A stretch of DNA of 46,729 bases from a virus, in the IMG/VR virus record IMGVR_UViG_3300010283_000004, positions 1 through 46,729 of that record. One strand, 5' to 3'. Positions within the stretch are counted from its first letter, which is position 1. Each line of letters opens with the position of its first letter. The position numbers were made by a program, and so were the translations under genes. This document shows positions 1 to 46,729 of the stretch, in pieces. Below the pieces are notes generated by a model. That model did not search any database. It had not been told where the DNA came from and was given only the letters and a program-made list of their open reading frames with translations.

Positions 1-123
1 AATTACAATAGATGTAGCTTAGTTGCTTCAATCCCTTATTTAAGGCAGTTTTCAACTAATATAAATGAAATCTTATGGCTGTAAAATACCTATGATGAAG
101 CCAATTCTATTGACGAGCCATGT
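1..123. repeat. Direct terminal repeat, left copy (identical to 46607..46729)
   Basis: Read directly: aattacaatagatgtagctt...ttgacgagccatgt is present at both window ends with no mismatch. This indicates a circularly closed or terminally redundant unit of 46,606 bp. Confidence 0.95.
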
Positions 124-242
124 GGAAACTGTGGTGCTGCTAAACCGCATGAATACGGCATTTTAAGGGTTTCAGAGGGGCGAAAAACTGTATTTTGTGG
201 CCCTCGTGTGGCCGAAAATTTTAGATGGCCACAATTTAATAG

Positions 243-297
243 CAAAAAACAAAACGCTCAGACAGCAAATAATTGTTGTCTGGGCGCCTTTTTTTGT
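243..297 (-). terminator. Rho-independent terminator downstream of the integrase gene (hairpin has A/T runs on both sides, so potentially bidirectional)
   Basis: 12-bp stem cgctcagacagc / gttgtctgggcg (255..286, two G-U pairs). It is flanked by an A-run at 243..254 and a T-run at 289..296. It lies immediately 3' of the int stop at 298. Confidence 0.7.
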
Positions 298-1572
298 TTA
301 TTTTTGAACCGCCTTTTCAAAGATTTCTACTGATTGATTTCTCAGGTAGTCGGTATTGTGGGTATATGTATTAAGTGTTGTTTCTATGTTGCAGTGTCCT
401 AAACGCTCCTGCACGTCCTTTATATTGGCACCGTTCTCAATAAGCGTTGTAGCATGTGTGTGCCTCAGTGAATGGTAGTTGAAATTTATCTTCAGCTCAT
501 AGTGGATTGCACGGCTGCAGTACTTCATGCTGTCCATGCTCAGCATCTGGCCGTTCTCTCTTACGTTAATCATATCCACGGACTCAAGAGGGCAGGGAAC
601 TCCGGCTTCAATTTCTATGAGCCGGTAAATGGTATCGCCCTTCTCGTCCTGCTCCGGCTTTTTGTAGATTTTTGTGTAGTATTCGTCATAGAAGGCTTTG
701 TTGGCCATTTGCCGGTCGTAAGCTTTTTTCAATGCAGCACAGAGGGTATCACCGATATTGATGATGCGGTTGGACTTGAAAGTTTTTGTGCTGTTGAAAT
801 ACCAGGCGCTTTTCTCTTCCTTCTTGCCCTTCTTCTTCAGAACTTCCCTTACATCTGCGCCACAGTTGCGCTTAAGCAAAGCCTTGCTGATATTTATGGT
901 CTGATTATCAAAATCGACATCATTCCAAGTAAGGCCAAAGCATTCGGAAATTCTTACGCCGGTATAGTAGCCGATCATAAGCGGAATATAAAAATTAGAG
1001 CCTTCCGGAAAGCGCTCTATAATCTGCTTAAACTGCTCCGGTGTAATGATGTACCGGGTTTCCTTCTTGGGTGCCGTATCCTTGGGGATTCTTACGTTAT
1101 TGCATGGATTATATTGGATGTACTTCAACGGCTCAACAGCATAATCCAGCGCTGCAGAGAGCGTGGAGAAGATACCGACGATGCTTGCCCTGCTGAGGCC
1201 GCGCAGCTTCAGAGAATTTACGAATTCCTGAACGGCGGAAGGGGTGAGGGCTTTTAACCGGTACATTCCTAGGCTGGGCTTCAGGTGATTTTCGATAGTA
1301 TAAAGATAGCCAAGCTGGGTATTATATTTGAGGTTCATTTTGCAGTAAGTATCAATCCAACTGTCCAGATAATCCGCAACGGAAATGCTGGAAAGATTGA
1401 AAGTCTGACCGCTTTCGTTGTATTCTGCCAGCGCCCTGGTTCCGACTTCCACGGCTTCCTTTTTCGTTTTAAAGCCGGATTTGGAAACACGCTTACGCTT
1501 GCCATCGACGGAAGCAGCTTCGAAACGGTACTGCCATTTATCGCCGCGTTTTGTTACGTTTAATGTTGACAT
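298..1572 (-). CDS. int: Tyrosine recombinase (phage integrase)
   Basis: 424 aa. The C-terminus HSLRHTHATTLIENGANIKDVQERLGHCNIETTLNTYTH carries the H-x-x-R ... H ... Y catalytic signature. The N-terminus KRGDKWQYRF...GFKTKKEA resembles an arm-type DNA-binding domain. An SD (aaggag) precedes the ATG. Confidence 0.95.
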   Translation of the reverse strand: MSTLNVTKRGDKWQYRFEAASVDGKRKRVSKSGFKTKKEAVEVGTRALAEYNESGQTFNLSSISVADYLDSWIDTYCKMNLKYNTQLGYLYTIENHLKPSLGMYRLKALTPSAVQEFVNSLKLRGLSRASIVGIFSTLSAALDYAVEPLKYIQYNPCNNVRIPKDTAPKKETRYIITPEQFKQIIERFPEGSNFYIPLMIGYYTGVRISECFGLTWNDVDFDNQTINISKALLKRNCGADVREVLKKKGKKEEKSAWYFNSTKTFKSNRIINIGDTLCAALKKAYDRQMANKAFYDEYYTKIYKKPEQDEKGDTIYRLIEIEAGVPCPLESVDMINVRENGQMLSMDSMKYCSRAIHYELKINFNYHSLRHTHATTLIENGANIKDVQERLGHCNIETTLNTYTHNTDYLRNQSVEIFEKAVQK

Positions 1573-1628
1573 AAAAATCAGCTCCTTTGCTTAAAATTGG
1601 GTGTAGTGTAGCAGAGCTGATTAAAATC

Positions 1629-1637
1629 TGATATAAT
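1629..1637 (+). promoter_or_regulatory. Extended -10 promoter (TGaTATAAT) pointing towards the small ORF at 1773
   Basis: tgatataat at 1629..1637. It is embraced by the inverted repeat gagctgatt (1614..1622) / aatcagctc (1647..1655), with a third aatcagctc copy at 1576..1584 over the int RBS. Confidence 0.45.
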
Positions 1638-1681
1638 CATAGATGTAATCAGCTCTTTTGTGGCGAAAGGCGGTTACGTTG

Positions 1682-1742
1682 AGCGTGCTGGTAACACGTT
1701 CTTGCAGGTCCCTCGGTGCTGGTAACACCGGGGGATTTTCTT
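1682..1742 (+). promoter_or_regulatory. Twin stem-loops with identical loop CTGGTAA; the second is followed by a T-run (leader terminator/attenuator candidate)
   Basis: gtgctggtaacac occurs twice (1685..1697 and 1716..1728), 31 bp apart. The second extends to a 9-bp stem (1710..1734) followed by attttctt. Confidence 0.4.
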
Positions 1743-1772
1743 AAAGAAATATTTTAGAAAGGGGATAAGGTC

Positions 1773-1982
1773 ATGTTGAGAAGTATAATATCATTTATCA
1801 GTGTATTTATGCTTTTTGCAAGTTTAATAAATATTGTGTTAAGCGTTTTGGTTTACTATGCTTTTCACGATTACTGTTATGAATTTATATTTATCAGATG
1901 GCCTATGTCTGCTGGTATAGTTATTTGGTTACTTTGGACTGAGAAGCTGACTATAAACAATATTAGGCTTCGTCGTCATTGA
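1773..1982 (+). CDS. Small hydrophobic protein (about two TM segments), hypothetical
   Basis: 69 aa. An SD-like aaggggataagg lies upstream of the ATG. Two hydrophobic stretches are present. It is convergent with the 335-aa gene and overlaps it by 20 nt. Confidence 0.4.
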   Translation: MLRSIISFISVFMLFASLINIVLSVLVYYAFHDYCYEFIFIRWPMSAGIVIWLLWTEKLTINNIRLRRH

Positions 1983-2970
1983 TATTCTTTATTTGTAATT
2001 GTTTTTTACAGCTTTGCATTTTAGCATTGTCTATACTTTTACCATTATTGTAAGCATTTAGAATTTTTACTATTGCACCAGCTAAGCCTCCGGTGGATAC
2101 TTCTCCGGAGGTTTTTTCTTTTGTGTGCTCAAATTTAGCTTTACCACCGAATAATCCTATTGACATTACTGCTATTGCAAGTATGTTTGTCGCAGAGCCT
2201 AAAAATTCAATAACGCCGGGTGATTGCACATTGATTTTACTGTCGATTTCATTTTCAAGATTTTTACAGTCGTCAATGATTTCATATTCTTTGATGAATG
2301 CTTCAGTACGCTCTATTAACCCTAGCATAAATGTCGGAATAGATAATGCCTTGGGATTTGTTTTGGATTCAACAGTAAAAGTAAGGTGTGCAATGCCATC
2401 TTTTATATATAAAGTATGGAGTGCTCGATCAATGTAACTAGCATAGCTTTTACCGTCAGAAATTACCTGATGATTTCTAAATAAAGCATATAAGTGTGGG
2501 TCTATGCGCGCTTTGTCAATATTAACTATCCAGTTTACGTGACGTCGACGCGTATAAGGACAAGCACCGTTTTCTATATCATCGTCGGTTATGTTTTCTT
2601 CAATATAGACTTCATCGTCTGAAATATAGCCAAACGCTAAATTTAAGGATGAGGTTGAAGGGATTACAACAACGTCGCCTTTCTTCATTTCTTTGTAAAA
2701 ACGTTTAATTTGATTAAGAACTCTGGTAGGCTGCTTATGTCCTTTGCTCTCTAAATCTTTGATTAAATCTTCCGGATAGCAGCCTTTTTCATCAGGTTTA
2801 GTGAAAGGTATTGTGTTCCAACCTAAACCTATATAGTTTCCGCTTACATAAGCATCAAAATAGTTGCCGCCATCTGTGCGAACAAACCAATAGTTTCTTT
2901 TGGAATCTACTTCATGTATTTTGACACCGTTTTCTTTCAAGAATAATTTTAATTCTTCTGTTTTATCCAT
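1963..2970 (-). CDS. Hypothetical 335-aa cargo protein (candidate exclusion/abortive-infection factor)
   Basis: Strong SD (aaggagga). It looks AT-rich relative to its neighbours and lies between immA and int. The N-terminus YWFVRTDGG..YIGLGWN ... KKGDVVVI ... RRRHVNW resembles small PUA/EVE/Mrr_N-like sensor modules. The C-terminus has the hydrophobic Gly/Ala-rich segments ATNILAIAVMSIGLFGG and GGLAGAIV. Confidence 0.75.
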   Translation of the reverse strand: MDKTEELKLFLKENGVKIHEVDSKRNYWFVRTDGGNYFDAYVSGNYIGLGWNTIPFTKPDEKGCYPEDLIKDLESKGHKQPTRVLNQIKRFYKEMKKGDVVVIPSTSSLNLAFGYISDDEVYIEENITDDDIENGACPYTRRRHVNWIVNIDKARIDPHLYALFRNHQVISDGKSYASYIDRALHTLYIKDGIAHLTFTVESKTNPKALSIPTFMLGLIERTEAFIKEYEIIDDCKNLENEIDSKINVQSPGVIEFLGSATNILAIAVMSIGLFGGKAKFEHTKEKTSGEVSTGGLAGAIVKILNAYNNGKSIDNAKMQSCKKQLQIKNINDDEA

Positions 2971-2981
2971 AATAATCCTCC

Positions 2982-3040
2982 TTTATAACTACTTTCTTCC
3001 CCACCGTCAGCATCCAGCTGGCGGTATTTTTTATTTTTTA
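2982..3040. repeat. Cassette-boundary repeat copy 1 (tttataact...accgtcagc-loop-gctggcggt-T run)
   Basis: Hairpin 3003..3025 with the same 9-bp stem as copy 2, followed by a T-run on the plus strand. It sits just upstream (minus sense) of the 335-aa gene RBS. Confidence 0.7.
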
Positions 3041-3846
3041 GGTTTATCAAGCTGCTTGATACTTTCGCTTGGCGTAGGCAATTTCTCTGGCATTGTGCCG
3101 CCGAGTTCTTCAATAGTTTTGCGAACGGTACGACCGACTTCGTAATGCACTTTGTTGGCAGCTTCTTTGCTACTGATATTCTCACGGCGCAGTTTGTCTT
3201 CTGCCTGAGTGATGCGGAACAGGTTCGCACCGAGTTCCACACTGCCCATGTGGTCTAAAATCTCTTGATTAGGTTTAAGCTTCTTGCGACGTTTTATATC
3301 GCCAGCGGTTTCACCGCCATAAAGTCCCATGTAACCGCTATTTTGGAATTTGGCGAAGTCAAGGTTCGTTTTTACGCCTGCGGCAAAGGCTGCATCAGCG
3401 AGAGCAACGTTATGCTGTTTGATATTATTTCGTGCTTCAATGCGAGCGTCTATTTCCTTGTTGAAAGCCTCTGCTGCTTCAAGGTCATGGATATGGTCCG
3501 CACCGAGTTGCGCGAGCCACTGCTTGAATGGTTCGGCTTTAGGCGAGGGGATAGATTGGATAATACGCAGAATACCTTCTGTATTTGCGGTGTCAGTGAG
3601 ACGCATTTTCCCATCTTCTGCAAGCAATTTCAACCTGTGACAATTTGTCACGGTTTCATTACCTTCTGCCTTCAGTCTTTGCTTTAGCTTGCGCCAATAA
3701 GCTGATTTATCCGCGCTGTCGGTCAATGCACCGACAACATCGACAACAGAAAAGAACCATTCTCCGGCTTCATCGTTCCAAATGGAGCGAATTTGCGCAC
3801 TCTGAAACAATTTTACATCTTTCATGTCTTCATTCCTCGCTTTCAT
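3031..3846 (-). CDS. dinD: DNA-damage-inducible protein D homologue (BRO-N-like N-terminus plus DinD C-terminal domain)
   Basis: FAKFQNSGYMGLYGG...RKKLKPNQEILDHMGSVELGANLFRITQAEDKLRR...VGRTVRKTIEELGGTMPEKLPTPSESIKQL is nearly collinear with E. coli DinD as I recall it. A better SD (gagga) precedes the internal ATG at 3825, so the true start may be Met8. Confidence 0.85.
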   Translation of the reverse strand: MKARNEDMKDVKLFQSAQIRSIWNDEAGEWFFSVVDVVGALTDSADKSAYWRKLKQRLKAEGNETVTNCHRLKLLAEDGKMRLTDTANTEGILRIIQSIPSPKAEPFKQWLAQLGADHIHDLEAAEAFNKEIDARIEARNNIKQHNVALADAAFAAGVKTNLDFAKFQNSGYMGLYGGETAGDIKRRKKLKPNQEILDHMGSVELGANLFRITQAEDKLRRENISSKEAANKVHYEVGRTVRKTIEELGGTMPEKLPTPSESIKQLDKPKK

Positions 3847-3848
3847 AA

Positions 3849-3900
3849 ATTTATAACTAAAATGTCTCCACCGTCAGCCTTGCGCTGGCGGTATTTTTTA
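3849..3900. repeat. Cassette-boundary repeat copy 2
   Basis: Hairpin 3870..3892 (accgtcagc / gctggcggt; loop differs from copy 1) followed by a T-run at 3894..3899. It sits just upstream (minus sense) of dinD. Confidence 0.7.
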
Positions 3901-4317
3901 CTTCTTCAGCACTTCCAGCCCCATCGGCACGCCGACCATGTCAGCAAGGCGGTGGATGGAAGTTTCCGGATACTGCTGCAGCAGCTCATCCGGCAGGAGC
4001 AACTCCACGGCGAAGGTGTTGGCCTGCCGTTCTATTTTCTCTATGCTGAAAAGGGTGTGGGCTTTGAGGAATGGCGTCGATACGCCTTTATGTAAAACAC
4101 TGTGGCCAAGCTCATGGGCGCAGGTGTATGCTTGCAATTCTTCGGATATGTTCTGGTTAATGATGATAAACTTAGAACGCTTATAAGTAGTGAAGTAGCC
4201 CCATGTGCTGCCAAGCTCTGCGTACATGACGATGATGTTCAGCAGCTGTGCCAGCTCAAAGGGGTTATTTGTTTTGTATTTATGTGTAAGCTGCTTCACA
4301 GCAGCCTTGATATCCAT
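3898..4317 (-). CDS. immA: ImmA/IrrE-family zinc metallopeptidase (anti-repressor protease)
   Basis: 139 aa with the HELGH (HExxH) motif. It lies immediately downstream of the XRE repressor on the same strand, the classic immR-immA pair. Confidence 0.9.
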   Translation of the reverse strand: MDIKAAVKQLTHKYKTNNPFELAQLLNIIVMYAELGSTWGYFTTYKRSKFIIINQNISEELQAYTCAHELGHSVLHKGVSTPFLKAHTLFSIEKIERQANTFAVELLLPDELLQQYPETSIHRLADMVGVPMGLEVLKK

Positions 4318-4321
4318 GATA

Positions 4322-4738
4322 TTATTCCTCTTCGTGGCGATATTTTTTAGGAGTGTATTTTTCTTTGGCGATTTTCTTAGCCAGACGCATGGTAGCCTGC
4401 AGGCTTGCTTTCAGGAGTTCTCTGTCTTCATCATCTTCAACGGTGCCGCCCATGGCAGCCATAGAGTTTTTGCTGTCGAGGTCGGCAAGCATTTTTTCGA
4501 GGTCGGCGGCGATTTGGCGTTCATCGCGGGGGGTGAGGGTGACGGATTGGTCTAACAGTGTATTCATATCAACGTTGAAGAAATCAGCTAGCAATTCCAA
4601 TACTTCATATTTGGGTTCTCGGTTGCCAGATTCATACATGCCTATTGCGCTTCGCGTAAGACCTGTTAATTTAGCTAATTCACCTTGTGTTAATCCCTTC
4701 TTTAGTCTGAGTGTTTTAAGCATTGTGTTAAATGGCAT
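4322..4738 (-). CDS. immR: XRE-family HTH repressor (ImmR/CI-like lysogeny repressor)
   Basis: The N-terminal LRLKKGLTQGELAKLTGLTRSAIGMYESGNREP is an HTH_3 motif. The gene is divergent from the cro-like gene. Confidence 0.9.
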   Translation of the reverse strand: MPFNTMLKTLRLKKGLTQGELAKLTGLTRSAIGMYESGNREPKYEVLELLADFFNVDMNTLLDQSVTLTPRDERQIAADLEKMLADLDSKNSMAAMGGTVEDDEDRELLKASLQATMRLAKKIAKEKYTPKKYRHEEE

Positions 4739-4767
4739 GATAAAGCTCCTTTCTAGTAACTATCTAA

Positions 4768-4796
4768 ATAATATCACGTAACGTGAATAATAGCAA
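4768..4796 (-). promoter_or_regulatory. Candidate repressor promoter (minus strand: TTGCTA, 17 bp spacer, TATTAT)
   Basis: On the reverse complement, ttgcta lies at 4791..4796 and tattat at 4768..4773 with a 17-bp spacer. Operator O1 fills the spacer. Confidence 0.55.
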
Positions 4797-4877
4797 GGGA
4801 AAAACTAGAAAAATGTCACGAAACGTGTTGACATTAAGAGAATGAAGTGGTATTATAAATTTAGTCACAAAACGTGA
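4774..4877. promoter_or_regulatory. Three operators with a 13-bp palindrome TCACG-N3-CGTGA (O1 4774..4786, O2 4816..4828, O3 4865..4877)
   Basis: tcacgtaacgtga, tcacgaaacgtgt and tcacaaaacgtga were read directly in the immR/cro intergenic region, overlapping both candidate promoters. Confidence 0.8.
4828..4856 (+). promoter_or_regulatory. Early lytic promoter (TTGACA, 17 bp spacer, TGgTATTAT)
   Basis: ttgaca at 4828..4833, a 17-bp spacer, tattat at 4851..4856, and a TG at 4848..4849 (extended -10). O2 abuts the -35 element and O3 lies downstream of the -10 element. Confidence 0.7.
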
Positions 4878-4899
4878 CAGAAAAAACGGAGGTGATAAA

Positions 4900-5106
4900 A
4901 TGAACGATGCTAAAACTATTGGAGAACGTCTTTTGAAATTGCGTCTTTCTGAAAAGAAAACGCAAAAAGAAGTGACTGAAGCCATTGGAATTAGCGTTTC
5001 AGCGTTAACTATGTACGAAACAGGGAATAGAATTCCTAGAGATGAAATCAAGGTTAAGCTGGCACATTATTATTCTACAAGTGTAGAACGTCTTTTTTAT
5101 GCCTAA
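4900..5106 (+). CDS. XRE-family HTH protein (Cro-like)
   Basis: 68 aa, LRLSEKKTQKEVTEAIGISVSALTMYETGNRIP. SD ggaggtg is present. It is the first gene of the rightward operon. Confidence 0.85.
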   Translation: MNDAKTIGERLLKLRLSEKKTQKEVTEAIGISVSALTMYETGNRIPRDEIKVKLAHYYSTSVERLFYA

Positions 5107-5111
5107 TTGTG

Positions 5112-5124
5112 ACACGTATCGTGA
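5112..5124. promoter_or_regulatory. Fourth operator-like palindrome (acacgtatcgtga)
   Basis: 12 of 13 positions match the TCACG-N3-CGTGA consensus. It lies directly after the cro-like stop codon. Confidence 0.5.
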
Positions 5125-5144
5125 CAACAAAAAGGGGGCGCGAA

Positions 5145-5915
5145 ATGAATAACTTGCAAATTTTTAAAAGTCCTGACTTTGGGCAGGTTCGTACCATTCA
5201 GCAAAATGGAGAGCCGTGGTTTATCGGCAAGGACGTGGCAGAGATTTTGGGATACAAAAAGCCTGAAAATGCTATCGCTGTTCATGTTGATGATGAAGAT
5301 AAAACCACTACCCTAATTCAGGGGACTGGTTCTAATTATAAAAGTAATGCTGTCATCATCAACGAAAGCGGTCTTTACTCTCTCATCCTCTTCAGCAAGA
5401 TGCCCAAAGCAAAGGAATTCAAGCGCTGGGTGACAAGCGAAGTCATTCCGGCAATCAGAAAGACCGGAAAGTACGAAGCTATGGCGCAGGCGGTTCCTAT
5501 CAACGATGAGCCTGTCACGGACTTCACGCAGCTGGAATTTGACCAGCGCATACGCATTGCAGCCATCATCGCAAGCTGCCGCCGCGAACGCCTGCCTCTG
5601 GTGGCGAAGGTGCTTTCCATCGACCTTGAGGAAATGATGCCGCTGATGCCGGCGCATATTACTGAGGCAGAGCAGGCCGCGTACCGGTACATCTCCAGCG
5701 TGTATGACTCGCTGGAACGTGACACGCCGATTCAGTACTTTTACACCGCTTATACAAAATGGTGCATGGAACAGAGCCTGCTGCCGTTGACGAAACACGG
5801 TGTCACAAAGGTTTTAAAAAAATACTTTCCGGTGCAGACCGTTGCCACGTCATATTATGAAAACGGCACCCGCGTGATGGGGTGCTGCAGGTGTTATCGG
5901 AAGATGGGGAGGTGA
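5145..5915 (+). CDS. BRO-N domain antirepressor-type protein
   Basis: MNNLQIFKSPDFGQVRTIQQNGEPWFIGKDVAEILGY...SGLYSLILFSKMPKAKEFKRWVTSEVIP is a BRO-N/KilA-N-like N-terminus. The start was moved to the ATG at 5145, which has SD aaaggggg. Confidence 0.8.
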   Translation: MNNLQIFKSPDFGQVRTIQQNGEPWFIGKDVAEILGYKKPENAIAVHVDDEDKTTTLIQGTGSNYKSNAVIINESGLYSLILFSKMPKAKEFKRWVTSEVIPAIRKTGKYEAMAQAVPINDEPVTDFTQLEFDQRIRIAAIIASCRRERLPLVAKVLSIDLEEMMPLMPAHITEAEQAAYRYISSVYDSLERDTPIQYFYTAYTKWCMEQSLLPLTKHGVTKVLKKYFPVQTVATSYYENGTRVMGCCRCYRKMGR

Positions 5916-5921
5916 GGAAAG

Positions 5922-6284
5922 ATGGATTTTAAAACGCCTAAAAGATTTAGACAAGCTCCCAGCAAGCTGATGCTACCGTATGAAAAACGGTTTTGGGGAG
6001 ATGTGGATCCCGAAATAATGTGTTATGCCCGTAATTTAATCTGGTACGTATCTGAACATATTAATGATACGGTTTTATTGGACTCTGAGCTTGTGACACT
6101 TGCCATGTATGACCTTATAAAAATATTTGAGTATCTTATTCCGTTTACAGCAAAAGCTGCAATGAAGAACGGTAATGATGATCGTACATTGCAGCTTTCG
6201 AGTGAAGATAAAATTAAACTTCGTGAAGGCCTAATTGATGTGTTTTCCCATCTTCAAGACCAGGCAAAGAACCGTAACGCTTAA
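5922..6284 (+). CDS. Hypothetical protein
   Basis: 120 aa with a strong SD (ggggaggtgagg). It looks AT-rich. Its 3' end overlaps the convergent ORF 6214..6633 by 71 nt. Confidence 0.55.
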   Translation: MDFKTPKRFRQAPSKLMLPYEKRFWGDVDPEIMCYARNLIWYVSEHINDTVLLDSELVTLAMYDLIKIFEYLIPFTAKAAMKNGNDDRTLQLSSEDKIKLREGLIDVFSHLQDQAKNRNA

Positions 6285-6633
6285 CTAAAACAGCATGAAC
6301 GTCTTCGCCAAAGCTTTCTAAGAATGACTTTTGATGAAGCAGCTTTGCAAAATATGTTTTTTCGGGAATTGCTAAATTTATTTCATCTAAAGAAACCATG
6401 TTCCTGAAAAATAATATTTTCATAACTTCTTCAGCAGCTTCTATACGCTGACTAAGGGAAAGACTTTTGTTGCTTAGCTGTTCTCGGCGAGTACGCTTTA
6501 TTCTTTCTCTCTCAGCATAAGTATAGGAATATCCGCATTTTGCCGCTGCTGCAAGAAATTTTAAATGATTTTCAGCATGGCTTTCATCAAGAATTTCGTT
6601 GCCACAAATATTACAAATCACAATAATCACCAC
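6214..6633 (-). CDS. Hypothetical protein encoded against the operon direction
   Basis: 139-aa ORF with SD aaaggtgg; a GTG at 6621 is the more likely start. An own extended -10 (tgatataat on the minus strand) lies at about 6642..6650. One CxxC is present near the N-terminus. Confidence 0.5.
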   Translation of the reverse strand: MVIIVICNICGNEILDESHAENHLKFLAAAAKCGYSYTYAERERIKRTRREQLSNKSLSLSQRIEAAEEVMKILFFRNMVSLDEINLAIPEKTYFAKLLHQKSFLESFGEDVHAVLVKRYGSLPGLEDGKTHQLGLHEV

Positions 6634-6673
6634 CTTTCTATAAGGTTTATTATATCACGGAGGTGATTCACGG

Positions 6674-6877
6674 ATGCAATCATTCAATCCGAATGAGCCG
6701 GTAAAAGCAATAATTGCGGCGCTGCATGAAGCGCGCGTGCCAATAGCGGCTATCGACAATGTTTTTGAATTAGTCAAAGCGGATATAAAAAATCATACCG
6801 TTCCTTATAACCCAAGTTTAGACAGCGCTAAATCTTTAGCGACTTCAGCAACTACAGAGGTGAAAAGCCAATGTTGA
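6674..6877 (+). CDS. Hypothetical protein
   Basis: 67 aa with SD ggaggtg 8 nt upstream. Confidence 0.6.
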   Translation: MQSFNPNEPVKAIIAALHEARVPIAAIDNVFELVKADIKNHTVPYNPSLDSAKSLATSATTEVKSQC

Positions 6878-7068
6878 CAATCAAAGCAAAAATGCCTTCG
6901 GCAAGCCTTGCTGAAATCAAGCAGCTTGCTAAAGGCATAAATGAAATAGAAGCAAGCTTATGTGTAAACATAGACTTGCTTCTGGAGGTTAATCAAATGT
7001 TACTTGATGGTGATGTACAAAACGTCGTTGCTGTTGCAACAGATTGTGGCGTCACCAACAAAGGTTAA
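6871..7068 (+). CDS. Hypothetical protein
   Basis: 65 aa with SD gaggtg. It shows coupled overlap with the preceding gene. Confidence 0.55.
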   Translation: MLTIKAKMPSASLAEIKQLAKGINEIEASLCVNIDLLLEVNQMLLDGDVQNVVAVATDCGVTNKG

Positions 7069-7085
7069 GGCAAGGAGATGAGATT

Positions 7086-7292
7086 ATGGCAAGTATAGAG
7101 CTTTTGACTGTTGCGGAAGTAAGCAAACTTCTGAAATGCAATGTTGATTACGTTTACAAGCTCAAGAAATCCGGTCTGCTGAGATTCATGAAGCTTGGCA
7201 ACCTTAAATGCCGCCGGGAATCTTTGGAAGAGTTCCTCAGCACATATGACGGCAAGGATGTGACTGATCCGTTTAACGTGAAGGAGTTGTAG
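7086..7292 (+). CDS. xis: Excisionase-family (MerR-like HTH_17) DNA-binding protein
   Basis: MASIELLTVAEVSKLLKCNVDYVYKLKKSGLLRFMKLG. SD aaggaga is present. The start was moved from the ORF-track 7044 to the ATG at 7086. Confidence 0.7.
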   Translation: MASIELLTVAEVSKLLKCNVDYVYKLKKSGLLRFMKLGNLKCRRESLEEFLSTYDGKDVTDPFNVKEL

Positions 7293-7294
7293 AT

Positions 7295-7558
7295 ATGAAA
7301 AAAGCATTGTTTGCTTTACTGGTAGCCTGCTGCGTTTGGGCTGCATGGGATTACAGCCGCCCGGTTGACCGCTATGTGGTCAAGGTTACTGCTGCTGACG
7401 GCGATACGCTGTGGCATTTGGTCGGTGGCGTGATGAGTCAAGAGGGTGACCGCAGAGATGTGAGGGAAGTCATCCATTATGCTCGTGAGATTAGCAATAT
7501 AAAGGGCACACTGCAGCCGGGGGATGTAATCCTCATTCCCATAGAGGTGCGCAGATGA
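7295..7558 (+). CDS. Membrane-anchored LysM-domain protein (YneA-like cell-division inhibitor candidate)
   Basis: An N-terminal hydrophobic anchor KKALFALLVACCVWAAW is followed by a LysM-like segment YVVKVTAADGDTLWHLV...NIKGTLQPGDVILIPI. Confidence 0.7.
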   Translation: MKKALFALLVACCVWAAWDYSRPVDRYVVKVTAADGDTLWHLVGGVMSQEGDRRDVREVIHYAREISNIKGTLQPGDVILIPIEVRR

Positions 7559-7567
7559 GTAAGAAAA

Positions 7568-7599
7568 ACGCCCGTCAGTGCTGCTACACTGGCGGGCGT
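7568..7599. terminator. GC-rich 13-bp hairpin; the T-run lies only on the minus-strand side
   Basis: acgcccgtcagtg / cactggcgggcgt with a 6-nt loop. The plus strand lacks a U-tract, while the minus-strand reading gives the hairpin followed by tttttctt. Confidence 0.45.
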
Positions 7600-7685
7600 A
7601 AAGATGGATAGATACCAAACATCTATCTCCTATTATAACACATTTTAGGGAGGAAGTAATAATGAATATACTGGAGATGCTGTAA

Positions 7686-7853
7686 ATGAGAACCGATGAC
7701 CGTGGTGTTCACTACACAGACTGCATTTTTTGCGGTACTGAATGGATAGTGAGTCGTACAGTAAAAGAACCGTATACTTGTCCGCATTGTCGGGCGTTGT
7801 ATAAACAATTCAAACCACCACAATCAAAAAAGAAAGGTAAGGTGCAAAAATGA
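7686..7853 (+). CDS. Small zinc-ribbon protein (55 aa; below the ORF-track length cut-off)
   Basis: Hand translation gives MRTDDRGVHYTDCIFCGTEWIVSRTVKEPYTCPHCRALYKQFKPPQSKKKGKVQK, with two CxxC pairs. Its stop overlaps the next start (ATGA). Confidence 0.6.
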   Translation: MRTDDRGVHYTDCIFCGTEWIVSRTVKEPYTCPHCRALYKQFKPPQSKKKGKVQK

Positions 7854-8164
7854 TTAGAACGAAAACCCATATTTTCATTCAGCGTTTGAATCTTGAAATG
7901 CAGAGCCTGCGTGAATACGTAGCCTTGCTGGAACGCTGGAATGAGGACGACAACCAAGACGAGGTCCTGCAGGAGGCAGAGCTTGATGTCATTGACCGTA
8001 TCGGCTCAACGCTCAACGAGATGCGTGAGCTGCAGTCTCATGAATGGTCTGTTATGTACAAAGCTCTGCAAGATTCCGCAGAAAAACCTGCTGCTGATGG
8101 CTCCGGTATGCCGTCAGATGGCGCTGGTATGCCAAACGATGGCGTTTGCAAGGAGGCTGAGTAA
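7850..8164 (+). CDS. Hypothetical protein
   Basis: 104 aa with an acidic coiled-coil-like composition. It is translationally coupled to the upstream gene. Confidence 0.6.
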   Translation: MIRTKTHIFIQRLNLEMQSLREYVALLERWNEDDNQDEVLQEAELDVIDRIGSTLNEMRELQSHEWSVMYKALQDSAEKPAADGSGMPSDGAGMPNDGVCKEAE

Positions 8165-8165
8165 T

Positions 8166-8657
8166 ATGGCTAATGTATACGAGCTTGATGCTAAAATCTC
8201 TAGCTGCATTCAGCTAGATGAAGAACACGTTGTCAGTGTTGATGACGGTGAAATCCTGAACCTGCAGCAGTTCGAGGCGCTACAGATGGAGCGCGACCAA
8301 AAGATTGAGGGTATGTGCTGCTACATCAAGAACAAGCTTGCCGAGGCCGATGCCATCGACGCCGAAGCCAATACTCTCAGTCATCGCTCCGGTGTAATTA
8401 GAAAAGAAGTCGAGCGCTGCAAGGCTTATCTGGCCGGTGCATTGTACGGCGAGAAGTTTGAAACTCCCCGCTGCAAGATTACGTGGCGCAAGTCCGAAAT
8501 CTGCAACGTGCTGAATATTGATGCAGTACCTGAAGAGTACAAGCGCACTAAGGTTACTGTTGATGCTGACAAGACGGCAATCAAGAAGGCCATCAAGGGC
8601 GGCATGGAGATTCCGGGCGCTGAGGTTATTCAGAAACTGAACATGACTTTAAAATGA
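8166..8657 (+). CDS. Siphovirus Gp157-like protein
   Basis: 163 aa from the ATG at 8166 (the ORF-track extension back to 7941 overlaps the previous gene). It has coiled-coil character, and its position directly before the AAA_24 ATPase and DUF669 genes is the usual Gp157 context. Confidence 0.5.
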   Translation: MANVYELDAKISSCIQLDEEHVVSVDDGEILNLQQFEALQMERDQKIEGMCCYIKNKLAEADAIDAEANTLSHRSGVIRKEVERCKAYLAGALYGEKFETPRCKITWRKSEICNVLNIDAVPEEYKRTKVTVDADKTAIKKAIKGGMEIPGAEVIQKLNMTLK

Positions 8658-8848
8658 GATTTGTTATGTTATGCAAGAATTGCCCTCAGTGTAAAACAGT
8701 TGGGGTTGGCGATATTTGTACACGTAGCTGGTGCAAATTAAGCAAGCCTGATGCTGCTGGCAGATATTTAGGCCTGGAACCATGGCGCAGTAAGCCGCAT
8801 CCGAAATGTCCGCTGATGGCAAGATTAAAAGGAAATTACAAGGAGTGA
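8654..8848 (+). CDS. Cys-rich small protein, hypothetical
   Basis: 64 aa, CKNCPQCK...C...WC...KCP. ATGA overlap with the upstream gene and no clear SD. Confidence 0.45.
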   Translation: MRFVMLCKNCPQCKTVGVGDICTRSWCKLSKPDAAGRYLGLEPWRSKPHPKCPLMARLKGNYKE

Positions 8849-8852
8849 TTTT

Positions 8853-9488
8853 ATGGGAATGCCTGTATTGATTTTAGGCGCGTCCGGCTCTGGCAAGTCC
8901 ACGAGCCTGCGCAACTTTGAGTCGACGGAGGTTGGCGTGTTTAATGTGGCGAGCAAGCCACTGCCATTCAAGAAGCGGCTGAACGTCGTAAACCATGCGA
9001 CGTATCAGGTCATCCAGAAAACGTTGGCGAAGAACAACTTGCGCTGCTACGTTATCGATGACTCGCAGTACCTCATGGCGTTCAACATGTTTGACCGTGC
9101 GAAGGAGGTCGGGTACCAGAAGTTTACCGACTGTGCGTTGAATTTCTACAATCTGCTGGCGCTGATCCGCGACCATACGACCAATGATACCATCGTGTAT
9201 CTCCTGCATCACACGGAGTGCGATGATACTGGTCACATCAAAGCCAAAACTTCGGGCAAGATGCTGGACAATCAGCTCACTCTAGAGGGCCTGTTCAGCA
9301 TCGTGCTGCTGGCTGAGACCGACGGTAAGGCGCACTGGTTCACGACCCAGAGCGATGGCTTCACGCCTGCGAAGTCTCCGATGGAGATGTTCGCACCGAA
9401 GATTGACAATGACCTGAAGGCTGTTGATACGGCTATTCGTGAATACTATGGATTTAACGAGGAGGCAAAGAAAAATGAAAAAGCTTAA
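8853..9488 (+). CDS. AAA_24-type (Sak4-like) P-loop ATPase
   Basis: Walker A GASGSGKST and Walker B CYVIDD. SD aaggag is present. Confidence 0.8.
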   Translation: MGMPVLILGASGSGKSTSLRNFESTEVGVFNVASKPLPFKKRLNVVNHATYQVIQKTLAKNNLRCYVIDDSQYLMAFNMFDRAKEVGYQKFTDCALNFYNLLALIRDHTTNDTIVYLLHHTECDDTGHIKAKTSGKMLDNQLTLEGLFSIVLLAETDGKAHWFTTQSDGFTPAKSPMEMFAPKIDNDLKAVDTAIREYYGFNEEAKKNEKA

Positions 9489-10059
9489 CTGGGGAAATGT
9501 TGAAGCTGCGAGTGAAGGCTACGCAGCGCCGCCTGCTGGCGGTTATGTACTGGCCATCTGCTCTGTAGAAGACCATGCAGACAAGGAGTACCTGAAAATC
9601 TATTGCGACATCGCAGGCGTAGCAGACAAGGCCAACGAGCAGTTTGTTGGTTATTATGGCCAGCGCAAGGAGCGCAGCGGTGACAAAATTCCGCTGTTCA
9701 GCTTTATCCGCAGCTATAAAGATTCTGCGCGTGGCTTCTTCAAATCGTTTTTGGTGGCGTTAGAAAAGAGCGGCAACGCTGGCTTTGTAGCAGACCGCTT
9801 TGCTGGTGACGAGCAGCAGTTCTGCGGCATGGTCGTCGGTGCTGTGCTGGGGCAGGAAGAGTACGTCTGGAACAACAAGCTCCGTGTGCGTCTGAAGGTA
9901 GCGCAGCTCTGTTCCGTAGAGCGCATCCAGAAGGGCGACTTCGAGATTCCGGAACTTAAAAAGGTAGACACTGCAGCAGTTCCGGTCGCAGCTCCTGTCT
10001 CCAGCATGGACAGCTACGGTGCTAACGTACCGCTCAGTGATGAAGAGATCCCTTTCTAA
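9475..10059 (+). CDS. DUF669-type phage ssDNA-binding protein with an SSB-like acidic C-terminal tip
   Basis: Start at the ATG at 9475 with SD gaggagg. The C-terminus is ...SDEEIPF, compared with the bacterial SSB tip DDDIPF. It sits in the usual position after the AAA_24 ATPase. Confidence 0.65.
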   Translation: MKKLNWGNVEAASEGYAAPPAGGYVLAICSVEDHADKEYLKIYCDIAGVADKANEQFVGYYGQRKERSGDKIPLFSFIRSYKDSARGFFKSFLVALEKSGNAGFVADRFAGDEQQFCGMVVGAVLGQEEYVWNNKLRVRLKVAQLCSVERIQKGDFEIPELKKVDTAAVPVAAPVSSMDSYGANVPLSDEEIPF

Positions 10060-12619
10060 GTCCGAGCTGCACCTGGACGATATTCGCCCCTTTTTAACCG
10101 GTGTAAAAATAAAGCCGGGCGGACATGTTACCGCTACCTGTCCCTTGTGCGGTAAGGCAGATCATCTGCACATAGATGAAAAGGGCGGCACACTTCTGGT
10201 ATATTGCCAGAAGTGCAACGCTCCCGGTGCGGACATCCTGCGAGAGTTCCGCCGTCTTGGAGCGAAGCCTGCAAAGCCGGAGCCTGTAGATTACAAGACG
10301 ACAAAACCTATTGAAGATTACCGCCATGTCTACAGAAACCCTGACGGCACTGAATCTTATTACAAGCGCCGCCGCAAGTGGGCCGATGGGCACAAGGTTT
10401 TCAGTTTTGCTTATATCAATGCCGAAGGGCGCACGGTGTATACCAAGCCTGAAGGATGTAACAACTTATATAACTTAGATTTACTAGCACAACATCGGAG
10501 CACAAAGTTGTACATCGTTGAAGGTGAGAAATGCGCCGACGCAATGACGGCTGCCGGTCTACTGGCAACCACGAGCAATACCGGAGCCCAGAAGGCTGTC
10601 AAGCTGAGCGCGACGGACAAGGCGCTGCTGGAATCTTATGCAGAGCGTATCGTCATCCCGGACAACGATGAGAAGGGAACCGATTATGCTGCAGCCTGGC
10701 AAGGCGCGAAGGTCATGGACATCACAAAGCTGTGGCCTGAATGCCCGCCTAAAGGTGACATTGCAGATTACTTTGCCGCCGGTGGCACTGCCGAGGCTAT
10801 CGAAGCCTACGAGTGGCCTGTGGTGCTCTCTCTGGACAGAGAATTCTTTGAAGGGTGCGACAGGTTCAGCCTTATCGATGACGCGCTTCTGGAGGCGATA
10901 GCGGCGCTCACAGAGCCGTCCAAGCGTCAGCAGGTGCTTTCCATGGCGAGGTTTCGCGCCGGAGAGCTGTGCTGCAAGAGGGAGTTTGAGAGCTGCTGGA
11001 AAGCGTACCTGCAGCAGGCAGCCAAGGGTATAAGGTCAGATAATCTGACTAAATTTCCGCAGCAGCTGTTTGCCTTGCGGTGCGGTAACTGGAACACATC
11101 AATTAATGGCGTGTATCGAGCGGTACAGGTCGGGACAGAATATAAAAACGAATACGCAAGTCCCATTCCCATTATGCCGACGGAGCTGCTGGTGAACGTG
11201 GAGGATGAAACGGAAAAAATCCGGCTTGCGTATTTTAAAAATGGCGGCTGGCAGAGCGTGGTGGTCCCGCGCTCCACGTTAGCCAATAAAAACAAAATAA
11301 TCCTGCTGGCAGACAACGGCGTTGAAGTCAACAGCGACAACGCCGGTCTGCTGGTTAAGTATCTGGCAGAGGTCATCGCCATGAACCCGGACATCCTGCC
11401 GCGGGTGAAGTCGATTGACCACATGGGCTGGTCCGATGCAGGCTTTGTGCCGTACACGGACGAGGTCAAGCTGGACTGCGAGGAGCAGTATAAATCTCTG
11501 GTGCAGGCAGTCTCAAGTAAAGGCACGCTGGAGGAATGGGCGGCCTACGTCGCACCGCTCCGGCAGAACCTGTACATGCGCCTGATCCTGGCGGCATCGT
11601 TTGCGAGCGTGCTGGTCGAGCGCGTATCTGCGCTGCCATTTGTTTTGCACCTTTGGGGCGGCACCGGCAGCGGCAAGACCGTGGCCATGATGGTGGCTGC
11701 GTCTGTCTGGGGTAATCCGGGCATGGGCAAGCTGGTGCGGACCATGAATATGACGGTCAACTCTATGATGAGTACGGCGTCTATCCTGCGTAACCTGCCG
11801 TTCTTTGGCGATGAGCTACAGACGATTAAAAGCCGCTTTGAAAATTATGACACGCTGATCATGCGCGTCACTGAAGGTCTTGACCGCGGACGCATGACTA
11901 ATGCAACATTCCAGCGGCAGAAGTCCTGGCTGAACAGCTTTGTTTTCACCGGCGAAGAACCCTGCACGAAGAGTCAGTCCGGCGGCGGTGTAAAAAACCG
12001 CGTCGTCGAGGTAGAGTGCGACCAGCAGATAATTAAAAACGGCAATGCTGTGGTTAATTTTATCACGCAGCACTTTGGCTGTGCAGGCAGGGCGTTTATC
12101 GAAGCGCTGGAAGGGAAGAAACTTGCGGCTGATTACAATGAGATTATGCGTCTGGTGCTGGAAGTAACGGATACGACCGAGAAGCAGGCCATGGCGATGG
12201 CTCTCATGCTGCAGGCAGATGCTATTGCGAGCAAGGCTATCTTTGGTGATCCTGGCGATGTGCTGTCGCCGGAGGATATAGTTGGTTTCGTTAAGAGCAA
12301 GGCTGAGGTTGATGTGAGCGAGCGGGCATTTAACCTTATTGTTGATGTCATCGGTGCCAACGCCGACAAATTCGATACTGAATTTCACGATTTTGCCGGT
12401 TATGCCTACTGGGGCAGGCGTAGAAACGATGGCGTAATCATGATTAATAAAACCGTTCTTGAGGAAGAATTAGAGAAGAAAGGCTTTGACTATGCTGCTC
12501 TAAAGAAAAAATGGGCAGAAGCCGGTCATTTACTGAAAACAAAACAAGGTAAATTTTTCGGACTCTATACTTTGAATCATGTTAGAGCAAATTATGTCGC
12601 TCTTTATATCAAAGGTTAG
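10040..12619 (+). CDS. Primase-helicase fusion (zinc finger + Toprim + D5/DUF927-type P-loop helicase)
   Basis: CPLCGK...CQKCN zinc finger; Toprim-like LYIVEGEKCADAM ... IPDNDEKG; Walker A GGTGSGKT. The start is uncertain (ATG at 10040 or GTG at 10019). Confidence 0.85.
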   Translation: MKRSLSKSELHLDDIRPFLTGVKIKPGGHVTATCPLCGKADHLHIDEKGGTLLVYCQKCNAPGADILREFRRLGAKPAKPEPVDYKTTKPIEDYRHVYRNPDGTESYYKRRRKWADGHKVFSFAYINAEGRTVYTKPEGCNNLYNLDLLAQHRSTKLYIVEGEKCADAMTAAGLLATTSNTGAQKAVKLSATDKALLESYAERIVIPDNDEKGTDYAAAWQGAKVMDITKLWPECPPKGDIADYFAAGGTAEAIEAYEWPVVLSLDREFFEGCDRFSLIDDALLEAIAALTEPSKRQQVLSMARFRAGELCCKREFESCWKAYLQQAAKGIRSDNLTKFPQQLFALRCGNWNTSINGVYRAVQVGTEYKNEYASPIPIMPTELLVNVEDETEKIRLAYFKNGGWQSVVVPRSTLANKNKIILLADNGVEVNSDNAGLLVKYLAEVIAMNPDILPRVKSIDHMGWSDAGFVPYTDEVKLDCEEQYKSLVQAVSSKGTLEEWAAYVAPLRQNLYMRLILAASFASVLVERVSALPFVLHLWGGTGSGKTVAMMVAASVWGNPGMGKLVRTMNMTVNSMMSTASILRNLPFFGDELQTIKSRFENYDTLIMRVTEGLDRGRMTNATFQRQKSWLNSFVFTGEEPCTKSQSGGGVKNRVVEVECDQQIIKNGNAVVNFITQHFGCAGRAFIEALEGKKLAADYNEIMRLVLEVTDTTEKQAMAMALMLQADAIASKAIFGDPGDVLSPEDIVGFVKSKAEVDVSERAFNLIVDVIGANADKFDTEFHDFAGYAYWGRRRNDGVIMINKTVLEEELEKKGFDYAALKKKWAEAGHLLKTKQGKFFGLYTLNHVRANYVALYIKG

Positions 12620-12897
12620 CTAGGTTAGCTAAAGGTTAGCTAAAAAAATGGCTCAACCATGCGGCTTTTAAGACCTTAGCTAACCTAATAACCTAGCTAA
12701 CCTAATATATATATACGTATGTAAGCTCTAATTTCCCAAAAATCCTAAGTTCTAAAGTAATAAAAAATATATAGGATACTCTTTCAGAAAAAGGTTAGCT
12801 AGGTTAGCTAAAATTCAAAAACCGCTCAACCATGCGGTTTCCAAGGATTGCGAAGGTTATCTAAAAGGTTAGCTTAGCTAACCTACAAGGTTCGCTA
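12614..12897. repeat. Candidate replication origin: at least 8 exact GGTTAGCTA iterons in both orientations around an AT-rich core
   Basis: Direct copies at 12614, 12623, 12634, 12793 and 12802. An 8-nt ggttagct at 12867..12874 lacks the final a and abuts the inverted copy at 12875. Inverted tagctaacc copies at 12677, 12694 and 12875. Degenerate copies at 12855 and 12889. The core contains atatatatatacgtatg. gctcaaccatgcgg is repeated at 12651 and 12824. Confidence 0.7.
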
Positions 12898-12919
12898 AGC
12901 CGGAAAAGGAGGGAAAATA

Positions 12920-13075
12920 ATGGATAAGACAATGAATAGACTGCAAAACGCAACTGTAAATAATGCGCTGCTTGAAATCAATGATTGGCAGTGCTCCGGT
13001 GATGTTGATTATCTGGAATCTGCGGTCGCTTATCTGCAGGCTGCCATCAAACTGGAGGGACAAAACAATGAATAA
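12920..13075 (+). CDS. Small hypothetical protein (51 aa; below the ORF-track cut-off)
   Basis: Strong SD aaaaggaggg. Hand translation gives MDKTMNRLQNATVNNALLEINDWQCSGDVDYLESAVAYLQAAIKLEGQNNE. It overlaps the next start. Confidence 0.5.
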   Translation: MDKTMNRLQNATVNNALLEINDWQCSGDVDYLESAVAYLQAAIKLEGQNNE

Positions 13076-13583
13076 GCAATACCTGATGTTGAATCTGGAG
13101 TCTGACACCTTTAAGGGCATGAAGGCCGATTTTAATGAACTTCTGCAGCAGCTTCTGGAGAAGCTTTTTGCTGGCCGTATTGCTGATGGCTCTATCAGCA
13201 TGAAGCTGTCCGTCAGCTTGACTGAGACCTATTCTGAAACAATGGGTAAGGACATTGCAGTGCCGCTGTTCAAGCACAAGGTTACCGCCAACTACACGGA
13301 GAAGCTGGAGAATGCCGGTGCTGTTTCCCTGCCTAACACGTATCTGGAATATGATCCGGAAATCGGCGCTTTTGTCCTGAAGCCCTGTGGCGGGGAGCAG
13401 GATATGTTCGCAGAGCAAGAGGCTGATGCTGATGAAGTAACTGTCGACGTTAAAGCCATTCCGCAGGATTGCCACCGTCCCCTGCAGCTGCGTGATCCGC
13501 TGTGCAATGACTGCGCTAATCGCGACACCAGCGCCTGCGACCATTGCGATGGCTGCGATAAGTGGGAGCCGACGGTAAAATGA
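13068..13583 (+). CDS. Hypothetical protein with a Cys-rich C-terminus
   Basis: 171 aa from the ATG at 13068 with SD ggaggga. The C-terminus is CNDCANRDTSACDHCDGCDKW. ATGA coupling to the helicase gene. Confidence 0.6.
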   Translation: MNKQYLMLNLESDTFKGMKADFNELLQQLLEKLFAGRIADGSISMKLSVSLTETYSETMGKDIAVPLFKHKVTANYTEKLENAGAVSLPNTYLEYDPEIGAFVLKPCGGEQDMFAEQEADADEVTVDVKAIPQDCHRPLQLRDPLCNDCANRDTSACDHCDGCDKWEPTVK

Positions 13584-14986
13584 TACCGCTGCGTCCCTAC
13601 CAGCAGGAGCTGGTGGATAATATCCGCAGGGCAATCGGTCAGGGGCGGCACAGCGTGTGTGCAGTGTTGGGCTGCGGCGGTGGAAAGTCCGTTATCCAGG
13701 GCAACATCGCCGCCAGCGCCACGGCACGCGGCAACAGGGTGCTGTTCATCGTGCACCGCAAAGAGCTGTGCCAGCAGATTACCAATACTTTTGCTGCATG
13801 CGGCGTAGACTTCTCTTTCTGCACCGTAGGCATGGTGCAGACGGTCTGTCGCAGGTTGGCAAAGACTCAGGAGCCGAAGCTGATTCTGGTTGACGAAGCG
13901 CACCACATCCTGTCGCAGAGCTATCTGTCTATCCTGCAGCATTTTCCGGGAGCTGTAGTCTTAGGCTTTACCGCCACGCCGCAAAGAATGAACGAGGGCG
14001 GTCTGGGGGCCGTCTTTGAAGAGCTCATCGAGTCAGTGAGCACCGAGTGGCTCATCCAGAACCATTATCTGGCACCGTACAAATACTACGGCGTGCAGCT
14101 GGCGGATGCCAGCAAGCTGCATACTAAACGCGGCGACTACGACAAGGCTGAAATTGAAGCTCTTATGAATAAGCGTGCCATCTTTGGCAGTGCTGTTGAG
14201 AACTGGCTGCAGCTGGCTAAGGGCAAGCAGACCATCGTGTATTGTTCGTCTATCGCCACCAGCGAGGGCACAGCAGCCGCTTTCAGGGAGCAGGGAATAA
14301 ATGCCATGCACCTTGACGGTACAACGCCACAGGCGCAAAGACAGGCCGCCGTAGAGGGGTTCAGACGCGGTGAGGTCACGGTGCTTTGCAACGTTGATTT
14401 GTTTGGCGAGGGCTTTGACGTACCTGACTGTGATTGCGTGGTGCTGATGCGGCCTACCAAGTCGCTCACGCTGCACATACAGCAGTCGATGAGGTCGATG
14501 CGTACCAATCCCAACAATCCGGATAAGGTCGCGCTGATCCTGGACCATGTTGGCAATTTCACGCGGCATGGTCTGCCGGATGATGTGAGGGAATGGTCTT
14601 TGGAAGCAAAAGCCAAGAAGAAAAAGCAGGAGCTCAGTGTTAAGCAGTGCCCGAACTGTTTCGCGGTGGTCAAGTCCAGCGTAACCGAGTGCCCTCTCTG
14701 TCATTACGTGTGGGAAAAAGAAGAACGCGAAGGTCCGGAAGTCGTGGAGGACATCATTCTGCAGGAAGTTGCGCGAATGCCATACAGCAAACACATAGAG
14801 TGTAAGTCATGGGCGCAGCTGGAACTGTTCCGTGCGACGCACAGACGTGCCGATGGCAAGATTTTTAAGTTCGCCTGGTCGCTGCACAAGGCGGTGGAGC
14901 TGGGGCTGGCAGTACCGGAACGGTACCGCAATGCAGCTATCCGCCTGCTGCGTCAGGATGAATACAGGAGGTTAAAATTTGAATAA
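13580..14986 (+). CDS. SF2 DEAD/DEAH-box helicase with a C-terminal zinc ribbon
   Basis: LRPYQQELV, Walker A GCGGGKS, motif II LVDEAHH, and CPNCF...CPLCH. Confidence 0.85.
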   Translation: MIPLRPYQQELVDNIRRAIGQGRHSVCAVLGCGGGKSVIQGNIAASATARGNRVLFIVHRKELCQQITNTFAACGVDFSFCTVGMVQTVCRRLAKTQEPKLILVDEAHHILSQSYLSILQHFPGAVVLGFTATPQRMNEGGLGAVFEELIESVSTEWLIQNHYLAPYKYYGVQLADASKLHTKRGDYDKAEIEALMNKRAIFGSAVENWLQLAKGKQTIVYCSSIATSEGTAAAFREQGINAMHLDGTTPQAQRQAAVEGFRRGEVTVLCNVDLFGEGFDVPDCDCVVLMRPTKSLTLHIQQSMRSMRTNPNNPDKVALILDHVGNFTRHGLPDDVREWSLEAKAKKKKQELSVKQCPNCFAVVKSSVTECPLCHYVWEKEEREGPEVVEDIILQEVARMPYSKHIECKSWAQLELFRATHRRADGKIFKFAWSLHKAVELGLAVPERYRNAAIRLLRQDEYRRLKFE

Positions 14987-15410
14987 ATCGGAAACTCGAA
15001 TTATGAAAGAAATAGAAATCGCAGTGACGGCAGCAGGTCATAAGGTTTTCCGCATTAATGTTGGAGAAGGATATTTATACCGTGAGCAGCCGACGCAGGA
15101 AACGTTGGAATTTGAGAATAAGCGCGCCCGCTGGTTCAAGAGCGGACCGCCGCAAGGCTACAGTGATTTGTCTGGCGTAGCGTATCCGTCGGGCAAGGCA
15201 ATCTTTATCGAGTGCAAGACGGCAACCGGCAAGCCGACGCTGCAGCAGTGCGTGTTCCTGCTGGCGATGTTGGCAGCGGGTGCCAATGCCGGTATCGCAC
15301 GCAGCTCCGAGGAGGCGTTGGCGATTTGTGAGATGACGGACGACCTGCGTCAGAAGATGGGGGAGTATATCCATGGCTGGTTGGTTAAGCTTAGGCAGCG
15401 TGGTAAGTGA
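14979..15410 (+). CDS. VRR-NUC domain nuclease
   Basis: YSDLSG...AIFIECKTATGKPTLQQ matches the PD-(D/E)xK VRR-NUC pattern. TTG start 8 nt after SD aggagg. Confidence 0.7.
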   Translation: MNKSETRIMKEIEIAVTAAGHKVFRINVGEGYLYREQPTQETLEFENKRARWFKSGPPQGYSDLSGVAYPSGKAIFIECKTATGKPTLQQCVFLLAMLAAGANAGIARSSEEALAICEMTDDLRQKMGEYIHGWLVKLRQRGK

Positions 15411-15690
15411 TCCGTGGCCTGATTATGCCGACAGCGAGTTCTGGGGGCAGCTGCTACCAAGTGCTGCCCGCCATGATCACAAGCTGTATGTTAAGCTCAT
15501 AGGTCTGCGCTTTGCCGGAGCAGAGCTGCTGCCTAGTGCACGCTTCGGCCTGCGTCTGGTCATGGCTAACGAGGCGACGGTGACTCAGCAGGAGGCGAGG
15601 GAGCTGCTCGCTCCCCACTCTGAGCTGTTACTGAATTTATTTTTACACATAGGAGGTGGCGCAGGTGGACAACAAAAAACTGATACATGA
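15373..15690 (+). CDS. Hypothetical protein
   Basis: 105-aa ORF filling the gap between VRR-NUC and the regulator. The start is unclear. Confidence 0.4.
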   Translation: MAGWLSLGSVVSDPWPDYADSEFWGQLLPSAARHDHKLYVKLIGLRFAGAELLPSARFGLRLVMANEATVTQQEARELLAPHSELLLNLFLHIGGGAGGQQKTDT

Positions 15691-16177
15691 TACTGTTGTG
15701 GCAACGCTGGCTGCCTTAAATAGCCAGCCTAAGCCGCAGGACTGCTACAAGGCGACAGAGGCTCGCTTGTATGCGTATCCTGTTTTGCTTGAGAATATAA
15801 AACGTTATAAATTAGACATTCGTGATCTGAAGAAAGAGAAGAACACTGAGAAGTCTAAGGACATTACCTGTTGGGGCGGTGCTTCTGGTATCCGTCTCAC
15901 GCCTGAAGAAAAGCAGGCAGCGAAAATAATGGCTGTAGAGATAAAACTTGAACGCGATACGGCAGAAGTTAATCGCATTAATAAAGCGCTGCTACGTTTG
16001 GAACGCATGAATAGTGAAGAAGATGTGGCTTTTATAAAGAGGCTGTATTTTCAGGGGCTTGAGATTGCTGGGCTGGCTGAGTTTATGGGAGAATCGCTGG
16101 CTACTATTCAGCGCAGGCGTACGCGCCTGGTGCGGCAGCTGGCGTTAATGTTATATGGAGCGGAGGCGTTGATGTAA
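15656..16177 (+). CDS. Sigma-70 region-4-like phage transcriptional activator (ArpU/RinA-type late regulator candidate)
   Basis: C-terminal HTH FIKRLYFQGLEIAGLAEFMGESLATIQRRRTRLVRQL. SD aggaggtgg is present. The likely start is the GTG at 15656 or 15665. Confidence 0.6.
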   Translation: MAQVDNKKLIHDTVVATLAALNSQPKPQDCYKATEARLYAYPVLLENIKRYKLDIRDLKKEKNTEKSKDITCWGGASGIRLTPEEKQAAKIMAVEIKLERDTAEVNRINKALLRLERMNSEEDVAFIKRLYFQGLEIAGLAEFMGESLATIQRRRTRLVRQLALMLYGAEALM

Positions 16178-16416
16178 TGACAATTCTTGAACGTAAACGT
16201 ATATTACAAACGAAAATCACTTGCAAGACTAGCCGCATCTGCCCGCGTCAGCGGAAGTGGGCAAAACTTAGAGTGGTACAAAAATCCACGGTTCCGGGAC
16301 CTAGTTTCCTTTCAAAATTAATCCGCAAGCACCGCGAAGTTGTATTACTTCACAGCGCTCGTGGCTACTGTCAAGTTTTTGCTTATTGCGTAACGGAGGT
16401 GACGCCGATATTATGA
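16177..16416 (+). CDS. Doubtful ORF (very basic, Cys/Arg/Lys-rich 79 aa); the region may be non-coding
   Basis: It is the only open frame across this interval, but its composition looks non-protein-like and no SD is visible. Confidence 0.2.
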   Translation: MTILERKRILQTKITCKTSRICPRQRKWAKLRVVQKSTVPGPSFLSKLIRKHREVVLLHSARGYCQVFAYCVTEVTPIL

Positions 16417-16643
16417 TTAATTTGTATCCTGTAATTGCTGAAAAATTGCATGTCCCTGTTGGCAAAGCGTTTAAGCTCAAGCCGAAGCATGGTGGAGCGT
16501 ATCCGGCACAGTACCGTTTTATCGCTGATGATTTGGAGTACCGTCCAAGCCAGTGCTGCCATTGGTCAAGTATAGGTAATCAGTCTATGCAGATGCGTAT
16601 TTTTCTGGCTTTGCTGCGTGGCGGTGTGGAGGTTGTAGAATGA
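16413..16643 (+). CDS. Hypothetical protein
   Basis: 76 aa from the ATG at 16413, with ggaggtg upstream. Confidence 0.5.
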   Translation: MINLYPVIAEKLHVPVGKAFKLKPKHGGAYPAQYRFIADDLEYRPSQCCHWSSIGNQSMQMRIFLALLRGGVEVVE

Positions 16644-16936
16644 ATAAATATCAAGAATATATTTTGAGCGTGTTGAATGACCACGAACTGCTGGAACAGC
16701 TGGCCGAAGAGGCTGCTGAGCTGTCACAGGCAGCATTGAAGCTTATCCGTGCAAGTGGATATAGTAACAATCCTACGCCAGTCACTGAGCAGGAAGCAGA
16801 AGCCAACCTTGAGGAAGAGCTGCATGATGTTTTAGCTGTCGCCAGTCTGCTTGCATTCATTGATTATAACGACGATGAAAATCCTAAATGGAAACGCTGG
16901 GCAGAACGGTTAGGCATGAAGGTGGAAAAGGAGTAA
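16640..16936 (+). CDS. MazG-like nucleotide pyrophosphohydrolase family protein
   Basis: LAEEAAELSQAALK ... LEEELHDVLAVASLL matches the paired EExxE / ExxD helices of all-alpha NTP-PPases. Confidence 0.5.
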   Translation: MNKYQEYILSVLNDHELLEQLAEEAAELSQAALKLIRASGYSNNPTPVTEQEAEANLEEELHDVLAVASLLAFIDYNDDENPKWKRWAERLGMKVEKE

Positions 16937-16940
16937 AGGC

Positions 16941-17264
16941 ATGGAGTGGAATGAAGAATTAGAGAAAAAACTGAAACGCCATGGCGAATTCTGGCACGCG
17001 GAAAATCTTGCATCGAGTATTATATTCGACGGCCGTCGCGCGCTTGAACACTATACTGCCGATGAAATGCGTACGAAATTTGAGCCTATAGCAAAGCAGT
17101 ACAGAGAAAGCGGGCGCTTTATCAACTGTCTGGCATCTGATGCCTTGGTGATGTACTGCAAGGAGCAGGGCTATAAATGGGAGTGGTACCCACCTAGCCC
17201 GTTGGGCGAGTATTGGTTTGTGCTGCCCAAAGAGGAATTGTTTCAGGAGGGTTATTATGATTGA
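16941..17264 (+). CDS. Hypothetical protein
   Basis: 107 aa with SD aaaaggag. Confidence 0.6.
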   Translation: MEWNEELEKKLKRHGEFWHAENLASSIIFDGRRALEHYTADEMRTKFEPIAKQYRESGRFINCLASDALVMYCKEQGYKWEWYPPSPLGEYWFVLPKEELFQEGYYD

Positions 17265-17571
17265 ATCTAAAGAATTTGCATTGTTTATTGCTAACGAGCT
17301 TGAACGCGTAGGTGATTTATTCGAAGAAAAACATCAGCAGTATTCTGCTGGTGATGATCCGCTGTCAAACTTCCGCACCGGCGCGCTGCTGGAGCATCGT
17401 GATGGCAGCTACGAGAAGATGTACGAGGTGGCTAAGGGTTATCTGAATAAGCATATCGCTTTCATTTATGACCATGGTATCGTTAACAAAACGGAGGAAT
17501 CCTTGCGCGACATGGTGATCTATGGTCTGATTATGTTGTACATAGTTAAGAATAATCAGGAGCTTGAGTAG
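17257..17571 (+). CDS. Hypothetical protein (possibly DUF1599-like)
   Basis: 104 aa from the ATG at 17257 with SD ggaggg. The EKHQQYSAGDDPLSNFR ... LNKHIAF pattern is only weakly reminiscent of DUF1599. Confidence 0.55.
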   Translation: MIESKEFALFIANELERVGDLFEEKHQQYSAGDDPLSNFRTGALLEHRDGSYEKMYEVAKGYLNKHIAFIYDHGIVNKTEESLRDMVIYGLIMLYIVKNNQELE

Positions 17572-17588
17572 GCGAAGGAGTGAGCTTG

Positions 17589-17888
17589 ATGAGCAGTAAA
17601 CGTAAACTTAAGCGCCGCAATCCTGCGCCGGTGGCAGGCTTTAAATACGAGCGCATGTGTCAGACGGTGTCCGAACAGGCAATTTATCATGTGCTTGCTG
17701 TTGCGATTGATATCCTCTGGAATAACTTTGGTGGCCTGCAGCCTAAACATACACGTCTGAAGTTCTTCGCTGAGACGCTTCGTGAACGGCTTGAAGTTGT
17801 TGACCAAGGATTTACGCCGTCGCAGCAGGCAGCTATGGATGAGCTGCAGCGTCAGGCTGGGTATAGCGTGATTTGCAATCCGAAGTAA
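17589..17888 (+). CDS. Hypothetical protein
   Basis: 99 aa from the ATG at 17589 with SD gaaggag. It is the last gene before a strong terminator. Confidence 0.55.
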   Translation: MSSKRKLKRRNPAPVAGFKYERMCQTVSEQAIYHVLAVAIDILWNNFGGLQPKHTRLKFFAETLRERLEVVDQGFTPSQQAAMDELQRQAGYSVICNPK

Positions 17889-17922
17889 AAAAACGCGGTA
17901 AAAAGCAGGATTTTTTATTTCT

Positions 17923-17966
17923 CAGGTAGAATAAGATAAATATCTTATTCTACCTGTATTTTTTAT
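17923..17966 (+). terminator. Rho-independent terminator ending the early/middle operon
   Basis: 16-bp perfect stem caggtagaataagata / tatcttattctacctg (17923..17956) followed by tattttttat. Confidence 0.85.
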
Positions 17967-17970
17967 GGTG

Positions 17971-17999
17971 TTGACGAATCAGGATAATGATTGTACAAT
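17971..17999 (+). promoter_or_regulatory. Promoter of the three-gene island (TTGACG, 17 bp spacer, TACAAT)
   Basis: ttgacg at 17971..17976 and tacaat at 17994..17999 with a 17-bp spacer. It lies directly after the terminator. Confidence 0.65.
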
Positions 18000-18047
18000 A
18001 TAACAAGTTATAGCTAAATATAGCAAGATATAGGACGTGGTATACTT

Positions 18048-18563
18048 ATGGTTAACATCAAGGGCTTTCATGGCACGTTGGACGAAAAAGCTAATAAAAT
18101 TTTAAATAGCAGATTTATCCATAGCAGTAAAAATAGTGAGTGGCTTGGTTCTGGTGTATACTTCTTTGCAAAGAGACAAGATGCTGAATGGTGGGCAGAC
18201 TTAGAAACTGATAAACGAAAGAATCAAGGGTCTTTGCCAGCAGTTTTGTCAGCCGATATTATCACTGAAGATGAATTTTTCTATGATTTGGATTTTGGCT
18301 TCAATATGAATAAGATGATAGAAGAATCAAGAGATCTTCTAGAAGGTCTAAAAGGAAATCTTAATATGAATGAAGCAGAGATGAGATGTGTTGCATGTAA
18401 TTTTTTTGCTAAATTGTATGGAATAAAAGTATTTGCTTATACATTTCCATCTATAGCTCGAAATGAAATAGGGTTTCCGTACACAAGAAAACAACGGCAA
18501 ATTTGCGTGAATGATGATGATTGTATAAAAAATATACAAAAAGTTAAGGAAAGGGGTGGCTGA
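18048..18563 (+). CDS. Putative toxin: 171-aa protein with an H-Y-type ADP-ribosyltransferase-like N-terminal motif (DUF3990-like?)
   Basis: GFHGT(8-10)...WLGSGVYFFAKRQDAEWWA parallels YHGT...GFY of diphtheria toxin/exotoxin A and HGS...GxGxYF of PARPs. The third catalytic residue could not be identified by eye. It is the first gene of the AT-rich island. Confidence 0.45.
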   Translation: MVNIKGFHGTLDEKANKILNSRFIHSSKNSEWLGSGVYFFAKRQDAEWWADLETDKRKNQGSLPAVLSADIITEDEFFYDLDFGFNMNKMIEESRDLLEGLKGNLNMNEAEMRCVACNFFAKLYGIKVFAYTFPSIARNEIGFPYTRKQRQICVNDDDCIKNIQKVKERGG

Positions 18564-18565
18564 TT

Positions 18566-18805
18566 ATGTCTTACTCTAAAAAAGAATTGTTGTTCATAGA
18601 AGTTCTAAAAGAGATGGGTTTAGATTTTAAAGAAGGACCTGGAAGAATTACTATCGAGGGTGTTCCTGCTGCACAGTATCTTGATGAACACGATATTTTT
18701 GCAGTACCTGAAGAAGTATTTATTCAAGTAGGTTTTTCTGCTGAAGAAGAATATCAAGACGAGTTGTTTGATGGTTGTGAGAATAACTTGCGAAACGCAG
18801 CTTAG
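18566..18805 (+). CDS. Small acidic protein, putative antitoxin
   Basis: 79 aa, rich in D/E, with SD aaaggggtgg. It starts 2 nt after the upstream stop. Its middle position matches the toxin-antitoxin-chaperone gene order. Confidence 0.45.
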   Translation: MSYSKKELLFIEVLKEMGLDFKEGPGRITIEGVPAAQYLDEHDIFAVPEEVFIQVGFSAEEEYQDELFDGCENNLRNAA

Positions 18806-18816
18806 AAGGTGAGAAA

Positions 18817-19218
18817 ATGGAAATACGAGGAAATAGTCAAAGTGCCTTGCGCTTAAAAAATATATTTTTCCAAGATATTCATATGGAAAACAGTGGTAAA
18901 AAAACTAAAAATGTTGATGATGCACAAGCAGGATTCAGATTAGAGAAGCCGATCATTGACGAAAAATCTTTAAAAGTAGGTTTGCGGTGCAAAGTAGAGA
19001 TTGAAGGAGTTTTATATCTTCAACTATTGTTGATTGGTGAATTTGAAGGAGAAAATGAAGAGTTTCTAAAGCGTATGGTTCCTAATGCCATTGCTATAAT
19101 TTTCCCATATATGCGTAGTCAAGTTACACTGATGACAGCGCAGCCGAACTTGCCGCCGATTGTTCTTCCTCCGATCAATATCAACTCATTATTAAAAACT
19201 GACCAGATAAAATTCTAA
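18817..19218 (+). CDS. SecB-like chaperone
   Basis: LRLKNIFFQDIHME aligns with SecB FQIQRIYTKDISFE. VPNAIAIIFPYMRSQVTLMTAQPNLPPIVLPPININSLL aligns with SecB [36 protein letters not shown]. Confidence 0.8.
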   Translation: MEIRGNSQSALRLKNIFFQDIHMENSGKKTKNVDDAQAGFRLEKPIIDEKSLKVGLRCKVEIEGVLYLQLLLIGEFEGENEEFLKRMVPNAIAIIFPYMRSQVTLMTAQPNLPPIVLPPININSLLKTDQIKF

Positions 19219-19233
19219 AACAATAATTTACTC

Positions 19234-19270
19234 GACCGTTCCGTTTTGGAGCGGTCTAATTTTTCTTTAA
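19234..19270 (+). terminator. Rho-independent terminator closing the three-gene island
   Basis: Stem gaccgttcc / ggagcggtc (one G-U pair) followed by taatttttcttt. Confidence 0.7.
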
Positions 19271-19272
19271 AA

Positions 19273-19326
19273 TTCACAAAGAGTTCACAAAGGCGTGAGA
19301 AAAAGCGGTGATTTTTATGGTATAAT
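19273..19326 (+). promoter_or_regulatory. tRNA promoter: extended -10 TGgTATAAT (19318..19326), preceded by two ttcacaaag direct repeats
   Basis: ttcacaaag at 19273..19281 and 19284..19292 (11-bp phasing). tggtataat lies about 50 nt upstream of the tRNA 5' end. Confidence 0.5.
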
Positions 19327-19377
19327 AAAAACCGTGGAGAAGTGTCGATAAAATTCGATGCTCCTTTTGTTTTTTAT

Positions 19378-19468
19378 GCTGTCGTACTCAAGTCTGGTTT
19401 AAGAGGCCGCTTTTCATAAGCGGTAGGCGGATAATCTCCGTGCGTGGGTTCGTATCCCACCGGCAGCA
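19378..19468 (+). tRNA. Class II (long variable arm, Ser/Leu-like) tRNA with anticodon UCA: putative opal (UGA) suppressor
   Basis: Hand fold. Acceptor gctgtcg/cggcagc (7 bp). D arm ctc-aagtctggtttaa-gag, very like Bacillus tRNA-Ser. Anticodon stem ccgct/agcgg with loop tt-TCA-ta (anticodon at 19414..19416). 5-bp variable stem. T arm gtggg-ttcgtat-cccac. Discriminator A, and CCA is not encoded. U37 and U58 are atypical. Confidence 0.6.
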
Positions 19469-19480
19469 CCTGTTTATGTA

Positions 19481-19510
19481 GCGTCTGGCTTTTAGCCAGG
19501 CGCTTTTTTT
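19481..19510 (+). terminator. Rho-independent terminator directly after the tRNA
   Basis: gcgtctggc / gccaggcgc stem with a 5-nt loop and a T7 run (19504..19510). Confidence 0.8.
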
Positions 19511-19615
19511 ATGCCCGGAAGCCGCAACCTAAGGGACGGGACATCCCTTATTATTCTCAAATCCTCAGCGGTAGTCCGGGCACCAAACTTGCGAATATTT
19601 ACAAGGAGTGTTACC

Positions 19616-20605
19616 ATGTATATAAGCCCATTGATTATGGCAGCGCGCATCTTAGATGCTGCTTATACCAAAGATCCGAATCCTGAAAATTGGCGTACAA
19701 TCAGTGGTGCAAAAGTGCATCTTGATGGTAATGGTGACATCGATGGTGGTGCTGGTGGAAAGTTTACAGGGGAGAGTTTTACTGGTAAGAGCAGTAAAGC
19801 TGAGAATTATTCAGCTTCAGCTAGTTATGGCACTCAAACAGTACCACAGAATTCAGTGGAGGGTGTACTTCCCAAGAAGAAGTCATCGTTACGACAGGCG
19901 GCAAAAGTTTTTACAGAAGCGGAGACGGTTGGGTTAAGTAGTTTATCTAAAGCGTCAGACTATTGCCGTAATCTTGTACAATATGCTAAGGACAATAATG
20001 TTACGTCAGTTAAAGTTAGTAGACTAAAAAAGCCGTTAAAGGAAAAAGAGATTATTGCTCGAATTGCTGGTGGCGACGAGACCCAGGGCTCTTGTGCTTC
20101 TTTAGCCCTTGCTTATATTGCTAATAAATGTGGCCTTGATGTTTTGGATTTTCGTGGTGGTGAAAGTCAACAAATGTTTTCAGATCTTTTCAATTTAGTT
20201 CGGATAGGACGTTTTTCTGGTGTGGAAGAGGTGAAGGGCTTAACTTCATTGTCAGATTTTGAAAGCTTATCGGGATTCCTTGCTAATTTAGAAATGAATA
20301 AAGAATATTTTTTCAGTACTGGTGCTCATGCGGCGATTGTAAAAAGGACAAAAAGAGGATTTTGTTATCTAGAATTACAAAGTCCTGACAAGAGGGACAA
20401 TGGCTGGAAATGTCGGGGTTCTGATCCTAGAAGTATAACTAATGCGCTACTTTGGCGGTTTGGTTGCCGTCCTGAAAGACCAGGGTTTTCAGTTATGTTT
20501 TCTGTGGATTCTTGTAAAAATAGTAAGGAATTTGAGCATATAACTCAATATTTTAATACAAACGCAGAATCTCAGCAGAAGGGAGCGAATGGCAGTGTCA
20601 AATGA
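19616..20605 (+). CDS. Candidate virion-delivered effector (polyvalent-protein-like N-terminal linker plus a Cys/His papain-like-looking C-terminal domain)
   Basis: Start moved to the ATG at 19616 with SD aaggag, because the ORF-track start at 19511 lies inside the tRNA terminator. The N-terminus is NPENWRTISGAKVHLDGNGDIDGGAGGKF. The candidate nucleophile is ETQGSCASLALAY, followed by STGAHAAIV. Confidence 0.65.
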   Translation: MYISPLIMAARILDAAYTKDPNPENWRTISGAKVHLDGNGDIDGGAGGKFTGESFTGKSSKAENYSASASYGTQTVPQNSVEGVLPKKKSSLRQAAKVFTEAETVGLSSLSKASDYCRNLVQYAKDNNVTSVKVSRLKKPLKEKEIIARIAGGDETQGSCASLALAYIANKCGLDVLDFRGGESQQMFSDLFNLVRIGRFSGVEEVKGLTSLSDFESLSGFLANLEMNKEYFFSTGAHAAIVKRTKRGFCYLELQSPDKRDNGWKCRGSDPRSITNALLWRFGCRPERPGFSVMFSVDSCKNSKEFEHITQYFNTNAESQQKGANGSVK

Positions 20606-20828
20606 TAATATTTGGTATAAGAGGAATCCTTCTGACACCGTTTGGTGGCAGGACAATGGTCGTATAGGTGTCATGATTTTTAGTTTCGACCGCATAATCG
20701 AATACAATTTATTTCAAGATTACCCATGGAAATTATCCGCAGAGCAGAAAGCTGTGTTTGACAGAGAGAATCCTTTTTGGGCTAATTTCTTTGCTTCCCG
20801 TAGTGAAAGTCAGAACAATGGAAAATAA
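20589..20828 (+). CDS. Small Trp-rich protein, possible cognate immunity/partner of the upstream effector
   Basis: 79 aa with SD aagggag. It overlaps the upstream gene by 17 nt. Confidence 0.55.
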   Translation: MAVSNDNIWYKRNPSDTVWWQDNGRIGVMIFSFDRIIEYNLFQDYPWKLSAEQKAVFDRENPFWANFFASRSESQNNGK

Positions 20829-20976
20829 ATCCTCTGGTGGCGCATGTCGTGGCGCAGGTCGTCCGAAGCTGCCGCCTGAACTTAAATCAAAGCGCAAGCA
20901 TTACAACTGGTACGTCACGGAAGAAGAGCGTACGTTCCTGCTGGAGCAACTTGCTGGATATCGAAAAAATCACTAA
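20818..20976 (+). CDS. Small ribbon-helix-helix-like protein
   Basis: 52 aa from the ATG at 20818. GRPKLPPELKSKRKHYNWYVTEEERTFLLEQLA fits a beta-strand followed by a helix, as in RHH/CopG-type proteins. Confidence 0.4.
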   Translation: MENKSSGGACRGAGRPKLPPELKSKRKHYNWYVTEEERTFLLEQLAGYRKNH

Positions 20977-20981
20977 CGTAA

Positions 20982-21014
20982 CCCTCGAGCTTAACGGCTC
21001 GGGGGTTTTTATTT
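20982..21014 (+). terminator. Rho-independent terminator before the packaging genes
   Basis: ccctcgagc / gctcggggg stem followed by tttttatttt. Confidence 0.7.
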
Positions 21015-21040
21015 TGCAAGAATAGAGGTGGTGTATATGA

Positions 21041-21385
21041 ATGCCTAGAGGAGATAATCCGAATAGTAGGAAAGCATTAGCTGAAAATAGAGCAAAAACA
21101 CAGTTTCGCGGTGAAAGCGCGGTGAGAGCCGCAGAAAAATCTAATGAGAAGCGTCGTAAGCTGCGTACATTCCGTGAGCTTGACGAAGACTTTACCAGTG
21201 ATAAAGAGCGCCTCGATATGCTTGAAGCACTTAAAGCAAAGGTTAAGCAGGGGAATGTTAAGGCGTTTGAAGTATATCGTGACACCATGGGAATGAATCC
21301 GAAAGAGTCTGCTGGACAGACTCAATATGAGGATGATGGCTTTACCGATGCAATCAAACGCAGTGCAGGGGAGGTTTGGAAATGA
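21041..21385 (+). CDS. terS: Terminase small subunit
   Basis: 114 aa. The N-terminus PRGDNPNSRKALAENRAK is typical of small terminases. ATGA-coupled to the large subunit gene. Confidence 0.7.
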   Translation: MPRGDNPNSRKALAENRAKTQFRGESAVRAAEKSNEKRRKLRTFRELDEDFTSDKERLDMLEALKAKVKQGNVKAFEVYRDTMGMNPKESAGQTQYEDDGFTDAIKRSAGEVWK

Positions 21386-22707
21386 TAGGAAATCTCCGTT
21401 CTGTTATCAAGCCCGTAATACATTTTGAAAGTTTTAGTAAAAAACAAATGCAGCTTTTAACGTGGTGGTGTCCCGAATCACCATACCACGATTATGCTGG
21501 CATCATAGCTGACGGCTCCATTCGTGCTGGGAAGACAGTAGCGATGGCCGTCAGCTTTATTATTTGGGCTATGGATACCTACGATGGCCAGAACTTTGCT
21601 ATGTGCGGCAAGACTGTAGGCAGCTTCAGACGTAACGTCTGGAAATGGCTGAAACCGGTACTGTTGGTACGTGGTTATCAGCTCGAAGAATCACGCACTG
21701 AGAATCTTATTGTTATAGCTAAGGACGAACGCATTAACTATTTTTATGTGTTTGGCGGAAGGGACGAATCATCACAGGATCTTATCCAAGGTATAACATT
21801 GGCTGGCCTTTACTGTGATGAGGTCGCGCTGATGCCGGAGTCGTTTGTCAATCAGGCAACAGGTCGTTGTTCTGTAGAGGGCGCTAAAATGTGGTTCAAC
21901 TGTAACCCTGATTCACCTATGCATTGGTTCTTGCTCCGGTGGATTGAAAAGCGGGATGAGAAAAGGCTGCTGCATCTCCATTTTCTGATGGATGATAATC
22001 CTTCACTTAGTGAGGCAGTGCGGGAGCGTTACCGCACAACTTATTCCGGAGTATTCTACAGACGATTTATCCTAGGCGAATGGGTAATGGCTCAAGGTGC
22101 TATTTATCGTGATGCATGGGATGATGATGAGCTGCTCTTTGATGACGAGAAGCTGGAGTATCTGCTCCGTAATCTTCACATCATGAAGCGCTCTATAACG
22201 ATAGACTATGGTACAGTCAATCCTATGGTTTATCTTGACGTGCTCGATGATGGTACAGATTTGTGGTTTATACGTGAGTATTACTGGGATAGCAGAGCAG
22301 AACAACGCGAGAAGGACAACAGCCAGTACGCTGATGACCTGCTTGAGTTCGTGCGTGGAGTTGAGCTGTGGCCTTCAAACGTGGTTATTGACCCATCTGC
22401 AGCAAGCTTTAAGATTGAGCTGCGCAACCGAGGCTTGCATGCAAAAGAGACTGTGGAAACAATCAACGCCGACAATGATGTTATAGAGGGCATCCGCAAG
22501 GTGAATACACTGATGACTCGACGTAAGATACATTTTTATAAGGGCTTGACTCATACAATTAAGGAGTTAAAGGCTTATGTATGGGATGATAAAGCGCTGC
22601 AGAACAGCGGTAAGGAGAAGCCTATTAAGGTAGCAGACCACTGTCCGGATGCGGTCCGCTATTATGTCAGCACTATAATCAGGCCAAGGAGGATAGCAAA
22701 TGTCTAA
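21382..22707 (+). CDS. terL: Terminase large subunit (PBSX/Terminase_3-type)
   Basis: Walker A DGSIRAGKT and Walker B LYCDEV. A C-terminal nuclease region with DHCPDAVRY is present. ATG at 21382 with SD ggggagg. Confidence 0.9.
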   Translation: MIGNLRSVIKPVIHFESFSKKQMQLLTWWCPESPYHDYAGIIADGSIRAGKTVAMAVSFIIWAMDTYDGQNFAMCGKTVGSFRRNVWKWLKPVLLVRGYQLEESRTENLIVIAKDERINYFYVFGGRDESSQDLIQGITLAGLYCDEVALMPESFVNQATGRCSVEGAKMWFNCNPDSPMHWFLLRWIEKRDEKRLLHLHFLMDDNPSLSEAVRERYRTTYSGVFYRRFILGEWVMAQGAIYRDAWDDDELLFDDEKLEYLLRNLHIMKRSITIDYGTVNPMVYLDVLDDGTDLWFIREYYWDSRAEQREKDNSQYADDLLEFVRGVELWPSNVVIDPSAASFKIELRNRGLHAKETVETINADNDVIEGIRKVNTLMTRRKIHFYKGLTHTIKELKAYVWDDKALQNSGKEKPIKVADHCPDAVRYYVSTIIRPRRIANV

Positions 22708-24637
22708 AAGAAAACGTACGCTAAGTGCTCCGGCACCACAGCTTCGAAGAGCGAGGGCGCTTGATGCATTTACTAATGTGCTTGCCAGGCTGGGTGCGGG
22801 CACTCCGAACCTGCTGGAAGGCACGGAGTACAGTTTGCAGCGCCTTAGCCGTGATTTCAATCAGCTGAATGCGTTATACCGCGAGAGCTGGATAATACGT
22901 CGTATTATTGACGTTATTCCGGCCGATATGTTAAAGAACTGGATAACAATTACTAGCGGTATTGATCCGGATGTAGAGAAGAAACTCAGTATTTCTCTGA
23001 GACGTACGCAGCTCATCGACAAGCTTAAGCGTGGCATGCAGTGGGGCAGACTTTATGGAGGGGCGCTTGGCGTGATGTTGGTCAAGCATCAGGGCTATAA
23101 TCTCAGTCAGCCGCTTAGGCTTGATTGGATAATGCCTGGGGACTTCGCAGGGCTTCTCATTTTCGACCGGTGGAACGGAGTTAATCCATCCAACGAGCTT
23201 ATTGAAGATATTTCAGATCCTGATTATGGTTATCCGAAATATTACACTGTAACTGATCCTGCCGGTGGTGGTTCTGTAAAAATACACCATAGCAGAGTAA
23301 TCAGATTTACCGGCAACACATTACCTTTTTGGGAAGAAATTGCCGAGATGCAGTGGGGAGCTTCTGTGGTCGAGTCTGTTTTTGATGAGTTGAAGAAGCG
23401 CGATAACGTATCATGGAATATTGCACAGCTGACGTTCATGGCCAATATCCGTGTGCTTAAAATGCAGGACTTAGGCCAGCTGTTGGCTGCTACTGACAGT
23501 GAGTCGCAGGCTGAGCTGCTGCGCACGTTGGAGGCACAGAACATGCTGCTGAACAATATGGGTATGCAAGTAATGGATGCGGCAGATGGGCTGGAAACGC
23601 ATCAGTATACATTCGGCGGGCTGGCTGATTGTTATCAGCAGTTTATCATGGATATCTCCGGTGCCGCTGAGATACCGGTGACAAAGCTGTTCGGAAGGTC
23701 TCCGTCCGGGCTAAATGCTACTGGTGAAAGTGACTTGCAGAATTACTATGATATGATAGCAGAAAAGCAGGAAGCTGTGTTAAGACCTATCTTAAACAAG
23801 GTATTGCCGCCTTTTATCATTTCAACTATTGGCAGTTTGCCGGACGACTTTGATTTTGAATTCGACCCGGTTGCAGAGCCTACGGATAAAGAGCGCGCCG
23901 ACCTTGCCAAGTGTGGCACAGATAACGTTGTAGCTGCTTACAATGCTGGGCTTATCTCTCAGCGCACTGCCCTGAAGGAGCTGAAGCAGCAGAGCGAGCG
24001 CACCGGTGTCTGGACGAATATCACAGATGAGGACATCGAGCGTGCGTCCGACTCCGTGGAGCCGCCTGGTGAGATGGGAGGCATGTTTGGTGGCGAAGAA
24101 CCGATTGAACCACAGGCGTCTGCTTCTGTTAGGCAAGTGAAAAGTGCAGATGCTGCTTTCTGGAGTGAGGCTGATGATTTTAATTCACATCATAGTCCTG
24201 AGAATGGACGATTTTGTGAAGCCGATGGTGTTGGCGGTGGGGCTGGAAGAACAAATAACTTGCAAGAAAGCAAAAATAATGGTACAATCAGCACCAAAGA
24301 AACGATAGCTCCAGAATGGTTTATTAAACAGAACAGGCCATTATTGATGAATGCGGAAATTAAGCAGTTGGGACATGTGCGTTGGATAAGTAAACATGTT
24401 TTTGACCGTATGTGGGAGCGTGGAATAAATGCGGAAGAAATAAAGGATACCATCAAAAATGGAGAGAGAGCTGTTGATAATCAATACGGAGGTTATATTT
24501 ACTCTTCAAACGGGATAAAAGTTTGTGTTACTAAGAGTGGAGGCTTAAAAACGGTTATCAATAAGTCTACACAAAATTTTAAAACTTCTCTCGGAGCAAT
24601 ATTTTTGGAGGCTAAAAATGCTAAAAAAACTAATTGA
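22700..24637 (+). CDS. Portal protein (DUF1073/HI1409-type) fused to a C-terminal DUF4258/RelE-fold-like toxin domain
   Basis: The portal core runs to about residue 475. It is followed by the linker SHHSPENGRFCEADGVGGGAG and then ISKHVFDRMWERGINAEEIKDTIKNGERAVDNQYGGYIYSSNGIKVCVTKSGGLKTVI (about 24386..24560), which matches the DUF4258 pattern S-x-H-A-x-x-R-M-x-E-R-G-I. Confidence 0.85.
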   Translation: MSKRKRTLSAPAPQLRRARALDAFTNVLARLGAGTPNLLEGTEYSLQRLSRDFNQLNALYRESWIIRRIIDVIPADMLKNWITITSGIDPDVEKKLSISLRRTQLIDKLKRGMQWGRLYGGALGVMLVKHQGYNLSQPLRLDWIMPGDFAGLLIFDRWNGVNPSNELIEDISDPDYGYPKYYTVTDPAGGGSVKIHHSRVIRFTGNTLPFWEEIAEMQWGASVVESVFDELKKRDNVSWNIAQLTFMANIRVLKMQDLGQLLAATDSESQAELLRTLEAQNMLLNNMGMQVMDAADGLETHQYTFGGLADCYQQFIMDISGAAEIPVTKLFGRSPSGLNATGESDLQNYYDMIAEKQEAVLRPILNKVLPPFIISTIGSLPDDFDFEFDPVAEPTDKERADLAKCGTDNVVAAYNAGLISQRTALKELKQQSERTGVWTNITDEDIERASDSVEPPGEMGGMFGGEEPIEPQASASVRQVKSADAAFWSEADDFNSHHSPENGRFCEADGVGGGAGRTNNLQESKNNGTISTKETIAPEWFIKQNRPLLMNAEIKQLGHVRWISKHVFDRMWERGINAEEIKDTIKNGERAVDNQYGGYIYSSNGIKVCVTKSGGLKTVINKSTQNFKTSLGAIFLEAKNAKKTN

Positions 24638-24836
24638 ATTCTTTGAGCGAGAAACAGGCGTGACTATTGAAGAAGCGTATAATTTATCGCCAGAAGAACA
24701 AGAAGCAATTTTTGACAAAATGGTAGAAATTGAACTTGAAGAACTCAGGGATGTAAATGATGAGAACGCTCCAATAAGTGAGCGTTGTGCTTTAGCTTGT
24801 AAATGGCAAGATATCATGAATGGTTCGAAAATTTAA
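24618..24836 (+). CDS. Small acidic protein, candidate immunity/antitoxin for the portal C-terminal domain
   Basis: 72 aa with SD ggagg. It overlaps the portal 3' end by 20 nt and is followed by a terminator. Confidence 0.55.
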   Translation: MLKKLIEFFERETGVTIEEAYNLSPEEQEAIFDKMVEIELEELRDVNDENAPISERCALACKWQDIMNGSKI

Positions 24837-24842
24837 ATCCTT

Positions 24843-24877
24843 AAGCGTAGTTAGAATTTTTCTAGCTGCGCTTTTTT
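24843..24877 (+). terminator. Rho-independent terminator inside the head module
   Basis: 11-bp stem agcgtagttag / ctagctgcgct (two G-U pairs) followed by a T7 run. Confidence 0.7.
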
Positions 24878-24892
24878 TGTTGGAGTAATAAC

Positions 24893-25732
24893 ATGAAAAA
24901 ATTTAAAATGCCGCGAGTCATTGAACGCTCTTATGCCAGCGCCATTGACCGCCTAATGCAAGGACTGAAGCGTGAGTTATCTCACGTTGCCAGTCCTTTT
25001 TTTATTGCTGACATAATGCGTCGGCTGGCACGTTCTCCGACTTTTATTCGTGCCTGCGACCAAATCGCACGCTCGATGGCCACGCATCTGTTCCGCGACG
25101 GGCATAAGACGTGGCGTGCCGCAGCAGCTGAGGGCAGCAAGGGGCGAATCATCCGCACCGCTCTACAGCGCGAGCTTGCCTCACCACGCGTCGCAAATGT
25201 GTACGAGGGTATAATCAGTCGTAATGCTGAATTAATCCGCTCTATGCCGCTCACGCTGGCTGACAGGGTGGCTCACAAGGTTGCTAAAGGTTATGAGCAA
25301 GGCTTGCGACCGGAGGCGATGATAGACGATATCCTCAAAGAGTACCCGCACATGACCGAAGCTCATGCAAGGCTCATTGCCCGCACGGAAACGTCTAAAG
25401 CCAGCACGGCTCTGACGCAGGTACGTGCTGCTGAGGCAGGGCTTGAATGGTACGTCTGGCGGACGAGTGAGGACTCTCGTGTGCGTTCTGCTCACGCTCA
25501 TATGGATGGCGTGATTATTCCTTGGAGCGAAGCTCCGGCGCCGGAACTGCTCAACCATGAGAAGTCGCAAGGGTACTACCATGCGGGGAACATTTACAAT
25601 TGCCGCTGCTATCCTGAGCCGCTTATCAGGTTTGACCAGGTGGCGTGGCCAGCTAAGGTGTACCGAAACGGCAAAATCGAGCGCATGGGCATAAAACAAT
25701 TCAAACGATTACTACCTGGAGGTGAGCTATGA
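24893..25732 (+). CDS. Head morphogenesis protein (SPP1 gp7 / Mu F family)
   Basis: WRTSEDSRVRSAHAHMDGVIIPW ... NCRCYPEP is the MuF signature. Confidence 0.9.
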   Translation: MKKFKMPRVIERSYASAIDRLMQGLKRELSHVASPFFIADIMRRLARSPTFIRACDQIARSMATHLFRDGHKTWRAAAAEGSKGRIIRTALQRELASPRVANVYEGIISRNAELIRSMPLTLADRVAHKVAKGYEQGLRPEAMIDDILKEYPHMTEAHARLIARTETSKASTALTQVRAAEAGLEWYVWRTSEDSRVRSAHAHMDGVIIPWSEAPAPELLNHEKSQGYYHAGNIYNCRCYPEPLIRFDQVAWPAKVYRNGKIERMGIKQFKRLLPGGEL

Positions 25733-27009
25733 GCAAGGCATATTTTGGCTCACGAATCTCCGACCACATCCTTAAAACGCCAGAAGGCTTTTTGATTTGC
25801 AAAGATGTACCGATTGCACGCACAGGCACGCAGCAGTATCGAGGCTGCGAATTCGGCGGTCCGGTCGCTGATGGCATTTATAATGTTCAGCGTCCTGAAG
25901 CTGAAGTCTTTGACCGTGCTGCCGTGGCAAGCTTTGAAGGCAAGCCTGTATGCGATGAGCATCCGGAAGAAGATGTAACCCCTGATAACTATGGGCGGTA
26001 CATGAAAGGCGTGTGTCGTGATGTGCGTCGAGGCGATGGCGACTTGAGTAATTGCTTGGTCGCTGATTTAGTTATTTACGATGCTGACCTTATCAATAAG
26101 ATTGAGGCCGGCAAACGCGAGATATCTTGCGGCTATGACTGCTTGTGGAACCCGACGAGTGACTCCAGCTATGACCAGCTGGAAATCCGCGGTAACCATG
26201 TAGCGGTTGTTGATAGAGGCAGAGCGGGGCACAAGGTGGCCATCCGTGATACTGCCGACGATAAAAAAGGAGGTACAAAAATGTCTAAATCTTTGATTGG
26301 ACGTATTCTGCGAGCGCTGGCTCGCGACGAATCTACTACACCGGAGGACATGGAGGCTGCCGCTAAATTGGCAGGTAGCTCTGATGCTGAGCCACGTCCT
26401 CAGCCTGCACCAGCTCCTGCTCCCGCAGCTCCCGCAGCTCCTGCAACACCTGCACCTGCTGCTGTGCCGCAGCCTGACAATAAACCTGCTGCAATGGATG
26501 AGGCTACCGAGGCACGTTTTAAGAAAATTGAGGACGCACTGGAAGCTATCAGCTCTAAGCTGAATCCTGCGCCGCCTGCTGTTGAACCTAAAAAGGACGC
26601 TCTTGATGCTCTGGAGGAAGAGCTCCAAAACAAAGCACCCGCTGCTGCTCCTGCCGGTGACGAGGACGATGTAATCGAGCCGCCTGAAGATATCAATGCT
26701 CAGGATGCAGCGCCGGAAGAAGATGTTGAGGGTGAATGTGCTCCCAACGCCAAGGAAGCACGTGACGCAGCTATGGCTTTAATTAAAAACTTGAAGCCTG
26801 TTGTTGCAGCTATCCCCAATGAGGTTCAGCGCAAACGTGCGGCTGACTCTCTGGCTATCCTCATCAAAGGCTCTATGCAGCAGGATGCTCAATATGGCGA
26901 GCTGATGCAGATGCGTCGCCGTTCCGCTGCGCAAGACAGCAAGCCTGATGATTATGCTCTGGGGCGTGAGATTGCTAAAAAATATAATCCCCATTATAAA
27001 AATCGCTAA
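25729..27009 (+). CDS. Scaffolding protein (DUF2213-type) with a Pro/Ala-rich linker
   Basis: FEGKPVCDEHPE ... ISCGY ... IRGNHVAVVDRGRAG, then the low-complexity stretch PRPQPAPAPAPAAPAAPATPAPAAVPQP. Confidence 0.75.
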   Translation: MSKAYFGSRISDHILKTPEGFLICKDVPIARTGTQQYRGCEFGGPVADGIYNVQRPEAEVFDRAAVASFEGKPVCDEHPEEDVTPDNYGRYMKGVCRDVRRGDGDLSNCLVADLVIYDADLINKIEAGKREISCGYDCLWNPTSDSSYDQLEIRGNHVAVVDRGRAGHKVAIRDTADDKKGGTKMSKSLIGRILRALARDESTTPEDMEAAAKLAGSSDAEPRPQPAPAPAPAAPAAPATPAPAAVPQPDNKPAAMDEATEARFKKIEDALEAISSKLNPAPPAVEPKKDALDALEEELQNKAPAAAPAGDEDDVIEPPEDINAQDAAPEEDVEGECAPNAKEARDAAMALIKNLKPVVAAIPNEVQRKRAADSLAILIKGSMQQDAQYGELMQMRRRSAAQDSKPDDYALGREIAKKYNPHYKNR

Positions 27010-27023
27010 GGAGGCAAAATAAT

Positions 27024-27539
27024 ATGAGTGGTAAAGCAATTGGTATCTCTATGAATTTTGGCTATCCCGGTAACTACGCCCGCACTCCGGACGATATCGT
27101 GGCCAGCCGTCTGTTAAACGAGGAAAGCGAAGCTATCCCGTTTGGTGCCGCTGTCTGCATTAAAGACGATAATACTTACACTGCTGTTGGTGCTGCAACT
27201 ACTGCTGCTGATGTGTGTGGCATTGCGCTGCGTGTTGTTAAGCAGGCAGTGTCTTATGCAGAGCAAAACAAAACCGAGTATCAGCCCTGTCAGTATATGT
27301 CTGTGCTGGAGCGTGGTGCTGCTACTGTTGTATGTAATGTTGGCACTCCGAAAGCTAACGGTAAAGTTTACGTGCGCATTAAAGCTAATACTTCTATTGC
27401 TAATGGCGTAGTTGGTGGTTTTGAAGCTGCAGCTGACAGCACTAACACCATTGAAATTCCGAATATGCGCTGGACTAGCGGCGCAATGGATGCGAATCGT
27501 GTCTGCGAGGTTACTCTGCTGACTCGTGCTTCTGCGTAA
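27024..27539 (+). CDS. Head decoration/cement-like protein
   Basis: 171 aa with a strong SD. It sits between the scaffold and major capsid genes, as in BPP-1-like head modules. Confidence 0.5.
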   Translation: MSGKAIGISMNFGYPGNYARTPDDIVASRLLNEESEAIPFGAAVCIKDDNTYTAVGAATTAADVCGIALRVVKQAVSYAEQNKTEYQPCQYMSVLERGAATVVCNVGTPKANGKVYVRIKANTSIANGVVGGFEAAADSTNTIEIPNMRWTSGAMDANRVCEVTLLTRASA

Positions 27540-27559
27540 TATAAGGAGGTATAAATAAT

Positions 27560-28609
27560 ATGGCAACTGGAAAATTTGGCTTTTATAGCCCGGACGCTGG
27601 TATGCGTAATCTGGGTAATCTTGCCATGCAGAATGGTGGTCGTAAAAGATTCCGCGGCTCTGCATGGGATGCTGCTGCCAGCTCTGGCATGGCGTATATT
27701 ACAGGCGAACTTGAAAAGGTTGATCCTAAGCTGCGCGAGCCGCTGACCAGTGTAACCTGGCAGCGTGATATTGTCGCCAAGACTGGCGGCGGCTGGGTAG
27801 AGTTTACTTCTACTTTTGATGTTGACTATGCTACCTCTGGCGCAAACGCTAACAGCATCACTGCTCCCGGTGCTACTACAATCCCTGTAATGCAGGTCAA
27901 CACCAGCAAGAACATGTTCAAAGTATCCACCTGGATGCACGCTATGCAGGTACCGTTTATTGACCAGGCGAAGATGAAGCAGATTGGCCGTAATCTGGAA
28001 GATTTGCTGGATAAGGGCGTTAAACTCAACTACAACAAAACTCTTGACCTCAATGTATACAATGGCTTCAAGGAGGCAGGTACTACTGGCCTGCTGAATG
28101 ATCCGGAAGTCGTTACCTACACTGTGGGTAATGGTGCAAATGGCACTCCCGCATGGAACACTAAAACCGCGGATGAGATCCTGCATGACATTAACAATGC
28201 GCTGGTGGATGCATGGGCTGCGTCTGAATACGACATGAAGGGCATGCCGAATCATATTCTGATTCCGCCTAAGCAGTATGCGTACATTACCATGCAGAAG
28301 GTTTCCGATGCTGGTAACATCTCCATCATGGAGTATTTGATGCAAAACAATATTGCTAAAGAGCAGGGCGGCTCTATCACCATTGAGCCTTGCCGTTGGT
28401 GCATCAAGGCCGGCACCGGTCAAAAAGACCTCATGATGGTTTACGTAAATGATGAGGATATGGTCAACTTTGATTTGACTGTGCCTATCACCCGCGCGTA
28501 TACTCAACCGTCTGTTGAGCGTGCCGCCATCCTGACTTTGTTTGCAGCGCAAATCGGCCAGGTTAAATTCATGTATTACCAACCTGTCGCATACCACATC
28601 GGTATCTGA
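27560..28609 (+). CDS. Major capsid protein (DUF2184-type)
   Basis: 349 aa with a strong SD, followed by a terminator. It sits in the portal DUF1073 / DUF2213 / capsid gene order. Confidence 0.85.
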   Translation: MATGKFGFYSPDAGMRNLGNLAMQNGGRKRFRGSAWDAAASSGMAYITGELEKVDPKLREPLTSVTWQRDIVAKTGGGWVEFTSTFDVDYATSGANANSITAPGATTIPVMQVNTSKNMFKVSTWMHAMQVPFIDQAKMKQIGRNLEDLLDKGVKLNYNKTLDLNVYNGFKEAGTTGLLNDPEVVTYTVGNGANGTPAWNTKTADEILHDINNALVDAWAASEYDMKGMPNHILIPPKQYAYITMQKVSDAGNISIMEYLMQNNIAKEQGGSITIEPCRWCIKAGTGQKDLMMVYVNDEDMVNFDLTVPITRAYTQPSVERAAILTLFAAQIGQVKFMYYQPVAYHIGI

Positions 28610-28624
28610 TTAGGCAATATTCCA

Positions 28625-28651
28625 GCCAGGCGTTTATCGTCTGGCTTTTTT
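28625..28651 (+). terminator. Terminator after the major capsid gene
   Basis: gccaggcg / cgtctggc stem followed by a T6 run. Confidence 0.65.
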
Positions 28652-28669
28652 ATTTGAGGAGGACAATCA

Positions 28670-28921
28670 ATGGTTATTTTAACTAAAAAACGCTTTGGCT
28701 TTGTGAAGCAGGACGGTATTGAACGCATTGATGCGGAACGCTTTTTGACTAAGGGTGGAATGGAAATTGAGGATGCTCCCGATTGGATTGCAACTGATCC
28801 TCTGTATGCGCTGGCTGTTGAGTCTGGCGACCTCGTGCCGGTCAATGGTAAAACTCCGAAGGCTGAGGCAGAAGCTGTTGCCAAAGCCAAGCAAAGCAAA
28901 GCGGAGGATAAACGCGAATAA
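28670..28921 (+). CDS. Hypothetical head-module protein
   Basis: 83 aa with SD gaggagg. Confidence 0.6.
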   Translation: MVILTKKRFGFVKQDGIERIDAERFLTKGGMEIEDAPDWIATDPLYALAVESGDLVPVNGKTPKAEAEAVAKAKQSKAEDKRE

Positions 28922-28932
28922 GGAGGTGCGTT

Positions 28933-29388
28933 ATGTACCATCCGTTGATTGCGCAGGCGAGCAATATCAAAACGCAGGAAAATCCTTCTTACACCAAGGA
29001 GGACTTCCTGGCATTCTATCCACAGTTTGCTGAGCCGTTGCCGGAAATAGTGCTGGACAGCTTTGTAGAGCTTGGTCAGGCGTGTGTAAGCGAGCAGCGC
29101 TATGGCAAGATGTGGCAGCACTGCATTGGCCTGTTTGTGGCTCATATGTGTACGCTGTACATGCAGAGCGCTGCAGACCCGGGGGCACCTGCTGCTGATA
29201 TCCTTGCCGCAGCTCAGGCCGCTGGTGTTGTTACGAGTGAGTCTGCTGATGGCGTGTCCTACAGTATGGATACATCAGCCCTGTCACAGGACCTTGCAGG
29301 TTGGGCGGCGTTCCGGTTGACTGCGTTTGGCGTGCAGTTTGCTACCTTAGCTCGACTTGTGGGCAAGGGAGGCATGTATGTATGGTGA
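28933..29388 (+). CDS. DUF4054-type head-tail connector protein
   Basis: 151 aa. WQHCIGLFVAHMCTLY is the typical DUF4054 core. Confidence 0.6.
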   Translation: MYHPLIAQASNIKTQENPSYTKEDFLAFYPQFAEPLPEIVLDSFVELGQACVSEQRYGKMWQHCIGLFVAHMCTLYMQSAADPGAPAADILAAAQAAGVVTSESADGVSYSMDTSALSQDLAGWAAFRLTAFGVQFATLARLVGKGGMYVW

Positions 29389-29978
29389 GTGTAAAAACTT
29401 CACATATGACGGTCAGCGGCGGGCTACAGGGCCTTATGGACAGAGTGCAAGCTCTGAACCGTGTTAATAAGCTCTATGTGGGTATCCCGCAGGAGAAAAC
29501 TTCTCGTGGCGATGAGCCTATCAATAATGCGAGCCTGCTGTACATCCATACTCATGGCATCCGGCGTAGGTCCATGCGTGAAGAAATGCAGGGCTATATG
29601 GATCAGGGCATGGAGTACAGCCTGGCTTATCAGTTGTATGTCCAGACGCACGGTTCGCCGCTCTGGCACGCTCCACCGCGTCCTGTAATTGAACCGGCCA
29701 TAGCCAAGCACCATCGTGAGATTGCAGAAGAATATGCTAAGGCTGTAAAGGCTGCTATGACTGGCGATGGAGCGAGGGCTGATGCTTTTATCAAACGCAC
29801 GGGCCTGCTGGCGCAGAACATCTGCCGTAAATGGTTTACGGATGCCGAGAATGGCTGGCCGCCTAACTCCCCGAAAACCATAGATAAAAAGACCAAAGGC
29901 AAGGGCGGCAAAACCAATCCGCTTATTGATACCGGTGCCTTGCGTAAGGCTATTGTTTATGTGGTAAGGAGTGATTGA
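29382..29978 (+). CDS. Hypothetical neck/head-completion protein
   Basis: 198 aa from the ATG at 29382 with SD aagggagg. Assigned by position. Confidence 0.6.
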   Translation: MVSVKTSHMTVSGGLQGLMDRVQALNRVNKLYVGIPQEKTSRGDEPINNASLLYIHTHGIRRRSMREEMQGYMDQGMEYSLAYQLYVQTHGSPLWHAPPRPVIEPAIAKHHREIAEEYAKAVKAAMTGDGARADAFIKRTGLLAQNICRKWFTDAENGWPPNSPKTIDKKTKGKGGKTNPLIDTGALRKAIVYVVRSD

Positions 29979-30351
29979 CGTGGTTAATGTTGGCAGAGTG
30001 GTGCGTAGCAAGCGTTTAGGCTGCCAACGCATTACTGTCAAACGCTATGCTGCGAGCTGGCACGATGGAGCTTACGGACGGGATGAAGACAATCCTATTG
30101 TGCTACAGGTGGCGGCGATTGTTACCGTTGCCCAGCCTAAAGATTTACAGTTATTGCCCGAAGGCGACCGCATCACCGGAGCAATGAAGTTCTTGACGAA
30201 TGTTGAGCTGCACGCGACCAATGGTGAAGCTATCAGCGATGAGCTGGAATGGCGCGGAGCACGCTACAAAATCCTCACTGTTACGCCTGATATTGATTAT
30301 GGCTTTTACCGCAGTATTGGGACACGATTGGACGGTGATGGCGTTGGTTAA
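29971..30351 (+). CDS. Hypothetical neck protein
   Basis: 126-aa ORF. The GTG at 29980 is spaced better from SD taaggag. Confidence 0.55.
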   Translation: MIDVVNVGRVVRSKRLGCQRITVKRYAASWHDGAYGRDEDNPIVLQVAAIVTVAQPKDLQLLPEGDRITGAMKFLTNVELHATNGEAISDELEWRGARYKILTVTPDIDYGFYRSIGTRLDGDGVG

Positions 30352-30922
30352 GAACATTGCTGAATTTGAATCTTTAATGTGGGCGGAGCTGATGGACATC
30401 CTCGGGCATGATGCTAATACAATACCGCCGCCTGTACGTCGCTCTTGGCCAACGGACGGAGGCCCCGACTGGAAGCTTACAGACAACGTGGTCTTTATGC
30501 AGTGTACCGAGGCGGCCGAGGACATCATGCAGCCGATTGATGAGCGTTGGCAGTCTGAAGGACGTGATTTTTTGCGTGAGAGTGCAAGCACACGTACCAT
30601 CCAACTACGCCTGAATGCTTATGGGCCTGCCTGCTATGAATCGCTGCTTAAGCTGCGCCTTGAGCTGCTGCTTGGCCGGACAAAGCTCAAAAAACAAAAA
30701 ATCTATATTATTCCCGGCAAGGATTCCATCCAATATGCGCCTGAACTATTTCAGGGGCGTTGGTGGAAGCGTGCCGATTTGACTTTATATTTTAATGTGC
30801 TAATCAGCGTTGAATCTATCGTGAAAGCGATTGAAGAAGTCAACGTTACGATTAAAGCAAACGAGCCTGGTACGAGTGATGTTATCCTTGAGCCAGGTGA
30901 AATTATTATTAAGAAAGGGTGA
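30338..30922 (+). CDS. Hypothetical neck/tail-terminator protein
   Basis: 194 aa from the ATG at 30338. The ORF-track start at 30200 would overlap the upstream gene. Confidence 0.55.
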   Translation: MALVKNIAEFESLMWAELMDILGHDANTIPPPVRRSWPTDGGPDWKLTDNVVFMQCTEAAEDIMQPIDERWQSEGRDFLRESASTRTIQLRLNAYGPACYESLLKLRLELLLGRTKLKKQKIYIIPGKDSIQYAPELFQGRWWKRADLTLYFNVLISVESIVKAIEEVNVTIKANEPGTSDVILEPGEIIIKKG

Positions 30923-30927
30923 TTTAG

Positions 30928-32070
30928 TTGGCTTATAAATTGGACTTATCTCCGATTGTCGACGTGGTTATCAACCTGTCTGCTAAGGCTGCTGCTCGTA
31001 AGGGCTTTAACCTTGGCCTGATTATTGGCAAGTCTGAGGTTATTCCGGCGAATGAAAGGGTACGTATTTATACAAGCGCTGCTCAAATGCTGACTGACGG
31101 GTTTGTGGAAACGTCTGCAGAATATAAGGCTGCTCTGCTCTATTTTGCTGCTACTACCAGCCCACGTAAGCTGGCAGTGGGTGTAAAGCTGGTAGGGGAC
31201 GAGAATTTAACCGCTACGCTGGAGGCTTGCCGTGCTGCTAACTCTCAGTGGTGGCCGTTTAGCTATCTGGGTGCTGAGGACGTTGACATTAAAGACTGTG
31301 CAGCTTGGTGCGAGAGTGCTGTACCTGACAGCGTCTACATGTATACGACTGCTGATAAAAGCGTACTTGACGCATCTGGTGATGCAAAGAGCATTTTTAA
31401 GGCTTTGCAGGATAAAAACTATCGTCGCAGCTTTGGGCAGTATTGTGGTGACACGGATACTCCCGATGCTGTTGCAGCTACTATGGGCTACGCGATGGGC
31501 GCTAACCGTGGCCTTGCCGGTGATGCGTTTACGCTGGCGTATAAAACTCTGCCCGGCGTAAAAACAGATGACCTGTCTGAATCTCAGGTAACCCATGTGT
31601 GTGGTAGCTCTGAATCTACAGGCCATAACGGTAACGTATATATTACCCGTGGCGAGGAATACGATGTTTTGCAGCAGGGCTATATGGCTGATGGCACGAG
31701 CTTTGATGAAGTGCTGTATCTTGATATGCTGCGTAATGACATTACTCTTAATGTCATGGACCTGCTATATCAGCGCCGCAAATTGCCGCAGACTGAAGCT
31801 GGCGTTACCAGCATTATTAATGTTATCAATGATGCTTGCCGTAAGTATGTAAAGTTAGGCTTTATCGCTCCGGGCAAGTGGAACGGTGCCGAGTGCCTGA
31901 ATCTGCAGACAGGTGATTACCTGCCTGATGGCTATCTGGTGCAGAGCGAGCCTCTTGACGAGCAGTCTCAGGCTGACCGTGACAAGCGCAAGGCTCCACC
32001 GATTTATGTATGCTGCAAGCTGGCTGGTGCAATCGAATTTGTTACCATCCAGGTTAATGTTAACCGCTGA
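30928..32070 (+). CDS. Tail sheath protein (DUF3383-type)
   Basis: 380 aa with a TTG start. It immediately precedes a DUF3277-type tube gene. Confidence 0.65.
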   Translation: MAYKLDLSPIVDVVINLSAKAAARKGFNLGLIIGKSEVIPANERVRIYTSAAQMLTDGFVETSAEYKAALLYFAATTSPRKLAVGVKLVGDENLTATLEACRAANSQWWPFSYLGAEDVDIKDCAAWCESAVPDSVYMYTTADKSVLDASGDAKSIFKALQDKNYRRSFGQYCGDTDTPDAVAATMGYAMGANRGLAGDAFTLAYKTLPGVKTDDLSESQVTHVCGSSESTGHNGNVYITRGEEYDVLQQGYMADGTSFDEVLYLDMLRNDITLNVMDLLYQRRKLPQTEAGVTSIINVINDACRKYVKLGFIAPGKWNGAECLNLQTGDYLPDGYLVQSEPLDEQSQADRDKRKAPPIYVCCKLAGAIEFVTIQVNVNR

Positions 32071-32083
32071 GGAGGCTGTCTGA

Positions 32084-32521
32084 ATGGAATTAACTACTTA
32101 CAGTTTTGCTGATCTGGCTGGCTCTATTAATCATCCGACATTTGGCTCTTACCTGTTTGATGGCACTGGCGTTGGTTCTGTAACCGTCGCTAAGGCTACC
32201 GACCGCACTGCTCATGACATCGCCTCTGACGGTTCTGTCATGGTGTCCAAGATTGCGGGCAATAATGGCACCGTAACCATTGAGGTGCAGCAGACGTCTG
32301 CTATCCATAAATGGCTGAGCGCCTGGTTTAACGCGCTGTGGCAACTACCGACAAGTGAATGGGCAAGCACAAGCATGACGCTGCGAAACACAGCGACCGG
32401 TACCCGCCACATTATCTCTGGCGTATCGCCGCAGAAAGAGCCGGATACTCCGTATCAGAGCCAAGGCCAACGCGTGTCTTGGACGCTGATGTGTGCTGAG
32501 ATTACTAATCTGCCGATTTGA
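32084..32521 (+). CDS. Tail tube protein (DUF3277-type)
   Basis: 145 aa with SD gaggagg. Assigned by size and position after the sheath gene. Confidence 0.65.
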   Translation: MELTTYSFADLAGSINHPTFGSYLFDGTGVGSVTVAKATDRTAHDIASDGSVMVSKIAGNNGTVTIEVQQTSAIHKWLSAWFNALWQLPTSEWASTSMTLRNTATGTRHIISGVSPQKEPDTPYQSQGQRVSWTLMCAEITNLPI

Positions 32522-32535
32522 TGGAGGGCTGAATC

Positions 32536-32955
32536 ATGCTAAAACAAAAAACACAAGTTGTGGAGGTGGCTGGCAAATCCTACCAGCTCACCAAGATGGA
32601 CGCACGCACAGGCAGCTATGTTGCTTTTAAAGTTGCGGGCGTGCTGGCGCCGTCTGGCGGCAAAACAGCCGAGATGGCTGCTGCTCTCATGGGTATGCCA
32701 CGTAAGGATTTTGATGAACTGCAATCCCTGCTGCTGCGCACCGTTAATCGTTTGATTGATAACGGTAATGGTCAGCAGCTCCCCGAACCTGTCCTGACGG
32801 CTAAGGGAGATTTTGTTGATGATGCTCTGGCGTATGATGCTGCCAGCGTTATCCAGCTGACTGTTCATGCGCTGATTTTTAACGTCGGAGGTTTTTTCGC
32901 CGCAGCCGGGTTGAATCTCCCGGCAGAATTGACGGGCAAACCTACGAGCCGATGA
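32536..32955 (+). CDS. Tail assembly chaperone
   Basis: 139 aa, positioned before the tape measure gene. Confidence 0.6.
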   Translation: MLKQKTQVVEVAGKSYQLTKMDARTGSYVAFKVAGVLAPSGGKTAEMAAALMGMPRKDFDELQSLLLRTVNRLIDNGNGQQLPEPVLTAKGDFVDDALAYDAASVIQLTVHALIFNVGGFFAAAGLNLPAELTGKPTSR

Positions 32956-33128
32956 GTTATCCGACGCTTGATGCTTTCGCCTTTGCTCCTGTTGTTGCAG
33001 GGCTTTGGCGGCAGCACGAGCTGAGTGATGGCACGTATGATTTTGATGATTTGCTGGACGCTCACGAACTGTTGGCGGTCAAGGCAGAAAACGCACGGCG
33101 GATGCAGGAAGCCATGAGAAAGGAGTAG
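32952..33128 (+). CDS. Small tail-chaperone-region protein (58 aa; below the ORF-track cut-off)
   Basis: Hand translation gives MSYPTLDAFAFAPVVAGLWRQHELSDGTYDFDDLLDAHELLAVKAENARRMQEAMRKE. ATGA overlap with the chaperone gene. Confidence 0.5.
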   Translation: MSYPTLDAFAFAPVVAGLWRQHELSDGTYDFDDLLDAHELLAVKAENARRMQEAMRKE

Positions 33129-33132
33129 GCTG

Positions 33133-35085
33133 ATGAGCAATATCTTAGAAGAATATCTTGTGCGCATTGGCGCGGAAGTCGACAAGGACGCTTTTGCCGG
33201 AGCTGCGCAAGCTATCAGCAAGTTATCCGGTATGCTCGGGAAGCTGGGTACTATCCTTAAATATGGCGGTATTTTTGTTGGTCTGGCTAAAGTTACGGAA
33301 GCTGTCATTGATAACATCAAGGCTGTGGCCAGCGCCGATTTGGAATACCAAAAGCTGGCGCAATCAATGTGGGTGACAAAAGACACAGCTAAAACCTTGA
33401 GTGTGGTCCTGAAGACCATGGGCGCTTTGCAGGAAGATGTGGCATGGGTGCCGGAGCTGCGTGAGCAGTTTTTCCGTCTGCGTCAGGAGATGGCAGAGCT
33501 GTCTACTCCTGCAGATGCTGACGGACAGTTAGCCTGGATCCGTGAGATTGGTTATGACGTGCAGTCTTTGCAGCTCAAATTAAAAATGTTTAAGGAATGG
33601 GTGGTCTATTACCTTATCAAAGAGCTGCAGCCCTACATCAAAGAATTTCAGAAATTTATCCGCTGGCTGAATGATAAATTCGGCAAGAACTTGCCTGCAC
33701 TGGCACGTAAGGTAGCCAGCGTGCTGGCGAGTGTTGTGCGTGTAGCAATGTCGCTGGTCAAGGCTCTAAAATGGCTATTTGAAGGCATTTATAATTTTAT
33801 TGACGCGCTGCCAAGTAAAACAAAGGCTTTAGTAGCTGTATTTGCTGTTGTCGGTGCTGCCATCATGGCAGGGCCGTTTGGCTTGATGATGATGGCCATC
33901 GGCACTGCACTCATCATGCTGGAGGACTTCTTTGGTTATCTTGAGGGACGCGAGAGCAGCAATACCTTAAAGCCGCTCTGGAAATGGCTTACTGATGAGA
34001 ACAATCCTTTGCATCGCATAATCACAAAGCTTGGTGATGGCATTGCGTTTATCCTTGAGAAGCTTACGGAGCTGTTTGAGAAAGTCTTTACAGAAGAACG
34101 GCAGGAAAAGCTCAAAAAGACTGTAGCTAATATTGCTAAGGGTGTTGCTGAAATTGCCGAAGGGCTGGCGACGATTGTTGAGAGTATTTTTGGCAAAAAG
34201 TATCCTGTTGTGAAGAAATTCTGGGACTTCTTCCTGACAGCTGTTGGTAAAGTTGTAGATAAGGTGCTCACGCTGACCAATAGTATGGGACATCTTATGC
34301 GTGCTTTGGGTAAGGCTATGCAGGGCGACTTCAAGGGAGCGCGTGAGGAATTTATCAATGCGGCTGCTGATGAAAATGCAACAGGCGAGCGGTCTAAATA
34401 TATCCAGCAAAAGCTTATGTCGATGGGCTTTAGTGCTTCTGCTGCCGCTGGTGTTGTAGGCAACCTTGTCCAGGAATCTGGCTTGCGCACGGATGCTATC
34501 GGTGATAATGGAACATCTGGCGGTTTAGCTCAATGGCACAATGAACGCTTAGATGCTCTTAAGCGTTTTGCTGCTGCGCGTGGTAAAAAGTGGACTGACC
34601 TTGACACGCAGATTGAATTTTTAGCAGAAGAAATGCGCACGTCCTACGCTGATACTTATGCTAAAATGCAAAGCGCTGAATTGCCGGAGATAGCCGGGCA
34701 GATCATGACGGACGAATATGAAATCCCTGATCCTGCATCTGCTAATTATGCTCAACGTCAAGCTAATGCTCGTGCTGCCTATGAAGCTATGCAGTCTGGC
34801 AACAAACAAGCAGATGATTATCACGGTGGCGGTGGCGGCGGGTATAACAGCCTTGTTGCTCCTACGAGCTATGCTGCAGGTTTTACTGCAGGTGGTACTG
34901 CCGGTCTTATGCCAATGGCGAACAGTACGGCAAATTATAACGGTGGAGTTATAAATGTTGGCGGCATCGTGGTTAATTGTGGGAACGTAAGTGATCCGCA
35001 GGGCGTGGCTAAGGCTGTGGAAGGAACGATGGAAGATTTTGCCCAGCGTCTGGCAGCGCATAACGGAGGGACGGTGTTTGTATGA
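33133..35085 (+). CDS. Tape measure protein with a C-terminal tail-lysozyme domain
   Basis: 650 aa, helical and TM-rich. The C-terminus AAGVVGNLVQESGLRTDAIGDNGTSGGLAQWHNERL matches the Phage_lysozyme2 pattern. Confidence 0.85.
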   Translation: MSNILEEYLVRIGAEVDKDAFAGAAQAISKLSGMLGKLGTILKYGGIFVGLAKVTEAVIDNIKAVASADLEYQKLAQSMWVTKDTAKTLSVVLKTMGALQEDVAWVPELREQFFRLRQEMAELSTPADADGQLAWIREIGYDVQSLQLKLKMFKEWVVYYLIKELQPYIKEFQKFIRWLNDKFGKNLPALARKVASVLASVVRVAMSLVKALKWLFEGIYNFIDALPSKTKALVAVFAVVGAAIMAGPFGLMMMAIGTALIMLEDFFGYLEGRESSNTLKPLWKWLTDENNPLHRIITKLGDGIAFILEKLTELFEKVFTEERQEKLKKTVANIAKGVAEIAEGLATIVESIFGKKYPVVKKFWDFFLTAVGKVVDKVLTLTNSMGHLMRALGKAMQGDFKGAREEFINAAADENATGERSKYIQQKLMSMGFSASAAAGVVGNLVQESGLRTDAIGDNGTSGGLAQWHNERLDALKRFAAARGKKWTDLDTQIEFLAEEMRTSYADTYAKMQSAELPEIAGQIMTDEYEIPDPASANYAQRQANARAAYEAMQSGNKQADDYHGGGGGGYNSLVAPTSYAAGFTAGGTAGLMPMANSTANYNGGVINVGGIVVNCGNVSDPQGVAKAVEGTMEDFAQRLAAHNGGTVFV

Positions 35086-35768
35086 GCTTAATGGGTGCAA
35101 TGAACACTTTAAATGGTATCTGGGGCGCTAATAATCTGGTTGCTAAGCTCACGGGCAATAAATCATTTAAGACTAATGATGGTTATAGTCCATCTGTTTG
35201 GGGCAGTGGTCTAGGAGCACAACAGGTGCTTATGGTCAAAACGAACATTGGTGGCTATTTTTTTGATGCTGTTTTTAGCGTTGATACTGAACATAGCCTG
35301 ACGGTTACCCAGCATCCTGTGCAGACTGGCGCAAATATCAGTGACCATGCTTTTGTTAATCCTATCCGTATGACGATGCAGATTGGTGTATCTGATGCCA
35401 TGGCTTATCGTACTGGTGCTGATTATGGTGGTGATGGCGGCACAAAATCTGTACAGGCCTATCGCTTACTCTGCAAGCTGCAGGAACTGCGTATACCCAT
35501 GCAGGTTGTTACGCGTCTGAACACGTACCAGAATATGCTTATTGAGAGCATTGATGTGAGCGATGATGTGTCGACGCTATGCGCGCTCAAAGCTACTGTG
35601 AATCTTGTGCAGGTGCTGGTGGTTAATGTTGGAACCGAAAAGGTTTCGGCGCGTCAGTGGACTACAGGTGCACAGCGCAAATCGCAGGAAGTGCAGCCTA
35701 AAGGCGACAACAGTACGATTTTGCGCAAAATAGAAAAGGGCACAGGTATGGAGGTGAAGTGGGGATGA
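35082..35768 (+). CDS. Tail/baseplate protein (distal-tail-like)
   Basis: 228 aa, immediately downstream of the tape measure gene. Contains FDAVFSVDTEHSLTVTQHPVQTGANISDH. Confidence 0.5.
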   Translation: MSLMGAMNTLNGIWGANNLVAKLTGNKSFKTNDGYSPSVWGSGLGAQQVLMVKTNIGGYFFDAVFSVDTEHSLTVTQHPVQTGANISDHAFVNPIRMTMQIGVSDAMAYRTGADYGGDGGTKSVQAYRLLCKLQELRIPMQVVTRLNTYQNMLIESIDVSDDVSTLCALKATVNLVQVLVVNVGTEKVSARQWTTGAQRKSQEVQPKGDNSTILRKIEKGTGMEVKWG

Positions 35769-36097
35769 GTTATTATGAAATACCATTGACTACCACGCCT
35801 TTCGACCAGAAGACTTTTAAGCTGACGCTGGATGGCGAGCGTAACATCAACATCCTGCTGAAGCTACGCTATTATGATTTGTCCGAGTTGTGGGTGGCTG
35901 ATGTCTGCGACAATAGCACAGGCAAAGAGTTGATTACAGGCATGCCGCTCGTTCCTGGCATTGATTTGTTAGGTCAGTACGCTTACCTGAATATTGGCAG
36001 CGCTCAAATCGTGGCTGTTGGGCCTATCACGCAGGAGCAGCCTGATAATGAGACATTAGGCTCAGCCTGGGTGCTTTTATGGGGTGATGACTCATGA
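35765..36097 (+). CDS. Hypothetical baseplate-module protein
   Basis: 110 aa from the ATG at 35765 (ATGA overlap) with SD ggaggtg. Confidence 0.55.
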   Translation: MSYYEIPLTTTPFDQKTFKLTLDGERNINILLKLRYYDLSELWVADVCDNSTGKELITGMPLVPGIDLLGQYAYLNIGSAQIVAVGPITQEQPDNETLGSAWVLLWGDDS

Positions 36098-37086
36098 GCA
36101 GTTATCTGTGGATGCGCAAGTGGAAAATCCTTGTTGTGGATGCTCAGGACAAGGAGGCTTTGAATGTTTCTGACCTGCATGTGAAGTTTACGGTCAAAAA
36201 ATCTCGTGAAATAAATAATTACTCCACCGTGGAAATTTACAATCTTACTGCAGCAACCGAGCAGAAAATCCTTAAGGAAGGCGACCGTATCATCATTGAA
36301 GCCGGTTATGAAGGCTATCTGACTACATCTGCAGATGGCTCCGTCCAAGAAGCAAAGGATGCTGAAGGCAATACCCAAGAGAAACAGTACGGAGTTATCT
36401 TTGACGGTAAAATTATTTATCCATCCCGGCGCAAGGAGAATAACACGGATTACGTGTTATCGCTCCTGTGTGTGGACGGCGCTAATGTGCTTGCTAAAAA
36501 TTTTATTTCTAAAACTTTAAACAAGGGCGTAAACCAACGTCAGATTTTGGATGCGGTCTGTGAAAAGTCAAAAACAAAAATTCCTACGAATAGTATCACG
36601 CAGGGCCTGTCCGGGCAAAAGCTGCCGCGGGGTAAGGTTATTTTTGGCGAGCCTAAAGATTATATATCCGATATCGCCCGCGGTAACGGTGCGAGCTATT
36701 GGGTGGATGATGGCAAGCTGAACATGATAAAGCTTGCCGACGCTGCCAAGGATGAAGCTATCGTGCAAACGCCTACGACCGGTCTTGTCGGGATGCCGAC
36801 GCAGACGCAGTATGGCGCAAATTTTAAGCTGCTGCTGAATCCTGCTGTACAGATGTGGTCCTTGGTGCAGCTTAAAAATAGCGAGATTGCGGAAGCGCAG
36901 GTTACTCCAGGTCAGGCGCAGATGCCGCTTGATGAAGAGTGGATCTATCAAGTTATTGAGCTGACGCACACAGGTGATACGACAGGTAATGATTGGTATA
37001 CATCATGTACGGCTGTATCGCGCTATGGTAAGGGCGTTCTGCCTGCTCTCATGGCCAACAATGCGCAGAATCCGAACGGAGTGTGA
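36094..37086 (+). CDS. Baseplate hub protein (Mu gp44 / gpD-like)
   Basis: 330 aa, positioned before the spike gene. Confidence 0.55.
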   Translation: MSSYLWMRKWKILVVDAQDKEALNVSDLHVKFTVKKSREINNYSTVEIYNLTAATEQKILKEGDRIIIEAGYEGYLTTSADGSVQEAKDAEGNTQEKQYGVIFDGKIIYPSRRKENNTDYVLSLLCVDGANVLAKNFISKTLNKGVNQRQILDAVCEKSKTKIPTNSITQGLSGQKLPRGKVIFGEPKDYISDIARGNGASYWVDDGKLNMIKLADAAKDEAIVQTPTTGLVGMPTQTQYGANFKLLLNPAVQMWSLVQLKNSEIAEAQVTPGQAQMPLDEEWIYQVIELTHTGDTTGNDWYTSCTAVSRYGKGVLPALMANNAQNPNGV

Positions 37087-37090
37087 TTTT

Positions 37091-37639
37091 ATGATTGATT
37101 TAAATTTGCGTACGCCGAACGTCGAACGTCAGGGCGAACTTGACGCTCGTGCCGCTGCAATCAAGACGCGCGTGTGCATGCCTGGCATTATCCAAAGCTT
37201 TGACGCGGCCGCTCAGACTGTTACTGTGCAGCCAGCATTGCGAGAAAAAATGCTTGCAGATGGTGATGAATCATGGATAGATATTCCTTTGCTGGTCGAC
37301 GTGCCTATTGTCGTGCCACGCGCCGGAGGTTATGCGCTGACGCTGCCGATACAGGCAGGTGATGAGTGTTTGGTGGTCTTTGGCGATATGTGCATGGATG
37401 GCTGGTGGCAGAGCGGCGGCGTGCAGAACCAAGTAGAGTGTCGCAGGCATGACCTGTCTGATGGCTTTGCTATTATCGGCGTGTGGTCGCAGCCTAGAGT
37501 AATCCCCGGCTACAGCACAGGCTCTGCTCAGTTGCGTAATGATGCAGGCAGTGCTTACGTAGAGCTTGCCGGAGATACGATTAACATCGTAGGCGGTACG
37601 GTAAACATTAAAGCAGGGCGGGTGAACATCAATGAGTAG
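37091..37639 (+). CDS. Baseplate spike protein (Mu gp45 / gpV-like)
   Basis: 182 aa from the ATG at 37091. Contains PGIIQSFDAAAQTVTVQP...PLLVDVPIV...GDECLVVF. Confidence 0.7.
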   Translation: MIDLNLRTPNVERQGELDARAAAIKTRVCMPGIIQSFDAAAQTVTVQPALREKMLADGDESWIDIPLLVDVPIVVPRAGGYALTLPIQAGDECLVVFGDMCMDGWWQSGGVQNQVECRRHDLSDGFAIIGVWSQPRVIPGYSTGSAQLRNDAGSAYVELAGDTINIVGGTVNIKAGRVNINE

Positions 37640-37922
37640 TGCAACACGTTTAGGCGATTTGGATACCGGTCATGATGCCTGTGCTCCGACAGCGCTTGTA
37701 TCGGCCAGCCCTAACGTATATATCAACGGCTGCGCTGCAGGCCGTGTGGGGGACAGTTATGCGCCGCATGGGTGTGTAGCGCATCCGACGCATAGCGGCG
37801 TCATTGCCAGCGGCAGCAGCTCCGTATACATCAACGGCAAGGCTGCAGGGCGCATTGGTGATCCCGTGAGCTGTGGCGGCACTGTGGCCGAAGGCAGCAG
37901 TAATGTGTTTATTGGAGGCTGA
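37632..37922 (+). CDS. PAAR-domain spike-tip protein
   Basis: 96 aa with the repeated motifs VYINGCAAGRVGD / VYINGKAAGRIGD / VFIGG. Confidence 0.9.
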   Translation: MSSATRLGDLDTGHDACAPTALVSASPNVYINGCAAGRVGDSYAPHGCVAHPTHSGVIASGSSSVYINGKAAGRIGDPVSCGGTVAEGSSNVFIGG

Positions 37923-37923
37923 T

Positions 37924-38289
37924 ATGCAGGTTAGACGTTTAGACGACAATTGGGATTACTGCTTTGGTCGTGGCTCTCAAAATTACATCAGCGGTGTTGA
38001 AGCTGTCGGGCAGGCGATAAAGCAACGCCTGCTCTTGCTTTACGCTGAGTGGTGGGAAGATTTAAAAGATGGCTTGCCGCTGTGGGAGCAAATCTTAGGC
38101 ACGTCTGGCAGTGATGAGAATAGGCAGGCTGTAGATATTATTATCCGTGACCGTATAAGCGGCACGGAAGGCGTGCAGTCTGTCACGTCTTTTGAATCAA
38201 GCTATGAACGAAGACATTATAAATTCACGGCAACCGTAGAGACTATCTACGGTTCGCTGACTATTAGTAGCGAGGAGGTGCAGATGTGA
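37924..38289 (+). CDS. Baseplate wedge protein (gp25/GPW / Mu gp46-like)
   Basis: 121 aa, positioned between the PAAR gene and the baseplate J gene. Confidence 0.6.
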   Translation: MQVRRLDDNWDYCFGRGSQNYISGVEAVGQAIKQRLLLLYAEWWEDLKDGLPLWEQILGTSGSDENRQAVDIIIRDRISGTEGVQSVTSFESSYERRHYKFTATVETIYGSLTISSEEVQM

Positions 38290-39479
38290 CGTATTTTAAG
38301 CCTTATGTTGATAGTACGGGACTGCATATCCCTACATACAACGATATTTTAGAGGATATGATTGCTGCAATGAAGCAAATCTACGGCGATGATATCTATC
38401 TGGACAACAGCTCGCCTGATTATCAGCTGTTGTCTATTTTTGCTCTCAAGCAAAGCGATACGCTGCAGGCTCTCGCGTATGCGTATAATGCACGGTCACC
38501 TGAAACGGCTATTGGTACGTCGCTGGACAGCGTAGTAAAGCTGAATGGTATTAAACGCAAGGCTGCAGGGCACAGCACCTGCCAAGTAAAGATTACCGGC
38601 AGCCCGTTTACGCAGATAACCAATGGTGCAGTAAAAGACCGCGCGGGGATGACATGGGATTTGCCGGCAAACGTAGTAATCGACTCCAATGGCACGGCTT
38701 ACACTGTAGCTACATGCCGCACTGCAGGCGCTGTGAGCGCGCTGGCGGGCGATATAGCGCAGATTGAGACGCCGACCTATGGATGGATAGCTGTTATCAA
38801 CGAAGTGAGCGCTGTGCTGGGCAACACGCAGGAAACCGACGCGCAGCTCCGCCAAAGGCAGGCAATCAGTACGGCCAATCCGTCGCAGACAATGCTGGCA
38901 GGCACCAAGGGCGCTATTGCAGCATTACCGGACGTGTTCCGCTATGCTGTTTACGAGAATGACACCAACGTTGACACTGTAACCGAAGATAATCCGCACG
39001 GCCTGCCGGCGCACTCCGTAACCTGTGTTGTTGAGGGCGGCACGGATGAGGATGTGGCTGAGGCTATATACCTGCATAAAGGCATCGGCTGTTATACAAA
39101 CGGCGATGTGGAGGTGCAGTATACCGACCAGAACGATTATATCAACACCATCAGATTTTACCGGCCGGAATATAAAACCATCTACGTCAAATGCACGCTG
39201 AAGAAGTATGTCGGCTATATATCCAGCATCCAAGCCAACGTCAAGAGTGCGATATATGATTATTTATCCGCGCTTACAATTGGCAGCGATGTGTCTGCGT
39301 CGGTGCTGGCCAACATTATCACTGACTGCAATCCGTCTTTGACTAAGCCCATATTTGGCATAAAAGAGCTGAAATTGGGACTCGCGGCAGATGCAATGGG
39401 GGTTGCTGACGTTGCAATAGGTTACAAGGAGATTCCGAAGCCGGCATACGATGCCATTGAGGTACAGGTCGATGCTTGA
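38286..39479 (+). CDS. Baseplate J-like protein (Mu gp47)
   Basis: 397 aa with a GTG start after SD gaggagg. Assigned by typical size and context. Confidence 0.8.
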   Translation: MTYFKPYVDSTGLHIPTYNDILEDMIAAMKQIYGDDIYLDNSSPDYQLLSIFALKQSDTLQALAYAYNARSPETAIGTSLDSVVKLNGIKRKAAGHSTCQVKITGSPFTQITNGAVKDRAGMTWDLPANVVIDSNGTAYTVATCRTAGAVSALAGDIAQIETPTYGWIAVINEVSAVLGNTQETDAQLRQRQAISTANPSQTMLAGTKGAIAALPDVFRYAVYENDTNVDTVTEDNPHGLPAHSVTCVVEGGTDEDVAEAIYLHKGIGCYTNGDVEVQYTDQNDYINTIRFYRPEYKTIYVKCTLKKYVGYISSIQANVKSAIYDYLSALTIGSDVSASVLANIITDCNPSLTKPIFGIKELKLGLAADAMGVADVAIGYKEIPKPAYDAIEVQVDA

Positions 39480-40218
39480 TTTAACATATTATAAACGGCT
39501 GATCACGAGCGAGTATCGCCGCAGCGCTAACTTTACGGCTATGGTGGAGAGATTGCTCAGCTACGGCCTTGATTTGGACAGCAGCGCCACCGATTTGATT
39601 ATGGCGTTTGAGGTTGATTATGCTACGACTGCACAGCTAGATATCCTCGGCGCTATTGTCGGAGTAAGCAGGCAGCTCAGCTTTGAGCCGTCCGCTGCTG
39701 CTACAGGCGACATTGTTTGCCCGGCTCCGACGGAAATTGCCAGCGGCACCGAGTATCCGATAATCAACACGCCAGAGCCGCAAAACATGGTAAGCGTCAG
39801 CTTTATTTCCGGCTTTCCGCCGGGTGAGATGAACGACAGCAACAGCATGATGGACGATGATTTGTTCCGGTTGCTAATCAAAGCGCGTATCATCCAAAAT
39901 GCGTGGAAGGGCACTATAACAGAACTGTATGAGCTGTGGAAATCGGTTATGGGTAAAGATAAGCATTTATCTATCGAAGATTTGCAGGACATGTCATTTA
40001 ACATCGTCCTGCAGGGCGATTATACTGCGCTGGAGCGCGAGCTGATTATCCACGCATATATCATTCCAAAGCCGGAGGGCGTACGCATCAACGTGCTGAC
40101 ATTCGTATCGACGGACGGCCTGCCGCTGTTCAGCTACGATTACAACACTATGCGTTACAGTGGTTACAATAGCCATTGGGCTGTAGAAGGGAGCGAGCTA
40201 ACAAATGGCGAGAAGTAA
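39472..40218 (+). CDS. Baseplate/tail protein (P2 gpI / Mu gp48, DUF2313-like)
   Basis: 248 aa from the ATG at 39472. Contains YYKRLITSEYRRSANFTAMVE...LDILGAIVG. Confidence 0.65.
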   Translation: MLDLTYYKRLITSEYRRSANFTAMVERLLSYGLDLDSSATDLIMAFEVDYATTAQLDILGAIVGVSRQLSFEPSAAATGDIVCPAPTEIASGTEYPIINTPEPQNMVSVSFISGFPPGEMNDSNSMMDDDLFRLLIKARIIQNAWKGTITELYELWKSVMGKDKHLSIEDLQDMSFNIVLQGDYTALERELIIHAYIIPKPEGVRINVLTFVSTDGLPLFSYDYNTMRYSGYNSHWAVEGSELTNGEK

Positions 40219-41011
40219 TTTTAAGATATTTGCTGAGGCTGTGGACAGCAGCAAGGTTGTATCCGACGCTGAATACGCTGTCAACACTCAGCGTATCGGC
40301 GGCGTTGTTCCGGGGCTGGCGGCGGCTGACCTGCACAACAAGCTATATAAGCAGGCCACGATTATGGCTGCCGCTTTGGCGCAGGTCCTGGTCGAGCAGG
40401 GGCAGGATGCTTTGGACAGCGATTACACAGGCCTCGTAGCCTCAATCAAAAAAACATTCCTGCTGTCACTGAACGGCGAGAAACCGGATGCTAAAGGCAA
40501 TTTGCAGAAAAATTTTGTTTACAGTGTTGAGGGTAAAAAGCCGGACAGCAGCGGCAATGTGTCTTTGAACATCGATTATCTCAACGCGATGAGCTTTGTC
40601 GGCTCCGTGGTAATAACCCGCGACAACATCAATCCCGGCACAAGACTTGGCGGTACGTGGCAGCTTCTGCAGAGCGGCCGCTATATCCGCACTGCCGGTG
40701 CAGGTTATCCCGGCGGCACGATGGGCGGCAGTGATGGCTTTACACTGGGTGTAAATAATCTGCCTGCACATAGCCATGAAGCTACAATTTATGGTGCTGG
40801 TAATCATAAGCATGACATTTATGTTAGCAATTGGCAAACACACGGCGGCAGTGGTGGTGCAGGATATCAAGCTCATGAGCGCCGCTGGGGCGCAACTGAA
40901 GAGGCTGGAAATCACTCGCATCAAATATCCATTAAATCTACCGGCAACGGAGAAAAGGTAACCTTTGAGCCGTCTTATTTGTGTTTATACTTTTGGGTGC
41001 GTACTGCGTGA
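40205..41011 (+). CDS. Tail fibre protein with a C-terminal tail-collar domain
   Basis: LGGTWQLL...GG...LGVNNLPAHSHE...GNHKH...GNHSHQ matches the phage Tail Collar pattern. Confidence 0.8.
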   Translation: MARSNFKIFAEAVDSSKVVSDAEYAVNTQRIGGVVPGLAAADLHNKLYKQATIMAAALAQVLVEQGQDALDSDYTGLVASIKKTFLLSLNGEKPDAKGNLQKNFVYSVEGKKPDSSGNVSLNIDYLNAMSFVGSVVITRDNINPGTRLGGTWQLLQSGRYIRTAGAGYPGGTMGGSDGFTLGVNNLPAHSHEATIYGAGNHKHDIYVSNWQTHGGSGGAGYQAHERRWGATEEAGNHSHQISIKSTGNGEKVTFEPSYLCLYFWVRTA

Positions 41012-41021
41012 GGTGAAGTAA

Positions 41022-41876
41022 ATGAGTAATGCAAGAATACAGTTTAGCACAGCGTCCGAGGAAAAATGGCTGCAGGTGAATCCTGTGTTGCGTGAGGGCG
41101 AGCTGGTCATCGCGCGCAAGGCGAACGGCAAGCGTAAGCTCGTGGTCGGCAAAACTGGCGGCTCCTCATACGCAAACTCCGAGGTGGTGTGGGATGCCGA
41201 GCAGGCTGAAACATATATGACTACCACCAAGGATTTAAGCGAGAATGTCAACGTTTTTGTGCCGCACATCGATTCCGCCGGCATTTTGACATGGACGAAC
41301 AAAGCGGGATTAGCTAATCCCACCGCAGTAAATATCAAGGGGGCAAAAGGTGACAAGGGCGATCCCGGACTGCAAGGTCCGAAAGGCGATGAAGTTACTA
41401 TTGATGAGGAACTATCTTCAACTTCTATTAATCCCGTTCAGAATAAAGTAGTAACGACAGCGATTGATACTCTTGCTGCTAGTATTCCTAAAACGTCTAT
41501 GGCTAATACATGGACGGCGCAGCAAAATTTTTATGACCTTATACTCAACAGAGAGAAATACACTACCTATGTTGTCGCTAGCACTTCTGACACGCCTATA
41601 ACCTCTACAATGGTTTATGCTGTAACAGGTGCATTTACACTTAACCTTGCTACTTTGGCTAAGGCATTAAGTGCTAGTCAATCATCCGTATTTACTGCGT
41701 ATTTTGCTGCAAATGCAGATTACAGTTTGACTATAAGCAATGCTGGTACATTAAAATACACCGGTAGTGCATCTGATGTTGCTATCACGAGTGCAGGATT
41801 GCTTCTTAACATATGGATGAGCAAAGATGGCGGTGGTACTTTGACTAGCATCGTACAGGCTAGTAAGTTATCGTGA
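41022..41876 (+). CDS. Tail fibre A: Mtd_N/hyaluronidase-type N-domain, short collagen-like stretch, receptor-binding C-domain paralogous to 43490..44194
   Basis: The N-terminus is IQFSTASEEKWLQVNPVLREGELVIARK. G-x-y repeats GAKGDKGDPGLQGPKGD lie at 41340..41390. The C-terminus ...NAGTLKYTGSASDVAITSAGLLLN...IVQASKLS parallels the second fibre. Confidence 0.8.
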   Translation: MSNARIQFSTASEEKWLQVNPVLREGELVIARKANGKRKLVVGKTGGSSYANSEVVWDAEQAETYMTTTKDLSENVNVFVPHIDSAGILTWTNKAGLANPTAVNIKGAKGDKGDPGLQGPKGDEVTIDEELSSTSINPVQNKVVTTAIDTLAASIPKTSMANTWTAQQNFYDLILNREKYTTYVVASTSDTPITSTMVYAVTGAFTLNLATLAKALSASQSSVFTAYFAANADYSLTISNAGTLKYTGSASDVAITSAGLLLNIWMSKDGGGTLTSIVQASKLS

Positions 41877-41886
41877 GGTGACAAGT

Positions 41887-41919
41887 ATGGGACTTAATCG
41901 TATGTTGATGTGCATTTGA
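41887..41919 (+). pseudogene. 10-codon remnant (MGLNRMLMCI*) homologous to the N-terminus of the gene at 44205
   Basis: The junction cgtgaggtg-N6-ATG-..aatcg..ttgatg is shared with 44184..44235. The frame closes after 10 codons. Confidence 0.35.
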
Positions 41920-41934
41920 TCAGGAGGTATATCT

Positions 41935-42294
41935 ATGTTAACAAGACTTATGTTTAGTGGGGGGAGTGCGCAGGTGCTAGTGATGCAGGCGGGCACGAAT
42001 GGAGTGTCCTATCCCTCTTATGGTTATGATGGCTATGGCTCAATATCCCCCGATTATATTTTGCATCAAGGCGAAAAGTATGTAATAAATATATTTTATA
42101 CAACTACTAGATTTGGTAAAAGTTATTTATATTTCAAAAATAACAAAATCCCAAATGGTGAAAAGATGATTATAGAGGTTAATGGAATTGTTTACACTCT
42201 TAATAAAGAGGCTCAATACAACAGATATCGCATTGATGCAAACCTTTTTACATCCGTTGGCACATATATAATTAAAATCCTATCAATAGAATGA
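41935..42294 (+). CDS. Hypothetical protein downstream of fibre A (fibre accessory/chaperone candidate)
   Basis: 119 aa with SD aggagg. It looks AT-rich. The N-terminus MLTRLMFSGG resembles MSINRILMKTNG of the gene at 44205. Confidence 0.6.
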   Translation: MLTRLMFSGGSAQVLVMQAGTNGVSYPSYGYDGYGSISPDYILHQGEKYVINIFYTTTRFGKSYLYFKNNKIPNGEKMIIEVNGIVYTLNKEAQYNRYRIDANLFTSVGTYIIKILSIE

Positions 42295-42295
42295 G

Positions 42296-42631
42296 GTGAT
42301 AGCGGTGTTTAAAGTTAATGACAACAACATCAGGATGATTAGAGGTGATAGCGGTGTTTTCAATATCAGCATCACCGATATTAATGGTAGGAATGTTGAA
42401 CTGACTGACAGTGATGTGTTAACATTTACGCTTCGTCGCACAGTACGGAATCCAACTATCATCCTGCAAAAAATCATTGCTGGCGGCGAGCTGGATATCA
42501 AGCCAGCCGATACCGAGGGGCTGACGTTTGGCGCATACGTCTACGACATCGAGCTCAAACGTGCTGATGGCTACGTTGATACAGTTATTCCGCCACACGA
42601 ATTTTTATTGCTCGAGGAGGTGACGTACTGA
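42296..42631 (+). CDS. Hypothetical tail protein
   Basis: 111-aa ORF. The GTG at 42305 has better SD spacing. Confidence 0.55.
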   Translation: MIAVFKVNDNNIRMIRGDSGVFNISITDINGRNVELTDSDVLTFTLRRTVRNPTIILQKIIAGGELDIKPADTEGLTFGAYVYDIELKRADGYVDTVIPPHEFLLLEEVTY

Positions 42632-42894
42632 TGGAAAAATCGCACGGAACATTGACGGCAACATCAGCAACGCTTCACGGCACATTGTCGGCACGGACTG
42701 TTATCGGTGCTGATATTTATGACGGAGCTTATACGGTACACTCCGAAGCTCATGAAGTGCAGATATTGCCGACGGCAAACAAACAATTAACAAAAAATAT
42801 TACAGTTGAAAAAATTCCATATTTTGAAACATCTAATTTGTCCGATGGAATTACTGCATACATAGGAAGCGAGGTCGAAGTAAATTATGGCTGA
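42631..42894 (+). CDS. Hypothetical tail protein
   Basis: 87 aa with SD gaggaggtg. Confidence 0.55.
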   Translation: MEKSHGTLTATSATLHGTLSARTVIGADIYDGAYTVHSEAHEVQILPTANKQLTKNITVEKIPYFETSNLSDGITAYIGSEVEVNYG

Positions 42895-43477
42895 AAAAAA
42901 CATCTCTAAAGTGGTATATGGTGGAAAAACTTTAATCGACTTAACCGCCGATACTGTTACGGCGGCTAAGATACTTAGCACGTATACCGCCCATGATAAG
43001 AGCGGTGCTCCGATTGTAGGCACGTGCACTTTTAACGCCGATACATCTGATGCAACAGCGGCAGGCGCAGAGATTTTGAGCGGTAAAACAGCGTACGTGA
43101 ACGGCGTAAAAATTACAGGCGAGATGAAGAACAATGGCGCTGTTAGCGGCGTGATTAGCAAAAAAGCTGATAGCTACACCGTGCCTATTGGTTACCATGA
43201 CGGCGCAGGCAGGGTAGCGATCAGTACCACGGAGCAGGCTAAAATTATTGCAACCAACATCAGGGCAGGCGTATCCATCTTAGGTGTAACAGGTACGATG
43301 AGCGGCACAGAGAGTGTCAAGGTACAAGCTAAAACTGTTACGCCGACCACGACACAGCAAATCGTGTTGCCTGACAGCAGTCAAGGTTTTAACTATTTGT
43401 CGCAGGTAACAGTCAACGCTATTCCATATAATGAGAGCGACAATGCTCAGGGTGGGAAAACCGTTACCATAGGCTAA
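42887..43477 (+). CDS. Tail fibre-associated protein
   Basis: 196 aa. The N-terminus VVYGGKTLIDLTADTVTA...GAPIVGT is paralogous to the N-terminus of 43490..44194. Confidence 0.65.
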   Translation: MAEKNISKVVYGGKTLIDLTADTVTAAKILSTYTAHDKSGAPIVGTCTFNADTSDATAAGAEILSGKTAYVNGVKITGEMKNNGAVSGVISKKADSYTVPIGYHDGAGRVAISTTEQAKIIATNIRAGVSILGVTGTMSGTESVKVQAKTVTPTTTQQIVLPDSSQGFNYLSQVTVNAIPYNESDNAQGGKTVTIG

Positions 43478-43489
43478 GGAGTGTAAAAA

Positions 43490-44194
43490 ATGGCAGTAAA
43501 TAAAGTTATTTATGACGGCAACACCTTGGTAGACCTTACCGGTGATACCGTCACCGCTACCGATTTAGCAGACGGAGTAAAAGCAACCGGTGCAGACGGT
43601 AACCCTATTATAGGGTTGATGCAAAAGGTCACCATTGATACTGAGCTGTCAGCCACCAGCACAAATCCTGTTGCTAATAAAGTTGTTTACAATGCCCTAA
43701 ATAATAAACTAGATAAGACAGGTATAGCTGCCTATGCGACAAGAGACGGCTCCGGCAATATAATCACAGATACCTATGTGAAAAAATCCGAAGTTAGCGG
43801 TGGCGTTAGCACATCGGAATCTAATACATGGACGGGCAAACAGACTTTTCAAAAAATGAAATATAACTTTGAAAGTTATAATGCCCCTCGTGTTAGCGGT
43901 GCTACTGATAACCCTTCTTCGTCGGTGGTAGTATATAATGTGCAAGGTAATTTTACGCTAGATATGTCAGTATTAGCAGGTCTGCTAAGCAATGGTGACG
44001 CTACATTATTTACTGCCTATATTACTTCAAATGGAGCATACACGCTAAGCATTAATAATGCAGGTACTCTTAAATATGTAGGCACTGCTGCTGATTTGGC
44101 GATAACCAGCAGTGGCCTGCTGCTAAACGTACTGCTGACTAAAAATACCAGCGGTGACGTGACAAGTATCGCACAGGCATCTAAACTTTCGTGA
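43490..44194 (+). CDS. Tail fibre B (receptor-binding C-domain paralogous to fibre A)
   Basis: VTIDTELSATSTNPVANKVV aligns with VTIDEELSSTSINPVQNKVV. LFTAYITSNGAYTLSINNAGTLKYVGTAADLAITSSGLLLN...IAQASKLS aligns with the C-terminus of fibre A. Confidence 0.8.
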   Translation: MAVNKVIYDGNTLVDLTGDTVTATDLADGVKATGADGNPIIGLMQKVTIDTELSATSTNPVANKVVYNALNNKLDKTGIAAYATRDGSGNIITDTYVKKSEVSGGVSTSESNTWTGKQTFQKMKYNFESYNAPRVSGATDNPSSSVVVYNVQGNFTLDMSVLAGLLSNGDATLFTAYITSNGAYTLSINNAGTLKYVGTAADLAITSSGLLLNVLLTKNTSGDVTSIAQASKLS

Positions 44195-44204
44195 GGTGTA
44201 TAAC

Positions 44205-44636
44205 ATGAGTATTAATCGAATTTTGATGAAAACTAATGGTAGTATCATTGAAGGTGACGGCGTATTTATTATGACTATGGGAGGGAAGAGCAACCAGTAT
44301 GGATACAGTCGCAATAATGGCAATTATGGTGACGTCACAGGTAATGTTACACATGACGGCAGAGCCGTTACTCTTGTTATACTGAGTTATTATGGTGGAT
44401 GGCTTGACATAGCCTTTAAGGAAGAAGGTATAACAAGTGGCAGCCGTAACATTAGCCTTAACATCACTCCTATAGAAACAGGCATTACTGTGCCCCTTGC
44501 AGTTGGTAAGATGTCATATCAAGGTAGCTTAGTAGGATTTTACACCTTCCTGCAACGTGTGCCGTCCAGTATCTCTAGCATGTTTACCGCTGCTAACGTG
44601 GGAAAGAAATTTAAAGTTGAAATTGTATTTAACTAA
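44205..44636 (+). CDS. Hypothetical protein downstream of fibre B (fibre accessory/chaperone candidate)
   Basis: 143 aa from the ATG at 44205 with SD gaggtg. Confidence 0.6.
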   Translation: MSINRILMKTNGSIIEGDGVFIMTMGGKSNQYGYSRNNGNYGDVTGNVTHDGRAVTLVILSYYGGWLDIAFKEEGITSGSRNISLNITPIETGITVPLAVGKMSYQGSLVGFYTFLQRVPSSISSMFTAANVGKKFKVEIVFN

Positions 44637-44648
44637 GGAGGACTGAGG

Positions 44649-45146
44649 ATGAAAACAACTTATACATACAAAAAGCAGACCTACTCTAATTTATACGAGC
44701 TTTCCGAAGCGTTAGGCAAAGAGGGAATTTTCATTCCGCTGTCTATTACTGACGAAGCCCTCAAAGAATTAGAAGTAGACGTAACGAACGAAGATGAAAG
44801 TTTGGATAGCGTCAAAGAACATAAAATTTTAACGCTTAAAATCCAACGCGATAATCTCGAAGTAGAACCCATTGCCTATAATGGTCATAGTTATGACTAT
44901 GACAGTAAAGCACGTGACAGAATCAGTGCTGCAATTATTGCGCTGGAGTTGCAAGGCGAAGGAGCTACAATAGAGTGGACTACGGCAGATGATACTAATG
45001 TTAAGGTTACTGCTAACGACCTGCGCATGGTTATTGCCGCTGTTGCTGTGCGTAGTAATGCTTTGCACACGGCGTACAGAGCCGCTAAGGCGAAGGTCGA
45101 AGCTGCCGGCACGGCAGAAGAAGTAAGAGCTATTTGTATGGAATAA
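44649..45146 (+). CDS. DUF4376-like protein (tail-fibre-assembly associated)
   Basis: YDYDSKARDRISAAI...IEWTTADDTNVKVTANDLRMVIAAV...AKAKVEAAGTAEEVRAI fits the DUF4376 pattern. Confidence 0.55.
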   Translation: MKTTYTYKKQTYSNLYELSEALGKEGIFIPLSITDEALKELEVDVTNEDESLDSVKEHKILTLKIQRDNLEVEPIAYNGHSYDYDSKARDRISAAIIALELQGEGATIEWTTADDTNVKVTANDLRMVIAAVAVRSNALHTAYRAAKAKVEAAGTAEEVRAICME

Positions 45147-45161
45147 TTAGGAGGTTGAGAA

Positions 45162-45671
45162 ATGGATTTTTTGGCTTTGCGATATGCCGTTTATAACGCG
45201 GCGCACACTTTGACTCATGGTTTTACTTATAAATCGGTGATTGGTGCCATTTTGGCGGTTCTGCTGCACAAGCATGCGGTACTGTTCATGGTTTTCAGCG
45301 CATTGGTGTTTCTGGATTGCTTCACCCGCTGGATGTCTTTGAGCTACAAGCGCCTGCAGGGCATGGGACAAACTCCGTCTGTGATGCAGATTATTGGCGG
45401 TATTGAGGCGGCGCACGCCGAAGGGTTGATTTCCAGCGAAGTCATGAAGCATCGTTTTGTTGGAAAGCTTGTTGTTTACATTCTCTGCGTGCTTGCTGCT
45501 GTATTGGTAGATTTGGCGATGATCACGCTGTATCAGCCGGTGTGGGCTGTCCCGCTGGTGGCAGGTTATCTTGTAATCACGGAGCTGCTGAGCATCTGCG
45601 AGAACCTCAACGACGCCGGTATTGAGGCAGTGCAAGGTCTTGTTAATGTAATCAAAAAGAGAAGAGGTTGA
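45162..45671 (+). CDS. Holin (phage_holin_4_1 / TcdE-like family)
   Basis: Multiple TM segments and the family motif ITELLSICENLNDAGI. It lies directly upstream of the endolysin gene. Confidence 0.8.
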   Translation: MDFLALRYAVYNAAHTLTHGFTYKSVIGAILAVLLHKHAVLFMVFSALVFLDCFTRWMSLSYKRLQGMGQTPSVMQIIGGIEAAHAEGLISSEVMKHRFVGKLVVYILCVLAAVLVDLAMITLYQPVWAVPLVAGYLVITELLSICENLNDAGIEAVQGLVNVIKKRRG

Positions 45672-45676
45672 TTGTT

Positions 45677-46051
45677 ATGGCTATGTTATCTGCTCATTTT
45701 TCTGAGGCCGAATTTGCTTGCAAGCATTGCGGAAGGCTGCCGGCATATGGCATTAGCTCTGCATTGCTGAACGGTCTGGAACGCTTGCGTGCACGCTTAG
45801 GTCGTCCCATAAACATCACCAGCGGCTATCGTTGCCCGGTACACAATGCCAATGTAGGCGGTGTGTCTAACTCTCAGCATGTCGCAGGTACCGCCGCTGA
45901 TATCTACGTCGACGGTGTATCTACACGCGAGCTGGCCCGCATCTGCAAGCAGATTTTTGACGGTGTGGGTACTTATGTATCGCAGGGCTTTGTCCATGTT
46001 GACATGCGTGCTGGCGGCTCCGTTCCGGGCTATTATCTGTGGGAGGGCTAA
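45677..46051 (+). CDS. Endolysin, peptidase M15A family (zinc D-Ala-D-Ala carboxypeptidase-like)
   Basis: SGYRCPVHNANVGGVSNSQHVAGTAADI ... VHVD. The start is the ATG at 45677 (or the TTG at 45668). Confidence 0.85.
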   Translation: MAMLSAHFSEAEFACKHCGRLPAYGISSALLNGLERLRARLGRPINITSGYRCPVHNANVGGVSNSQHVAGTAADIYVDGVSTRELARICKQIFDGVGTYVSQGFVHVDMRAGGSVPGYYLWEG

Positions 46052-46052
46052 A

Positions 46053-46463
46053 ATGTGGAAAAAATATTGCGCAATTACTGCAGCTACATTGTGCTTGCTG
46101 TTGCCTGCCTCTGCATCGGAGGCATCATCGGCTACAACCTACACAACCTACACGATGACGGAGGCGGAAATGTCAGCACTCGACAGCAGGTTGAGTCTGC
46201 TGCTGCAGCAAACAAAGAGCACCAGGCAGGCGCTGGCAGAATCACAAGCAGCGCTGAGCGAGTCGAAGACGGAATTGAGCAAGCTCAAGACGGAATCAAT
46301 AAAGCTGCAGATAGAACTGCAAGCTCAGAGCAGCTTATTGGAGAGTGCCAACAGATCCTTGCAGGCATCCGTGCGCGAGGAGAAGCGCGTTAAAAAGCAG
46401 CGGCTGCTCTGGCAGATTATTGCTGGCAGTGTAGTTGTAGTTTTAGTCAAGGAAAAGATGTAA
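46053..46463 (+). CDS. Lysis-cassette protein: N-terminal signal-like segment, coiled coil, C-terminal TM (spanin-like?)
   Basis: 136 aa from the ATG at 46053, 5 nt after SD gggaggg. MWKKYCAITAATLCLLLPASA, then a heptad-like Q/L/S/E-rich region, then LLWQIIAGSVVVVLV. Its codon choice (ctg, cag, aag) looks like the rest of the phage. Confidence 0.5.
   Translation: MWKKYCAITAATLCLLLPASASEASSATTYTTYTMTEAEMSALDSRLSLLLQQTKSTRQALAESQAALSESKTELSKLKTESIKLQIELQAQSSLLESANRSLQASVREEKRVKKQRLLWQIIAGSVVVVLVKEKM
46055..46393 (+). CDS. Alternative overlapping frame: N-terminal TM protein (i-spanin-like?)
   Basis: 112 aa from the GTG at 46055, entirely embedded in 46053..46463 in another frame. TM segment YCSYIVLAVACLCIGGIIGY. 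It uses more gga/cga/cta codons than the phage average, judged by eye. Confidence 0.3.
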   Translation: MEKILRNYCSYIVLAVACLCIGGIIGYNLHNLHDDGGGNVSTRQQVESAAAANKEHQAGAGRITSSAERVEDGIEQAQDGINKAADRTASSEQLIGECQQILAGIRARGEAR

Positions 46464-46606
46464 AAAAAGACGTGGCAGGAAAAAGCAAGGGAACGTCGAA
46501 TTTATTATTAATAGCTTATTAAGTAATGTTCGCTTTGAATAGCTTGAACAATGGGTACATTGTGGCCGTTTTGTGTCCGCTGACAAAATGTACACCAAAG
46601 CAATTT

Positions 46607-46729
46607 AATTACAATAGATGTAGCTTAGTTGCTTCAATCCCTTATTTAAGGCAGTTTTCAACTAATATAAATGAAATCTTATGGCTGTAAAATACCTATG
46701 ATGAAGCCAATTCTATTGACGAGCCATGT
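46607..46729. repeat. Direct terminal repeat, right copy (identical to 1..123)
   Basis: Exact 123-bp match to the window start. Confidence 0.95.

Follow-up and report, generated by a model that had tools for sequence, protein, structure and literature searches.

A probable CmdTAC-family toxin-antitoxin-chaperone cassette carried as a moron by a temperate phage of gut Firmicutes

Here we focus on a short island of three genes in a stretch of viral DNA of 46,729 nucleotides (IMG/VR virus record IMGVR_UViG_3300010283_000004), referred to below as the window. The genes, termed A, B and C, all lie on the + strand and are tightly packed, with gaps of 2 nt between A and B and 11 nt between B and C (Table 1). 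They are preceded by an intrinsic terminator and a promoter-like site and followed by a second terminator, and each of these elements, already read from the sequence in the original prediction, was confirmed in place. The block had also been described as AT-richer than its surroundings, which was borne out by a GC content of 0.32-0.36 over 18000..19400 compared with 0.44-0.59 in the flanks. An integrase encoded at 298..1572 of the window points to a temperate lifestyle.

Table 1. Features of the island and the evidence on which each assignment is based (positions in the window).
Feature	Position	Strand	Basis
Inserted AT-rich cassette (moron), flanked by the 102-aa gene that ends at 17888 and by the resident terminator	17889..19230		Empty sites in relatives; GC content
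Intrinsic terminator that came with the cassette	17923..17966	+	15-bp stem, 4-nt loop, T tract
Candidate sigma-70-type promoter, TTGACG-17-TACAAT	17971..17999	+	48 nt before the start codon of gene A
Gene A, CmdT-like ADP-ribosyltransferase toxin (predicted), 171 aa	18048..18563	+	PADLOC, hhalign, AF2, Foldseek
Gene B, CmdA-like antitoxin/adaptor (predicted), 79 aa	18566..18805	+	Position, size, acidity, -AA end
Gene C, CmdC-like SecB-family chaperone, 133 aa	18817..19218	+	Pfam, PADLOC, BLASTP, profile against PDB
Resident intrinsic terminator	19234..19270	+	Hairpin and T tract

The hairpin of the upstream terminator (17923..17956) folds at -20.7 kcal/mol (z -6.7), and none of 200 shuffled sequences folds as well. 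This terminator is missing from related phages with an empty site, and it is predicted to insulate the cassette from upstream phage transcription. The hairpin of the second terminator (19234..19256) folds at -16.3 kcal/mol (z -5.4; 0/200 shuffles fold as well) and aligns with a terminator found directly after the upstream gene in two empty-site phages (L048, L049). In insert-free relatives this element would terminate the upstream 102-aa gene, while here it is the predicted end of the cassette transcript. The site between the first terminator and gene A matches the sigma-70 consensus at 10 of 12 positions and is the joint best within the 4 kb scanned. As a class, promoter-like sites were not enriched in this region (11 found versus 8.9 expected), so the weight of this one rests on its position, and its activity as a promoter is presumed. 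Nucleotide similarity to a chromosomal copy of the cassette (L001) starts at 17992, within the -10 region.

The proposal that the block is acquired cargo finds direct support in related phages from which the insert is absent. Position 17888 is joined directly to 19222 in L049, L051 and L052, and in L048 and L054 the segment from 17869 to 19251 is bridged by about 45 nt. At this site further relatives have other cargo, namely an RHH protein together with a Bro-N protein (L053/L046) or a 94-aa ORF (L055), and the cassette is missing from many of the phage's close kin. The three genes also occur in non-prophage chromosomal contexts (L001, L004, L159, L161). The block is a self-contained toxin-antitoxin-chaperone (TAC) cassette of about 1.3 kb that brings its own terminator and promoter and occupies a variable site in a temperate gut-Firmicute phage, and the observations support both its moron-like insulation and its foreign origin. 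To our knowledge, the insertion hotspot of this phage group has not been catalogued to date.

The host is probably a gut Firmicute, either of the Clostridia or of the Negativicutes. By portal protein, the nearest cultured relative is Agathobaculum phage AB434P2 (49% identity), which infects Agathobaculum, and one near-identical prophage sits in an assembly of Phascolarctobacterium succinatutens. A megablast search of GenBank phages with 17000..20500 returned no match, and the phage thus has no annotated close relative among them. A contig with an E. coli label in a metagenome bin was probably mis-binned.

The most readily recognized of the three genes is gene C. It had been called SecB-like from its FPY..R and L.PvNf signatures, and the motifs FPYxR and LPxxN do lie in the alignment of the gene C family with SecB. 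The protein scores 26.9 bits against Pfam SecB (gathering score 26), matches PADLOC PD-T4-9_C with an E-value of 4.5e-14 and aligns with E. coli CmdC at 29% identity over 97 aa (BLASTP, E 9e-8). As a single sequence its match to the PDB is marginal (E 0.08), while a profile of 31 family members, along almost all of its length, reaches solved SecB chains (1fx3, E 5e-11; 1qyn, E 5e-9). A housekeeping SecB was rejected, with the NCBIfam model TIGR00809 at 24.9 bits against a cut-off of 102.8 and the other SecB equivalogs also far below theirs; the neighbourhood is likewise that of a phage cargo cassette and not a housekeeping secB context.

Gene A is more nuanced. From sequence, the original prediction proposed an ADP-ribosyltransferase (ART) fold, and structure prediction agrees with it. 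The AF2 model (pLDDT 91.6, pTM 0.86) matches PARP1/2/3, NatT, exotoxin A and diphtheria toxin in a Foldseek search of the PDB (E 1e-3 to 1e-2, probability 0.95-1.0, TM 0.41-0.50) and phage ART-PolyVal domains in BFVD (E down to 1.5e-6). The modelled fold is therefore supported as that of an ART of the diphtheria toxin/exotoxin A/PARP class. At the sequence level, matches to PDB chains do not exceed chance, and no Pfam family, including DarT and other ART-family models, was matched at E up to 1. Readings of gene A as DarT-like or RES-like were rejected, as neither has a supporting profile match in Pfam or PADLOC. The gene A family itself is large, its profile collecting 2613 cluster representatives at E up to 0.001.

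The link to a known toxin came from PADLOC, which returned PD-T4-9_A and PD-T4-9_C as its only matches in the cassette. For gene A the match is weak and N-terminal only (E 1.8e-4, 19.7 bits, 50/187 profile positions, or about a quarter of PD-T4-9_A), and defence finders with coverage filters may for this reason under-call the clade. Across the gene A family, PD-T4-9_A was the only meaningful defence-model match, hit by 19 of 20 members (best E 7.9e-8). PD-T4-9 has since been renamed CmdTAC (Vassallo et al. 2022, PMC9519451). Aligned by hhalign, the gene A family and the E. coli CmdT family match with a probability of 97.2% (E 3.6e-11) over the N-terminal 78 columns only. Overall identity to E. 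coli CmdT is about 19%, and only 47 residues align in a pairwise BLASTP. In the C-terminal half, the one link to CmdT is the short RQxCV motif seen with MAFFT, which takes the form [RK]-Q-x-C-V in both families. In the joint alignment H8, W32, L33, G36, Y38, A46, W49, F133 and Q151 are invariant and C153 and V154 nearly so; H8, Y38 and Q151 are invariant in 23 sequences drawn from both families. These three residues probably form the catalytic triad, H-Y-Q, of the class pattern H-Y-[E,D,Q]. Y38 aligns with Y43 of the annotated CmdT of E. coli N2250, which is the catalytic Y41 of the published numbering, since the paper starts the protein at a GTG two codons downstream. The Y41A substitution in CmdT abolishes defence.

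The middle protein, that of gene B, is acidic (net charge -12), which the original prediction had taken to fit a toxin-antitoxin-SecB-like chaperone layout, and its C-terminus reads NAA. No similarity to CmdA was found by BLASTP; hhalign with two gene B alignments failed (probability 0.3%), and jackhmmer over all fetched ORFs converged on close kin only. A large-database search likewise returned close kin only, of at least 72% identity, leaving a shallow alignment and therefore a low-confidence AF2 model (overall pLDDT 54), in which a helix spans residues 5-17 and pLDDT stays under 50 for almost the whole stretch 40-79. Several aromatic residues lie in the C-terminal half (F45, F52, F57, Y63 and F68). 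Against Pfam, gene B gave only a sub-threshold MutL_C match, and no canonical antitoxin DNA-binding domain was recognised. The last residues of CmdA itself are LAA, which ClpXP recognises (PMC11618068). Its discoverers considered CmdA too variable for calling homologues of CmdTAC, and homology to CmdA was accordingly not treated as defining for the family.

A gene-neighbourhood survey, suggested in the original prediction, found a SecB-like ORF within 900 nt downstream at 60 of the 80 assessable loci of the gene A family, confirming the linkage of the two genes. Conversely, 87 of 88 SecB-profile matches lie in position downstream of a gene A homologue. A middle ORF was found at 59 related loci, with a median length of 83 aa, and gene B holds that position; 49 of these 59 end in -AA, compared with 4% of all ORFs of 60-140 aa. 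The three-gene arrangement is kept from Clostridia to Proteobacteria. About 25% of the more distant gene A family loci are without a SecB-like neighbour, which indicates that this toxin fold also occurs outside TAC systems.

Comparison of closely related phages adds a modest new point, namely that the toxin core and the N-terminal half of the antitoxin are swapped together, with the chaperone and the antitoxin tail held constant. The chaperone and tail are 98-99% identical in phages whose toxin cores are only 46-90% identical. When segments are compared, residues 1-52 of gene B track the gene A core (r 0.84) and residues 53-79 track gene C (r 0.92). A natural mosaic (L034) has its breakpoint inside gene B, near residue 52, matching the design of the engineered CmdTA-HigC hybrid (bioRxiv 10.1101/2024.02.24.581848). 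We propose that the N-terminal half of gene B (about residues 1-52) binds the toxin and that its tail (about residues 53-79) is a chaperone-addiction element and degron.

The original prediction held that a phage-borne TAC with this type of toxin would be undescribed. This claim did not survive, as the PADLOC matches identify the characterised E. coli CmdTAC, which is prophage-encoded (Mets et al. 2024, bioRxiv 10.1101/2024.02.24.581848). A TAC system with an ART toxin had thus been published in 2022-2024 (PMC9519451, PMC11618068), and the cassette is a distant relative of it and not an undescribed kind of system. CmdTAC has been characterised in E. coli ECOR22 and O112ab:H26 (Vassallo 2022, PMC9519451; Vassallo, Doering & Laub 2024, PMC11618068; Mets 2024, bioRxiv 10.1101/2024.02.24.581848). 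It protects against phage by abortive infection, in a ClpXP-dependent manner and on being triggered by a phage structural protein, when CmdT, which resembles the catalytic domain of exotoxin A and belongs to the diphtheria-toxin class, ADP-ribosylates N6 of the adenine in GA of single-stranded RNA (mRNA) (PMC11618068). CmdT together with CmdA is toxic and CmdC rescues (PMC11618068). CmdT alone is non-toxic, as it needs CmdA to fold and accumulate (PMC11445053, PMC11618068). Lack of toxicity of gene A on its own, originally named as grounds for giving up the model, is therefore an unsound criterion and would not refute it.

The locus is probably a CmdTAC-family TAC system, carried as an independently transcribed moron. 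It has the same order of toxin, antitoxin and chaperone in similar sizes (171/79/133 aa here and 192/77/129 aa in E. coli N2250), an ART toxin with a predicted H-Y-Q triad, a small middle protein ending in -AA and a SecB-like third gene. Both systems occupy a cargo hotspot of a prophage, with replication genes on one side and packaging genes on the other; the N2250 copy sits in that of a P2-like prophage between gpA (replication endonuclease) and the portal gene. Unlike CmdTAC, the cassette comes from a phage of a gut Firmicute and not of an enterobacterium, its antitoxin has no detectable similarity to CmdA and ends in NAA instead of LAA, its chaperone shares only the noted 29% identity with CmdC, and its toxin aligns confidently with CmdT over the N-terminal columns alone. 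With the classical TAC systems (M. tuberculosis HigB1-HigA1-SecB-like Rv1955-57, MqsRAC, E. coli HigBAC) it shares a SecB-like chaperone beside a toxin-antitoxin pair, an antitoxin with a predicted disordered C-terminal chaperone-addiction (ChAD) tail, and modularity, the chaperone and tail being one exchangeable unit. However, its toxin is an apparent ADP-ribosyltransferase and not a HigB, MqsR or HicA RNase. DarTG also has an ART-fold toxin and acts by abortive infection, as the cassette may by analogy. The target of DarT (DUF4433) is DNA, and the enzyme that neutralises this toxin is a macrodomain protein. By contrast, the cassette has a chaperone, Pfam finds neither a macrodomain nor an ART-family match in it, and PADLOC finds no DarTG. 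As a unit of promoter, genes and terminator with deviant composition, located where sister phages have either nothing or different cargo, it resembles the hotspots and morons of P2-like prophages, but it belongs to a different phage lineage.

By analogy with the E. coli system, proteins A, B and C would form an inactive complex in the lysogen. The N-terminal half of B would help A to fold and neutralise it, while the disordered tail of B would be held by a tetramer of C and so shielded from ClpXP. Upon infection by another phage, an abundant structural protein may titrate C away, B would then be degraded via its C-terminal -AA degron, and the freed A would ADP-ribosylate single-stranded RNA (mRNA), blocking translation and aborting the infection. 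The carrier phage would gain by having competing phages excluded from its lysogen. The substrate, trigger, protease dependence and anti-phage activity assigned to the cassette in this way are all carried over from a Gram-negative system.

A toxin so distant from CmdT invites the question of whether it acts on the same molecule. The same TAC architecture could serve a Firmicute-clade toxin that modifies another target, such as DNA (as DarT does), structured RNA or protein. The low identity to CmdT, with the C-terminal two thirds unaligned by hhalign, would allow for this, as would the fact that the toxin core diverges fastest where the chaperone hardly changes and that ARTs acting on protein, NAD+ and nucleic acid are among the structural neighbours of gene A. 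However, H8, W32, Y38, F39, W49, F133 and Q151 are common to the gene A and CmdT families, 19 of 20 gene A family members match the PD-T4-9_A model, and gene A matches no Pfam model for DarT or another ART family, so that a different target seems unlikely to us.

The purpose of the cassette may also be read otherwise. It could mainly be an addiction or stabilisation module that penalises prophage loss, given its temperate, integrase-bearing carrier and the fact that post-segregational killing relies on a stable toxin paired with a labile antitoxin, here one with a degron-like end. Against this, protection from phage has been seen with both of the CmdTAC systems put to the test and with two further TAC systems (PMC9519451; bioRxiv 10.1101/2024.02.24.581848), and the cassette occupies a variable cargo hotspot, is missing from many close relatives and is also found in chromosomes outside prophages, all of which makes a role chiefly in addiction improbable; addiction and defence are in any case not mutually exclusive. 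More remote still is the notion that gene A is a host-takeover ART like T4 Alt, ModA and ModB, which this phage would use when it grows lytically, B and C assisting with its folding. ARTs are indeed found in phages, and the BFVD neighbours of gene A are phage ART-PolyVal domains. Yet the terminators and the sigma-70-type promoter set the cassette apart from the phage programme, close relatives dispense with it, the same genes occur in plain chromosomal contexts, and the toxin family that gene A matches serves host defence, which together leave host takeover a very small chance.

Read as a CmdTAC relative, the cassette leaves the picture of how TAC systems work unchanged, and its value is as a useful annotation of a divergent member. 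It extends this mRNA-ADP-ribosylating type of defence to temperate phages of anaerobic gut Firmicutes and defines a cargo hotspot in this phage group. The toxin-core swaps on a constant chaperone also provide a ready set of variants for asking which part of a TAC system senses and which kills. More tentatively, and with rather less confidence than the family assignment, the Firmicute-phage clade could be a functionally distinct CmdTAC variant in which effector and sensor modules shuffle independently, possibly with a toxin that prefers a substrate other than the GA adenine. If true, the swaps would be natural evidence of independent shuffling of effector and sensor in TAC systems. Exchange of the toxin core and antitoxin N-terminal half might be driven by anti-toxin counter-defence or by cross-immunity.

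A tRNA(UCA) gene lies beside the cassette. A functional tie between the two was rejected, the tRNA being present in the empty-site phage L048 and missing from several island-bearing phages. A reading of it as a sign of TGA recoding was rejected as well: reading through TGA gave no sensible gene fusions, three TGAs lie between the tail-chaperone and tape-measure ORFs, and long + strand ORFs end in TGA more often than in any other stop codon.

The cassette is a divergent relative of a system type that is already known. The original prediction had correctly recognized a toxin-antitoxin-chaperone (TAC) architecture in genes A, B and C, but took it for an undescribed type of system; PD-T4-9, whose models match A and C, is the published E. 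coli anti-phage system since renamed CmdTAC (Vassallo et al. 2022, PMC9519451). The toxin of that system, CmdT, carries an H-Y-[E,D,Q] triad, and the substitution Y41A ends defence (Vassallo, Doering and Laub 2024, PMC11618068). Its folding requires the antitoxin CmdA, such that CmdT alone is non-toxic while CmdT with CmdA is toxic. CmdA has LAA, a ClpXP recognition sequence, at its C-terminus and undergoes ClpP-dependent degradation in the absence of the chaperone CmdC. The T4 major capsid protein strips CmdC from the complex. Free CmdT then acts on single-stranded RNA, placing ADP-ribose on the N6 position of adenines within GA dinucleotides, and translation stops (PMC11618068). Mets et al. 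(2024) reported prophage-encoded CmdTAC and a CmdTA-HigC hybrid that demonstrates modularity (bioRxiv 10.1101/2024.02.24.581848). For direct comparison, an E. coli locus was located by querying complete genomes of that species with a 60-nt sequence reconstructed from the published primer CD22. In E. coli N2250, cmdTAC encodes products of 192, 77 and 129 aa and lies in a P2-like prophage, between replication endonuclease/DinI-like genes and portal/terminase genes. This site is the known P2 hotspot, already reported as holding PD-T4-9.

The three plus-strand ORFs lie exactly where they had been predicted, with 2 nt between A and B and 11 nt between B and C. A terminator followed by a promoter, an AT-rich block and an acidic middle protein had also been proposed, and all were found. 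The first and second hairpins have folding energies of -20.7 and -16.3 kcal/mol, and 0 of 200 shuffles fold as well. The GC content of the cassette is 0.32-0.36 vs 0.44-0.59 in the flanks, and protein B is acidic, at a net charge of -12. As a class, promoter-like hexamer pairs show no enrichment in the region scanned (11 found vs 8.9 expected), so the promoter call depends on its own score and on its place between terminator and operon.

Features in and around the cassette, in window positions
Feature	Position	Strand	Details
Integrase	298..1572	-	
First Bro-N domain paralogue	3031..3846	-	
Second Bro-N domain paralogue	5109..5915	+	
First terminator hairpin	17923..17956		15-bp stem + T tract
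Predicted promoter	17971..17999		TTGACG-17-TACAAT; between first terminator and gene A
Gene A	18048..18563	+	171 aa
Gene B	18566..18805	+	79 aa
Gene C	18817..19218	+	133 aa
Second terminator hairpin	19234..19256		hairpin + T tract
Promoter-like tatggtataat	near 19318..19335		5' of tRNA(UCA) gene
tRNA(UCA) gene	19378..19468	+	anticodon UCA (reads UGA), long variable arm; ARAGORN, Rfam
Terminator	19480..19504		3' of tRNA(UCA) gene
364-aa ORF	19511..20605		

The SecB-like nature of the third gene was borne out. C scores 26.9 bits with the Pfam SecB model, whose gathering threshold is 26, matches the PADLOC model PD-T4-9_C (E 4.5e-14) and falls far under the NCBIfam cut-offs for housekeeping SecB. 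The profile of its family (31 sequences) matches solved SecB chains near full length (1fx3, E 5e-11; 1qyn, E 5e-9), and C itself is 29% identical to E. coli CmdC over 97 residues in pairwise comparison (E 9e-8).

Gene A has no Pfam family. PADLOC PD-T4-9_A matches it at E 1.8e-4, covering residues 10-56, and matches 19 of 20 A-family members (best E 7.9e-8); annotation of a clade barely detected by current profiles is one value of the analysis. The AlphaFold2 model of A is confident (pLDDT 91.6, pTM 0.86), and its best structural neighbours are all H-Y-E-class ADP-ribosyltransferases (ARTs), as the predicted fold would have it: PARP2, NatT, PARP1, exotoxin A and diphtheria toxin in the PDB, and ART-PolyVal domains among viral models. 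Pairwise, A shares 30% identity with E. coli CmdT over 47 residues, and profile-profile comparison of the A family (20 sequences) with the CmdT family (40) gives 97.2% probability (E 3.6e-11) over 78 N-terminal columns. In the joint alignment of 23 sequences from both families, H8, W32, L33, G36, Y38, A46, W49, F133 and Q151 are invariant and F39, D80, L81, C153 and V154 nearly so; the conserved columns take in the H-Y-Q triad and, toward the C-terminus, a motif of the form [RK]-Q-x-C-V. The window's Y38 is Y43 of the N2250 annotation and Y41 in the paper's CmdT numbering, since the paper's construct begins at a GTG two codons downstream. The A family is large: an exhaustive profile search found 2613 cluster representatives with E <= 0.001, of which 936 reach E <= 1e-10.

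Pairwise comparison of B with E. coli CmdA gave no match, and B has no significant family match in the four libraries searched. A survey of A-family and CmdT-family loci in genome, viral and metagenome collections yielded 115 distinct toxins, 80 of them with downstream sequence sufficient for assessment. The linkage of A homologues to SecB-like genes, a check proposed at the outset, is found in 60 of the 80 (75%), with the SecB-like ORF <=900 nt downstream of the toxin. Moreover, 87 of 88 SecB-profile matches in all fetched DNA occupy that position. A small middle ORF is present in 59 loci (median 83 aa), and 49 of these end in -AA vs 4% of all ORFs of 60-140 aa. Apart from this ending, the middle proteins vary to an extreme degree, in agreement with the statement of the CmdTAC discoverers that CmdA is too variable for calling homologues.

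Comparison with L034, a sister phage carrying the cassette, gives a mosaic: identity to the window is 91% in A residues 1-45, 46% in A residues 46-171, 46% in B residues 1-52, 89% in B residues 53-79 and 99% in C. The phages L034, L157, L158 and L033 have chaperones 98-99% identical to that of the window; compared with window 18180..18740, their toxin cores are only 46-56% identical. The recombination breakpoints fall close to residue 45 of A and residue 52 of B, so that the toxin core acts as a single exchangeable unit with the N-terminal half of the antitoxin. Across 11 systems (55 pairs, which are not phylogenetically independent), A-core identity follows B 1-52 (r 0.84) more than the B tail (r 0.46), and C identity follows the B tail (r 0.92) more than B 1-52 (r 0.68). 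These patterns fit a two-module B, whose N-terminal half would be the toxin partner and whose tail, bound by C, would serve for chaperone addiction and as a degron. The AlphaFold2 model of B (helix 5-17; pLDDT <50 across nearly all of 40-79) is compatible with this arrangement, its low confidence falling short of proof. Module swapping is a modest new point of the present analysis, and the natural toxin-core swaps are usable experimentally.

Sister phages ~90% identical in the cassette flanks fall into three classes at the insertion site. The cassette is present in L030-L035. The site is empty in L049, L051 and L052, where 17888 is joined straight to 19222, and in L048 and L054, where 17869 is joined to 19251 via ~45 nt. 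Other cargo occupies it in L053/L046 (a ribbon-helix-helix protein, a Bro-N antirepressor-like protein and a 93-aa ORF) and in L055 (one 94-aa ORF with no function assigned); in the related locus L155, an ISL3 transposase comes after gene C. Thus 17889..19470, with its counterpart in L046 and L048-L055, is a cargo hotspot, empty in five sister phages, and it defines such a site in a gut-Firmicute phage group. The proposal of insulated, acquired cargo holds for the insertion, the first terminator and the promoter, which arrived jointly with the three genes. It does not hold for the second terminator, whose counterpart stands directly 3' of the upstream 102-aa gene in empty-site phages and which is therefore resident. 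In L001, a chromosomal non-phage copy, similarity (68% DNA identity) is confined to 17992..19197, beginning in the -10 region and ending with gene C. The L053/L046 cargo is ~70% DNA-identical to the second of the window's two Bro-N paralogues (5354..5914), which suggests duplication or exchange inside the phage group.

The comparisons themselves establish the insertion with its signals, what the three proteins are, conservation of the catalytic residues, the synteny and the -AA terminus, which reads NAA in B. The mechanism is drawn by analogy with CmdTAC: A, B and C would form a complex in which C would shield B. A foreign phage structural protein would titrate C, leading to ClpXP-dependent loss of B; A would then ADP-ribosylate mRNA, and abortive infection would exclude competing phages from the lysogen. 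We consider this explanation as a whole to be likely. Family membership is more certain, the window locus falling within the discoverers' definition of a CmdTAC homologue; the exact substrate of A is less so, given how far the toxin core has diverged, and A could instead, less probably, be an ART with a substrate other than that of CmdT. Approximately 25% of more distant toxin-family loci have no downstream SecB-like gene (L016, L021, L027, L094, L096, L098 and 14 others), some carrying ORFs of 280-410 aa next instead, and the ART family of A may also occur in non-TAC partnerships. Two improbable alternatives are that the cassette serves addiction only and that A is a host-takeover enzyme of the phage's lytic cycle. 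Lack of toxicity of A alone, originally offered as grounds for refuting the TAC reading, would mislead here, since published CmdT is itself non-toxic alone.

The phage in the window is temperate and tailed, with primase/helicase, helicase, sigma-like regulator and MazG-like genes 5' of the cassette and large terminase, portal, head protease, major head protein, tail chaperone and tape measure genes 3' of it. No GenBank phage is close in DNA comparison, and the closest cultured portal protein is that of Agathobaculum phage AB434P2 (49% identity). A Phascolarctobacterium succinatutens assembly holds a near-identical prophage with the cassette, and related toxin genes are present in Flavonifractor, Faecalibacterium and Lachnospiraceae genomes, which places the host among gut Firmicutes, at no finer rank. 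The contig L009 (CAVCLW010000018.1) bears the label of an Escherichia coli metagenome bin and is ~80-90% identical to the window phage over 13549..18429; it was probably mis-binned, as all other relatives come from gut Firmicutes.

Downstream of the cassette, ARAGORN calls the tRNA(UCA) gene tRNA-SeC, and Rfam scores it as tRNA (45.9 bits, E 4e-8). Its acceptor stem of 7 bp resembles that of an ordinary type II tRNA, not a true selenocysteine tRNA, and it may therefore be an opal suppressor; a search of the phage genes for TGA recoding gave no sign of it. The gene is also found in L034 and the empty-site phage L048 and is missing from L030, L032, L033, L049, L051, L053-L055 and L155, a patchy distribution that argues for a separate variable element. 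Further downstream, the first ~35 codons of the 364-aa ORF overlap two terminator-like hairpins (19471..19616), in a stretch conserved 5' of quite different genes in sister phages; the ParB-N6 DNA methylase of L055, for example, 'shares' the N-terminus of this ORF. The stretch is probably a conserved non-coding leader, which would put the true start at the ATG at 19617. Between this leader and the small/large terminase genes lies a second variable stretch (19766..21317, compared with L047-L055), in which the window's 364-aa head-morphogenesis-like gene is swapped for other genes, with inserts of variable length, in sister phages.

Follow-up and report, generated by a model that had tools for sequence, protein, structure and literature searches.

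In the prophage-encoded toxin-antitoxin-chaperone (TAC) modules of E. coli described by Mets et al. (10.1101/2024.02.24.581848), the antitoxin has a chaperone-addiction tail with aromatic residues, and phages are sensed through the chaperone. The closest described systems to the locus analysed herein are the CmdTAC modules of E. coli ECOR22 (PMC9519451; PMC11618068) and E. coli O112ab:H26 (10.1101/2024.02.24.581848), both of which are cargo of prophage hotspots. Canonical CmdT modifies N6 of adenine in GA dinucleotides of single-stranded RNA (PMC11618068), and the LAA/AA terminus of CmdA constitutes a ClpXP degron (PMC11618068; 10.1101/2024.02.24.581848), the O112ab:H26 CmdA likewise carrying a C-terminal Ala-Ala ClpX degron (10.1101/2024.02.24.581848).

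We analysed a viral DNA of 46,729 nucleotides (IMG/VR record IMGVR_UViG_3300010283_000004, positions 1 to 46,729; hereafter, the window), and estimated at about 80% the probability that positions 17889-19221 constitute a self-contained CmdTAC-family (PADLOC PD-T4-9) toxin-antitoxin-chaperone cassette. The preliminary description had read the toxin gene alone; while its assignment to the ADP-ribosyltransferases (ARTs) stood, the three-gene CmdTAC-type cassette had been missed. The cassette represents a diverged version of CmdTAC, a system type that is already published (Nature Microbiology 2022; Nature 2024; Mets et al. 2024 preprint), so that the value of the present analysis is incremental: it adds a divergent CmdTAC from a temperate phage of a gut Negativicutes, a setting remote from the P2-like prophages of E. 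coli in which the system has been studied.

The window cassette and the ECOR22 CmdTAC showed the same gene order in tightly packed operons, with toxin, antitoxin, and chaperone of 171, 79, and 133 aa in the former and of 192, 77, and 129 aa in E. coli CmdTAC. Both toxins have the ART fold with H, Y, and Q-x-C-V at the same positions, both antitoxins end in Ala-Ala (...LRNAA in the window, ...DLAA in E. coli CmdA), and both cassettes are cargo of a prophage hotspot adjoining packaging genes. In contrast, the toxins were recognizably similar only over the NAD-binding core, the antitoxins were dissimilar, the chaperones were 29% identical (BLASTP, E 9e-8), and the window phage is not P2-like, its host being a gut Negativicutes. 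The O112ab:H26 system differs in its longer CmdA (121 aa versus 79 aa); like the window cassette, it and HigBAC of E. coli NT1F31 are prophage-encoded TAC modules (10.1101/2024.02.24.581848), although the latter employs an unrelated RNase toxin and has no degron. Classical TACs such as HigBA1-SecB(TA) of Mycobacterium tuberculosis follow the same logic of a toxin, a chaperone-addiction antitoxin, and a dedicated SecB-like chaperone, but the HigB toxin is an RNase unrelated to the ARTs, and the part of the antitoxin is played by canonical HigA, which has a DNA-binding fold.

Organization of the inserted cassette

The features of the locus are as follows.

17889..19221, no strand assigned: inserted cassette (moron) of ~1.33 kb, comprising a terminator hairpin, a promoter, and three genes, as predicted
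17923..17956, forward strand: terminator-like hairpin at the 5' edge of the insert, 15-bp stem and T-run (consensus scan)
17971..17999, forward strand: sigma-70-like promoter, TTGACG-17 nt-TACAAT, 10/12 match (consensus scan)
18048..18563, forward strand: cmdT-like toxin gene, ATG start, 171 aa, predicted ART fold
18566..18805, forward strand: cmdA-like antitoxin gene, 79 aa, starting 2 nt after the toxin stop codon
18817..19218, forward strand: cmdC-like SecB-family chaperone gene, 133 aa (Pfam, PADLOC, NCBIfam, BLASTP)
19234..19256, forward strand: terminator-like hairpin of the phage backbone, 16 nt after the chaperone stop codon

The borders of the insert were delineated by comparison with the related phages L118 and L126, in which window position 17888 is joined directly to approximately 19222 (blastn and junction alignment). 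At this empty site the backbone hairpin, GACCGC...GCGGTC, directly follows the upstream gene. With a GC content of 34.1% (0.341), the cassette is poorer in GC than the window as a whole (0.471) and than its left flank (0.508). Among 36 related phages keeping both flanking markers, the cassette was present in 3 and absent from 33. The cassette forms part of the cargo of a temperate phage and occupies a variable hotspot that immediately precedes the terminase/packaging genes; this hotspot could be mined in the phage group for further defence genes. A consensus scan of the region returned 6 terminator-like sites versus 1.3 expected, and we infer that the hairpin at the 5' edge would shield the cassette from upstream phage transcription. 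The sigma-70-like element, located within the inserted segment 49 nt upstream of the toxin ATG, may function as a promoter. No known RNA was found within the cassette by Rfam.

The phage probably infects Phascolarctobacterium or some other member of the Acidaminococcaceae. When the region was compared by megablast with the phage collection and with 5,426 complete E. coli genomes, no match was obtained, and the assignment of the closest MAG contigs (L008, L091, L094, and L095) to E. coli, Ruminococcus, or Bacteroidaceae was therefore regarded as a binning artefact. By tblastn, the only matches among deposited phages were three distant ones, one in a phage contig from human faeces and two in satellite prophages of Streptococcus.

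Fold and conserved residues of the toxin

The open reading frame at 18048..18563 was reproduced as described, with the ATG start, the length of 171 aa, and a translation identical to that reported in the preliminary description. The numbering given there for H8, Y38, and R150-Q-I-C-V154 and the His-Tyr spacing of 30 residues were likewise correct, while the quoted stretch GFHGT...AEWWA was present but spans residues 6-50 instead of 7-50. An alignment of 77 diverse toxin homologues (mean column identity, 22%), drawn from a family of 2,613 representative clusters (E<=1e-3), revealed that the H-G-T...G-x-G-V-Y-F motif is not due to chance, with H8, G34, G36, and Y38 each invariant (77/77). In addition, T10, W32, F39, W49, F133, Q151, and C153 were each kept in at least 74 of the 77 sequences.

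The 171-aa protein had been assigned to the H-Y-E clade of ARTs, a reading supported by the folds matched by its model, by the PARP matches of its family, and by the family alignment to CmdT, a characterized ART. The AlphaFold model was confident (pLDDT 91.6), and matches 1-28 in the PDB fold search were all ART folds with probabilities of 0.85-1.0, including PARP1/2/3/4, exotoxin A, diphtheria toxin, and the RES toxins NatT and VPA0770. In the viral structure library BFVD, the model yielded 22 matches at E<=1e-3 with ART-PolyVal domains on top. The resemblance to the H-Y-E ARTs (PARPs, exotoxin A, diphtheria toxin, ART-PolyVal, and DarT; Foldseek probability 0.85-1.0, TM ~0.45-0.59) extended to the His on strand 1 and the Tyr in G-x-G-x-Y-F, whereas the toxin differs from them in its minimal domain of 171 aa with a two-helix central insert (H84-104 and H109-124) and in having Gln where they have the catalytic Glu. 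The toxin also differs from DarT in its partners, which are an antitoxin and a chaperone instead of the DarG macrodomain.

At the level of sequence profiles, 27 of the 77 family members matched Pfam PARP (best E 3.1e-5), with further matches to ART-PolyVal (5), DUF3990 (4), and Exotox-A_cataly (1), and the best matches of the family profile among PDB sequences were PARP10 (E 0.0086), PARP16, and exotoxin A. The window toxin alone, however, gave no match to Pfam at E<=1, and only noise against NCBIfam and, by phmmer, against PDB sequences (desmoglein and Cas5 at E ~1). Since the single sequence is without a Pfam match, the earlier motif reading had caught what a single-sequence HMM search misses. 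Consistently, the cassette as a whole is recognized only in part by such annotation: PADLOC assigned its first and third genes to PD-T4-9 (= CmdTAC), but the toxin matched PD-T4-9_A with E 1.8e-4 over model positions 9-58 of 187 only. The same model was matched by 65 of the 77 homologues, with a best E of 6.6e-12. Taken together with its gene neighbours, we consider it very likely that the 171-aa protein is the ART-fold toxin of a TAC module.

For a direct comparison, the canonical E. coli CmdTAC was retrieved via the published primers and read from E. coli N2250 (L088), with a 98.6% match to the published primer-derived junction. While BLASTP between the window toxin and CmdT was weak (E 1e-4, 30% identity over 47 N-terminal residues only), hhalign of the toxin family against CmdT gave a probability of 95% (E 3.5e-8). 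The family HMM aligned to CmdT over nearly its full length, pairing H8 with H9, Y38 with Y41, Q151 with Q163, and C153-V154 with C165-V166 in the numbering of the published work, for which the offset between start codons was checked. Substitution of one of these residues in CmdT (Y41A) led to the loss of both toxicity and defence. The central helical region of the window toxin (~residues 84-124) did not align with CmdT, and the target and sequence specificity of CmdT are not safely transferable, because the specificity determinants could sit in this unaligned region.

The remark in the preliminary description that a convincing catalytic Glu could not be located was borne out, since none is conserved. 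E140, the sole Glu of the loop that leads into the last long strand, was variable among the 77 homologues and was rejected as the catalytic residue, and D82, despite its conservation within the clade (71/77), was not proposed, the Asp of canonical CmdT pairing with D80 in the family-HMM alignment. The conserved late polar position was instead Gln151 (76/77), preceded two residues before by Q or E at position 149 (60/77). H8, Y38, and Q151, the last within a [Q/E]149-x-Q151-x-C-V motif, are therefore the candidate catalytic residues, as judged from conservation. The Gln in place of Glu is no argument against the activity of the toxin because active CmdT has the same Gln, and the question of the third catalytic residue is answered by a conserved Gln common to active CmdT.

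Antitoxin and chaperone

The 79-aa antitoxin has a net charge of -12 with an acidic and aromatic-rich C-terminal half, its tail being composed of 30% D/E and 12% aromatic residues. BLASTP detected no similarity between the window antitoxin and E. coli CmdA, and the authors of the CmdTAC work report such dissimilarity to CmdA as usual. In the low-confidence AF2 model (overall pLDDT 55, from a shallow alignment of 10 sequences), residues 5-16 formed a helix and residues 44-79 were mostly below pLDDT 50, which at most suggested a putative chaperone-addiction (ChAD-type) tail. A small ORF of 69-126 aa directly followed the toxin gene in 57 of the 59 TAC-type loci, and the C-terminus was A-A or A-C in 44 of 53 unique family antitoxins, as compared with 1 of 379 background ORFs. 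We assumed, by analogy with CmdA, that the ...NAA terminus would be recognized by ClpXP in the Negativicutes host.

The third gene product matched PADLOC PD-T4-9_C over its full length (E 4.5e-14), NCBIfam SecB (E 1.6e-5), and Pfam SecB with 26.9 bits against a gathering cutoff of 26.

Proposed mode of action and alternatives

By analogy with CmdTAC, the three proteins would be held in an inert complex in the lysogen, in which the chaperone would hold and shield the unstructured aromatic-rich tail of the antitoxin. Upon infection by a second phage, an abundant, newly made structural protein would compete for the chaperone, and the antitoxin thus exposed would be degraded by ClpXP via its C-terminal Ala-Ala. 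The freed toxin would then use NAD+ to ADP-ribosylate single-stranded mRNA, and this modification would stop translation and abort the infection. The target had been left open when the gene was read alone, and the cassette context would make mRNA the leading candidate, presumably setting the toxin apart from the H-Y-E ARTs in its substrate as well. We lean slightly towards mRNA as the target; for a structural protein as the trigger with release through ClpXP, the odds appear about even.

ARTs of one clade vary in target, DarT modifying DNA, PARPs protein, and CmdT mRNA; a paper on the ADP-ribosylation of cytidine mentions CmdT by citation only and has no bearing on the present question. The toxin might accordingly be CmdT-related and belong to a TAC module but act on another substrate, such as another RNA base or context, tRNA or rRNA, single-stranded DNA, or protein, which we regard as unlikely. 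The alignment to CmdT is limited to the NAD-binding core, made up of the first ~90 residues and of the strand bearing Q-x-C-V, the two-helix insert cannot be aligned to it, and the Pfam models PARP and ART-PolyVal are matched by members of the toxin family roughly as well as any other model. Against this, the conserved aromatic residues W32, F39, F40, W49, and F133 parallel those highlighted by the CmdT authors, the operon logic is the same as that of CmdTAC, and mRNA is the target of both characterized CmdTs (ECOR22 and O112ab:H26).

A toxin-antitoxin module with an unstable antitoxin on a mobile element, adjoining the packaging and capsid genes of the phage itself, whose products could trigger it, might also serve mainly as a prophage addiction or stabilization module or as a regulator of the lytic cycle rather than in anti-phage defence. 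We consider this improbable: the two homologous systems of E. coli reside in prophages and confer measured anti-phage defence, and the cassette sits in a hypervariable cargo hotspot, a location typical of defence genes. Furthermore, most close relatives of the phage lack it, so that the phage life cycle does not depend on its presence. The two roles, addiction and defence, are not mutually exclusive.

Returning to the chemistry of the toxin, killing by NAD+ depletion through a RES-like NADase or NAD phosphorylase activity was judged very improbable. In the PDB fold search, NatT (8qnl) took the second rank and VPA0770 (8gug) the fifth, both scoring much as the PARPs did, and Gln at the position of the catalytic Glu could alter the chemistry; however, neither the window toxin nor any of its 77 relatives matched a RES family in Pfam or PADLOC, the conserved residues are H/Y/Q and not the RES-type R/E/S, and canonical CmdT, a bona fide transferase, carries the same Gln (Q163). 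RES/NADase membership was rejected on the conserved residues and the absent profile match, the likeness to NatT and VPA0770 being at the fold level only.

Finally, the DUF3990-type resemblance noted in the preliminary description applied at the clan level only, with an N-terminal YHG...G-x-G-x-Y...A..WA pattern common to both, the Pfam DUF3990 matches noted above (4/77, best E 4.4e-5), and a DUF3990 gene adjoining a TAC cassette at L007, but membership of the toxin in that family (PF13151) was effectively refuted, since the window toxin gave no DUF3990 match even at E<=1, hhalign of the toxin family against the bona fide DUF3990 protein of L007 gave a probability of 11% over 48 N-terminal columns only, and PD-T4-9_A (65/77) and PARP (27/77) were matched far more often.

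Distribution of the family

The trio of toxin, small ORF, and SecB-like gene was found in 59 of 85 homologous loci with unrelated flanks; the trio is a mobile unit that occurs in unrelated genomic contexts. In 22 further loci (e.g., L021, L030, and L066), a toxin homologue bearing the H and Y motifs had a small ORF immediately behind it, as in the window cassette, but the chaperone was absent, no SecB-like gene lying within 3 kb on either strand. The small ORFs of these 22 chaperone-less loci also lacked the A-[A/C] terminus. In an antitoxin that is hypervariable in all other respects, this terminus is the sole conserved feature, and it co-occurs strictly with the SecB chaperone, being missing in the two-gene versions, both of which are testable generalizations.

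It is conceivable, albeit doubtful, that this Bacillota/Negativicutes-centred clade, marked by its [Q/E]-x-Q-x-C-V strand and by the helical insert that cannot be aligned to CmdT, has a substrate or sequence specificity different from the GA-adenine in mRNA and that its chaperone senses a structural protein of an entirely different phage group. If this is the case, the coexistence of two-gene and three-gene loci might record the conversion of a toxin-antitoxin pair into a phage sensor, the degron and the SecB chaperone having been gained together.

Toxin gene, candidate catalytic residues and ADP-ribosyltransferase (ART) fold

The toxin gene was found to lie within a sharp low-GC island, as the first of three genes in a compact cassette between the replication and packaging genes of the phage.

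Features of the cassette and its insertion site
17889-21040: hotspot, between a 102-aa gene (17580-17888) and the small terminase gene (21041-21385)
17889-19221: inserted cassette, holding a hairpin, a promoter, three genes and no more
17923-17956: terminator-like hairpin, inside the insert
17971-17999: putative promoter TTGACG-17-TACAAT, inside the insert
18048..18563, + strand: toxin ORF, ATG start, 171 aa
18566-18805, + strand: antitoxin ORF, 79 aa, 2 nt after the toxin
18817-19218, + strand: chaperone ORF, 133 aa, after an 11-nt gap
19234-19256: putative backbone terminator, which follows the upstream gene at the empty site and here follows the chaperone gene

Translation of 18048..18563 gave a protein identical to that quoted in the preliminary description, which had also numbered H8 and Y38 (30 residues apart) correctly, while the stretch it quoted as beginning at residue 7 in fact begins at residue 6. 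A word-indexed search gave 21 close toxin clusters, and an exhaustive profile search recovered 2,613 representative clusters at E<=1e-3 and 936 at E<=1e-10. In an alignment of 77 sequences taken across the diversity of the profile search (mean column identity 22%), H8, G34, G36 and Y38 were invariant, and T10, W32, F39, W49, F133, Q151 and C153 were each kept in at least 74 of the 77; judged from this alignment, the motif appeared not to be a product of chance. No Glu was conserved in the 77 sequences, E140 being variable, in agreement with the earlier inability to locate a catalytic Glu. The sole conserved polar residue late in the toxin was Q151 (76/77), located within R-Q-I-C-V on the last long strand, directly before the hydrophobic x-C-V strand, and position 149 was Q or E in 60/77. 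The position of Q151 resembles that of the catalytic E988-Y-I-V of PARP1. The catalytic residue sought as Glu thus appeared to be a Gln, with Q151 as the candidate.

A Pfam search with the window toxin alone gave no match even at E<=1, and a PDB sequence search with it gave nothing meaningful. An AlphaFold2 model built from the homologue alignment (pLDDT 91.6, pTM 0.86) was then compared by Foldseek with the PDB, where ranks 1-28 were exclusively ART folds (probability 0.85-1.0, TM ~0.45-0.5), comprising PARP2, PARP1, PARP3, PARP4, diphtheria toxin, the RES toxins NatT and VPA0770, and exotoxin A structures including 1AER (rmsd 6.5 Å). Among predicted viral structures, 22 matches were obtained at E<=1e-3, with ART-PolyVal domains at the top. 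At the sequence level, the best PDB matches of the family profile were PARP10 (E 0.0086, with YHGT and GKGVYF aligned), PARP16 and exotoxin A, and the Pfam matches among the 77 relatives were PARP (27), ART-PolyVal (5), DUF3990 (4) and Exotox-A_cataly (1). Since the structural and the sequence-level matches agree, the ART reading at the centre of the preliminary description was well supported; that the toxin is a member of DUF3990, a likeness also raised there, is less likely.

Comparison with the canonical CmdTAC of Escherichia coli

PD-T4-9 is CmdTAC, a toxin-antitoxin-chaperone anti-phage system. Its ART toxin CmdT, which has an H-Y-[E/D/Q] triad (Y41A is inactive), ADP-ribosylates adenine at N6 within GA dinucleotides of single-stranded mRNA; the antitoxin CmdA, with a terminal LAA, is a target of ClpXP degradation; and the T4 major capsid protein titrates the SecB-like chaperone CmdC (PMC9519451; PMC11618068). 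The definition of the system explicitly lets the antitoxin sequence vary, and its authors already reported a wide distribution in Gram-negative and Gram-positive bacteria.

The 133-aa ORF of the window scored 26.9 bits against Pfam SecB, above the gathering score of 26, and matched PADLOC PD-T4-9_C over its full length (E 4.5e-14). The window toxin matched PD-T4-9_A weakly and at the N-terminus only (E 1.8e-4), and 65 of its 77 relatives matched the same model (best 6.6e-12). For direct comparison, ~70 nt of native ECOR22 sequence were rebuilt from published primers and used as a probe of complete E. coli genomes, in which the canonical locus was found at 98.6% identity. The locus of strain N2250, which encodes proteins of 192, 77 and 129 aa, lies in a P2-like prophage between replication genes and portal/terminase genes; both published E. 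coli CmdTACs are likewise prophage-hotspot cargo.

BLASTP of the window toxin against CmdT aligned 47 residues only (30% identity, E 1e-4), and hhalign of the toxin family against N2250 CmdT gave 95% probability (E 3.5e-8). An HMM alignment of the two was of nearly full length (model 5-165 vs residues 5-172). After correction for the RefSeq start, which is two codons upstream of the published GTG, H8, Y38, Q151 and C153-V154 corresponded to H9, Y41, Q163 and C165-V166 of CmdT, respectively. As judged from the alignments, the window toxin and the active CmdT share a Gln at the third catalytic position. The chaperone was 29% identical to CmdC (E 9e-8); the antitoxin showed no detectable similarity to CmdA, although the two are of the same length and both have an Ala-Ala end. 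The cassette is hence an operon in which genes 1 and 3 are homologous to CmdT and CmdC, with an ART fold and conserved H/Y/Q, and is a divergent new copy of the known, recently characterised CmdTAC. To that system the present analysis adds the shared Gln, the co-occurrence of terminus and chaperone, two-gene versions and the hotspot.

Antitoxin terminus and presence of the chaperone

The same toxin, antitoxin and SecB order recurred around toxin homologues of 51%, 52% and 27% identity (170-202, 73-79 and 130-134 aa, respectively), flanked by unrelated chromosomal genes. In a survey of 85 loci with a toxin homologue, mostly from Bacillota with a few other phyla, the trio was present in 59 (middle ORF 69-126 aa, chaperone 126-154 aa) and is thus a conserved mobile unit. 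The middle ORFs were hypervariable, yet 44 of the 53 unique sequences ended in AA (27) or AC (17), and 46 had Ala at position -2; among long ORFs of the same loci, the background was 1/379 for AA, 0/379 for AC and 3.7% for Ala at -2. The A-[A/C] terminus therefore appears, at the sequence level, to be a family-wide signature of the antitoxin. The window antitoxin itself has a net charge of -12 and a C-terminal half rich in aromatic and acidic residues, and its AlphaFold2 model, from a shallow alignment (overall pLDDT only 55), consisted of an N-terminal helix (5-16) and a low-confidence tail.

In 22 more loci with ample downstream sequence, both strands lacked a SecB-like ORF, and the small ORF after the toxin never had an A-[A/C] end. 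Since the degron-like terminus is typical of the trio loci and absent from these 22, it is tied to the presence of the chaperone, a co-occurrence that is a prediction of the chaperone-addiction model. The 22 loci (e.g. L021, L030, L066 and L087) carry two-gene versions, in which a small ORF of 50-160 aa overlaps the toxin gene and the nearest 3 kb hold no SecB-like gene; in about half of them, the third motif was not found by searching for a simple Q-x-[C/V]-V pattern. At locus L007 (5900-7202), overlapping genes for a DUF3990 protein of 225 aa and an HTH_3 protein of 214 aa were seen ~750 bp downstream from another TAC cassette; this pair may be a second module of two genes based on an ART within that defence neighbourhood.

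Insertion of the cassette into a phage hotspot

The window corresponds to a complete temperate phage, in which integrase, DUF927 primase, helicase and ECF-sigma-like genes precede the cassette, and small and large terminase, portal, major capsid and tail genes follow it. Among relatives sharing the large terminase, 36 loci kept both flanking markers (the 102-aa gene and the small terminase), and only three of them (L089, L113 and L190) carried the cassette; a fourth locus, L094, had the antitoxin and chaperone at its contig end. Across the 36 loci, the upstream marker and the large terminase were 2.1 to 5.1 kb apart, with differing gene content, indicating that the site is hypervariable. In the two empty-site relatives L118 and L126, window position 17888, with which the upstream stop codon ends, directly adjoins ~19222, and the insert was therefore delimited to 17889-19221 (~1.33 kb, 34.1% GC vs 47.1% for the window). 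The cassette was thus inserted with its own putative promoter into a defined cargo hotspot upstream of the terminase in this phage group, where relatives may carry other defence or counter-defence genes.

Proposed mode of action

By analogy with the E. coli work, the three proteins would form an inert T:A:C complex in the lysogen until an invading phage makes a structural protein that titrates the chaperone; ClpXP would then degrade the antitoxin via its Ala-Ala end, and the freed toxin would ADP-ribosylate mRNA in an NAD-dependent manner, causing translation arrest and aborting the infection. We consider mRNA the probable target (probability about 0.55), the substrate being the weakest transfer because the alignment to CmdT covers the NAD-binding core alone and leaves out the central two-helix insert. 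This insert also favours the main rival, namely action on a target other than mRNA, which we regard as rather unlikely. NADase chemistry of the toxin and a purely addiction role of the cassette are less likely still.

Host and neighbouring phage features

The host is probably Phascolarctobacterium or another member of Acidaminococcaceae: P. succinatutens has an annotated antitoxin of 89% identity, and the nearest terminases in named genomes were from Selenomonadaceae and Acidaminococcaceae MAGs. A search of 5,426 complete E. coli genomes with the window gave no match. Four species-representative MAG contigs of this phage group (L008, L091, L094 and L095), all from one 'cleanbin' project, were binned as Escherichia coli, Ruminococcus intestinalis and Bacteroidaceae; considering the conflicting labels and the lack of a match in the E. 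coli genomes, these are likely binning errors.

Additional features downstream of the cassette
19378-19470, + strand: tRNA, 93 nt, anticodon UCA (reads UGA); ARAGORN tRNA-SeC, Rfam generic tRNA 45.9 bits
19511-20605, + strand: 364-aa ORF with C-terminal PHROG matches
20589-20828, + strand: DUF7675 protein, 79 aa, E 6.5e-28; phrog_6473
22700-24637, + strand: portal, 645 aa, Phage_portal_3, E 1e-119

The tRNA, which has a long variable arm and a cloverleaf fold (z = -3.6), belongs to the phage backbone and is encoded after the cassette and before the next gene. The large phage ORFs look intact under the standard code, so this tRNA of a temperate phage could act as a UGA suppressor or as a selenocysteine tRNA. 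It was also present in the relatives L089, L113 and L170; seven further relatives that were checked, L190 among them, gave no detectable copy. Since L170 has the tRNA without the TAC genes and L190 has the cassette without a detected tRNA, the two are independent.

The 364-aa ORF had no Pfam match. Its last ~200 aa matched two PHROG families, 4728 ('head morphogenesis') and 7104 (of unknown function), in each case over the C-terminal part of the family. In relatives of ~70% TerL identity, the homologous domain lies outside the hotspot, ~3.5 kb downstream of the large-terminase start and beyond a portal-sized ORF; minor head proteins may carry it as a mobile effector domain at the C-terminus. 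The true start of this ORF is probably further downstream, because the annotated N-terminus overlaps two terminator-like hairpins. The C-terminal extension of the portal gave a weak DUF4258 match (residues 563-596, 23.5 bits, just under the cutoff of 25). The DUF7675 gene, which overlaps the end of the 364-aa gene, belongs to the variable region and, among relatives, was limited to the closest, L113 and L190.

Follow-up and report, generated by a model that had tools for sequence, protein, structure and literature searches.

A phage portal gene with an exchangeable BECR-fold domain and a co-varying partner gene: a probable toxin/immunity cassette

Background

Why would the portal gene of a phage continue in frame well beyond the end of the portal itself, and what could be the role of the small acidic gene that overlaps its stop codon? 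This question is raised by the IMG/VR virus record IMGVR_UViG_3300010283_000004, of which a stretch of 46,729 nucleotides (hereafter the window) was analysed. [quoted passage not shown] A first-pass annotation of the window considered published phage toxins to be fused to MuF only, which was too strong since Iyer et al. 2017 (PMC5512222) noted portal-fused PBECR, 2H and InPase domains. A fusion of portal and BECR domain is thus already on record, and the new part is the cassette system on the portal. Our results make it probable that the region is a portal-borne toxin/immunity cassette, and the strongest support comes from comparison, in which the flanks are shared between related loci and the block between them is exchanged together with private partner genes.

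Results

A complete portal with an in-frame extension

22700..24637 (+), portal gene with C-terminal extension, one open frame of 645 aa
24893..25732 (+), MuF-family head morphogenesis gene of 279 aa, Phage_Mu_F only, no toxin extension

The DUF1073/Phage_portal_3 core covers approximately residues 1-477 of the 645-aa portal (Pfam Phage_portal_3 at residues 55-410, E 1e-119; TIGR01555 at residues 42-431) and is followed, in frame, by a flexible acidic spacer, a junction motif (DDFNSHHSPENGRFCEADGVGGG) and a basic domain of 114 aa. Homologous portals without extension end 37-41 residues past the conserved WTNITDEDI (W438 in the window), hence the supposition that the portal is complete at about residue 475 was correct. 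Indeed, these portals terminate at the equivalent of residues 475-479; the stop is found at the equivalent of ~residue 475 in L013-L017 and L028, and it overlaps the MuF start in L014-L017 and L028. As had been proposed, the tail is added to a portal that is already complete, since some portals are extension-free and the cassette is replaced between conserved flanks in others (see below). The neighbouring MuF gene, thought to be free of cargo, has Phage_Mu_F as its sole domain.

The same fusion occurs in more than 120 distinct proteins (645-648 aa, 94-100% identity), many of them named from Phascolarctobacterium succinatutens, and because these are independent full-length homologues, an artefact or a read-through is ruled out. 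Among the 1929 GenBank phage records with a homologous portal, none reached a query coverage of at least 80%. In addition, 22700-25732 had no megablast counterpart in GenBank phages or complete E. coli genomes, and tblastn of the portal tail and the 72-aa ORF against 50,697 deposited phage records was equally without match. Note that public records mislabel such portals (e.g., 'anti-CBASS protein Acb1 family protein') and leave the predicted toxin and immunity genes unannotated.

A cassette exchanged between conserved flanks

24050..24172 (+), acidic Gly/Pro-rich spacer from portal crown to junction motif, residues 451-491, pI 4.05
24173..24247 (+), junction motif DDFNSHHSPENGRFCEADGVGGGAG, residues 492-516
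24241..24836 (+), variable AT-rich cassette (predicted toxin domain and partner ORF), delimited by blastn breakpoints and GC drop

The window junction, in which SHHSPENGRFCEADGVGGGAG corresponds to portal residues 496-516, is a diverged version of the motif [DE]-[WF]-x-E/N-x-x-H-P-R-x(2-6)-G-x-F...GGG, which precedes every variable C-terminal domain among the related portals (L007-L009, L011, L012, L021, L023-L025, L027, L029-L032, and also MT837250.1). Elsewhere in the window, neither a second junction motif nor an orphan cassette was found. The region equivalent to the junction is predicted to be disordered in the model of P0003. Breakpoints were taken by blastn against L007, L008, L009, L020 and L001; the first four of these loci display DNA homology up to 24080-24240 and again from 24831-24842, with none between, and in place of 24241..24836 the relatives bring different C-terminal domains, followed in each case by a small ORF of their own. 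The homology to relatives reaches into the spacer DNA, as far as 24080-24179. Judging from these alignments, the junction motif appears to mark the left recombination boundary.

Behind one and the same junction, portals that are 76-89% identical bear type A, type B or type C domains. Type A is found in the window, L027/L049, L044, L048, L008 and the orphan cassettes L035 and L006, and its partner, an acidic protein of 70-78 aa with 26-49% identity to the window ORF, is present in 7 of the 7 type A contexts, the six other than the window having it 3' of the domain. Type B (L007, L011 and orphans P0003-5) is accompanied by a Cys_rich_CPCC protein of 67-68 aa, type C (L009, L020) by a 55-aa protein and type D (L024, L025, L031) by a protein of 76-81 aa, and in almost all pairs the toxin stop and the partner start overlap or nearly abut. 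The partner family thus tracks the domain type, and this co-variation bears out the view that the 72-aa ORF is the specific partner of the domain. At least four other domain types stand in frame at the same junction motif in Negativicutes, Clostridia and Bryobacterales contigs. In Pfam, the L023 portal tail is a PBECR1 (E 1e-10), the L008 and L027 tails have a weak DUF4258 match, and the tails of types B, C, D and L021 are without significant family.

The cassette (24241-24836) has a GC content of 0.357 (GC3 0.25-0.31), within the lowest 3.6% of stretches of the same size, compared to 0.49-0.54 in the flanks. The whole extension had been described as AT-richer than the portal core; this holds from 24241 onwards and not for the spacer and junction (24050-24240), whose GC content is 0.51. 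Orphan cassettes composed of junction, domain and partner lie between tail-fibre genes and holin (L002-L006 and L035), and the 80-nt patch 24161-24240 is the only window DNA common to those of L002-L006. In P0131, a type A domain follows an L009-type junction. L001 has an IS-like sequence between portal and cassette, and its domain is called as a 96-aa gene, so that either the fusion is not indispensable or the L001 copy is defective. Horizontal acquisition of the module is supported by the replacement between conserved flanks, the co-variation, the orphan cassettes and a host-side immunity island (see below); a tail shared by all related portals would have spoken for a structural element, and the relatives carry other domains or none.

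A BECR-type domain at the portal C-terminus

24293..24634 (+), DUF4258/Ntox49-type BECR-fold domain, predicted RNase toxin, residues 532-645

The DUF4258 profile (PF14076) matched the tail alone at 25.5-26.5 bits (cutoff 25) and the full protein at 23.5 bits, in both cases over profile positions 1-33 of 71 only, and it matched 7 of the 11 members of the domain family (E <= 0.1). Across these 11 sequences (26-50% identity), H566, R574 and T618 do not vary and D593 hardly does; the stretch ISKHVFDRMWERGI begins at portal residue 563, and K565-H566-x-x-D569 resembles the 'K, Hxx[ED]' pattern of colicin D (PMC3482391). BECR RNases display a helix His and a strand-4 Ser/Thr, according to section 19 of PMC5512222, and H566, R574 and T618 agree with this pattern.

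The AF2 domain model (pLDDT 85, pTM 0.71) has helices at 8-19, 34-43 and 47-56 followed by four strands, in line with the BECR fold of N-terminal helices and a four-stranded antiparallel sheet, the AF2 models resting on shallow alignments of 11 and 4 sequences. With Foldseek against the PDB, BECR toxins made up 8 of the 10 top matches, the best folds being CdiA-CT NC101 (E 0.03, prob 0.93-0.98), colicin D and RelE, all weak with E values from 0.03 to 0.35. In BFVD, a DUF4258 phage protein (E 8e-4) was among the matches, which also name 'Colicin D'. The type B domain model matched CdiA-CT O32:H37 (8ey4_A, E 2.7e-4, TMt 0.71), and one relative of the domain family forms the C-terminal tip of an RHS/YD-shell protein (P0137/L034). 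A profile search of the domain and partner families against PDB sequences returned chance matches only (designed helical barrels, MerR); PHROGs, NCBIfam and PADLOC had nothing for the domain, Pfam PBECR models did not match it at E <= 1, and nothing beyond short fragments came from a further protein search with the domain profile.

The models indicate that the domain has a BECR RNase toxin fold of the DUF4258/Ntox49 type, with toxin activity predicted. The tail had been assigned to DUF4258 within the RelE/ParE superfamily, of which the DUF4258-type BECR fold stands, at a borderline score. The fold matches agree with the placement of DUF4258 in the colicin-like BECR branch and not in RelE/ParE proper (2026 preprint, 10.64898/2026.08.28.747851); its biochemical activity is listed as unknown (PMC11980606).

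The partner gene and its homologues in host islands

24618..24836 (+), 72-aa acidic ORF, predicted cognate immunity protein, 20-nt overlap with the portal stop

The ORF described in the first pass as acidic and overlapping the portal stop by 20 nt was recovered as such, and its product has a pI of 4.3, against 9.7 for the domain. A GGAGG at 24607-24611 lies 6 nt upstream of its ATG, and the arrangement suggests that the ORF is translationally coupled to the portal gene. The protein has no relative in Pfam, PHROG, NCBIfam, PADLOC or the PDB and no match to a DNA-binding domain; Pfam gave no match to Imm22, which is the immunity family listed alongside Ntox49.

Homologues of the 72-aa ORF also occur without toxin in the islands L045-L047, where partner genes of types C, A and B stand side by side with 3' remnants of A and B toxins. 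These islands are contigs of genome bins, two of them labelled Phascolarctobacterium (the host genus), and L045 additionally contains a MuF fragment and a TNT toxin domain.

Signals around the cassette and downstream head genes

24260..24288 (+), sigma-70-like promoter match TTGCAA-17-TACAAT with TG, at the cassette start, a weak lead
24843..24880 (+), intrinsic-terminator-like hairpin with T-run, in the conserved right flank directly upstream of MuF
25729..27009 (+), DUF2213 protein (E 3e-51) with head-maturation-protease PHROG match (phrog_530, E 2e-59)

The hairpin (24843-24873) has 14 bp and a 3-nt loop (-19.3 kcal/mol, z -4.9) and is followed by TTTTTTTGTT. Across six loci with different cassettes, 97.6% of cells are paired and 3 pairs are changed on both sides. 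The extension was believed to bring its own terminator, an idea that we rejected because DNA homology resumes at 24831-24842 and the hairpin is kept, with compensatory stem changes, in relatives with other cassettes; lying in the conserved flank, it is not the cassette's own. Promoter-like sites numbered 2 against 2.0 expected from shuffles, so the match at 24260-24288 is only a lead, through which the partner ORF could conceivably be expressed in lysogeny.

Discussion

The preferred reading and a possible mechanism

The window and its relatives combine a constant carrier, variable tips, a co-varying downstream gene and orphan cassettes, the features by which polymorphic toxins are recognized (Zhang et al. 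2012), and they favour the reading as a toxin/immunity cassette. What points to delivery of the toxin to another cell is the portal topology together with the host-side immunity islands. [quoted passage not shown] The portal remains in the capsid after ejection, so delivery requires cleavage: the tail would probably be cut at the junction or close to it, a release for which the predicted head maturation protease two genes downstream (the product of 25729..27009) is a candidate enzyme, and the cut domain would leave with the DNA and cleave RNA, probably tRNA, in the infected cell. Release and injection of the domain is a possibility to which we give somewhat less than even weight. In T4, no more than about half of the twelve portal positions could take a C-terminal GFP (PMC9958956), and twelve tails of 19 kDa may therefore be a burden. 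Exchange of the cassette would proceed by recombination in the conserved right flank and the junction-coding patch of ~80-110 nt, and stand-alone cassettes, for instance those beside the lysis genes of related phages, would be the source.

Alternative explanations

The same anatomy could serve the phage itself if the domain were an injected take-over or anti-defence effector that cuts host or defence RNAs at infection, the 72-aa protein only silencing the RNase in the producing cell. This role was proposed for portal- and MuF-fused BECR domains in section 19 of PMC5512222, the cassette sits within the late structural operon, and the collections of partner genes in the host islands L045-L047 make equal sense as a defence against a phage effector. 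Both roles are compatible with the sequence itself. Against the effector role, unrelated domains swapped rapidly with their private partners, orphans and an RHS-borne relative form the signature of polymorphic toxins. In such systems, the specificity of immunity matters between cells, whereas a pure take-over factor has no obvious need for interchangeable specificities, and we regard this explanation as rather unlikely.

The cassette could also be a type II toxin-antitoxin or addiction module, accidentally fused to the portal and acting in prophage stabilisation or abortive infection without delivery. DUF4258 is catalogued among RelE/ParE-type toxins (PMC11980606), the cassette, AT-rich and apparently of horizontal origin, lies between a promoter-like site and a terminator-like hairpin, and the L001 domain is detached from its portal. 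This is very improbable given that domain and portal stay fused in frame in more than 120 sequence variants and that the other domain types, at least four, are in frame at the same junction motif; moreover, the hairpin belongs to the conserved flank, the toxin precedes the partner while DUF4258 modules are listed antitoxin first (PMC11980606), and the partner matches no DNA-binding or known antitoxin domain. Least probable of all, and in our opinion hardly credible, is a structural or packaging accessory, in which a dead, RNA/DNA-binding BECR domain would anchor the genome end at the portal with the small ORF as assembly chaperone. The basic pI of the domain, its place where the DNA end would be held and the inactive PBECR domain with presumed binding role in the Mu MuF protein gp30 (PMC5512222) are compatible with it; yet, there is no variation at the His/Arg/Thr positions that characterise active BECR RNases, host islands retain partner genes by themselves, and a domain that close relatives replace with unrelated ones or lack cannot be a required structural element.

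Relation to known systems

The predicted toxin/immunity cassette of the window resembles the MuF toxins of temperate phages and prophages (Zhang et al. 2012, PMC3482391; Jamet et al. 2017, PMC5576092; Apk2 and Bxa, PMC11699363) in its conserved N-terminal virion domain, variable C-terminal toxin and small immunity ORF directly downstream in the head module, and the lists of MuF-borne toxins include Ntox49, a family that overlaps DUF4258. In contrast, the carrier is here a DUF1073 portal, an essential dodecameric ring, where MuF is present in one or two copies per SPP1 capsid; unlike the family of Jamet et al. 2017, the predicted toxin has no N-terminal MuF domain and the neighbouring MuF is cargo-free, and the cassette is delimited by a distinct junction motif on one side and a conserved terminator-like hairpin on the other. 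The portal-PBECR fusions of PMC5512222 likewise unite a portal and a BECR-fold predicted RNase in one polypeptide, for which packaging and injection were predicted, and the related locus L023 has a true PBECR1 tail, whereas the window domain matches DUF4258 and no PBECR model. In the sections of that paper that were searched, the portal fusion is a one-line architecture with no mention of immunity genes, cassette exchange, junction motif or orphans.

Similarly to CdiA-CT/CdiI and colicin D/ImmD, both BECR tRNases that provide the best folds for the window domain (5i4r/5i4q, 1v74, 5znm) and type B (8ey4), the cassette couples a basic predicted toxin to a small gene for an acidic predicted immunity protein directly downstream, a short conserved motif demarcates the tips and orphan cassettes exist. 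Their delivery relies on a type V secretion filament or on colicin import, here replaced by a virion protein as carrier; sequence similarity is not detectable and the partner is unrelated to CdiI or ImmD. As in Rhs/YD-repeat toxins, a domain of the same family ends the RHS/YD-shell protein P0137, which is followed by a small ORF, and the toxin remnants and retained immunity genes of L045-L047 resemble the trace of tip replacement in Rhs loci, but the carrier and export route differ, and the RHS-borne relative is distant (E 9e-4) with a different partner ORF. Finally, DUF4258 type II modules (Gerdes 2025, PMC11980606) share the Pfam family and a small adjoining partner gene, whereas the predicted toxin of the window is not stand-alone and comes first, and its partner has no recognizable antitoxin or DNA-binding domain.

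Conclusions

Altogether, a known type of phage-borne toxin system would be extended to a new carrier protein, the portal. On the portal, the stoichiometry is fixed by the 12-mer, the position is fixed as well (in the crown, at the DNA exit within the head) and the junction motif can be recognized, which together make cleavage, injection and the role of the motif open to direct proteomic and cryo-EM tests. We tentatively extend this, at a confidence that stays below even, to the proposal that the DUF1073 portals of phages of gut Negativicutes and Clostridia form a full polymorphic toxin system of their own, with a dozen in-head tips per virion, a motif that is both recombination boundary and release or targeting signal, lysis-side orphans that refresh the tips and hosts that gather immunity arrays. 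If so, virions would deliver protein toxins with strain-relevant specificity, and bacteria would defend themselves against phage-borne proteins and not just phage DNA. Read together, the exchangeable cassettes and the immunity island in the host suggest that strains of a common human gut genus may fight or exclude one another by means of virion-delivered RNases.

Genome context of the extended portal

The first and last 123 nt of the window (1-123 and 46607-46729) are 100% identical, evidence that the ~46.6 kb are a whole phage genome, circular or terminally redundant, and not an excised piece of chromosome; the genome is that of a temperate phage. The gene order opens with a tyrosine integrase and continues with replication, terminase, portal, MuF (the head morphogenesis gene), protease/scaffold, capsid, tail, tail fibres, holin and M15 endolysin. 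More than 120 recorded proteins are 94-100% identical to the portal, several of them named from Phascolarctobacterium succinatutens, a Negativicute of the human gut. Four 648-aa homologues of the portal (P0038, P0048, P0054 and P0067) bear the NCBI name 'anti-CBASS protein Acb1 family protein', which looks like a propagated misnomer, perhaps originating from portal-2H fusions; scans of the window portal returned only TIGR01555 (HI1409 family) in NCBIfam and a portal family in Pfam. Elsewhere in the window, ARAGORN called a 93-nt tRNA-SeC with anticodon TCA (19378-19470, plus strand), and an Rfam scan of the whole window at gathering thresholds returned no RNA family, tRNA included; the call could be a suppressor-like tRNA, a selenocysteine tRNA or a false one.

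All the elements proposed in the first-pass annotation, namely an extended portal, an overlapping 72-aa ORF, a hairpin and a MuF gene free of toxin cargo, are present:

298..1572, minus strand: tyrosine integrase
22700..24637: portal ORF, 645 aa; Pfam Phage_portal_3 over residues 55-410 (E 1e-119), TIGR01555 over residues 42-431
24241..24836: variable block (cassette), toxin-like domain and partner ORF
24618 (start): 72-aa acidic ORF, pI 4.3, overlapping the portal stop by 20 nt; GGAGG 6 nt 5' of the ATG
24843-24880: 14-bp hairpin with T-run, -19.3 kcal/mol, z-score -4.9
24893..25732: MuF, with no extra domain

A replaceable cassette at the end of the portal

A scan in which each species was represented by a single genome yielded 27 loci with DUF1073 portals (38-89% identity), from which portal ends and downstream ORFs were extracted; several of the bin labels (e.g., 'Escherichia coli', 'Bacteroidaceae') probably belong to mis-binned phage contigs. 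Since the sampling was driven by peptide patterns of the window portal, the proportion of tailed portals (about 14 of 25) is not a population frequency. The portals of L013-L017 and L028 carry no extension and stop at the equivalent of residue ~475, the stop overlapping the MuF start in L014-L017 and L028. Because such homologues end 37-41 residues past the conserved WTNITDEDI (window W438), the window portal core is complete at residue ~475, as initially proposed, and beyond this boundary relatives carry other domains or none. Past the core, the window portal runs through an acidic Gly/Pro-rich spacer and DDFNSHHSPENGRFCEADGVGGGAG (residues 492-516) into a basic domain (pI 9.7) that includes ISKHVFDRMWERGI...LKTVI. 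Indeed, every extended portal shows a spacer followed by a junction motif, [DE]-[WF]-x-E/N-x-x-H-P-R-x(2-6)-G-x-F with a Gly/Ser run, of which the window DFNSHHSPENGRF is a divergent copy. What follows the motif falls into several kinds, and in almost all of them domain and partner genes overlap stop to start or nearly abut.

Table. C-terminal domains of the extended portals (loci; domain; partner ORF)
Type A: window, L027/L049, L044, L048, L008 (divergent), orphans L035 and L006; DUF4258-like; 70-78-aa acidic protein, 26-49% identical to the window ORF
Type B: L007, L011, L012; H..xH...T.F.P motif; 67-68-aa Cys_rich_CPCC protein (L007, L011)
Type C: L009, L020; no family match; 55-aa protein
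Type D: L024, L025, L031, L030/L032; no family match; 76-81-aa protein (L024, L025, L031)
PBECR1 tail: L023; Pfam PBECR1, E 1e-10; no small downstream ORF identified
Long tail: L021 3917-6718; 480 residues, no family match; 80-aa ORF downstream

The tail of the 934-aa DUF1073 portal of L021 contains an extended charged region as well as the junction motif AEWNEGDHPRGQPGNAGQF and a C-terminal domain of ~200 aa that had no Pfam match. The same plan was found in GenBank, where the GC-rich faecal phage scaffold MT837250.1 presents portal, DFNPYHDSFNGRF, a short domain, a 79-aa acidic ORF and MuF. In addition, many cassette-bearing relatives hold, between partner ORF and MuF, a gene of ~105 aa (MGDFNTIYKILA...; phrog_3675, unknown function), as in L007 (4422-4736), L009 (6114-6443), L020 (1417-1731) and L011 (6149-6472), and also in L024, L025 and L033; the window and L008 lack it.

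DNA of the close relatives L007, L008, L009 and L020 matches the window as far as 24080-24240, and the match resumes at 24831-24842; the stretch between does not align. The AT-rich part of the region coincides with this variable block (24241..24836; GC 0.357, GC3 0.25-0.31 vs 0.49-0.54 in the flanks), so that the AT-richness first attributed to the whole extension holds for the block and not for the remainder. The hairpin, initially read as the terminator of the unit, was ruled out as part of the cassette, as it belongs to the conserved right flank: L001, L007, L008, L009 and L020, which carry different cassettes, all have it upstream of MuF. Its stem positions are 97.6% paired across loci, with both sides changed in three pairs, and extension-less portals leave no intergenic space at its position. 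A promoter-like site (24260-24288) precedes the domain; because such sites are no commoner than in shuffled sequence, a moron-like unit that might express the partner gene in lysogens is a lead and not a finding.

In L001, a relative 94.6% identical, positions 1-136 (equivalent to the left of window 24247) are non-portal sequence adjoining the toxin cassette. By eye, this stretch resembles the C-terminus of an IS30-type transposase, with PRKILGYKTPDELF ahead of the stop. The putative IS lies directly against the cassette, a few bases at most from the junction boundary, and the toxin domain is thereby detached from the portal.

Evidence for a toxin-type domain

The suggested fit of the tail to DUF4258 stands in part: scanned alone, the tail reaches 25.5-26.5 bits against a gathering score of 25, although this is borderline and covers only the first half of the profile. 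The family is rare, since a HMMER search over 1.84 billion representative proteins gave 13 matches, and one member (P0137) forms the C-terminal tip of an RHS/YD-shell protein. In an alignment of 11 members (26-50% identity), H566, R574 and T618 are invariant and D593 nearly so. Active BECR RNases (the toxin fold of colicin D, CdiA-CT and RelE) are described by Iyer et al. (PMC5512222) as combining a helix His with a last-strand Ser/Thr, and the residues conserved here show this arrangement.

The AlphaFold2 model of the domain (pLDDT 85, pTM 0.71), built like our other models on a shallow alignment, here of 11 members, comprises three helices followed by a four-stranded sheet. Foldseek matches in the PDB were weak (E 0.03-0.35), and the BECR toxins CdiA-CT (E. 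coli NC101), colicin D and RelE accounted for 8 of the 10 top ones; these fold scores, as well as the DUF4258 score, are marginal. Against predicted viral structures, six matches had E <= 0.001, including a Microbacterium phage 'DUF4258 domain-containing protein', with a 'Colicin D' entry next (E 0.027). The type B model (from P0003) matched CdiA-CT of E. coli O32:H37 (8ey4_A; E 2.7e-4, target TM 0.71), its junction region being predicted as disordered. A 2026 preprint (10.64898/2026.08.28.747851) places DUF4258, which overlaps Ntox49, in the colicin-like BECR branch, and Ntox49 is listed among MuF-borne toxins (Zhang et al., PMC3482391). We conclude that the window portal tail is a predicted RNase toxin domain of BECR fold and DUF4258 type, for which the sequence match is borderline and structure and context are consistent.

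Orphan cassettes and putative immunity islands

Four proteins of relatives (P0003-P0005 and P0127; 167-199 aa) are encoded by stand-alone genes. A short leader in each of them is followed by the junction motif and a domain of type B or A, and the matching partner ORF comes next to the gene on its downstream side. These orphan cassettes lie between tail-fibre genes and holin in the window-related phages L002-L006 and L035, one or two per phage:

L002, 2048-4577
L006, 485-3158
L035, 1037-1799

They share with the window DNA only an 80-nt junction patch (24161-24240, 81% identity). In P0131, a junction of the L009 type is followed by a type A domain, a combination that one would expect recombination at the junction to produce. 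The N-terminal leaders have 'LLLxAR...SPLRRA' in common, which may be a real targeting peptide or merely conserved upstream DNA. Two tail-fibre-like genes of the window (41022-41876 and 43490-44194) carry a near-identical C-terminal segment (...TGAFTL..LS..FTAY...SIxQASKLS), and the fibre gene that precedes the orphan cassette in L035 ends in this segment too.

The type A partner gene (88-90% identity) occurs without a toxin on three contigs from genome bins, L045-L047, of which two are labelled Phascolarctobacterium and one Eubacterium. These islands, located beside trpE/trpG in L045 (2600-5500), in L046, and beside tRNA-Arg/Gly/Pro in L047 (2600-4100), hold type C, A and B partner genes with 3' remnants of A and B toxins. 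In L045 a type C-like partner is followed by a type A toxin 3' remnant (ending ...LLSEAKNATKTN and stop) with its partner, a type B toxin 3' remnant (ending ...YYERCRKAEGNKK and stop) with the CPCC partner, and finally a fragment of MuF together with a TNT toxin domain (Pfam E 1e-22) and small ORFs. In CDI and Rhs loci, tip replacement leaves displaced toxin ends whose immunity genes are kept, and polymorphic toxin systems are known to include poly-immunity loci. The partner family is thus retained independently of a toxin, as would suit a role in immunity. The L045-type island looks like a decayed head module or else a locus of the poly-immunity kind.

Possible mechanism and relation to known systems

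The extended portal combines a BECR-type fold bearing conserved catalytic-type residues with a private partner ORF; the cassette is exchanged within two conserved borders, the junction and the right flank, and relatives hold orphan cassettes and putative immunity islands. The functions that we assign to the portal cassette are all inferred. In solved portals, the C-terminal crown points into the capsid interior. T4 portal proteins with GFP fused to the C-terminus can occupy at most about half of the positions (PMC9958956). Together, these observations imply that the window tails should sit inside the head, in up to twelve copies per particle. In the producing cell, the predicted RNase would be kept inactive by the partner protein, and action in a recipient would require cutting the domain off the portal. 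The candidate enzyme would be the homologue of the PHROG 'head maturation protease' (25729..27009) and the candidate site the invariant junction motif; the C-terminus of the phage Mu portal is trimmed during maturation. The motif also opens stand-alone head-module proteins in L036, L032 and L025, which hints at a targeting or processing role besides recombination. L036, an IMG/VR relative in which portal, toxin and partner are arranged as in the window, has an extra gene (3304-4137) ahead of MuF, whose 277-aa product has the junction-type motif AEWEEDKHPRAENGQFTSGSG at its N-terminus and no Pfam match; similar motif-first genes come after MuF in L032, L025, L024 and L011.

The MuF polymorphic toxins represent the closest system, alike in logic and gene neighbourhood, but the carrier here is the portal. 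The initial statement that published phage toxins are only fused to MuF was too strong, as Iyer et al. (PMC5512222) report PBECR, 2H and InPase domains in fusions with portal domains. Our literature searches, together with searches within that paper, found no description, for portals, of cognate immunity genes, cassette replacement, a junction motif, orphan cassettes or host immunity islands, and neither the window domain nor its partner has a match in 50,697 GenBank phage records or in PHROGs. The payload may serve strain competition or host take-over, the same two options as for MuF toxins. Finally, the fixed position and copy number of the portal make delivery testable.
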